The position numbers were made by a program, and so were the translations under genes. Positions 1 through 37,803 of a stretch of DNA of 37,803 nt are shown here, piece by piece. Source of the stretch: a virus (taxonomy: Duplodnaviria > Caudoviricetes). The notes under the pieces were generated by a model that was not told where the DNA came from, searched no databases, and saw only the letters and a list, made by a program, of their open reading frames with translations. The first letter of the stretch is position 1. Each line of letters begins with the position of its first letter. The stretch lies in the IMG/VR virus record IMGVR_UViG_3300026825_000035, positions 1 to 37,803 of that record. One strand, given 5' to 3'.

Positions 1-1923
1 TCAGAAATCCGTCTCCAGATAGACCCCGGCACAGTCGAACGCGACCGCTGCGGCCGTTGCGCCGTTGTTCATGTAGAGCCGCGGCGAATGGAATTGCGTG
101 GCGGCGGGCAAGTCGGCGGTGATTTCCTGCTCGAACACCGCGCCGGAAACCTCGTCCACCACTCGCAACCAGACCGATCTGCCATTGGGCGGTGCCGCGA
201 TAAACAGCGTCAGCACCCCGCCAGTCGCGATGGCGAAACTCGCCCCCATGTCAGTCAGGGTCGGCGCGCCGGTGCCGTCGTTCGCGACCAGCTGCCAGCG
301 GCTGTGCGTCCCGCGCTGGAAGCCGATGCCGATGCAGTTGATGGCGGCGGCCAAAGTCAGGGTGGTGGCCAGCGCCGCCGTCGATCCGTAGAGGCCGAAG
401 AACGCCATCCCGGTCGCCTGCAGGGTGGTTAGCGAGATCCGCATGACGAAGGTCCAGGCGCCGAGGCCCGCCGCGTTCCCGCGCCAGCATGCCCAGCCTG
501 CGGATCGCTGCTCAGCGACCGAGTCCACGACGGCCGCCGAGGTCATGCGCCAGCGGCGCATGCTTGCAGCGAGGTTCGTGGCGGCCAGCGTCGGGTGCGA
601 GACGGTACCGACCGAGGTGATTGGCAGCCCTTCTGTGGTGATGGTCGTTGTGACCGACGGCGACCAGTTGGCGATCCGATTCACGCCGAAGTGGGGCTGC
701 AGGGGGAAGTCCCGCCCCGAGGGGCGCATCACGTCGATCCAGGGCGCCCCGGCGCGGTTTCGCGCATAAAGGGCGGCCTTGCCTGAGGGCGGCGGGGTCG
801 GCGCAGCGGCCAGGCCCGGCAGGACCGTCGGTTGCGGCAGTTCTACCTGACCGCTGGTCCGGTCGATGCGGATGGCGTCGAAGAAGGCCGAGCCATCCGG
901 GCTGACCTTGAAGCTGAAGTCGTCATTGCCGAGCAACCCGATCAACGCCCGCGCCGAGAACCCGGTCTTGAAGGCGAAGGCCGCGTCGTTCGCGGCCGCA
1001 GCCTTGTTGACGGTGGCTTCGATCCCGGCGCCTGCGTTGTTCAGGAGCACAGCGGGCGTGTTCACCGACAGCCGGTTGAAGCTGTCGGCGGTTGCGCCGC
1101 CGAGACCCAGAAGCTGCGCGGTCAGGTTGGCCTGGGGCATGCCGACCTGCGTCACCGCATTGGCGAAGGTAACGGTGGGCGTGTTCACCACCGTCGTGCC
1201 ACCGGCCCCGGCAGTGGCCGAGCCGATGTTGACGACCGTCGTCGATCCGGAGGCACCGCCAGTGCCGATGTTCACGGTCTTGGTGACGCCCGTCGTCGTG
1301 GCGCCGGTGCCCATTCCGTAGGTCGCGGTCGTCGTGGCCGTCCCGATGCTGGCCGACGCCGCCGAGACCGTAACCGTGCCCGAAGCGGTCAGCGTCCCTG
1401 AAAACGTCTTGTTGCCGGTGAAAGTCTGGGTGCCCGCGAGGATCGCCAGCTCCGACGAGGTGTTGGGCAACGTGTAACTGCGCGTCGTCCCGGCGCTGAT
1501 GCCCGCCAGCGAGAAGGTGGCCTTCCTCGTCGGGTCCGCATCGTTCACAAGGCTGAAGACCGCGTCCGACACGTCGCGCGGCTCGCCCACCACCTCCCAG
1601 GCGCTGCCGGTCCAGACGAGGAACAGCCCCTCGGCCGCGACCCAGACCAGCCAGCCGGTGCGCGGCACCAGCCGGATCCACGCGCCATCGATCCAGAAGG
1701 CGATGTTCAGATCCCACCCGACCCAGAGTCCGCTCGCGCCGGAGGCCACAAGATGGCGATTGCCGTCTGCCGGGCTGGCCGGTGGCGCAGTGCGCGTGCG
1801 GTCGAGGACCGAGAGTTGCACCATGGCATCGAGCAGGCGCAGCGCCTCGTTGTGGGTGACATGCTTTTGCGCTTGGGCCGCCAGCAGGTAGGGCAGGCCC
1901 AGATGGGTCGTGGTGTCGGACAT
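1..1923 (-). CDS. DUF2793-domain tail fibre / receptor-binding protein
   Basis: N-terminal 'LPYLLAAQAQKHVTHNEALRLLD' DUF2793 signature, Thr/Gly-rich beta-type middle, follows megatron. Confidence 0.8.
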   Translation of the reverse strand: MSDTTTHLGLPYLLAAQAQKHVTHNEALRLLDAMVQLSVLDRTRTAPPASPADGNRHLVASGASGLWVGWDLNIAFWIDGAWIRLVPRTGWLVWVAAEGLFLVWTGSAWEVVGEPRDVSDAVFSLVNDADPTRKATFSLAGISAGTTRSYTLPNTSSELAILAGTQTFTGNKTFSGTLTASGTVTVSAASASIGTATTTATYGMGTGATTTGVTKTVNIGTGGASGSTTVVNIGSATAGAGGTTVVNTPTVTFANAVTQVGMPQANLTAQLLGLGGATADSFNRLSVNTPAVLLNNAGAGIEATVNKAAAANDAAFAFKTGFSARALIGLLGNDDFSFKVSPDGSAFFDAIRIDRTSGQVELPQPTVLPGLAAAPTPPPSGKAALYARNRAGAPWIDVMRPSGRDFPLQPHFGVNRIANWSPSVTTTITTEGLPITSVGTVSHPTLAATNLAASMRRWRMTSAAVVDSVAEQRSAGWACWRGNAAGLGAWTFVMRISLTTLQATGMAFFGLYGSTAALATTLTLAAAINCIGIGFQRGTHSRWQLVANDGTGAPTLTDMGASFAIATGGVLTLFIAAPPNGRSVWLRVVDEVSGAVFEQEITADLPAATQFHSPRLYMNNGATAAAVAFDCAGVYLETDF

Positions 1924-1944
1924 GCGGGTTCCCGTGGGTTGGGC

Positions 1945-4900
1945 TCAGAACTGCAGCGTGACCGCGGCCGGTGTGCCGCGACCGAGGCGGTTCGAGAGCT
2001 GGAAGATGCGGAGCGCCAGCGTCTGGCCGGGCCCGAGCGGCGCGCCCCAGTCTGTGATCTGCTGAGCAGCGGTGTAGAGGACGGTACTCGTGCTGCTGGT
2101 CAGCGTGCGCTTGACGGCCTGGCCATCAAGGATCTGGACGTCGAAGGATTCCTGGTCCTCGGCAAGCGGCACTTCGACCTGTTCCCAGGTATCGGCCACC
2201 AGCGCGCGGGACCGGCGTGTCCAGCGGATCATCAGATCGCCGGGTGCGCGCGCTGTCCGCCACGGCTGCTCGACATGAACCGGCGCGAAGGGCACGAGAC
2301 CCCGGCCGGTCGGGGTGAAGCCCAGCACGGCATAACTCGCATCACTGACCGCACGCGCGGCCGGGCCGACACGCCAGTTCCACGGCAAGCCCAGGTCAGT
2401 CTTGGCGATGGGCAGCGAGGCCAGCGCAGCATCCAGCACCACCACTCGTGCCCCTGCGGGGGCGGGGCTGCCCATGGCAAATTCCGTCCCGCGCTGGCCG
2501 CGCAGGAGGCGGGTCAGTCGGTAGCGGCCGGGCGCGAGCAGTTCAGCCGCGCCAGCCTGCACGATCTCCCACACACCTGCTGCGGACTCGACCGCCAGTG
2601 CGTTCGCCCCGCCGAACAGCGCGACGTCGGTCACACTTTCCAGCGTCCCGGACAGGAGATCGACGACCAGTGCGTTGCCCAGATCGAAGCGGGAGGTTGG
2701 CCCGGGAAAGAAGTCGAAGGCCAGCGTGCCGATCCGCGCCCGACTGCCGAAGGTGGTCAGCAGGCTGAAGCCGTCCGTCGAGGCGCTGCGGAAGACGGCA
2801 ATCTCACCCGGCCAGGGGCTGGCATGGGCCGCGATCAGGGGGCGATGGGCGAGCTGGTCCTCGCTGATCTGCGGAAGGTCCAGCATCACCACCTCGGGCG
2901 TGCCGAAGACGACGGGACTCGCGAGCGAGGCCGGGCGGGGATCGCCGGGCGGCAGGTCGTAGGCGGCCCGATCCTGGCGCACCGCCTCGATCCCGCGCGC
3001 TTCGGCATCTGCGACGGAGACCAGCCGGAACTCGACCTCACGGCCGTCATGCGCGAGCCGGATCACGTCGGCGGGATCGAGAGCTAGCCGCGAGGGCGGC
3101 AGGCGGAAGGTCGCGCTCTCGCGTCCGATCCAGGCTTCCATCAGGGCGCGGCGGCAGCGGCGTTCGGCCTCCTCGGGCGGGATCGCCATGGGGAAGGACT
3201 CGGACGCGATGCGGGTGGTGTCGACGGTGATCCGCCGCGCTTCCACCAGCGCGGCGTCATAATCCTCATCCGCCCGCGCGACCTGCCACTTCAGGGCCTG
3301 GGGCAGCTCTGTCTCCTGCGCGCGTGTCAGTTCGAAGGCCTCGCCTTCACGGCTGGCGACAAGATCGTCGATGGCGAGCGTCGCAACCGAGGCGCGGCCG
3401 CGCATGACAAAGCGGATCACGCCTTCGGTTTCGACGGCATCGAAGCCGAAGTGGCGGGCCAGCGTGGTGATCGACGCGCGGGGACTTTCCAGCGCGCCGA
3501 TCACATAGCCCTCGACCGCACCCCAGAGGCCGGAAACGTCGATGAGGTCGTCCGCAAGCCCTGCGCGCAGGCAGAGGTGACGCACGAGGGCCGCCAGAGA
3601 CACTGCGCCGAGCCGCCCTGTCAGCCAGTGACCGAGCCGCCAGTTAGGGCCATCGGTCCAGACGCCGGTCAGTTCGGGAAAGAACGGATAGGGCCGCGCA
3701 TCCCAGGTCCAGGCGGCGCATTCCGGGACATGGACCATCCGGCCGCCGTAGATCGCGGAAACCGGATTATTGGCCGGGGCGCCCCACCAGAGGTAACTGG
3801 CCTCGAGATAGGCACGCTGGATGGCGTCGTCGCGCCAGCCACGCGAGAACCATGGCGTGAAGCTCTCCGACGACTTCGGGTCGAAAAAGACGTTCGGCTG
3901 GTTGGTTCCCCGGTCGATGGCGGGACAGCCCAGTTCGGTGAACCACACGGGCTTCGACTGCGGTACCCATGCGGTGGGCGTGCCGCTTTCCACCCCGCCC
4001 GGCCGGTTGTAATGCGGGTTCGACCACTAGGCGCGCAGATCCTTGTAACGGAAGACCCAAGGCTTGCCCGCGCTGCCGTCGGTGATTGGGGTGCGGACCT
4101 GAGCCGCCCGGTCGGCAGCGCTGGCGTAGAACCAATCGAAGCCCTCGCCGCCCGCGATGTTGGCCTGCAGGTAGGCCCGGTCGTGGATCGCGGGCCAGCC
4201 CTCGAGCGCGTCGAGATGATCGAAGCCGTCGCGCCAGTCCGACAGCGGCATGTAGTTGTCGATGCCGATGAAGTCGATGTTGGCGTCAGCCCAGAGCGGG
4301 TCGAGGTGGAAGAACACGTCGCCCGAGCCGTCCTGCGGCTGGTGGCCGAAATACTCCGACCAGTCGGCAGCGTAGCCGATCTTCGTCCCGGCCCCGAGAA
4401 CCGACTTCACATCCGCCGCCAGCGCCTTGAAGGCTGTGACGGCCGGATAGGCACTGGCGCTCGAGCGGATCGTGGTGAGCCCGCGCATCTCCGAGCCGAT
4501 CAGGAAGGCATCGACCCCGCCCGCCACGGCGCAGAGATGGGCATAGTGCAGGATCATCCGCCTCAGGCCCCAGTCGCCGGAGGGACCGGTCCAGGAGACA
4601 GCGTCGCCCGATACCGCAAATTGCGCCGGGGTGGCCGTGCCGAAGAAGGCCGAGACCTGCGTCGCCGCGGCGGCGGTCTTGTCCGCAGTCCCCGCGAACC
4701 CTGCAGCTGGCGAACAGGTGATCCGGCCCCGCCACGGGAAACTCGGCTGGCCGGGCGTGGCGGCGTTGGCGCTGTAGGGGTTCGGCAGCGTGTTGCCGGG
4801 CGGCACATCCATCAGCAGGAAAGGATAGAAGGTGACGCGCAGCCCGCGCGCCTTCATCTCGCGGATCGCCTGCACCACCGCGAAATCCGCCGGCGTGCCG

Positions 4901-5910
4901 CCATAGATCGGACGGTCCTCGGCATCACGGCTGACGAGATGGGCAGCAGCGCGGGAAACCCCGTTGACCGTCCAGACCTTCGGGCTGGTAACCTTGGCTG
5001 CCACTTCGACGCCGGGCTTGATGGTGCAGTTGCCCGCGCGCAGATCGTTGCCGAACCAGGCGACCACGAGGCTGACGCTCTCGACGGCCGGGGCCATGGC
5101 TTGGAGTCGATCGAGCGCCACGACGATGTCGGCCTCGTCCGGCAGCGCGTTGAGGTTCTCGGCCGAAGTGCTGCCGCCCACGGTCTTGCGGACAGCCTCG
5201 GTCGCATAGGTGAACTCGCCAGAGGCGGGGATCATGGTCACGGCCTTGACGAGGCCCTCAGCCGTGTCTGGGTCCGCGAGCGGCCGGAAGACCTCGAAAG
5301 ACAGTTGCGGCAGGCGGTTGCCGTATGTCGCAAGCGGCAGTTCCTCGAAGACGACATAGGCTGTCCCGCGATAGGCGGGCGTGTTGGCCGAGCCCATCCT
5401 GGCCGCGATGAATGGATCGGCCCTCTGGCTCTCGTTCCCCGGATACCAGCGCCAGGTGATGCCCGTCATGTCCAGCGGCTTGCCGTCGGCCCAGATGCGC
5501 CCGATGCCGGTGATCGGGCCCTCGCACAGGGCGACCGCAAAGGACGCATAGTAGAGGTACTCGGTCGTCCGGACCCGGCCGCCGCCACCGCCCTTGCCGC
5601 CACCCTGTGTTGTGGTCTTCGTCTCCTCGCGGAAATCCGTGGCCCAGATGATGTTGCCGCCGATGCGCATGCGGCCGTAGAGGCGCGGGATGATCGCGCC
5701 TTCGGTGGCCGACGTGATGCGCAGGCTGTCGAGGCGCTGGCCTTCGATCTTCTGGGCGGGCGCCAGCGAGGACACGATCCAGCTGTCCACGACCGAACCG
5801 ATGGTCGAGCCGATGAAACCGCCGATTGCGGCCCCGGAAAAGCCGAGCATCGCGCCGCCGAACGCCCCGCCGATGGCGGAACCGACGGCACCGAGGACAA
5901 GCGGGGCCAT
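1945..5910 (-). pseudogene. RcGTA g15-like baseplate multidomain protein (megatron), broken by an in-frame TAG
   Basis: ORFs 4027..5910 and 1945..3993 share one frame (1322 codons); reads YKDLRA*WSNPHYNRPGG with TAG at 4027-4029, where homologues as I recall them have WW; TIM-barrel motifs IGSEMRG, IDNYMPLSDWR, FTELGCPAID. Confidence 0.88.
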
Positions 5911-5942
5911 TGCGGAAACTCAGGGTTCGAAGGTTTGGGAAG

Positions 5943-6377
5943 TCAGCGTGCGGGGAAGAGGAAGGCGAAGGCGATGCGGCGCCGCCAGGCAGAGATCAGC
6001 GGTTCCTCGATCACGCCCAGCCGCTCGTAGGCATGCAGGAAGGTATTGGGGCCGGTGAGGATCCCGACATGCTTTGCAATGGCGCGGGGCATCATGCGGA
6101 ACAGGACCAGCGCGCCGGGTGGGGCGTCTGCCGGTGCGATCTCGGGCATCATCGCACGCGCCCCGTCAGCCAGCACCTCTCGCGGCCCGGTCTCGCCCCA
6201 GTCCCGGCTGTAGGGCGGGACCGGGAACGGCTCCGGCCCCACCACCTCGCGCCAGACGCCACGCGCCAATCCAAGACAGTCGCAGCCGACCCCGCGCAGG
6301 CTCGCCTGGTCGTGATAGGGCGTGCCGAGCCAGGATCGGGCCGCGGCGATGACGCGGGCAGGATCGGCGGTCTTCAC
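5943..6377 (-). CDS. NlpC/P60 family tail-associated peptidase (RcGTA g14-like)
   Basis: WLGTPY, GCDCLGL (catalytic Cys) and KHVGI (His) motifs; lies between hub and megatron. Confidence 0.9.
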   Translation of the reverse strand: MKTADPARVIAAARSWLGTPYHDQASLRGVGCDCLGLARGVWREVVGPEPFPVPPYSRDWGETGPREVLADGARAMMPEIAPADAPPGALVLFRMMPRAIAKHVGILTGPNTFLHAYERLGVIEEPLISAWRRRIAFAFLFPAR

Positions 6378-7258
6378 AACACCGCCCCCTCGTGACCACC
6401 GTCCTTCGTCGCGTATCGCAGGACTGCGTCCTGGCCCGGGATATGCGGGAAGCCCCGGAAGTTCGCGACATTGGCGAACTTCGTCCCGCAGGTCGCAATC
6501 CGCTTGTCGCAGCCCGCCCGGACGACGAATGCATCCGTCGCCGTGATCGGGCGGACCGGCGCCTCCAGCAGGGTCAGGATCGCCACCCCGTCGACGAGGT
6601 CATGCGACAGCACCTCGACCCGCCGCCCGGCGTTCGCGCCGCTGGTCCACTCGACCAGCCCGAAGGCAAACCAGCCCGCGGCGAAGGGGCCGAGGCCGGA
6701 AGCGGTGAAGGCCCGGTCCCGCAGCACATCAATGACCGCGCCGCTGCCCTTGAATGCCGGGGCATCGGTGTTCACGCCGCAGCGCGCATCGCCCAGCGCG
6801 GCGTCGCACGTTGCCTGAAAGGTCCGCCCGACCGTCTGGCCAAGGACATGGGCCAGCGAACGCACCTCGGCCACGAAGGCGAGCCGCCCACGCCGAATCT
6901 GGCCGATGGCCCCGCGCCGCAGCAGCACGCGCTGCTCCGGGGCCGACCAATTCACCCTCCAGACCTCGACCGCAGCATTGTCCCATCGACCGTCGAGGAT
7001 GTCGGTCTCGGTGATCCGGTCGGAGGAGAGCACGCCTTGCGCGTCCTGCGCGTCCACGGAAAGGTCGGAGCCGGATCGCACCTCGGACGCCGTCAGCCCG
7101 CTTTCCGGCTCGAACTCGGTACCGTCGAACGACAGGGGCAGGTCGTGGTCGGTGAAGCCGAAGGTCACGCCGTCGGCGCGTGTGATGCGCCAGCACCAGG
7201 CGAGTGTCGTCGTGCCCTCGTCGAGATGGGCCTGCAGGGCGGTGGGCAAGGATTTCAC
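6374..7258 (-). CDS. DUF2163 / BR0599 baseplate hub protein (RcGTA g13-like)
   Basis: GFTDHD, CDAALGDARC, GCDK and NFRGFPHIPG motifs; GTG start at 7258 overlaps upstream TGA (alternative ATG 7264). Confidence 0.88.
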   Translation of the reverse strand: MKSLPTALQAHLDEGTTTLAWCWRITRADGVTFGFTDHDLPLSFDGTEFEPESGLTASEVRSGSDLSVDAQDAQGVLSSDRITETDILDGRWDNAAVEVWRVNWSAPEQRVLLRRGAIGQIRRGRLAFVAEVRSLAHVLGQTVGRTFQATCDAALGDARCGVNTDAPAFKGSGAVIDVLRDRAFTASGLGPFAAGWFAFGLVEWTSGANAGRRVEVLSHDLVDGVAILTLLEAPVRPITATDAFVVRAGCDKRIATCGTKFANVANFRGFPHIPGQDAVLRYATKDGGHEGAVL

Positions 7259-7443
7259 TGGCAAGTTCCCGTCATGCAGTCGTCGATATCGGCAATCCAG
7301 CCGGCCCAGTCCGGCGGGAGCCCGGCCACCGAAGCGGCCGGCGGCCGCCCCAGCCGCGCCTCGGCATAGGCGACGCAGCCGGCGTCACCAGCGCCCGTCG
7401 TTGCGCCGCAGCCGGTCAGCAGGATCGCCAGCGTCGCGGCCAT
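7255..7443 (-). CDS. Lipoprotein, putative o-spanin (Rz1-like)
   Basis: MAATLAILLTG-C lipobox, Pro/Cys-containing mature part, overlaps the upstream TM gene in another frame. Confidence 0.6.
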   Translation of the reverse strand: MAATLAILLTGCGATTGAGDAGCVAYAEARLGRPPAASVAGLPPDWAGWIADIDDCMTGTCQ

Positions 7444-7612
7444 CGCGCACCGCGGCCCGCCCGCGCTCAAGCCGCCGCCACTCGTCCTCCATCGCATCGC
7501 GTTCCGCCTCCCGTCTCCCTACGCGGAACCCCTCCGCGCGTCCCCAAACCCGGCCGAGCAGCAGGCCCGCCAACGCCGCCGCTGCCGCCAGCCCCAGGAT
7601 CGCCTCACTCAT
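7385..7612 (-). CDS. Putative i-spanin (Rz-like)
   Basis: N-terminal TM helix followed by a charged helical region; overlaps the lipoprotein gene; in the lysis cluster. Confidence 0.55.
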   Translation of the reverse strand: MSEAILGLAAAAALAGLLLGRVWGRAEGFRVGRREAERDAMEDEWRRLERGRAAVRDGRDAGDPADRLRRNDGRW

Positions 7613-7835
7613 CGCCGCGGAACCCGCGTTCCAGCCGGTCGCGCAGACCGATCAGGCCCAGGCCGAGGGCAATCAGCGCGGCAGGCGAGGCATCGCCGGA
7701 GCCGGCAAGCAGCGCGACCAGCCGGGCCAATTCCTCGAGCGGCCCGGTGGCGGGCAGTGCGAGAGAGGCGGCGCCGGTCGCAAAGGCGAGAAGCCCCGCC
7801 CACCAGGTGAGCGAGGTCGGACGGATGTAGCGCAT
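7605..7835 (-). CDS. Small membrane protein, holin candidate
   Basis: 76 aa, 2-3 hydrophobic segments, charged C-terminus, directly after the lysozyme. Confidence 0.55.
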   Translation of the reverse strand: MRYIRPTSLTWWAGLLAFATGAASLALPATGPLEELARLVALLAGSGDASPAALIALGLGLIGLRDRLERGFRGDE

Positions 7836-7839
7836 GGGA

Positions 7840-8532
7840 TCAGACCCTCCGGATCAGGTTTGAGAAGAAGGCTGCCAGCCGGGCGAGCCAGCCGGAAGGC
7901 GGCCCGGGTTGTTGCGGCGGCGATGCAGGCGGCGCAGCGGGAGCCGCCCCGCCTGCGGTCCCGCCAAGGGCGGCCAGAACCTCGGCCTCGGTGAGCCGCG
8001 CGACCGCGCCGCCGAGGCGGCCCTCGCTATCGGCGCCGTAGACGGACACCTGCCCGGACGGATAGCTGCCGGTCAGGAACAGCACGCGTTCCTCCTCGCG
8101 CCGCCGCCTGAGGCCTTCCAGCACCCGCCCGCCGGCCCGGTTCCAGGCGCGGAAGGCATCCGCCGCCGCCTGTCGGTTGCCCGCATTCAGATGGCGGATC
8201 ACGCTCGACCGCGCGAGCGCCGCAGGGCCGATGTTGAAGCAGAGACTCACGAGCGCATCCCACTGGTGCTGCTCGAGCAACACCTTTGCCGCCTGCCGGA
8301 CAGCCGCCTCGTAAGGTCCGAGCCGGGCGCGGAAGATGCGGAAAGCCTCTGGCAGGACGGCGCGCCAGTCGCTCGGCATGCCGCGCGGCATGAGCCGCGG
8401 ATCAGGCGCAAGGCCCGAGGTCTCGGCATGGCCAATACCCCAGGTCCAGACGCCCACGGCGTCGCGATAGGGCGCAGGAACGATGCCCTCGTGACGCACG
8501 ATCGCCACGAGGCCGCGATGGCTGGTCTGCAT
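7840..8532 (-). CDS. Endolysin, GH24 (T4-type) lysozyme
   Basis: HEG..YRDAVGVWTWGIGH (E-D-T triad), DALVSLCFNIG, GLRRRREEE; Pro/Ala linker and amphipathic C-terminal helix. Confidence 0.9.
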   Translation of the reverse strand: MQTSHRGLVAIVRHEGIVPAPYRDAVGVWTWGIGHAETSGLAPDPRLMPRGMPSDWRAVLPEAFRIFRARLGPYEAAVRQAAKVLLEQHQWDALVSLCFNIGPAALARSSVIRHLNAGNRQAAADAFRAWNRAGGRVLEGLRRRREEERVLFLTGSYPSGQVSVYGADSEGRLGGAVARLTEAEVLAALGGTAGGAAPAAPPASPPQQPGPPSGWLARLAAFFSNLIRRV

Positions 8533-8535
8533 TGG

Positions 8536-8667
8536 TCACCTCAGGAGCGAGAGGAGGAGGATCAGCCCCGCGAGGGCGAGGCCGATGCGGAGGCGGTGTC
8601 GGAAGGCCTGGCCGGGATCGTCAGGATCGCACCGCAGCGCGCGTGCAAAGCGCAGAAGGTCATGCAT
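8536..8667 (-). CDS. Small membrane protein (43 aa)
   Basis: MHDLLRF... with C-terminal hydrophobic helix; tightly packed between neighbours. Confidence 0.5.
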   Translation of the reverse strand: MHDLLRFARALRCDPDDPGQAFRHRLRIGLALAGLILLLSLLR

Positions 8668-9010
8668 CGCCGTCGCCTTTGTGGGCGCTGCGCAGGCGGG
8701 CAAGCAGCACCTCGATGAACGCCGGCCCGAAGACGCCAACCAGATAGGCGGCCGATCCCGCCGCGCCGCCGGCCGGAATCGCCTCGGGCGGCAGCGCCAG
8801 CCACCGCGTGATGAAAGCCATCGACAGGCTGCCCATCCCTGCCGAGATCAGGCCGCCAAGCAGGATGTGGCGCAGCGCGTCGCGCAGCCGCATCCGGGTC
8901 GTCAGCGCATTGGTCGCGCCCCCGAGCGCGCCCCAGGCCGCCAGAATCACGGCGGTGGAGGCGAGCAGCTCCTTCAGCGCCGCCGCCAGAAATCCGGTTT
9001 CCTCGTTCAT
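8660..9010 (-). CDS. Multi-TM membrane protein, holin-like
   Basis: Three hydrophobic helices, start overlaps the upstream stop, precedes the endolysin. Confidence 0.6.
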   Translation of the reverse strand: MNEETGFLAAALKELLASTAVILAAWGALGGATNALTTRMRLRDALRHILLGGLISAGMGSLSMAFITRWLALPPEAIPAGGAAGSAAYLVGVFGPAFIEVLLARLRSAHKGDGDA

Positions 9011-9633
9011 CGTCGGATCTCCAGAAGCGGGATGGAGGCGATCGAGCCCAGCCGCTCGAGGTCGAGGGTGACGTCGAGGGCGTCGGTGTCGAAGCGGACG
9101 GGGACGTCGAATTCGAAGCCTCCGGTGATGGCCACGCCCAAGGCCGGGGCGGTGGCGAAGGTGACGAGGCCGGTGGCCGTGGAGACCGACCAGTCGGAGG
9201 CTTGTGGCGTGCCGTTCAGGGCGATGGTCACGGTTCCTGCGACAGGTTTGGTAATGACCCGCGTCCAGGATTGCGCGCCCGAGCTGTAGCGCTTGGCCAG
9301 TTGGAACTGGGTCGTGCTGCCGTTACCGGTGCCGATGGGTTGATCGGTCGGGCCCGGGGTTTGTGACGGCAGGCAAGACTTGTGGTCGGCCCAGTCCTTG
9401 AACCTGAAACCGTGCAGGCGGCCGTTGCGGGCCTCGAAGAAGGCCACGACCGCCGCCAGATCGTCGGCGCGGCGGATGCCGTAGGCCACATCGTAGCGGC
9501 GGCGCGAATTGGCCCAGCTGGCGTTGCGTTCCTCGTCGCCCGAGGCCAGTTCGACGATCTGCGTGCGCCGCTCGGGCCCGCCGCGCGCGCCCCGGCTGAT
9601 GTTGTCGGGAAACCAGACCTCGTGAAATGCCAT
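9007..9633 (-). CDS. DUF2460 distal tail protein (RcGTA g12-like)
   Basis: MAFHEV.FP, GGPERRTQIV, FFEARNG and GFEFDVPVRFDTD motifs; follows tape measure. Confidence 0.9.
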   Translation of the reverse strand: MAFHEVWFPDNISRGARGGPERRTQIVELASGDEERNASWANSRRRYDVAYGIRRADDLAAVVAFFEARNGRLHGFRFKDWADHKSCLPSQTPGPTDQPIGTGNGSTTQFQLAKRYSSGAQSWTRVITKPVAGTVTIALNGTPQASDWSVSTATGLVTFATAPALGVAITGGFEFDVPVRFDTDALDVTLDLERLGSIASIPLLEIRR

Positions 9634-9642
9634 CGTGGATTC

Positions 9643-12084
9643 TCACATGCCGCGTCGCCCGAGCGACACGGCGCGGGCGATGTCGCTCGCGACCTGGGTC
9701 CGCGACTGCCGGAAGCTCTCGGCGTCGCGGGCCATGATCGTGACATTGACGGTCGAGGCGCCCGCCTGGCCGTAACTGCCCGCCTCGCGCCGGGAGAGAA
9801 CCCGCTCCCCGCGTTGCAGGATCGCGGGCACCTCGTCGGGGCGCAGCCCGGCCCAGCCCCCGTTGTGCATGCGCGGGGCATTGGCGAAGGGGAGCGCCGG
9901 GACCATCCGGCCGGGGCCGGCCATGCCCACCGTGCCGCCTGCGTGCAGGATGTTCGCGAAAATCCCGCCCGCGCCGCCCAGCACGCCGGAAAGGGCGTTT
10001 GCGATGGGGCCAAGGATGAAGCGCCGGGCGGCGAGCTTCGCGAGATCGGCGATCATCGAGGTGACCAGATCTCGGAAGTCGAGCTTGCCGGTCTTCACGA
10101 AGTCGCCGATGGCATTCTCGGCGCTCTGGAACGCGCCCACGAGGGCGCTGCCGATGTCCCCGCCGATGTCGCGCGCCTTGGCGGCGTAATCGGCGAGTGC
10201 TGCCGTGACGGCTTGCCAGCCGGTCAGCGCCTGTTCCGCTCCGGCGGCCGTGTCGGACCCTGCCTGCCGCCCGGCCGCACCGGCGCGACCTGCGGCCCCG
10301 CCGGTCTCGTCCAGTTCGTCGCCCAATGCTCCGGCCGCAGCAGCGGCGTCCGCCAGAGCGGTCTCGGCGTCGGCCCCCGTGCGGGAGACGGCATCCTTCA
10401 GCGCCTGCCAGCTGGCGAGCGGCCGACCGGCGGCGTCAGCGAGCATCCCGGCCGCCTCGCGATAGCCCTCGGCCCGGGCGCGTGCGTCCTCGGCCATGGT
10501 GCCGAGACCGAGATCGGGCGGTTCGAGATAGGTCCGCGACAGCGCTGCCGAGAAGGCATCCGCGGCGGCAGCACTTGCGGCCGTTGCCGCGCCTTCGAAG
10601 GGATTGCCGATGCGCCCCAATTCCACCGGGTCGAGGGTGCCGATCCGCACGCCGCCTTCGCCGGTCGCCCATTCGGGGAGCAGCGCGAGGGCGGCGTTCA
10701 GGGTCTCGATGAAGCTGTTGATGCGCGTCACGACGCCGTTCAGCATCGCCTCGACGCCCGAGATCAGCCCGTTCGCGGCCTGGAAGGCGAAGTCGCCGAT
10801 GGCGCCGGGCAGGCTGCCCCAGATCGCCACTGCTGCATCATAGGCCCCCTGGAAGATCGCCGCCGTCCGGTCGCCGAAGCCGACGACGCCCGCGATGGTG
10901 CCCTCGAAAGCCGAGAGACCCGCCGCCTTCAGCCCTTCCCATCCGGCCGCCATGCGGGCCAGCGCGGCGTCGAGCGCGAGCCCGATCCGCGACCAGACCT
11001 CGCGGGCCAGATCGCCCAGCAGCCGGAACGCCTCGCCCACACCGCCGACCCGGGCGACGAGTTGCGAGAACTGATAGATCAGCTCGCCCGCGCCGACGAT
11101 CAGGGCTCCGATGCCGGTGCGGATCAGGGCGCCCCGCAGAAACACGAGCGCCGTCGCGAGGCCGCGCACCGACAGGGCTGCGGCAGCCATTCCCGCCACC
11201 CAGCGCCCAGCCATGACGGCCGCAAAGGTCGCGGCATAGGTGGCCAGCCGCCCGAGGTTGTCGAAGAGCGCCGTGATCGCCTGACCGATGGGGCCCGTCG
11301 CCCGCGCCATGTCGGCGAGTTTTGTGGCGATGGTTTCCAGCGCCGGGGCGACGGCCACGGTCAGCCGGTTCACGAGGCCGGTCCAGATCAGGCCGAGGCG
11401 CGCGATGGCGTCGCCCGTCCGCTCGATCTGGGCGGCATCCGCCGCGCTGACCGCCACCCCGAAGTCCTGCACGTCGCGGGCGGCATCGCGCAGCGTGGCG
11501 CTGTCGATCCGCAGGAACGCGAGCGCAGCCCGGTCGCCGAAGAGGTCGGAAGCCACGGCCGCACGTTCCGCCTCGGGCACGAAGCGGTTCAGCGCGTCCT
11601 GAATGGCGACGATCCGCTGGTCGAGCGGCAAGGCTTGCAGTTCCGCCGCCGTCAGGTTCAGCCGCCGCAGCGCACCGACGGCCGCGCCCGAGCCGCTGGC
11701 GGCCTCCGACAGGCGCGTCGTCAGCTTCTTCGTCGCCTGCTCGATCTCGCCCATCGAGACGCCCGCCAACTCCCCGGCTTGAGCCAGGGTCTGGATGCTC
11801 TAGACACTCGTGCGCATCGACTGCGCGAGCTTGGCCTGCGCATCGATGTTCGCAAGCCCCGAGCGGACCATGGCCACCCCGGCCGCCGCAGCCGCCGCAG
11901 CGACCGCCGCCAGCGCGATCCCCGCCCGGCGCGCGAAGCTCGCGAGGCGCGTGTTGGCCAGTTCCATCTCGGTGGACAGGCGGCCGAACCCGCGCGAGCC
12001 GGCCTCACCGATGCCTTCCAGTTCGGCACGGACCTGGCGGCCGCCGACCGCGGCGAGGCGGACGGAGACGCGTTTCTCGGCCAT
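9643..12084 (-). pseudogene. Tail tape measure protein, broken by an in-frame TAG
   Basis: ORFs 11800..12084 and 9643..11769 share one frame (814 codons); MRTSV*SIQTLAQAGELAG with TAG at 11800-11802; Ala-rich helical, C-terminal FVKTGKLDF and PAILQRGE motifs. Confidence 0.88.
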
Positions 12085-12133
12085 TCGGGTTCTCTCGGGA
12101 TGATGTCGGACTCAAGAGCGGCTCACCGCCCCC

Positions 12134-12162
12134 TTGAAATATGTATCATGACGTGATACATG
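12134..12162 (+). promoter_or_regulatory. higBA promoter with palindromic operator
   Basis: TTGAAA (12134-12139), 17 nt, TACATG; inverted repeat ATGTATCA-N5-TGATACAT at 12141-12161; ATG at 12168 has no SD, probably leaderless. Confidence 0.7.
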
Positions 12163-12167
12163 CCCTC

Positions 12168-12449
12168 ATGATCGTCAGCACGAAGGGCAAGCTCGCGGCG
12201 AACGCGGTGGCAGACCGGTTCGGCAAGGGTTTCCCGGCCGACCTGGTCAGGCGGACGCGGGCGATGCTGTCGGCACTCGATGCCGCCGTGGTCCTCGAGG
12301 ATCTCCGGTTTCCACCGGGCAATCACCTCGAGGAACTGAAGGGCGACCGCGCTGGGCAGCATTCGGTGCGTATCAACGGCCAGTGGCGCATCTGCTTCGT
12401 GTGGACCGATCAGGGACCGGCCGATGTCGAGATCGTCGACTACCATTGA
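12168..12449 (+). CDS. higB: HigB (RelE/ParE superfamily, plasmid killer type) toxin
   Basis: DLRFPPGNHLEELKGDRAGQHSVRINGQWRICF...EIVDYH signature; toxin-first order. Confidence 0.92.
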   Translation: MIVSTKGKLAANAVADRFGKGFPADLVRRTRAMLSALDAAVVLEDLRFPPGNHLEELKGDRAGQHSVRINGQWRICFVWTDQGPADVEIVDYH

Positions 12450-12460
12450 AAGGACGCGAC

Positions 12461-12751
12461 ATGACACTGATGAAGCACCCCTCTCACCCCGGCGAGGTCC
12501 TCTCGGAACTCTACCTCGGGCCGCTCGGCCTGAGCCCGATCGCGCTCGCCAAGCGTCTTCACGTTCCCCGCACGCGGATCGAGCGCCTGGTGAAGGGTGA
12601 AACCGCGCTCACCGTGGACACTGCAATCCGGCTCGCGACGTTCTTCCGCACGACCCCGGAATACTGGATGAACCTGCAGCGGGCCTGGGATCTCGCCCGG
12701 GCGCGCGACATGATCGACGTCTCAGACATCACGCCCCTCGAGGCCGCCTGA
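12461..12751 (+). CDS. higA: HigA family antitoxin (Xre HTH)
   Basis: HPGEVL...LAKRLHVPRTRIERLVKG...TTPEYWMNLQ; SD AAGGA upstream. Confidence 0.92.
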   Translation: MTLMKHPSHPGEVLSELYLGPLGLSPIALAKRLHVPRTRIERLVKGETALTVDTAIRLATFFRTTPEYWMNLQRAWDLARARDMIDVSDITPLEAA

Positions 12752-13401
12752 CTTCATCTGTTCGTTGAGCTTCGCCACCATCGCCGCCTCGATGACGGGC
12801 AGCAGTTCGGCTGCTGCGGCAGCAGGCACCCCGAGAGCTTCGCCAACCGCGAGTGCCGAGGTCAGGTCCCAGCCGACGATGGCGCCGGGGATCACCCGCA
12901 GCTGGCCCCCCAGCCGGCCGACCAGGTCCCAGACCTGCCAGCCCTCATGGGTCAGCGGTCGGTTCAGCCGCGCGGGACATTCCGTGCACGTTTGCGGGCA
13001 CGCTTCGCAGTAGCGATCGCCCCCGCCGAAGTGCCACTCGGCGAGGACGCAGAGGCGTTTTTTTCCTGTTCCAGCAGCAGGCCCTTGGAGACGTAGGTCA
13101 GCTGGAAGGCCTCGAAGATCGGCCAGATGTCCAGAGCCGCGTCGATGGCCTCCGGGCTCGGGTCGATGGGATTGCCGTCCGCGTCGCCGATGCCCTCCCA
13201 GGCAAGCACCGCGCGTCGGGCCAGTGCCTTGGCGAAGGCGACGGCGCGTTCCTCGTCACTCGCATCTTCCGGCACTGCCTCGACAGCCGGATCGCTGCGC
13301 GTCGCCACCATCAGCGCTGTGGTCAGCGGGCGGAGTTGCACCCGGACGCCGGGGGCGAGGGCGTGCCAGCGCGGCGCGTTCGTCAGGTCGAGCGTGAGCA
13401 T
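12722..13401 (-). CDS. Tail assembly chaperone, long (GT-like) form via -1 frameshift
   Basis: Slippery A-AAA-AAC at 13063-13057; -1 frame open to TGA at 12724-12722, encoding RLCVLAEWHFGGGDRYCEACPQTCTECPARL... Confidence 0.7.
12964..13401 (-). CDS. Tail assembly chaperone, short (G-like) form
   Basis: MLTLDLTNAPRW... between tail tube and tape measure; start at 13401 because the longer ORF call runs into the IS110. Confidence 0.8.
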   Translation of the reverse strand: MLTLDLTNAPRWHALAPGVRVQLRPLTTALMVATRSDPAVEAVPEDASDEERAVAFAKALARRAVLAWEGIGDADGNPIDPSPEAIDAALDIWPIFEAFQLTYVSKGLLLEQEKNASASSPSGTSAGAIATAKRARKRARNVPRG

Positions 13402-13419
13402 TGTCTTATGAATCTCCTC

Positions 13420-13604
13420 GGTTCTCGGGATACTCGGGAGCCATGGCCCGCCACGCCATTTATGGCGGGCCATGGCGGCGGTCGGATCGTGTCAGCAAAG
13501 GTCAGCGGGACCGGTATTGAGTGGGATCGGCCGCCGTCTTCACCCAGGGCCTGAACGGATACGCGTGCTTGCGTCACGCATGACAAGGATAGGACACGGC
13601 GAAG
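13420..13604 (+). ncRNA. IS110 bridge RNA (5' hairpin, target-binding loop, donor-binding loop); ends approximate
   Basis: 14-bp perfect hairpin 13440-13476; GTCAGCA (13491-13497) and GTATTGA (13514-13520) flank a GGTC/GACC stem; ACGGATAC (13555-13562) and GACAAG (13582-13587) flank a GCGTG/CACGC stem. Confidence 0.8.
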
Positions 13605-14547
13605 ATGACGGAGCACACGATCGGGATCGACATTTCCAAATCCCACCTCGATGCATTCGATCTGGAGGGGAATGAGGCGAGGCAGTTCGAGAATTCGGCA
13701 CAGGGCGTGCGCGCCCTGCAGAAATGGCTCGCCCCACTGGACGTGACGCGCCTCGTGTACGAGGCGACAGGGCCTTATCATCGTCGCCTGGAGACGGCTC
13801 TCTCGGGCAAGTTCCCGCTCGTGAAGGTCAACCCTCTGCAGGCGCGGCGCTTCGCGCAGGCTGTCGGAACGCATGCCAAGACAGATGCGGTGGACGCCCG
13901 CTGTCTGGCGCGCATGGGGGTCGCGTTGGAGCTGGAGCCCGACGAGCCCGTTTCTGAAAACTTGCGCGATCTTCGTGACTTGCAGACGGCGCGAGCCGCA
14001 CTGATCAAGGAGCGGGGGCGTCTGCGTAAACCGCCGCCTGATCCTGACCAGCGCCCTGCTGAGGCGTCAGACCAACGCACGCCTCGTCCTGGTCGAACGG
14101 CAGATCGGCGAGCTTGACGCCGAGATCGGACGGCGCATCGCCGAGGATACGACGAGCGCACGCAAGCGCGACATCCTGAGCTCGATCCCCGGCATCGGGC
14201 AGATTGCCGCCGCTGCAATTCTCACATTTCTCCCGGAAATCGGCACGCTCGGGCGAAAGCAGGCTGGAAGCCTGGCCGGGCTGGTTCCTCACAACAGGGA
14301 GTCAGGCCAATGGAAGGGCAAGTCCTTCATCAGCGGCGGACGAAAGCCGCTGCGCGACGCGCTCTACATGCCCGCTCTGGTCGCCATGCGGTTCAACCCG
14401 GATCTCAAGGCCAAGTATCAGCAACTGCGCGAAGCCGGAAAGCCCGCGAAAATCGCACTCGTCGCGCTCATGCGGAAGCTGATCGAGATCGCGAATGCCC
14501 TGGTCAAGGCCGACCGCCTGTGGGCGGAAAAACCCGCTTGCGCATGA
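13605..14547 (+). pseudogene. IS110 family transposase/recombinase with +1 frameshift
   Basis: DEDD residues GIDISK, YEATG, KTDAVDA; extra A at 14028-14030; corrected frame gives SIPGIG...RESGQWKG...ALMRKL to TGA 14547 (313 aa). Confidence 0.9.
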
Positions 14548-14554
14548 CGGATAC

Positions 14555-15508
14555 TCAATACGTCTCCACATCGTTCACGAGGGTTGCCGTGCACATCCGT
14601 CCGACGACACTGTCGCGAGCGGCCTGCCAGTCGAAGGTCGCCTGCACCCCCTGCGGCCCGGAGATCTCGATGCGCGGGCGCGGCAGGTAGACGGCATGCA
14701 CGGTGAAGGTGAAGCTCTCGCCGGAAGGCAGGCTGTAGGAGAACTCCATCTCGCAGGCCTCGCCGTTGATCGCCTGCGTCACCAGTGTCTGGTCGGCGAA
14801 GCGCACCTCGATCCGGCCGGTCAGCGCCGCGATGGACGGGTCCGCGCCGTCAATGCGGCCATCGCTCCGGATGGTCTCGATCCGGTCGAGGTTGTTGGCA
14901 TAGGTGATCTCGGCCGAGACCACGTTGCCGAGTGCCGTGCCATTCCGCGTGATCGCCCCGTTGAAATGCCCGAAGCGCTTCAGCTCCAGCGCGGCGGGTG
15001 GTGAGGCGGGTGCGCCGAACGCGCTGGTGGTCGTGCTGACCGTCTCGCCCTGCGCCACCAGCCGTGCGGTCGCCGTCAGCAGCCCCGAGCGCTGCATCTG
15101 CCAGGTCAACTGATCGAGGACGCAGCCGGAATACATCGCGTAGCGCGGCACCTCGGGCATTCCGGTCTCGATGGAGAGGCTCGGCAGCGTCCAGGCGCCG
15201 GATCGGAACTCGTGCGTCCAGGGGCCGGTGCCAGTCGTCGTCGGTGTCCCGAAGGCCGCCTTCAGCCAGAAGCCGAAGGCCTCGGCGTCGAGCGGCACGA
15301 CGACGTCGCCATCGGCCGTCACCGCGTCCTTGATCGGCGCCAGCGGATCGCGGCCGTAGCCCAGCAGTTCCGAGTTCAGCAGCGGCTGCTCGGCGCCGAG
15401 CGTGGTGCTGGCAAACGGCATCTTCGTGAAGCCGCTCGCGGGCGGCGTGCCATAGACGGTCTCGAACGCAAGCGCCATTTGCGCCCGCGCCCCTTGCGCG
15501 CGTGCCAT
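14555..15508 (-). CDS. Phage tail tube protein
   Basis: MARAQGARAQMALAFET family N-terminus, beta-rich, SD AGGAG, canonical position. Confidence 0.85.
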   Translation of the reverse strand: MARAQGARAQMALAFETVYGTPPASGFTKMPFASTTLGAEQPLLNSELLGYGRDPLAPIKDAVTADGDVVVPLDAEAFGFWLKAAFGTPTTTGTGPWTHEFRSGAWTLPSLSIETGMPEVPRYAMYSGCVLDQLTWQMQRSGLLTATARLVAQGETVSTTTSAFGAPASPPAALELKRFGHFNGAITRNGTALGNVVSAEITYANNLDRIETIRSDGRIDGADPSIAALTGRIEVRFADQTLVTQAINGEACEMEFSYSLPSGESFTFTVHAVYLPRPRIEISGPQGVQATFDWQAARDSVVGRMCTATLVNDVETY

Positions 15509-15532
15509 GGTGATCTCCTGTTGTCGGTTGGG

Positions 15533-15952
15533 TCAGCCCAGCGGGTCGGCCGTGGTGTAGTGCAGGATGACCGGGATCACGGCCCCCTTCAGACTGGCCG
15601 CGCCCTCCACGGCCAGATCGACCGACCTCGGCGCTTCCGGCTCGACCCAGTCGCAGAGCCCGCCCAGCGTACGGTCGGCGGCGAGTGCCGTGCCGATACT
15701 GGCAAGCAGCGCGTCGAAGGTCGCGTCACGGTCGGCGCCTTGGACCACCGCCTCGATCTCGGCGCGGTGCTGGTAGTGGTAGCGAAGCGGTGACAGGGTG
15801 ACCTCGGGCTCCCCAGGTTCACCGTCGCGCAGGATCAGCAGCCCCCCGGCTGGCACGCGCTCTGGCAGCACCTCACCGCGGAGCGCGGTTGCGGGCAGCG
15901 CCGAGAGCCGCGCGTGCAGCGCGGTCAGGATGGTTTCGCGGGGGGTGGGCAT
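15533..15952 (-). CDS. Putative tail terminator/completion protein
   Basis: MPTPRETIL...ADRTLGGLCDW conserved phage protein directly upstream of the tail tube. Confidence 0.65.
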   Translation of the reverse strand: MPTPRETILTALHARLSALPATALRGEVLPERVPAGGLLILRDGEPGEPEVTLSPLRYHYQHRAEIEAVVQGADRDATFDALLASIGTALAADRTLGGLCDWVEPEAPRSVDLAVEGAASLKGAVIPVILHYTTADPLG

Positions 15953-15976
15953 GTCCAGACGCTCCGCGGATCGTCA

Positions 15977-16017
15977 TTGCAAGATTAGTGCCTCAAGGCT
16001 ATATAGCCTGCAGGACA
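15977..16017 (+). promoter_or_regulatory. Promoter/operator of the second TA operon
   Basis: TTGCAA (15977-15982), 17 nt, TATATA (16000-16005); perfect palindrome AGGCTATATAGCCT at 15996-16009. Confidence 0.65.
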
Positions 16018-16027
16018 TGAGAACCGG

Positions 16028-16381
16028 ATGCCGTGGACCGTTTCGTTCGCAGAGGAGTTCGAGCCGGAGTTCGACGAACTCCCGCAGGATGTGCAGGACG
16101 CGATCCTCGCGCGCGCGCTCCTGCTGGAACGCGAGGGGCCATCGCTCGGTCGACCGCATGCCGATACCCTGACAGGGTCGAAGCACGCGAACATGAAGGA
16201 ATTGCGCTGCAACGCCGCCGATGGCGTATGGCGCATCGCCTTCGCATTCGATCCCGACCGGCAGGCGATCCTGCTCGTCGGCGGGGACAAGTCGGGGGTG
16301 AGCGAGAAGCGCTTCTACAAGCAGCTGATCGCCCGGGCCGATGAGCGGTTCGACCGTCATCTGGCCAATCGGAAAGGATGA
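16028..16381 (+). CDS. RelE/ParE-family (Gp49-like) toxin
   Basis: GPSLGRPHADTLTGSKHANMKELR...WRIAFAFDPDRQAILLVGGDKSG signature. Confidence 0.9.
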   Translation: MPWTVSFAEEFEPEFDELPQDVQDAILARALLLEREGPSLGRPHADTLTGSKHANMKELRCNAADGVWRIAFAFDPDRQAILLVGGDKSGVSEKRFYKQLIARADERFDRHLANRKG

Positions 16382-16386
16382 GGACC

Positions 16387-16761
16387 ATGGCACGGACCCT
16401 GAAGGACAAGCTGGCCACGCTCGATGCGGCCCGTCGCGCGGGAATCGAGGCCGAGACCGACCGGCTCCATACCGAATACCTGACGCTGCAGGAACTGCGG
16501 AAGGCCAAGGAGATGACGCAGGTCCAGCTGGCCGAAGCCCTCGGCATCCGGCAGACGACGGTGGCGAAATACGAGCGGCAGAGCGATCTGCTGCTCTCGA
16601 CCCTGTCGAGCTATGTGCGCGCGATGGGCGGCTCGCTCAAGCTGATGGTCGAATTCCCCGGCAAGGCCCCTGTCGCCCTCGAGGGTCTCGGAGACACGGA
16701 GGAACCCCGTCGTCGGCGCCGCAGCGGTCGCGGCGACGGCCCTGCCGAGGCTCGCGCCTGA
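16387..16761 (+). CDS. Xre-family HTH antitoxin
   Basis: LQELRKAKEMTQVQLAEALGIRQTTVAKYE...LSTLSSYVRAMGGSL; follows the toxin (alternative start 16378). Confidence 0.9.
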   Translation: MARTLKDKLATLDAARRAGIEAETDRLHTEYLTLQELRKAKEMTQVQLAEALGIRQTTVAKYERQSDLLLSTLSSYVRAMGGSLKLMVEFPGKAPVALEGLGDTEEPRRRRRSGRGDGPAEARA

Positions 16762-16785
16762 CCGTCCAGCCCTTGGGTCTTCGAC

Positions 16786-17004
16786 ATGCGCAAGACTTCA
16801 CCAATTCCGACCAGCACTCTGACCTGTCCGCATTGCGGTCGCTCGGAAACCGAAACCATGCCGACCGATGCCTGCCAGTGGTTCTACGCGTGCAAGTCCT
16901 GCGGAACCGTGCTGAAACCGAAGCCCGGAGACTGCTGCGTCTATTGCTCCTACGGCACTGTCCCCTGTCCGCCGGTCCAGCAGGGCGACCAATGCTGCGG
17001 CTGA
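16786..17004 (+). CDS. GDCCVxC-domain Cys-rich protein
   Basis: CPHC..MPTDAC..CKSC..LKPKPGDCCVYCSYG.PCPP..CC; 11 Cys in 72 aa. Confidence 0.85.
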   Translation: MRKTSPIPTSTLTCPHCGRSETETMPTDACQWFYACKSCGTVLKPKPGDCCVYCSYGTVPCPPVQQGDQCCG

Positions 17005-17014
17005 GGACCGCGTC

Positions 17015-17644
17015 CTAAAGTTTTCCCTCCACCCAGTTCGCCACGATCAGCCCCGGCACGCCGTCCAGTGCCCTGTCCGCGTCCCGCGCAAGGTCCAGCC
17101 GCTTCGGCAGCTTGACCTGCGGCACCAGCAGGAAGATCGGCACCGTCGTACGCCCGCGCCCGGTCCTGGAGCGTGACGCAACGCCGAGCCCACGGCTGTT
17201 CAGCCGCCCTTCCGCCACCAGAAGGCTCGGGCCGGTGCGGCGGTAGATGAAGCGCAGCCGCAGGCCGCGTCGGCGCTCCCATTCGCCGGGAGTGATCTTG
17301 CCGCCGCGCAGGCCCCGTCCGGCGGCCTCGGTCGGGATCGCCAGCCAGAACCCGTCCTTCGAGCGGATGAGAGGCCCGGTGTCGTGGGCGCCGACGATGA
17401 CCGGGGCCTTGGACCACACCAGCGCCGCGGCGTTAAGGCTCTCGCCTGCCTTTGGATAGGTCTGGCTCCGGATCGAGTTGGCGAGCCGTCGGCCGAGCCC
17501 CGCGCCGGTGATCTGCCCGCGCCAGGCGGTCTTGAGCCCGGTCCCGGCTTCGCCCATGGCGGCGGTGACGGCCTTCTCGCCCGCCTTGACCTCCGCCGCC
17601 ATGGCGGCGACGAGATCGGGCGTGATGTCGAGCTTCAGCTTCAT
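17015..17644 (-). CDS. DUF6441-like phage neck/tail completion protein
   Basis: Basic protein with LVPQVKLPKRLDL motif between head-tail joining and tail terminator genes. Confidence 0.7.
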   Translation of the reverse strand: MKLKLDITPDLVAAMAAEVKAGEKAVTAAMGEAGTGLKTAWRGQITGAGLGRRLANSIRSQTYPKAGESLNAAALVWSKAPVIVGAHDTGPLIRSKDGFWLAIPTEAAGRGLRGGKITPGEWERRRGLRLRFIYRRTGPSLLVAEGRLNSRGLGVASRSRTGRGRTTVPIFLLVPQVKLPKRLDLARDADRALDGVPGLIVANWVEGKL

Positions 17645-17649
17645 TGCGG

Positions 17650-17961
17650 TCAGGCTGGGCGCAGGTCCACGGTCCAGACGAGCCGCTCGCGGTCGCGAAC
17701 GGGTTCGCTCTGGATCATAAAGGCCTCGCCGTCGATCTCGATGCGGTCGCCGGGGCGCGGGTTCGCCACCTCGGCCACGCGCAGATCGAGACGGGTGGTC
17801 TCGGACCAGATGTGCGCCTCGCCGAAGCCGGTGACGTCGTCCTGCCGGCGCAGGATCGCGCGCACCAGCGACGGCGCGCCACCCTCGGCGGTATAGACCA
17901 CGTCCTGTGCCAGATGCGCGTCCGCGAAGACCTCGTCGAGGGCGGCGGCGAAGGCGGTCAT
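17650..17961 (-). CDS. Head-tail joining protein
   Basis: MTAFAAALD...PRPGDRIEIDG; ATG overlaps the capsid TGA. Confidence 0.75.
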   Translation of the reverse strand: MTAFAAALDEVFADAHLAQDVVYTAEGGAPSLVRAILRRQDDVTGFGEAHIWSETTRLDLRVAEVANPRPGDRIEIDGEAFMIQSEPVRDRERLVWTVDLRPA

Positions 17962-18974
17962 CACGTGCGCCTGGCCTGTCGCAGCACCTGCGGGCGGGTG
18001 CAGATCGGGAGCGGATTGCTCTCGATCTCGAGCCGCACCCATTCGTCGCGGTCGCGGTCGGGGATGGTGCGGGCGTAGAGCGGCAGGCCGAGGGTGTTGA
18101 CCGTCTCGAAGGTGTCGGCGGGAGCGAAGTAGATCTCGAAGAGCCCCTCGATGCCCTCGGGATAGAAGAACGCCTTGTCGGTGGGCACGGTGAAACCGAC
18201 GCCGCCCCGGTAGCGGCGGAAGGTGATCCCGCCGAAGCTGACCTCGTCGGCGACGCGGCCCCGCAGGTCGGCCGCGGCAGCGGTGTTGAGGTAGGTCTCG
18301 CGCACCTCCTTGTGGGCCACGAGATCGGCGAAGAAGGCCGAGCCGCATTCGGCGCGTACCTGCACGGAGCCGGCCGAGAGCCCGCCCATCGAGTCCTCGA
18401 CGCTCTCGATCAGCGCCTGGCAGCGCTTCCGCAGCGCGCCCGAGGCCGGGCTCGCGTTGTCGAGGTCGAAGTCGATCTCGGCAGCGGGCGAGATGCCGAA
18501 CTCGGTGAAGTAGTTCACCACCGTGGCGTGGTCTTTCGGGTCCTTCACCAGCCCCTGGATGCCGTTCAGCAGGTGATATTCGAAGGTGGTTTCGGCGTCC
18601 TGACGGAGCTTCCGCAGTCGATACGCCACCTCGGTTTGTACCTGCTGGGTCGCGCTTTCGGAGCCGAAGTCGCGGACGGACTGGATCTCCGAGGCCCAGA
18701 GCACGTCCTGCTTCTTGAACTGGCGGCAGACGAAGGCGCGCATCTCGCGGCGCTCGGGGATCTGGCTCTCGTAGGCCGAGCCGCGCTCCGAGAACGGGAT
18801 CAGCGACAGCGTGCCGTCGCGGCTCTCGATCACGACGGTGCGCGATCGCACGCCGCGGTTGGAGAAGAGGCCCGATCCCGAGAGCAGCGCCGGCTTGTAG
18901 GGGATGTTCTCGAGCGCGCGGGTAAGCTCGACGATGGTGAAGGCATCGCCTTCGAAGATGTCCATGGTGGCCAT
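17961..18974 (-). CDS. Major capsid protein (lambda gpE family)
   Basis: 337 aa from ATG 18974 with SD AGGAGG; FAPAD..ETVNTLG.P.YA and ESNPLPICTRP motifs. Confidence 0.9.
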   Translation of the reverse strand: MATMDIFEGDAFTIVELTRALENIPYKPALLSGSGLFSNRGVRSRTVVIESRDGTLSLIPFSERGSAYESQIPERREMRAFVCRQFKKQDVLWASEIQSVRDFGSESATQQVQTEVAYRLRKLRQDAETTFEYHLLNGIQGLVKDPKDHATVVNYFTEFGISPAAEIDFDLDNASPASGALRKRCQALIESVEDSMGGLSAGSVQVRAECGSAFFADLVAHKEVRETYLNTAAAADLRGRVADEVSFGGITFRRYRGGVGFTVPTDKAFFYPEGIEGLFEIYFAPADTFETVNTLGLPLYARTIPDRDRDEWVRLEIESNPLPICTRPQVLRQARRT

Positions 18975-19090
18975 GAGGATGCCTCCTGTGATGAGCGCGC
19001 CCAGCCGTTTGCCCGCCACGCCGCTGGTTCGAGTGGCGGACAAACGGATGCCGGTCTTGCGTCCGGGCGCGCGTGGAAAAGGGAATAGGG

Positions 19091-19456
19091 TCAGCGGACG
19101 AGGATGCCCGCGGCGAGGAGAGCGGTATGGGCGGCCGCGATCTCTCCCTCGCTGGGCGTGCCGGCGAAGACGAGGTCGTGGCGGTTGACGATGGCGGGGC
19201 CGCGGACGACCGCGACGGCCGGGGCGTCGCCTGCCGTGGCATCCGCCTTGCCCCAGAGCACGGCGACCGCAGTCTCGGTGCCATTTGCGGCGGCCGGATC
19301 GTGCGCGGCGTACTTGCCGGACGCGGTGATCTTCCCCAGCACGGTGCCGGGCTCGAGCCTGCCAGCGGCGACGGTGATCGTCTCGCGGGTGTAGTCGCGG
19401 AAGGCCTCCCATACGAGGAAGCCGCCGGGGTGCTTGCCTTCGACCAGCGTGGTCAT
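19091..19456 (-). CDS. Head decoration protein (lambda gpD-like)
   Basis: GTVLGKITASGKY...DPAA.NG...AVAVL motif; between protease and capsid. Confidence 0.85.
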   Translation of the reverse strand: MTTLVEGKHPGGFLVWEAFRDYTRETITVAAGRLEPGTVLGKITASGKYAAHDPAAANGTETAVAVLWGKADATAGDAPAVAVVRGPAIVNRHDLVFAGTPSEGEIAAAHTALLAAGILVR

Positions 19457-19460
19457 GGTG

Positions 19461-20507
19461 TCATCCTTTCAGCTTGAAGGTGCGGGCGACGATCTCGCCC
19501 CAGGGGCGCGCGGCCGAGGACCGGCCGGGCTGCGGGTGATGGGGCGCGATCTCGGGCTCGGCATCCGCCTTCGCGGCAAGAAGGCGGCTGCGCACCTCGT
19601 CGAGGCTCGCGTTCTCTTCGAGGAAGCGGCCCGCCATCTGCGGCTGGCCCGCGAGGCGGCAGAGGTCGACGACGGCGCGGGCGTGCGCCATGGCCTCGGC
19701 GCGGATGGCGGCCGGATCGGGGCCCATGTCGGGGGCTGCGCTGGCCGCGGCACCGGCGACCTCGGCCGAGGCCGGAGGGGTGTTGCCGACCGAAACGCCT
19801 GTGTCGGCGCTGTCCGGCTGCGGTGCCGGAACGGCGGCACCGGCACCGTCGTCCGCCGCGTCGCCCTCGGCCGAGGAGTTCTCAGAACCGTTCCCGTCCG
19901 GAACGGCTTCGGGCTCCGCCTCGACCAGCTGCGGCGGCGCGTTGCGGAACCGGGCGATGTCGAAGCGGGCGGCCATGCGCACCGGTTCGGCGATCCGGTC
20001 GGCGAAGCCCTGCGCCACGGCGTCCGCGGCGTCGAACCAGGTCTCGGCCGCCATCAAGGCCGCGACCTCATCGGGCGTCCGGCCGGATTTCGCGGCGTAG
20101 CCCGCAACGAGGCTGCCCTTCACCTTGTCGAGCGCCTCGGCCATGGCGCGCATGTCCTCGGCCGTGCCCATCACGAGGCCGGCGGGGTCGTGGATCATCA
20201 GGAAGGCGTTCTCGGGCATGACGATCTCGTCGCCCGCCATGGCAATGTAGGAGGCAGCCGAGGCGGCGATACCGTCGATCCAGACCGTGACGGGACCCTC
20301 GTGGCGCTTGATCGCATTGTGGATCGCGACCGCGTCGAAGACCGAGCCGCCGGGGCTGTTCAGCCGCAGATCGACCGGGGTACCGTCGGAGAGCGCTCCC
20401 AGTTCGGCCAGGAAACGCTTCGCCGAGACCCCGTAGGCGCCGATCTCGTCATAGATCGCCACTTCCGCACCGGTCCCCCGGGCGCGGATCGCATACCAGC
20501 TTGCCAT
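19461..20507 (-). CDS. ClpP-like head maturation protease with C-terminal scaffold
   Basis: LNSPGGSVFD, GIAASAAS (Ser), MIHDP (His), ETWF; acidic low-complexity linker, then scaffold-like domain. Confidence 0.9.
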   Translation of the reverse strand: MASWYAIRARGTGAEVAIYDEIGAYGVSAKRFLAELGALSDGTPVDLRLNSPGGSVFDAVAIHNAIKRHEGPVTVWIDGIAASAASYIAMAGDEIVMPENAFLMIHDPAGLVMGTAEDMRAMAEALDKVKGSLVAGYAAKSGRTPDEVAALMAAETWFDAADAVAQGFADRIAEPVRMAARFDIARFRNAPPQLVEAEPEAVPDGNGSENSSAEGDAADDGAGAAVPAPQPDSADTGVSVGNTPPASAEVAGAAASAAPDMGPDPAAIRAEAMAHARAVVDLCRLAGQPQMAGRFLEENASLDEVRSRLLAAKADAEPEIAPHHPQPGRSSAARPWGEIVARTFKLKG

Positions 20508-20511
20508 GTCG

Positions 20512-21987
20512 TCACTCCTGTTCGCTGTCGGATCCCGGCTCCGGCCGGGCGGCGGGCGCGGCCCGCGCGCCCTGCGTCTCGCCGGGGCTGGTGCGGTAGC
20601 TGAGGCCGAGACCTGTCGCGCGCGCGGCGTCGGCGGCGTTCTCGCGGTCGACTTCCTCGATGTCGTAGCCGGTGGCCTCCACGACCTTACGGCGCGAGGT
20701 GATGCCCGCCTCCATCGCCAGGACCTGCGCCTGGATGTCCTTCAAGGGATCGACCCAGTCCCAGCGCGGCGGGATCCATTGCACCGGCCTGACCTTTGCC
20801 GGATCGGCATCGAGCGCAGCCGAGAGCACCGCCGTCTCCAGCCAGCGCAGCCAGACCGGGCGGCAGAGCTGGTGCACGATCACCCCGTGCTGCAGCTGGC
20901 CGATGCGGCGGCGGAACTCGACGAGTTCTGCCCTGAGGCTCGAGTAGTTCGCCTGCCGGACATCGCCGGTGACGAGGTGATAGGGCAGCCCGAGCGAGGC
21001 GGCGACGGCGAGCAGCGTCCGGTACTGGAACGCCTCGTAGCCGCCGCCGACATCGGCCGGAGACGAGAACTTCACGTCCTCGCCCGGCAGCAGCACCTGC
21101 ATCGTGCCGGGCTCGAGGCTCGCGATGGCGGCGCCGTCCGCGTCCGCCTCGGCCTCGCCCATCATCGGCTCTTCCGGCGCGGTCTTCGTGATGAACCCCG
21201 CGAACATCGCCGCGGTCTTCTTCCGGTCGAGCTCGGCGTCGTTGTACTGGTCGAGCAGGAACAGCCGCACCATCGCCGGTGCGATATGCGGCAGGCCCCG
21301 GATCTGGCCCGCGTCGATGGGGCGGTAGACGTGCAGCACGTCCGCCGCGGGCACGCGCACCGTCTCCGGGATCACCGCGCCCTGATCGGTGCTGTCGCCC
21401 GGATGGCGCCGGCGGAAGTGGTAGGCCACGCGCTGGCCGATCGCATCGAACTCGATCCCGCAGCGGATGCGGTTGCCGGAGGGCAGTGCCTCGGTCTTCT
21501 CGAAGGGCAGCATCTCGGACTGGAGAAGCTGCAGCTGGAGGGGCACCGTGAGTCCGTCCTCGGCCCGGCGCGGGCGCAACCGGACGAAGCACTCACCCGC
21601 GACGAACATCTCGCGCGCAACCATGGCCTGAAGGCCGTAGAATTCTGTCAGACCGTCGGCGTCGGCCTCGTCGGTCCAGGCAAGCCAGAGCCGCTGCACC
21701 CGGTCGCGGAGGTCCGCGTCCCCGATGAGCGACGAGGGCTTGATCCCGTCGCCGACGAGGTTCGCGGCGAAGGCCTCGCAGGCATTGGCGGCGTAGCCGT
21801 TGGTGACCACCAGCTCGCGGGACCGCGCCAGCAGCCGCGGACCGCCCGAGGCGACCAGGGCGTTGATGTTCTCGAGCGGCGGGTTCCAGCCCCTGAGCCG
21901 GCGTTTCGCCATGGCGCCTTCGAGGCGCGCGCGCATGGGCTCAGGGCCGCCGGTCGGGCGGCGGCGGAAACGGTCGAAAAGGCCCAT
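20512..21987 (-). CDS. Portal protein, lambda family
   Basis: GQIRGLP, NYSSLRA and WDWVDPLKD motifs. Confidence 0.92.
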   Translation of the reverse strand: MGLFDRFRRRPTGGPEPMRARLEGAMAKRRLRGWNPPLENINALVASGGPRLLARSRELVVTNGYAANACEAFAANLVGDGIKPSSLIGDADLRDRVQRLWLAWTDEADADGLTEFYGLQAMVAREMFVAGECFVRLRPRRAEDGLTVPLQLQLLQSEMLPFEKTEALPSGNRIRCGIEFDAIGQRVAYHFRRRHPGDSTDQGAVIPETVRVPAADVLHVYRPIDAGQIRGLPHIAPAMVRLFLLDQYNDAELDRKKTAAMFAGFITKTAPEEPMMGEAEADADGAAIASLEPGTMQVLLPGEDVKFSSPADVGGGYEAFQYRTLLAVAASLGLPYHLVTGDVRQANYSSLRAELVEFRRRIGQLQHGVIVHQLCRPVWLRWLETAVLSAALDADPAKVRPVQWIPPRWDWVDPLKDIQAQVLAMEAGITSRRKVVEATGYDIEEVDRENAADAARATGLGLSYRTSPGETQGARAAPAARPEPGSDSEQE

Positions 21988-21991
21988 GGGT

Positions 21992-22207
21992 TCAGAGCCC
22001 CTTCGCCGTCGTCACGCGCACATGCCGGACGATCCGACGCCCCTCGGCCGCGGCGATCTCGCGGTCGAGCGCCTCGATGGCCCGGTCGATCTCTGCGACG
22101 CTGCGGTAGTCCACGGTCTTGCCGTCGTAGCTGACCCGCGCGACGCCGGAGGACCGCTGCGCGGCCAGCGCCTCGCGGCGGGCGCGGAGCTCTGCGGCCG
22201 TGGCCAT
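21992..22207 (-). CDS. gpW-like head completion protein
   Basis: 71 aa, GVARVSYDGKTVDYRS, between TerL and portal. Confidence 0.8.
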   Translation of the reverse strand: MATAAELRARREALAAQRSSGVARVSYDGKTVDYRSVAEIDRAIEALDREIAAAEGRRIVRHVRVTTAKGL

Positions 22208-22210
22208 GGA

Positions 22211-25200
22211 TCACCTCATGTAGCTCGAGTGCACCGTGCGCCGGCGTGGCATCGCTCGTGTCGGGACGGATGGCACCGTTGCCGCACCGGCCTCTTGCCC
22301 GTCCTGCTTCGCCACCCCGAGCTGGGCTTCCAGATCGGCCCAACGCGCCTCCGGCCAGCGATCGGCGCCGGCGATCCAGGCCGCGGCGCGGGCATAGACC
22401 CGGCAGTCCAGCGCCTCGTTGCGCTCGCGCAGCTTCTGCCATTCGAGCCTGGCGAAGCCGCGCCGGGTCTTCACCGTCACCAGCTGCTCGGCGGTCAGCT
22501 GCTTCAGCCATTCGCCGTCCGCCCAGGCCGGCAGGTGGATCGTGCCGGGCGGGCACTTCGATGCGGCGGCGGCGATCTCTTCGGCCGTGGGGCGCTCCTG
22601 CCGCGGGAAGCGATAGGTCTCGGCCTTGAAGGTCGAGGTGGCCACGGTCCAGAGCCGGGCGCCGCGCCGGAGCCGCTTGCCCGCGACGGTGGCATCGACA
22701 TAGGTCGGCCCGGTCACCGGGCTCGTCCGGGTGAAGCCCTCGACGCCCTTCACGGGCGCCACCTGCGAGAAGCCGACCTGACGGGCCCAGCCGTAGACGG
22801 CGCTGGTCTCGTAGCCGGTGTCGATGGCGAGCCGGGCAAGCGCCATTGGCTGCCCCGAGGCATGCGCCCATGTCCGCCCGAGCAGGTCGGTCAGCTTCTG
22901 CCAGCAGGCCGGATCGCCGGGCCCGCCCTCGATGACGACGTGATCGACGAGCCAGCTTTCGAGGCCCCGGCCCCAGGCCCAGACATCGACCTCGATCCGG
23001 TCCTTCTGCACGTCGGCCCCGGCCGTCAGGAACAGCCCGCCAGCGGGCACCGTGCCGGATGTCCAGCGCTCGCGCCGGTCGTAGAGCCGCTGCCAGTCGG
23101 GGGCTTCCCCGGTCTCGACCCAGGTCTCGCCGAGGATGGTGTTGCGGAACGCCCGCATGGCTTCGTCGCTGCCTCTCGCCGCCTCGTGCGCCCGCGCGAT
23201 CCGCGCCCAGCTCAGCCAGCCGATGGGCGAGTAGAGCGCCGAGAGGTGGTAACCCACCGTGGTGGGATCGGCGGCCGTGGCGGTCGCCCGCCATTCGCCG
23301 CCCTCCAGCATCGCCGTCTTGTGGTGTTCCGCGATGGGTGCCTCGCACCCCTCGCAGTGATATTCCGCCGTCTCCGGCCGCCCCTTCTCCCAGCGCAGGC
23401 GCTCGAACGTCAGCCACTGCATTGCCCCGCAATGCGGGCACGGCACGAAGTACCGCCGCTGGTCGCTCGCCTCGAACTCGCGCTCGATCCGACTGAGTCC
23501 GCGGATCGTCGGGGTCGAGACAAGCAGCACCTTGCGCCGATGGGCGAAGATCAGCGAGCGCGCCTCGGCCAGCGTGACCGGATCGCCTTCCTCGTCGGCG
23601 GACGCCGGATAGGCGTCGACCTCGTCGAGGAAGATGTAGCGGGCCGGTGTGGAGCGCAGCCCGACCGCCGAGTTCGCGCCGGTCATGATCAGGATGCCGC
23701 CCGCGAATTCCTTCGACAGCATCGTGTTGCCCGCATCGCGGGATCGCGCGGGCTTCACCCGCTCCCGCAGTTCCGGGCTCTCGTCGATCAGCGGATCGAT
23801 CCGCTGGCGCGAGTTGCGCTTGGCCAGTTCCACCGTCGGCTGGACCGCAAGCATGGGACCCGGCGCCTGGTGGATGACGAAGCCGATCCAGTTGTTGCCC
23901 GCCTCGGTGTTGTGCGTCGGGATCCAGCCCTTCCCGCAGAGAAACAGGTGGCTGGGAGAGTCGACCTCGATGCAGCGCACCGGCACGCTCGGCGCGGGCC
24001 GGATCGCGACAATCCGCCGGCGGCGGCTCCTCCACGGCCGCCCAGTCTCTATCGAGCGCATCCGGGCCCGCTTGCGCGAGAGCCGGAACATCGGCTCCTC
24101 GGCATAGGCCGTCCAGGACACGCGCCAGTATTCGGCCGATATCGTCGCGTTGCCGTCGGTTCCGAACACCTTGCGGCGGCTGCCCATCCGATAGATCGCG
24201 GGCTTGTATCCCAGGCCGCGGAGCAGCTCGACCATCGCATCTACGAGGCCCCGGTCGGCGTTTGAGAATTCGCAGCGCTTGCCGTCCGGCGTGATCGTGC
24301 CGTCGGAGTCCATAAGCCCGCGCACCAGTTCGAGCCGCTGCCTCCGGCTCGCCCGCATCTAGGCGAGCGGCACGTGCTTGTTGTCGAGCACGTCGAGCTG
24401 GCGCAGCCGCGTCACGAAGCGCGATCGGAAGCATTCCGAAACCGACGCGCGATCCGCACGCCGCGTCCGGAAGGTCGGGTCGATCACCACATTGGCAATC
24501 CGGCCCTTGCGCCATTTCGGCAGCCGGAACTCGGCCTCGACGCCGCAGGCGCGCAGGTGCTCGACAATCTCGGCATCCTCCTCATGGACCGAGATGTGGT
24601 TCATGATCGACGAGCCGTCGCCGAGCCAGAGCCCCAGCACATAAGGGTGCAGGATCAGGTCCTGGTCCGGCATGTCCACCGCGTCGCAACAGTCGATGGC
24701 ATAGCGCCGGCGCTTGCCCGCCGCCCCGATCGTCACGCGCCTGGCCATCTGCGCCGTGGTCAGCGTTCGCGCCACGGGTCGATCGTTCGTGAAGTCCCAT
24801 ACCGGCCAGCGATGATCGCCATCCGCGACGATCCGTTCGCCATCGTCGAAGACTACCTCGAAGCAGGCGCGGCCGGTGAAGACCGGCGACAGGCCCATGA
24901 CCCGGCATATGCGCCCGCCTTCGTCGTAGAGCAGATCGCCCGGCGCGATCTCGCCCATGGTCGTCCAGCCGAAGGGCGTGGGCACCGCGGTGTCGAGCGC
25001 GAGCGGCGCGCCCACCTGGGCCGCCTTCATGAACACGACCCGCTGGGCCGGATCGCCCGGCGACAGCCGGTCCATGATCTCGCGCATGTAGGGCGTACGC
25101 GCTGTCCGGTACTGGCCCGGTTCGGCGGAGGCGCGCGACCCCAGCCGCCGATGCCGATCCGCCCATTACGAGACCGTCAGATCCGGATCGGGGCGGATGC

Positions 25201-25306
25201 CGCTGCGCCACGCCCGAAGAAGTCCCTCCGCTCCGTCGAAGTCGAACGCGCTTTCACCCGAGCCTCGGCCGGACGTCGGCAAGGCTTTCGAGCTGGGCGC
25301 GGACAT
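22211..25306 (-). pseudogene. Terminase large subunit (lambda gpA family) with intein and two nonsense codons
   Basis: One frame from ATG 25306 (or TTG 25282): LTVS*WADRHR (TAA 25166-25168), KAAQVGA[intein]TEAGNNW, TAG 24359-24361, FLDEVD, STPT, CPHC/CEGC, GADVQ, NEALDC. Confidence 0.88.
23909..25006 (-). mobile_element. Class 3 intein with LAGLIDADG homing endonuclease in the TerL Walker A
   Basis: Starts PLALDTAVPTP, ends WIPTHN|T; WCT triplet (ADGDHRW, VRCIEV, PTHN); GLWLGDGS and GLMDSDGT; 366 codons. Confidence 0.88.
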
Positions 25307-25865
25307 GGGTTTCGAGCAGTCTCTGGATCAGCGCGGCCGTCACCGCAGATTGCGTTGTGTCGCGTGCCGTGCTCTGCCCGTCGCCCAGCGTGGCGGTCAG
25401 CTCCGCCGCGATCACGGCCGCCACTCGCGAAGGCCAGGTCACCCACCCGTCCCGTTCCTCCCGCGCCAGCCGGAACATCAGCGTCTCGGCCCGGGCGCGG
25501 TCGACCAGTTCCCCCTTCAGCTTCTGGAGCCGGATGCGCCGCTCCTGCGCCTTCAGCACCTCGTTCGCGGTCTTGGCCTGCAGGAAGGTGGTGCCGCCTC
25601 CAACAGCCGGAGCGGTCAGTCCCTGTTCCCGCAGCGTGTCGCCGACGGCGGCGACGGCAGCCTCGGGCACGGGCTTCAGCTTCGGCGCGGGCGGTTTCCG
25701 CGTCTTCGACGGGTCCGTCGTTTCCGCCCGTCGCGCGTCGCTGGCGGCCGCGTCGATGGAGCCGTCCGGGAACAGCACCAGCCGCTCGGCCGCCTTCGCC
25801 TTCTGGATCGCGCCCCGAGACAGCCCGACATGGGCGGCGTAGGCCCGCTCGCTCATGCCCTGCAT
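25254..25865 (-). CDS. Terminase small subunit (Nu1-like)
   Basis: N-terminal wHTH (MSERAYAAHVGLSRGAIQKA), KLKGELVDR coiled coil, overlaps the TerL start. Confidence 0.8.
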   Translation of the reverse strand: MQGMSERAYAAHVGLSRGAIQKAKAAERLVLFPDGSIDAAASDARRAETTDPSKTRKPPAPKLKPVPEAAVAAVGDTLREQGLTAPAVGGGTTFLQAKTANEVLKAQERRIRLQKLKGELVDRARAETLMFRLAREERDGWVTWPSRVAAVIAAELTATLGDGQSTARDTTQSAVTAALIQRLLETHVRAQLESLADVRPRLG

Positions 25866-25978
25866 CGACGGCTCCGATTATCGTTCAAAGACAGATGCTT
25901 ATTCGCTTGATGGGTGGCGCGGACAGAGCGAACACAGTCCCACGACGACGATGCAACCCGGCCCGAGGAGCCCCGACC

Positions 25979-26203
25979 ATGACCGACCCTGCCACCACCA
26001 CCGACCTCATCCGCGCCGCCGCCCATGCCCTGATCCGCCGCGACACGCTGGAGATCGAAGGCCTCGCCCGCATCAGCGACGGCTGGCTGCAGAGCGACGA
26101 GGAGGCGGATGCGCAGCGCCTCCTCCTGCAGGCGATCCTCGAAGCCGCCTGCCTGCTCGAGGGCGAGCCGAGCGAGTTCGAAACCGCGCTCGAAGACGTC
26201 TGA
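25979..26203 (+). CDS. Hypothetical acidic protein (74 aa)
   Basis: SD GAGGAG, typical codon usage. Confidence 0.65.
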   Translation: MTDPATTTDLIRAAAHALIRRDTLEIEGLARISDGWLQSDEEADAQRLLLQAILEAACLLEGEPSEFETALEDV

Positions 26204-26232
26204 TGCGCACCGGTACCGGAAGGAGGCCCGCC

Positions 26233-26448
26233 ATGACCCGCCGCTCGAACGAAGCCCTCGATGCCTTCCTCGCTGCCAAGGCCGAGATCGACGCGATGCT
26301 CGCCCGCCTGCAGGCGCTCAGCGACGACCATTTCGACGCCCAGCCCGACGAGGTGAACTGGGGCCATGTCGGCACCCTCGAACACTACGCCGAACTTCTG
26401 AAGCGCATCACCGACAGCGCCTTCGGCGAGGGCGAGCACGCGGAGTGA
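26233..26448 (+). CDS. Conserved phage hypothetical protein (71 aa)
   Basis: SD AGGAGG; ALDAFLAAKAEIDAML...PDEVNWGHVG motif. Confidence 0.75.
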   Translation: MTRRSNEALDAFLAAKAEIDAMLARLQALSDDHFDAQPDEVNWGHVGTLEHYAELLKRITDSAFGEGEHAE

Positions 26449-26453
26449 CCGGC

Positions 26454-26672
26454 ATGGAAGCCTCGACCATCCGCATCGCCATCCGGGACCTGCCGGACCG
26501 TTTCGACCGCAGCCGCATCCCCAGCGTCCTCGACGAACTCAAGGACGCCCTGCTCGAGGAGGCCGGCCTCCACGCCCGCGCCCATGCCGACAGCTTCGTC
26601 ATCGCTCTGGAGGTGCCGACCCGAAGCCTCCTCAAAGCCGCAACCACCTTGAGAAGCCTCAGGCTGCTCTGA
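26454..26672 (+). CDS. Hypothetical protein (72 aa)
   Basis: GGAG upstream, operonic spacing of 5 nt. Confidence 0.6.
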   Translation: MEASTIRIAIRDLPDRFDRSRIPSVLDELKDALLEEAGLHARAHADSFVIALEVPTRSLLKAATTLRSLRLL

Positions 26673-26807
26673 CTTCCGGCACCGCCGGAACTCCGGCCGC
26701 GCACCCTGCGCGGTGAGCCCGAACCGTGGCCCCAGTGGGGCCGCGTAAGTCGGGCGAACGGGTCGTAGAAGGCCGCGACGGTCGCGGCCTCCCAAGGAGA
26801 CGACCCC

Positions 26808-27395
26808 ATGACCAGGCTTTCCGACACTCAAGCCTTCATCCTCGGCGCCGCTGCGCAGCGCGAGGACCGCAACGTCCTGCCGCTGCCCGGCTCGCTTCGC
26901 GGTGGCGCCGCCGCCAAGGTGGTTAGTGCGCTCCTCTCCCGCGGGCTGATCGCCGAGACCACGACCGACAGCCGGACCAGGGCCGACGCAGCCCTCAACC
27001 GCTTCTGGCGCAACGACGAGGACGGCCGCGCCATTCTCCTTCACATCACGGACGCGGGCCTCGCCGCCATCGGCGTCGAGCCTGAGGGCCGCGACAGCGC
27101 GCCTGCGGGCTCCGACGAGGCGCCGACCGCAGAGGCCCCGAAGGACGCTCTGGCCGAGGCCGACCCCGCGCCCAAGGCGCGCGCACCGCGCGCAGGCACG
27201 AAGCAGGCCAAGCTGATCGAGATGCTCCGCGCGCCGGACGGCGCGACCATCGACGAGATCGTCGCCGAAACGGGCTGGCAAGCTCACACTGTGAGAGGCG
27301 CCCTGTCCGCCGCGCTCAAGAAAAAGCTGGGCCTGATGATTACCTCCGAGAAGATCGAGGGGCGCGGCCGGGTCTACAGCCTGCCGCACGACTGA
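26808..27395 (+). CDS. DUF3489 domain protein (wHTH-like)
   Basis: GTKQAKLIEMLRAPDGATIDEI...GWQAHTVRGA signature; SD AAGGAG. Confidence 0.85.
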   Translation: MTRLSDTQAFILGAAAQREDRNVLPLPGSLRGGAAAKVVSALLSRGLIAETTTDSRTRADAALNRFWRNDEDGRAILLHITDAGLAAIGVEPEGRDSAPAGSDEAPTAEAPKDALAEADPAPKARAPRAGTKQAKLIEMLRAPDGATIDEIVAETGWQAHTVRGALSAALKKKLGLMITSEKIEGRGRVYSLPHD

Positions 27396-27416
27396 CCCAG
27401 CACACCAGAACGATAC

Positions 27417-27449
27417 AGAAGAAGCCGCCGTCCCGCATGGGGCGGCGGT
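27417..27449 (-). terminator. Intrinsic terminator between convergent operons
   Basis: Minus strand ACCGCCGCCCC-ATGC-GGGACGGCGGC followed by TTCTTCT. Confidence 0.55.
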
Positions 27450-27452
27450 ATC

Positions 27453-27677
27453 TCATCGTACCCCGCGAACCCGGATCGCCTCGAACAGCCGCCGCAGCAG
27501 GTAACCCCGCGCCAGCGAGACGCCGACGAAAGCAAGGCCGATGGTCAGATGCTCCGCGAGACCCGTCTCGATCCCGAACCACGGGAACACCAGGATCTGC
27601 GTGGCGATGGCCAGCACATAGCCGACGACAACGTTCGCCGCCGCCTCGACCATCGACATGGTCCGGCTCTGCTTCAT
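27453..27677 (-). CDS. Small membrane protein (DUF7220-like)
   Basis: MKQSRTMSMVEA..NVVVGY...RGYLLRRLFE, two TM helices, coupled to the MTase stop. Confidence 0.7.
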   Translation of the reverse strand: MKQSRTMSMVEAAANVVVGYVLAIATQILVFPWFGIETGLAEHLTIGLAFVGVSLARGYLLRRLFEAIRVRGVR

Positions 27678-28657
27678 CGAAGGCTCTCCAGAAACGCCCT
27701 CACGAACTCCGCCGCGAGCGGCGGCACGATCGCATTGCCGTAGCCCCGCAGGAGCCCCATGCGTCCGGATATCCCATCAGCCAGCGGGAATGTTCCGGAC
27801 TCAACGGGCCGCCAGCGGCCATCGCGGCAGAGGAGCCAGTCCGGATCTCGCCAGACGCCGTCCGTCGCGCCGGTCCCGGCGGGGTCGGCGAGGTCGACCA
27901 GTCCACCAGCTTCACCGTGCGGCGGCTCGCATCGGTGTTGCCGGCCGCGTTGTACCGCTCCGTCGCGGGCGAGCCCGCCATCGCCGTCGGCCAGCCCGCC
28001 AGCCAGACCTGCCGGCCGAGCAGCGCGTTGATCGGCACTGCCCGGCATTCCGATCCGTCCTTGTGATCCCGCGCGGACGCGGTGGCCCAGCCCGCCCGGT
28101 CCCAGGGCGACGGCGCCGAAGAACAGCCGCTGGCGGATGTGCGGGGCGCCGACGCTCGCAGCCGGCAGATCGGCCGCCGCGACGGCGTAAGATGCCGCTT
28201 CCAGGTCAGCCGCCAGAGCGTCGAACCACGCCCAGCCAGCCGCGCCCTCAGTCGTCGTTCCAGCCGCGCCGCCAACCGGTCCGAGCACTGCCGCGCTGGC
28301 GACCTGTTCGCCGAAGACGAGCCCCGGTCGGCAGTCTGCGACGAGACGCAGGAAGGCGGGCGCGAGATGGCGGTCATCGTCCTGTCCCTTGCGCTGCCCG
28401 GCCTGGCTGAAAGGCTGGCAGGGCGGCGAGCCGGTCCAGACCGGCAGATCCTCGGCCACGCCAGAAAGGCGCAGCGCATGGGGCCAGCCGCCGATCCCGG
28501 CGAAGAAATGACACTGCGCGAAGCCGCGCAGGTCGGCGGGCTCCACCTCCAGGATGGACCGTTCGTCCACCTCGCCATCGGGCAGCAGCCCGGTCGCGAT
28601 CAGCTCCCGCAGCCAGGCGCAGGCCGCGGGATCGGCGTCGTTGTAGTAGACGGCCAT
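27674..28657 (-). CDS. DNA (cytosine-5) methyltransferase, large subunit
   Basis: FFAGIGG (I), GSPPCQPFS (IV), GEQV (VI), HIRQRLF (VIII), GYGNAIVP (X); no motif IX in this frame. Confidence 0.9.
   Translation of the reverse strand: MAVYYNDADPAACAWLRELIATGLLPDGEVDERSILEVEPADLRGFAQCHFFAGIGGWPHALRLSGVAEDLPVWTGSPPCQPFSQAGQRKGQDDDRHLAPAFLRLVADCRPGLVFGEQVASAAVLGPVGGAAGTTTEGAAGWAWFDALAADLEAASYAVAAADLPAASVGAPHIRQRLFFGAVALGPGGLGHRVRAGSQGRIGMPGSADQRAARPAGLAGGLADGDGGLARDGAVQRGRQHRCEPPHGEAGGLVDLADPAGTGATDGVWRDPDWLLCRDGRWRPVESGTFPLADGISGRMGLLRGYGNAIVPPLAAEFVRAFLESLR
27700..28377 (-). CDS. Putative C5-MTase small (beta) subunit in an alternative reading frame
   Basis: Nested same-strand ORF with WATASARDHKD and WPTAMAG repeats and motif IX-like LSPEHSRWLMGYP; purine-rich AAGGGACAGGA before ATG 28377. 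Confidence 0.7.
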   Translation of the reverse strand: MTAISRPPSCVSSQTADRGSSSANRSPARQCSDRLAARLERRLRARLAGRGSTLWRLTWKRHLTPSRRPICRLRASAPRTSASGCSSAPSPWDRAGWATASARDHKDGSECRAVPINALLGRQVWLAGWPTAMAGSPATERYNAAGNTDASRRTVKLVDWSTSPTPPGPARRTASGEIRTGSSAAMAAGGPLSPEHSRWLMGYPDAWGSCGATAMRSCRRSRRSS

Positions 28658-29973
28658 CAGGCAGCGGCATCGGCGTCGTCGCCCAGCCGCTCGGTCCTCA
28701 CCTCAACGAAGGTCCGACCGTCGCCATCAAGGATCGCATTGCGGCCGGTCTCCGCCTGCCAGCGTTCCACGGCGACATCGACATAGGCCGGGCTGATCTC
28801 CATCGCGAAGACGCGGCGGCCGTTGGCCTCGCCCGCCATGATCTGCGAGCCGGACCCCGAGAACGGCTCGTAGCAAAGGCCGCCCCGCGCCACGTGCTGG
28901 CGCATCGGGATCCCGAACGCATCGAGCGGCTTCGGCGTCGGATGGTCGGGCCGGTCGTCCTTGGCGAAACTCGGCAGCGCCCATGTCGACGGCAGGGTTT
29001 CTTCCGCCACCTTGGGTGGGCGGTTCGGCCGCCGCCAGCCCATGAAACAGGGTTCGTGCTTCCAGAGGTAATGCGACCGGGTCAGAACGCCCCGTTCCTT
29101 CACCCAGATGATCTGCTGATGGACGAAGGCGCCCGCCTTTTCCCAGCAGGCCTCCAGCATCGCCTGGCGGCGCGAGGCATGCCAGCAGTACCAGGCGGCA
29201 TCCTCGGTGATCGCCTCGGCGACTGCCGCGGCGATGAACCCGTCGTAGAGCTCGGCCCCTTGGCTGCTGTCGTCCCAGGTGGTGCCGTAGGACGCGGACC
29301 AATCCTTGTTCCGCGTCGGATGGTTCGAGCCGTCGTAGTCCACGAGATACGGCGGGTCCGTCGCGAACAGGACCGCGCGTTCGCCGTTCATCAGGCGGCG
29401 GACGTCGTCGTGGTTCGTGCTGTCGCCGCAGAGCAGCCGGTGATCCCCGAGGATCCACAGATCGCCCGTGCGCGAGGCCGGATTCCGCGGCGGCTCGGGG
29501 ATGGTCACCGGCGGCACGGAGCCCCCGGCGCCACCTTCTTGCCCGTCCCCCTCCGGCGTAAAGGCCAGCAACTTGTCCAGCTCGCCGTCCGAGAAGCCGA
29601 CCAGCGACAGGTCGAAATCCTCGGCCAGCAGCTCGTTCAGTTCCGCCGAGAGCAGCGCCTCGTCCCATGGGCTCTCGGCAAGCCGGTTGTCCGCGATGCG
29701 ATAGGCCCGCCGCTGCGCCTCGGTCAGGTGCCCGAGCACGATCACCGGCGCCTCAAGCAGCCCGAGCTGCGTCGCGGCCAGAACGCGCCCGTGCCCCGCG
29801 ATCAGTTCCCCGTCCTCGGCCACGAGGCAGGGCACGGTCCAGCCGAACTCGGCCATGCTGGCCGCGATCTTCGCGACCTGGTCGGGCCCGTGCAGCTTCG
29901 CGTTCCGCGCGTAGGGTTGCAGGCGCGACAGGGGCCAGTGTTCGATCCGCTCCGGGGCGAAGGCGAGGGTCAT
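28657..29973 (-). CDS. ParB-like domain + N6A/N4C DNA methyltransferase (beta class)
   Basis: N-terminal IAGHGR..ADN ParB/Srx; TDPPY, HPTPKP, EPFSGSGS. Confidence 0.9.
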   Translation of the reverse strand: MTLAFAPERIEHWPLSRLQPYARNAKLHGPDQVAKIAASMAEFGWTVPCLVAEDGELIAGHGRVLAATQLGLLEAPVIVLGHLTEAQRRAYRIADNRLAESPWDEALLSAELNELLAEDFDLSLVGFSDGELDKLLAFTPEGDGQEGGAGGSVPPVTIPEPPRNPASRTGDLWILGDHRLLCGDSTNHDDVRRLMNGERAVLFATDPPYLVDYDGSNHPTRNKDWSASYGTTWDDSSQGAELYDGFIAAAVAEAITEDAAWYCWHASRRQAMLEACWEKAGAFVHQQIIWVKERGVLTRSHYLWKHEPCFMGWRRPNRPPKVAEETLPSTWALPSFAKDDRPDHPTPKPLDAFGIPMRQHVARGGLCYEPFSGSGSQIMAGEANGRRVFAMEISPAYVDVAVERWQAETGRNAILDGDGRTFVEVRTERLGDDADAAA

Positions 29974-30182
29974 GCGGGTTCCTGGCGATCTTGGGTCGGC
30001 ATCGGCCGGGTGGATTCCCCCGCGGCGGGGTCCACCGGCTTCCGGCCGGACTCCGGCATCCGCGGGGCATCCACCCCGGGCGGCCGGTCAGGTGTTTGAA
30101 TTCACGAGGGTTTCGGGGCGTCCTGGTTGGACGCTGGACTCCGGCGGCTTCCCAAAAATCCGGCCTGTCGCTGGCGATGCGC

Positions 30183-30225
30183 CGCGCCAAGCCCGCCAGC
30201 ATAGGTTTCGGCCCGGAAAGGAACC
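30183..30225 (-). other. Candidate lambda-like cos site (cosQ-cosN)
   Basis: Minus strand GGTTCCTTTCCGG...TATGCTGGCGGGCTTGGCGCG resembles lambda GGGTCCTTTCCGG...TTACG-GGGCGGCGACCT-CGCG; lies in the non-coding gap before the late genes. Confidence 0.5.
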
Positions 30226-30396
30226 GGAAATCAACGGCCTGGCGGCCCGGACCCCGGCCGGACCCCGGAAGCCGGCCCCGGTATCCACCTCGGGGTCGGC
30301 GCCGGTCCATCCGAGCGCACGACCCCGAGCATGACCCGAAGGTAGCGGCCGGCGGCGCCGGCGTGAACCCTTCACGATGTCTCGCGGAAAATGCGC

Positions 30397-30843
30397 TCAC
30401 GGCACGATTTTCCTTGACAGCCGGTCGGCCCGCTCGACCACGAAGCGCCGCCCGCGCTTCGCGGGCACCGCTCTGCCGTTCAGGCGCCAGACGATGCAGG
30501 CCAGCCCGTAATCGCGGCGGCGCACCGCTTCGGCGCGGCTGATCGCGTGGCGGTGGGCGATCTCCTTCCACGGCCGGCCCTCGGCGCGCGCCCAGAGGAG
30601 GCGCGCGATCTCCGGCTCGAGCCAGCGCAGCCAGAGCGCGGCTTCCTCCGCTTCGTCGATCATGCGGGGCGTGGGCAGCGGCCGGCGCAGGCGCGGCTCC
30701 TGGCCGACGAGATCGCCGAAGCTGTGGCGGTACTCGGGCCAGGTGCTGAAGAAGCCCTGCGGCCGGACGGCGGGCTGCGACCGGAACACCTCGGCGGCCA
30801 GTTCCAGCCGGTCCTGCACCCGTGCCATGGTCCAGTCAGTCAC
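30397..30843 (-). CDS. DUF6362-like protein with C-terminal HTH, putative late-gene regulator
   Basis: GTG start; VRPQGFFSTWP...LWARAEGRPWKEIAHRHAISRAEA; last gene before the cos candidate. Confidence 0.65.
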   Translation of the reverse strand: MTDWTMARVQDRLELAAEVFRSQPAVRPQGFFSTWPEYRHSFGDLVGQEPRLRRPLPTPRMIDEAEEAALWLRWLEPEIARLLWARAEGRPWKEIAHRHAISRAEAVRRRDYGLACIVWRLNGRAVPAKRGRRFVVERADRLSRKIVP

Positions 30844-31048
30844 CCTTCGGGTCCTCCCCGGTCCGCGGCAGGGGGCCGTAGAGCCGCTCGCCAAGCTGGC
30901 GGACCAGTTCGCGCTCGGGCCAGGCGAGCCGCGGGTCGTCGAGCGCCACGGCGAAGAGCCGCAAATCGCGCCAACCCTCGCGCCGGACCTGCTCCGGATC
31001 GCGGCGCCTGCCGCCGTAGCCATGGGGGTGCCAGCGCATTGCCTTCAT
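30836..31048 (-). CDS. Conserved phage hypothetical protein
   Basis: GYGG.RRDPEQV.REGW...DDPRLAWPERELV motif; overlaps neighbours. Confidence 0.65.
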   Translation of the reverse strand: MKAMRWHPHGYGGRRRDPEQVRREGWRDLRLFAVALDDPRLAWPERELVRQLGERLYGPLPRTGEDPKGD

Positions 31049-31302
31049 CGCTGAACCTCCGCCAACAGCGCGGCATAGCCGATGACATCGACGAGGCTGT
31101 CGCGATGTGTCGGATCATGGGCGAGCCGAACGAGTTTCAGGTCGATCATGCACAGCGCGACCTCGGCAGGCGTGACGGCGCGGCCGAGCGTCAGGCTCCA
31201 TCGGGCCGCGACAGCCCGCAGGGAGTCGGCGGCCGGACCATAGGTCTCGGCACGTGCCTCCAGCACCTGGGCCGCGTGGTCGAGGATGGCGGGGCGGGTC
31301 AT
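31045..31302 (-). CDS. DUF6378-like protein
   Basis: R..TYG...W...VALCMIDLKL.R....H.DS.VD.IGYAA motif. Confidence 0.75.
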   Translation of the reverse strand: MTRPAILDHAAQVLEARAETYGPAADSLRAVAARWSLTLGRAVTPAEVALCMIDLKLVRLAHDPTHRDSLVDVIGYAALLAEVQR

Positions 31303-31820
31303 GCCAGGCCCCCGTTCGTCTCGATCGCCCAGAGCAGGATGGCGATGGCGTCGGCCTCGTTGTCGTCGGCCGGGCTAAAGCCGCGGGCGCGGACGGCGGC
31401 GACGACGTCGTCCTTGCCGGCGTTGCCCTTGCCGCAGACGCAGCGTTTCCATGTTCCGACCGGAACGCCCTCGTAGGGGATGCCCCGCAACTCGGCCCAT
31501 GTCGTCAGCGTCGCGAGGAGACCTCCAAACACATGCGCCGCATCGGTGCCCGCATGGCGGCGGACTTCCTCGAACCAGATCGCGGCGATGGGCCCGGACA
31601 GCCGATCGAGTTCGGTCAGCCAGTTGGCGAAGCGGAGAAACCGCATGCCGCCGCCGTCGAAGCGGCCGGGTCGAAAGCTGACCGTGCCACTGGTGATCAG
31701 TCCGTCATGGCCGCGGAGCGCCCAGCCGGTCGTGGTGCCGAGGTCGAGCGCGAGAATGCAGGATTGGCTGATCGCGCCCGGTTCGGGGCGGACGTCCTGC
31801 GCGGGGATCGGTGTGTTCAT
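31299..31820 (-). CDS. RuvC-like Holliday junction resolvase
   Basis: ILALDLGTTTG, FEEV and DNEADA acidic catalytic motifs. Confidence 0.8.
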   Translation of the reverse strand: MNTPIPAQDVRPEPGAISQSCILALDLGTTTGWALRGHDGLITSGTVSFRPGRFDGGGMRFLRFANWLTELDRLSGPIAAIWFEEVRRHAGTDAAHVFGGLLATLTTWAELRGIPYEGVPVGTWKRCVCGKGNAGKDDVVAAVRARGFSPADDNEADAIAILLWAIETNGGLA

Positions 31821-31919
31821 CGTGAAGGCTCACGTGGCTCGTGGGCCTTCGGCTTCGGTCGCGGACAGGGAATCACGCCGGGGACTCTCGATCAAGAGAA
31901 TTGCGCCGACCCGCGTCGC

Positions 31920-32192
31920 TGTCCCACCTGGTCGTGCGGTGTCCCACTTGCCGACCGAAGTGGGACGCCGGATTTTCCTTTCAGAACAAGAGGGTGTCCC
32001 ACCTGTCCCACTTGTCCCACTTAATTTCCTTACATCGCATGAGGAAGAATGGGGTCGGCCAGGACACATACGTTCAATACAAAAGGGAAAGAAGTTGGCG
32101 GTCCAAGTGGGACAAGTGGGACAGGATTGATTTCAAATGGCTTTTTCTGTCCCACCTCGGGCCTGAAGTGGGACAGGCCGCGAAGTGGGACA
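31920..32192. repeat. Iteron cluster, putative replication origin
   Basis: 11 copies of (T)GTCCCAC in both orientations around AT-rich DNA, just downstream of the primase-helicase. Confidence 0.75.
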
Positions 32193-32198
32193 GCGGCC

Positions 32199-32230
32199 AA
32201 ACGAAAACGGGGCACCCGGATGGATGCCCC
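32199..32230 (-). terminator. Intrinsic terminator after the primase-helicase
   Basis: Minus strand GGGGCATCC-ATCC-GGGTGCCCC then GTTTTCGTTT. Confidence 0.6.
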
Positions 32231-32257
32231 TCGGTGCCCGGCACGACCGATGCTCCG

Positions 32258-34840
32258 TCAGCAGGCCTGCCGTTTCCGATAACGCCATTCGCGGGTCGCT
32301 CCCGCTCCGCTGCGATACCGCTCCCAGTCCCTCGACTTCAGCCAGGCCCCCACGCGCATCTGGTCGCCCTTCGTCCATTTCGCCGGCTCGATGCCGAGCG
32401 CGCCTTCGAGGATCTCGCCCACCGACACGTCGCGGATCGGCTCGGCACGTTCGAACTCTTCATCCTGCCAATCGTCCCAGCCCGCGTGGCCGCGATTGAC
32501 GCTGCGGGTGTCGTGCGTCAGCCACCGGTCGATCCGCGCGTCCCAGGCATCCGCCTGGTAGCGTGCCTCCTGCGCTGCGGCGGCCTCGGCCAGGATCGCC
32601 GGGTCCTCGATCCACCAGATCGCGCCGGCGCGGAAGCGGTGCACGGCTTCGGCCCAGAGCTGGTCCCGGTCGCGGGCGAGCGCCGCGATGTCTATGGTGC
32701 CGCAGCGGAGCGGCCAGAAGCGGCGGTTGCCGGTCTCGTCGCGCAGATAGGTGTCGGGATTCACGGTGCCGGCGAACACGCACTGGCGCGGAACCTCGAC
32801 GGTATGGCGGCCATAGGGCGGGCGGAAGCGGTCGGTGGTGCGGGTCAGGAACGCCTTGATGCGCGAGACCTCGGCGCGGCCGATGGCGTCGAGTTCGGCA
32901 ATCTCCACGATCCAGACGCCCTGCATGTGCAGCGCGGCGTCCTTGGACCCAAGCTCCGGCAGCTCGTCGGTGAACCATTCCTCGCCGGCCAGCACCTTGA
33001 TCGCAGTGGATTTGCGCGCGCCCTGCGGCCCCTCGAGGATCAGCATGTGGTCGGCCTTGACGCCGGGGCGGTAGATGCGGGCGACGGCCGAGATCAGCCA
33101 GAGTGCGCCGATGGTGTGATTGAACGCGGTGGGTTCGGCTCCGAGATAGGCGCTGGTCCAGGTCTCGATCCGGGGCGTGCCGTCCCATGTCAGGGTGTCG
33201 AGCCAGTCGCGGACAGGATGGATGCGCAGTTCGCGGGCGACAGCGCCGACAGCGCGGCTCACGACCACCGGCGCCACGTTGATGCCGCGCAGCTGCAGCC
33301 ACTCCGCGGTGCGGATGTCGTCGGCGTCCTCCCAAGGACGCGGCAGCGACGTGGCGACGCCATCCCACGGCAGCGGCTGGCGCACGACGATCTCCTGCCC
33401 GAACTCGTCGAAGGCGAGAACGCCGGCAAATGCTGGATCGGAGGTCAGCGCAACGATGACGTTGGCCTCGTTCCGCTCGGGCGCGCCGGCGGGATCGAGC
33501 CGCAGGCGCCTGAACCAGGCGGGCTTCGGGATCGGCGCGTTTGGATCGCCGGTGGCGTTCACGCGCCGGCGGAGCTCGGCCAGCTGCTGGGTCAGGACCG
33601 ACATGCCGATCCCGGTCGCGGACTTGATGCGCGCGATGACCTGCCGCTCGGGCAGCGGGTCGAGCTTCGCAAGCGCGATGCGCCCGAGCAGCGTGGACAG
33701 GGCTTCGAACTCGGGCGGGTTGGTCAGCGCCTCGGCCGCGGCGATCAGGGTCGCGGGATCGTCGGCGGACGCAACGACAGGTGTTGACGTCTCGGGCTGT
33801 GCCGGATCCCCGTCCTGCGGCTCCACTGTGGTGTCAGCCGGACGCGCGTAATCCTCGGCGCCAGCGCCGCGCTGGAGATCGTCGTTGAAGTCGTCGCCAT
33901 GCAGCGGCGCGACGATCTCGTTCGGGATGTCGGCGCGGTTCAGCCGGTCGGCGAGCGTCGCGGCCGCCTGGCGGCCAGCGTCGCCTGCATCGGCGTAGAT
34001 GGTGACGCGCCGGGTGCCCTCGGGCCACTGGAACCGCGCGAGGCCGTCGGCCGACAGGGCCGCCCAGACCGGTGTGCCGAAGAGCGCGTGCGCGGCGAGC
34101 GCCGTCTCGATCCCCTCGGCGATGCCGATGTGGCCGTCCGCGGGCATCGGGAAGAGCCGGACCACGGCATCCTTCACGCTGCCGAGCATCTTCCTGCCCG
34201 GAGGCGCCTTGGCGCTGCCGTCGTCGGTGAGGAAGGTGCGGTGGATGCCCGGCGCGCGCTCCCCGTCCGGCAGCCGCAGGATCGCGATCAGGCCGGGCCA
34301 GCCGCGGCAGCTGTCGAAGTCCGGCAGATCGGGGTGGAACAGCAGATCGGGCGATCCGGGATCCGACAGCCCGCGGGCGCGCAGATAGGTCTCGCCGGGC
34401 GTGCCTGCGATCGGCACGGCCCCACCGACGAGCCGCGCGATCTCGGCCGAGTGGTCGGGGCGTGGGCGCATGGCCGACGCCAGAACAGGCCGCGGCACAG
34501 GGCGATCCATCCCCGCGAGCCGCGCCGCCTCGTCGAAGAGCGCGCCGTCGCAGAGCCCTGTCGCTTGCGCGATCAGGTCGATGGGACCGGCCCGCTCGCC
34601 AGTGGCATAGTCGAAGCCCCAGCCGGCATAGGGCCCGTCGAGATGGATGGTGCAGGAGCCCTCCTTGCGCGGCGGGCGCCCGGAGAGGTCTGCGCAACGC
34701 AAGGATCGACGGTCCCGCGCGAGCCGGGCCTCGGGGAAGAGACCCGGCAGCCAGTCGGCGGCGGTAGAGGCGAGCCGCTCTTTCACCGCAGCCAGATCGT
34801 GCCGGGTCTTCGGGACCGCGATGTCGTTGAGGTCGATCAT
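32258..34840 (-). CDS. Toprim primase + VapE (SF3) helicase fusion
   Basis: Start MIDLND; Toprim IAEGIETA, YADAGD, DFND; Walker A GPQGARKS; LRDETGNRRFWP. Confidence 0.88.
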   Translation of the reverse strand: MIDLNDIAVPKTRHDLAAVKERLASTAADWLPGLFPEARLARDRRSLRCADLSGRPPRKEGSCTIHLDGPYAGWGFDYATGERAGPIDLIAQATGLCDGALFDEAARLAGMDRPVPRPVLASAMRPRPDHSAEIARLVGGAVPIAGTPGETYLRARGLSDPGSPDLLFHPDLPDFDSCRGWPGLIAILRLPDGERAPGIHRTFLTDDGSAKAPPGRKMLGSVKDAVVRLFPMPADGHIGIAEGIETALAAHALFGTPVWAALSADGLARFQWPEGTRRVTIYADAGDAGRQAAATLADRLNRADIPNEIVAPLHGDDFNDDLQRGAGAEDYARPADTTVEPQDGDPAQPETSTPVVASADDPATLIAAAEALTNPPEFEALSTLLGRIALAKLDPLPERQVIARIKSATGIGMSVLTQQLAELRRRVNATGDPNAPIPKPAWFRRLRLDPAGAPERNEANVIVALTSDPAFAGVLAFDEFGQEIVVRQPLPWDGVATSLPRPWEDADDIRTAEWLQLRGINVAPVVVSRAVGAVARELRIHPVRDWLDTLTWDGTPRIETWTSAYLGAEPTAFNHTIGALWLISAVARIYRPGVKADHMLILEGPQGARKSTAIKVLAGEEWFTDELPELGSKDAALHMQGVWIVEIAELDAIGRAEVSRIKAFLTRTTDRFRPPYGRHTVEVPRQCVFAGTVNPDTYLRDETGNRRFWPLRCGTIDIAALARDRDQLWAEAVHRFRAGAIWWIEDPAILAEAAAAQEARYQADAWDARIDRWLTHDTRSVNRGHAGWDDWQDEEFERAEPIRDVSVGEILEGALGIEPAKWTKGDQMRVGAWLKSRDWERYRSGAGATREWRYRKRQAC

Positions 34841-34848
34841 CGCGCCCC

Positions 34849-36168
34849 TCAGGCCAGCAGCACGAGACCGCGCTCGGCTCGGGTGATCGCGGTGTAGAGC
34901 CAGCGGCGCCGGTCGATCTCGCTGCGGCCCAGCCCGTCGTCCCAGACGATCACGTTCTCCCACTGCGACCCCTGCGCCTTGTGGGCGGTGATCGCCCAGC
35001 CGAAGGTCGCCTCGGTCAGCAGGCGCTTCTCCTTGTAGTCGCGGTCGTGGCGCTTGGCATCGTAGGCGACATGGTCCTCGAAATGCCCCTTGTAGATGCG
35101 CAGCCGGCCCGGACGCCCGTCCTCATAGGGCTCGCCGATGCGGCGCCCGTCCTCGTCGTGCGCGACGGCCGAGAAGTGGAGGCTGCCTTCGTCGACGATG
35201 TCCTCGAGCGTCACGAACATCCCGTTGATCAGCCCCAGATCGTTCTGGTTCTTCAGGCAGATGATCTTCTCGGCCGGCCCCGTGGGCAGCCAGCTCCCGC
35301 CGAGACCGGCGGCCGCGCGCATGGCGTTGTTGATCTGCAGCCGCGTGGCGTTCAGCCCGCAGATCAGTTGACCGCCGCGCAGCGCCTGTTCCGGCGTGAT
35401 GTCGCCCTTGCGGAGCTTGGCGACATGATCGTCATAGACGCCGAAGCCGATGGGCCGGCCCTCGCGCGCCATGGTGGCGAGACGGATGATCGCGCTCTCG
35501 GACGCCTGGCGGTGGATCTCGGTCAGCATCACGTCCGGCGCGTCGCGGGTGAAGGCGCCTTCGCCCCGGATCGGCGGCAGCTGGCCGGGATCGCCGAGCA
35601 CGAGGATCGGCTTGCCGAAGCTCATCAGATCGCGGGCCATTTCCTCTCCGACCATCGACACCTCGTCGAGCACGATCAGCCGGGCGTCCGCCGCGTCGCT
35701 CTGCGGGTTCAGCGCGAAGCGCGGGTGCTTCATCGCCGAGAGTCCCTGGCGCATCGCCTCTATCGCGGCTTCGGCGGTGGTGCGCGCGAACCCGGTGAGG
35801 CGAAGCGCGTCGCGTTCGGCGACCGCGATCTTGCGGGCGGCCTCCTCGATTTCCTCCTCGGTCGACTCGATCACCGAGTAGATCAGGCTGTGGATGGTGC
35901 GTGCCGGCGTGCCCTTGCGGGTCAGCACCAGCGCAGCCTTGCCGGTGAATGTGGCGGTGACAACGCCGGGCATGCAGCGGCCGTCCTTCGCACTGCGGTG
36001 GGGCGAGAGCCCGAGTTCGTCGAGCGCGAACTTCAGCACGGTGCTCTTGCCGGACCCGGCATAGCCGAAGAGGCGGAACACCTGCTGCTGCTCGGTCCGG
36101 GTCTCGAACCACTCCTTGATCTCGCGGATCGCGGCGGCCTGCGTGGCGGATGGGGTGAACTCGGTCAT
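34849..36168 (-). CDS. RecD/Dda-like SF1B DNA helicase
   Basis: GYAGSGKS, LDEVSM, GDPGQL, TAHKAQGSQW, YTAITRA. Confidence 0.9.
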   Translation of the reverse strand: MTEFTPSATQAAAIREIKEWFETRTEQQQVFRLFGYAGSGKSTVLKFALDELGLSPHRSAKDGRCMPGVVTATFTGKAALVLTRKGTPARTIHSLIYSVIESTEEEIEEAARKIAVAERDALRLTGFARTTAEAAIEAMRQGLSAMKHPRFALNPQSDAADARLIVLDEVSMVGEEMARDLMSFGKPILVLGDPGQLPPIRGEGAFTRDAPDVMLTEIHRQASESAIIRLATMAREGRPIGFGVYDDHVAKLRKGDITPEQALRGGQLICGLNATRLQINNAMRAAAGLGGSWLPTGPAEKIICLKNQNDLGLINGMFVTLEDIVDEGSLHFSAVAHDEDGRRIGEPYEDGRPGRLRIYKGHFEDHVAYDAKRHDRDYKEKRLLTEATFGWAITAHKAQGSQWENVIVWDDGLGRSEIDRRRWLYTAITRAERGLVLLA

Positions 36169-36914
36169 GGCTGGGGTATCTCCACTGCGTAATCCTTGAC
36201 GATCCCGCCGCGGGTCGGATCGCCCACCTCGCACGGACGGACGAAGACCCGTCGCCCGTCGGCGAGCTGCCGCCAGTGACCGCGGCGGATGTGCCAGCGC
36301 GGGCTCGCGTGACTGCCGCCCTGCGGCGGCGTCGCGGCGCGAAGGCGTGCCGGATCGATGGCGACCTGGCGCCAGACCCATCCGCGCACGCCCTCGCGGG
36401 CCAGGCGGGACCGTTTCGCGAGCGACACCTTGCGATCGCGGATTTCAGGTGAGGCGCCGAGGATGGTCAGCGCGCGCCAGACGATGCCGGCGGCGACTTC
36501 GCCGTGACCGCGGACCGTCTCGTCGTGTCGCTCGGCCGGGTTGCCCTCGATTTCCGCCTTGCCGTCCGGATGCATCCAGATCCGCACCAGGCAATCCGTC
36601 CAGCCGCGCGGTGCCCGCTTGCGCATGAGGAACGTGGCCTCGACGATGTCGCCGTCGGCGCGGGCGCAGACGATCAGGCCCGAGGGAGACGCGCGCTGCT
36701 CGCGCACCTCGAAAATCACGGACGGATGCGGCAGCCGAAGCGGACCGGTAAAGACCCGGGTCATCGCGCGGTCGACGATATCGCCATCGAAGGCGGCCTG
36801 ATCGTCGAAGAAGTAGATCGGCGCGAACTGCGCCGCTGCGAGCAGGTCGGAGCACCAGAACCGCTCGCGATGCGCGCGCACGATCCGCTTGAGCTCATAG
36901 GCGTCGGGGATCAT
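36165..36914 (-). CDS. Hypothetical protein with HASPRWHIRRGHWR motif
   Basis: ATG 36914 overlaps the upstream stop; basic His/Arg motif near the C-terminus. Confidence 0.7.
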   Translation of the reverse strand: MIPDAYELKRIVRAHRERFWCSDLLAAAQFAPIYFFDDQAAFDGDIVDRAMTRVFTGPLRLPHPSVIFEVREQRASPSGLIVCARADGDIVEATFLMRKRAPRGWTDCLVRIWMHPDGKAEIEGNPAERHDETVRGHGEVAAGIVWRALTILGASPEIRDRKVSLAKRSRLAREGVRGWVWRQVAIDPARLRAATPPQGGSHASPRWHIRRGHWRQLADGRRVFVRPCEVGDPTRGGIVKDYAVEIPQP

Positions 36915-37708
36915 CGCCGCTCTCCCCAGCAGCGTTCCGCCCAGGCGCAGGGGGCGTGCCACTTGCCGGCTGCCATGCCGCCGCGGCACAGGACTGCGCT
37001 CGGCTCGGCCGCGGCGCGCGGCAGCCATTCCCCGGCCTCGGAGGCCCGAACCACGGCGACGGCGCGGTCCGACATCTCTTGCGCGAGACGCGCGTCGAAG
37101 GGCACGAGCTCCGCGTGCAGCTCCATCGTGTCGCGGTTCAGCGCGGTGAAGAGCGCCGGCGCTGGCAGCTCCATGTAAGCCTGATAGAGCGCGATCTGCG
37201 CCGCATACACGGGGCGCGCGAGGCTGACGCCGCGCTTGACCACGTCCTTCCAGCTGGCCGCCCCGAGCGCCTTGTTCTCCCAGAGCGCGGGATAGTCCAT
37301 TGCGACCGGGCCTGAGACGAAGCAGCCATCGATATGGCCCTTGAAGCGCCCGCCGAGGGCTTCGAACCCGAACTGGCGGCCGTCCGGGCGCTCGGTCCGC
37401 AGGTCGAAGCCGGCGATCCGGAACCAGCCCGCGACGATGTCCTCGGCCCTATGGCCCGCCTCGAAGATGCGCAGCGTGCGCGGCGCGAACTCCTGGCCTT
37501 CGTCCTTGGGCACCGCGAGGAAGTCGTACTGGATCTGGCGCAGGCAATCGCGGCCGAGACCCGAGGAGCTGACATAGGTGCGCGGACGCTCGGCGCGATG
37601 GCGCGCGGACAGCGCCGTGTCGATGGCGGCGGAGACGGCTTCGGCAATGGGCGGACGTGGTGCGCCGGCGCCGTAGAGGAAGCCCGAGCCATGGTTGAGG
37701 TCGATCAT
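36911..37708 (-). CDS. Cas4-like PD-(D/E)xK exonuclease
   Basis: GRDCLRQ, FEAGH, GHIDG, WENK, AQIALY and three C-terminal Cys (1+3 Fe-S pattern). Confidence 0.8.
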   Translation of the reverse strand: MIDLNHGSGFLYGAGAPRPPIAEAVSAAIDTALSARHRAERPRTYVSSSGLGRDCLRQIQYDFLAVPKDEGQEFAPRTLRIFEAGHRAEDIVAGWFRIAGFDLRTERPDGRQFGFEALGGRFKGHIDGCFVSGPVAMDYPALWENKALGAASWKDVVKRGVSLARPVYAAQIALYQAYMELPAPALFTALNRDTMELHAELVPFDARLAQEMSDRAVAVVRASEAGEWLPRAAAEPSAVLCRGGMAAGKWHAPCAWAERCWGERR

Positions 37709-37803
37709 CGCTCGCGCTCCCAGAAGCCGCCGGCCTGCGCGATGCAGGTCAGCTTGTGGAACTGCGCGTCCGTCAGCCGGGCGCTGTCGCCGAACCGCGC
37801 GAG
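37705..37803 (-). CDS. Hypothetical protein, 3' end only
   Basis: Open frame LARFGDSARLTDAQFHKL...ERER* whose TGA overlaps the next ATG. Confidence 0.55.
   Translation of the reverse strand, partial: LARFGDSARLTDAQFHKLTCIAQAGGFWERER

Follow-up and report, generated by a model that had tools for sequence, protein, structure and literature searches.

A predicted IS110 bridge RNA that likely targets the tail tube/chaperone overlap of a widespread alphaproteobacterial prophage family

The window, i.e., the whole stretch of 37,803 nucleotides analysed here, is a lambda-like prophage record with genes for terminase gpA, portal, Clp protease, capsid E, tail tube and tape measure, in which an insert of 1154 bases splits the tail tube gene from the tail assembly chaperone gene (Table 1). 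The sole gene of the insert encodes an IS110-family recombinase, and no cargo accompanies it. This arrangement raises the question of how a transposable element came to lie exactly between two phage tail genes, and whether an RNA of the element itself chose the site. A predicted bridge RNA likely steers the recombinase to the conserved tube/chaperone stop/start overlap of a widespread alphaproteobacterial prophage family, and guide-directed, repeated insertion by IS110 lineages specialised on this phage family is in our judgement the probable explanation. The mechanism of bridge recombination is known; as regards natural bridge-RNA targets and the evolution of guides and targets, readable guides, abundant empty sites and what appear to be repeated separate insertions form a natural experiment on RNA-guided transposon targeting of a virus.

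Table 1. Features of the IS110 element, its predicted bridge RNA and the flanking phage genes (positions in the window).
Feature	Position	Strand	Remark
IS110 element, left end to core T at right end	13402..14555	+	empty junctions skip 1154 bases
Left target, positions 1-9, core AT at 13400-13401	13393..13401	+	on the reverse strand, start codon of the chaperone with the two codons after it
Right target, positions 10-15	14556..14561	+	on the reverse strand, last Tyr codon of the tube with its stop
Left donor and CT core (element right end)	14547..14555	+	right end identical in relatives
Right donor (first bases of left end)	13402..13406	+	
IS110 recombinase gene, RuvC-like DEDD and Tnp domain	13605..14547	+	one extra base near 14027 breaks the frame
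Predicted bridge RNA	13440..13604	+	5' stem-loop 13440-13476, target-binding loop 13477-13535, donor-binding loop 13538-13604; RNA ends approximate
Left target guide	13490..13498	+	position 8 is A, which fits the AT target core
Right target guide with core-pairing AG (13514-13521) and handshake dinucleotide (13522-13523)	13514..13523	+	geometry as far as described in PMC11208158
Left donor guide	13555..13562	+	identical to 14547-14554
Right donor guide (13582-13587) and handshake dinucleotide (13588-13589)	13582..13589	+	
-35-like hexamer	14538..14543	+	predicted promoter of the circle: 17 bases from the -10-like hexamer 13407-13412 when the ends are joined, and only then
Phage tail tube gene	14555..15508	-	PF18906; stop codon retained despite insertion
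Tail assembly chaperone gene	12964..13401	-	phrog_313; start codon retained despite insertion

In the original prediction, the uninterrupted site was an overlap in which the Tyr codon and stop of the tube run into Met-Leu-Thr of the chaperone, and removal of 13402-14555 in silico brings this overlap back, as TGATG. Uninterrupted related phages were sought and found: 80 related chaperone loci were fetched and 79 scored (L344 is too short), 77 of which are without the element. The two genes are directly adjacent in the empty form of Shinella (L001), and contigs from two of the four sequencing runs skip exactly 1154 bases at the tube/chaperone junction. The stop/start overlap is present at 47 of the 77 empty loci. 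Compared with these 47 junctions over positions 2-14, the guide matches at all 13 positions in 25 and with one mismatch in 16, and it thus spells the commonest empty-junction form, in counts that include near-identical phages. The one wobble mismatch between guide and flank, at target position 4, had been read as a synonymous difference, and this is borne out across the family, where C (the guide letter) occurs in 55 of 79 phages, G (the window letter) in 21 and A in 3; the C form is also carried by four of the occupied junctions (L005, L067, L069 and L356). Codon constraint would hold the target constant across many phages, and the guide would therefore have a renewable target while the phage carries the element between hosts. 

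The recombinase matches PF01548 and PF02371 as well as NF033542 (203 bits, cutoff 140), and it aligns with the structures of IS621 and ISCro4 (PDB 8wt6 and 9t56) at E 4e-30. Residues D9, E53, D94, D97 and S233 are all present in the window recombinase and invariant in 12 relatives. Most relatives have an intact reading frame. An assembly artefact as the source of the frameshift was rejected, since the extra base is seen in contigs of three of the four runs; the fourth run (X6) holds an in-frame relative over the same tube/chaperone junction. The window copy would accordingly be a frameshifted passenger that could move only with recombinase supplied in trans.

The non-coding left end of the element comprises 203 bases upstream of the recombinase gene. 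All four guide motifs reported from the sequence lie where they had been placed (13491-13497, 13514-13520, 13555-13562 and 13582-13587), and their interpretation as an IS621-type bridge RNA layout is backed by two kinds of comparison, a conserved fold with compensatory changes and the covariation of guides with flanks. The consensus fold of 19 left ends has 45 predicted pairs, 8 of them compensatory, arranged as 5' stem-loop, target loop and donor loop, and leaves the guides unpaired. Scaffold and donor guides hardly vary among relatives, much as the element ends do not, and the variable columns are those of the two target guides. These covary with the flanks, as the proposed check had called for: in a permutation test over non-redundant guide pairs, 5.5 of 8 left-guide positions agree with the flank of the same element (permutations: mean 3.32, maximum 3.88; n=50), as do 4.0 of 5 right-guide positions (mean 1.96, maximum 2.66; n=38). 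Dinucleotide shuffling of the left end, repeated 20,000 times, gave an equally good ordered pair of target guides in 6 cases. In the window itself, the left target guide in IS621 numbering (13490-13498) matches at 7 of 9 positions, and the right target guide pairs over 6 bases past the core. As read from the sequence, the handshake bases pair crosswise, with 13522 pairing position 7 of the donor and 13588 position 7 of the target, so that neither pairs position 7 of its own substrate. An Rfam search of the sequence gave no match for the bridge RNA, and no promoter was found in the linear form; a promoter formed at the joined element ends is likewise described for IS621 (PMC11208158). No joint of a circle was seen in the contigs of the four DNA runs, a form of data in which rare variants are lost, and RNA runs covered only small parts of the window.

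Whether the element is a specialist of this phage site, as had been suggested, can be judged from where its guide occurs. Ten distinct contexts carry this guide or left end: seven at the tube-stop/chaperone-start overlap, one inside the tube gene and two truncated ones outside phages. The occupied overlaps are those of the window type (also L009 and L193), L003/L004, L005, L067 (Rhodovulum), L069, L219 and L356 (left junction only, the guide of L356 falling beyond the contig end). Specialisation thus holds for eight of ten contexts, which lie in the tube/chaperone locus, and exclusivity does not, given the two non-phage contexts (L182 and L227). These two represent one truncated derivative (99% alike over 376 bases) with poorly matching left flanks and, on left flanks alone, may be half-match products of the kind described in 10.64898/2026.08.31.748434. 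Many loci were drawn from viral collections, which favours phage sites; in the non-viral collections alone, six of eight contexts lie in the tube/chaperone locus, as do all three in bacterial species genomes, each of them single-copy. A scan of viral contigs for the 15-base right junction returned 55 loci, three with the element, all at the tube/chaperone junction, the others being chance matches. Guide-pattern scans returned 124 loci, 11 with the RNA scaffold, with flanking DNA examined for 80 of the 106 metagenome loci, and a search of a phage collection gave tail-tube matches only, with the element absent.

These distributions could also be the outcome of survival. A generalist RNA-guided element might insert at any match, its prophage copies being tolerated and its chromosomal ones purged, with a guide that is not adapted to phages. 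Exact target matches do lie mostly outside phages: 401 host-family genomes contain 58 exact matches (one flanking position constrained), about two thirds of them non-phage; the phage junction accounts for 8 of the 30 exact-match loci that were fetched, the other 22 being chromosomal, and for 21 of the 58 by flanking context, as counted by eye. In hosts the target is rare, at 1-5 sites with no more than one mismatch in each of five genomes. A sister guide lineage behaves as a generalist, occurring in phage in L070 and outside phages in L071, L140/L419 and the G405 ends, and related elements sit at chromosomal stop codons of ATP synthase gamma (L072) and a TPR gene (L140). The guide under study, however, spells the majority phage sequence over 13-14 bases, with position 8 shifted to the phage AT core, and among several unrelated guides, each spells a conserved site of its own in this phage family. 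The copy within the tube gene points in the same direction. In Antarctobacter (L068), whose prophage has a junction that does not match, the element lies at an 11-base match within the tube gene of that prophage, a site with two mismatches, despite five better matches elsewhere in the genome. A guide without adaptation to phages is therefore an unlikely explanation, and directed insertion by a lineage specialised on the phage site is preferred.

The unrelated guides are found in IS110 elements at several sites of the phage family. L355, a different IS110 (50% identity) in opposite orientation, is inserted 5 bases away at the last codon of the tube. The right guide of L355 spells the core, the Tyr codon and the stop, with one G that can pair either Tyr codon, and its left guide matches at 8 of 10 positions but two bases further left than usual; the insertion replaces the last residue of the tube by two and retains the chaperone start. 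The same site is used by its relatives L391, L479, L480 and L481 and by the distant L395/L511. The terminase end (L433, L512, L513 and L518) is a recurrent site of other guides, as are a cement-gene stop overlap (L495-L497), one internal site of DUF6441 (L393, L498-L502 and L517) and two sites within a C5 methylase gene; further recurrences lie at or near the tail-protein stop (L070, L011 and L411). In clade B, five of seven genome-derived contexts are phage. Several clade-B guides insert within the coding sequence of DUF6441 and C5 methylase genes, and sparing of genes is thus not a general outcome.

In a recombinase tree of 72 rows (L074, which adjoins a tail-protein fragment, being scored as non-phage and 9 short-flank rows left ungrouped), the 15 phage-located rows need 5 changes and a single clade is rejected (p-AU 1.75e-49). 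Several IS110 lineages thus appear to have reached the phage-targeting strategy separately. The late genes of this phage family hold 11 of 63 bacterial-genome junctions with at least 300 bases of flank, though prophages of this kind make up roughly 0.2% of host DNA by our own estimate from genome counts; in this set kin of the phage-located elements used as queries are over-sampled. L392 and L422 are non-phage, and a Pfam scan of 74 ORFs beside non-phage junctions found no virion genes of this phage family and one terminase of another phage type (L399). A wider reading, which we offer tentatively and would place somewhat short of probable, is that a guild of IS110 elements parasitises one abundant temperate-phage family. 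Lineages down to 50% identity would have been separately retargeted to codon-locked sites in genes for tail, head, terminase and methylase, in several cases at stop/start overlaps that spare both genes and to which the element may add a ribosome-binding site; with naturally mismatched cores, they would travel in infectious virions and seek out empty sibling prophages.

The occupied junctions might instead descend from a single old insertion per site, spread among phages by descent and homologous recombination, with the guide match as a relic. A tree of the chaperone gene does not reject one clade for the seven occupied junctions (p-AU 0.71); with 2 of 67 branches starred it is nearly unresolved and so speaks neither for nor against separate origins. 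The frameshift of the window copy in three of four runs would also suit a relic, whereas the intact frames of most relatives would not, nor would the second site occupied by the same guide in L068. Elements were also compared with their flanks. L003 and L219 share an element at 98% over 925 bases next to left flanks at 85%, with differences 4-6 bases from the junction, and the elements in L355 and L387 agree at 1163 of 1164 bases, their flanks at 186 of 201 and 170 of 200; across such pairs, elements 98-99.9% identical lie in flanks 85-93% identical. The 85% of the L003/L219 left flank is close to the background among empty phages, whose mean identity is 87.9%, with 86.0% for those that are occupied. 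Copies so alike in phages so diverged point to separate insertions, and descent from one insertion per site is accordingly very unlikely.

It had been noted that target and donor cores share one base, and this is the case: the core dinucleotide at the element boundaries is AT on the left (target) and CT on the right (donor), with the T at position 9 in common. Among 79 junctions the left core is CT in 68, AT in 8, GT in 2 and TT in 1, and the eight AT cores are all those of this guide, which has A at position 8. The right guide retains AG, which in IS621 pairs the incoming donor core after strand exchange (PMC11208158). Since the core T is described as near invariant and the core C as less so (PMC11208158), the AT left core is a variant and does not exclude the element from the IS621 type. 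In IS621 the top strands are cut after position 9, and the products are already mismatched at two bases beside the core (PMC13626964); the difference at position 8 would be one more base in this zone of mismatch. As far as described in PMC11208160 and 10.1101/2025.05.14.653916, both cores were changed together or matching cores were filtered for. The natural core pairs AT/CT and GT/CT suggest that unlike cores recombine if the left guide tracks the target and the right one the donor, which, if such cores work, would loosen a design rule of bridge editing.

By analogy with IS621, insertion would proceed as follows. The element would form a circle whose joined ends make a promoter; the donor loop of the RNA would bind the circle junction and the target loop the 14-base phage site, and the top strands would be cut after position 9 and exchanged. 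The A at position 8 of the left guide fits the AT core, and the right guide retains the letters that pair the incoming CT of the donor. The shared base is present on both sides of the insert, so that the tube stop and the chaperone start both survive. For the window copy we infer RNA expression, the circle, catalysis and activation of the broken copy in trans. Its relatives likely use the virus as a vehicle, carried by the virion, which would make the phage a candidate route for insertion sequences to cross genera.

IS900-type IS110 elements insert in a fixed orientation between the ribosome-binding site and the start codon of chromosomal mycobacterial genes; they share oriented gene-start insertion with the window element and differ in their chromosomal mycobacterial rather than phage target. 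By every tested feature but the two-base shared core, the element is an IS110-group bridge recombinase. As far as described (PMC11208160; PMC11208158; 10.1101/2025.05.14.653916), IS621 and ISCro4/IS622 likewise combine DEDD and serine residues in the recombinase, a non-coding left end with 5' stem-loop, target loop and donor loop in the same guide order, the position-7 handshake logic, a predicted circle-junction promoter and the donor core CT. IS621 targets REP, whereas the target here is a phage coding overlap; unlike the IS621 group, the window element has a target core AT with a donor core CT, a right guide that pairs 6 bases past the core, and a frameshift. RNA-directed choice of a conserved site in other mobile DNA is shared with the IS1111 group, where IS4321/IS5075 insert at Tn21 inverted repeats and ISKpn4/ISPst6 at attC (PMC11187229). 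There, however, the RNA lies downstream, the guide order is reversed and recombination sites or repeats are targeted, whereas the RNA of the window element lies upstream and its target in codon-constrained virion genes; the downstream non-coding region that, along with sub-terminal inverted repeats and the reversed guide order, marks the IS1111 group is absent, with only 8 bases following the recombinase stop and the non-coding region upstream.

Recurrent targeting of the late genes of prophages is likewise known from helper-embedded PICIs, a clade of which targets several late-gene sites of lambdoid prophages (PMC10111431). PICIs are large satellites that use an integrase and an att core, disrupt a helper gene and excise on induction, as opposed to guides, 1.15-kb elements without cargo and, in several cases, spared genes; the PICI hallmark genes (integrase, AlpA, replication) are absent from the window element. 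Phage-derived cargo rather than phage targets is reported in 10.64898/2026.08.14.744561, and no IS110 guides aimed at phage virion genes were found in the literature searched, which comprises few subscription papers.

The least probable reading, and in our view a remote one, is that the element acts as a host/prophage switch or defence that uncouples chaperone translation or blocks late-operon transcription, disabling tails until it leaves: 1.15 kb of antisense DNA does split a translationally coupled overlap, L068 and several clade-B copies interrupt coding sequence, and integrase-driven satellites delay helper late genes in like manner (PMC10111431), yet tube stop and chaperone start are kept, a search of 13300-14700 gave no intrinsic terminator, the element lacks cargo, and IS621 excision is reported as copy-out, which leaves the site occupied (10.64898/2026.08.31.748434). 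In 4 of 8 guide-A left ends, compared with 1 of 53 others, a ribosome-binding-like purine run is also directed at the chaperone start, a weak contrast among related sequences; that the element supplies such a run to the chaperone start is suggestive only. The mean ribosome-binding energy is -5.4 kcal/mol for guide-A compared with -5.97 kcal/mol at native empty junctions.

The junction between the tail tube and chaperone genes is also used by a second IS110 lineage (50% identity to the element in the window), whose insertion site is the last codon of the tube gene on the opposite strand (loci L355:333-1496, L387, L391 and L479-L481). Guide registers vary from one member to another of clade B, which includes this lineage, and the left guide of L355 and its kin seems to pair 2 bases further left than in the IS621 register. 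At this junction, locus L394 (G334) shows an inverted clade-B left end attached 4 bases away from the usual site; this joint is possibly the product of an inversion or of a half-match. On its reverse strand, the left end of the element in the window offers an open, in-frame extension of 24 codons as well as a purine-rich run 12 bases ahead of the chaperone start (12964-13473).

Other phage genes also serve as IS110 sites. The phage C5 cytosine methyltransferase gene (PF00145, found in L519 and L509) is interrupted at two fixed internal sites, which two guide lineages use repeatedly (table). A single prophage on one 57-kb viral contig carries two different IS110 elements (L509 and L518), their sites being the terminase end and the interior of the C5 methylase gene.

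Outside phages, two related elements are inserted exactly at chromosomal stop codons (table). The non-phage loci L182 and L227 hold the same truncated copy, consisting of the left end and 38 codons followed by foreign DNA, with different left flanks; that of L227 looks like another transposase gene.

Locations of IS110 relatives and of toxin-antitoxin-like pairs
Feature	Location	Strand	Description
C5 methyltransferase guide lineage, one of two	L482, L516, L519, L520, L523
C5 methyltransferase guide lineage, other of two	L504, L506, L509, L527
Related element	L072:1316		stop codon of ATP synthase gamma subunit; head to head with gene
Related element	L140:762		stop codon of TPR protein gene; head to head with gene
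Toxin-antitoxin-like pair	window 12141-12751	+	HigB-like + HTH
Toxin-antitoxin-like pair	window 16028-16761	+	Gp49-like + HTH

The window prophage itself may be decaying, since its large tail protein (phrog_4271) and tape measure genes appear split into two ORFs apiece (1945-5910 and 9643-12084). The terminase large subunit is spread over two ORFs (22211-25087), the second of which opens with a LAGLIDADG-like domain, and the gene is possibly intein-bearing or broken. Two toxin-antitoxin-like pairs also lie within the late operon (table).
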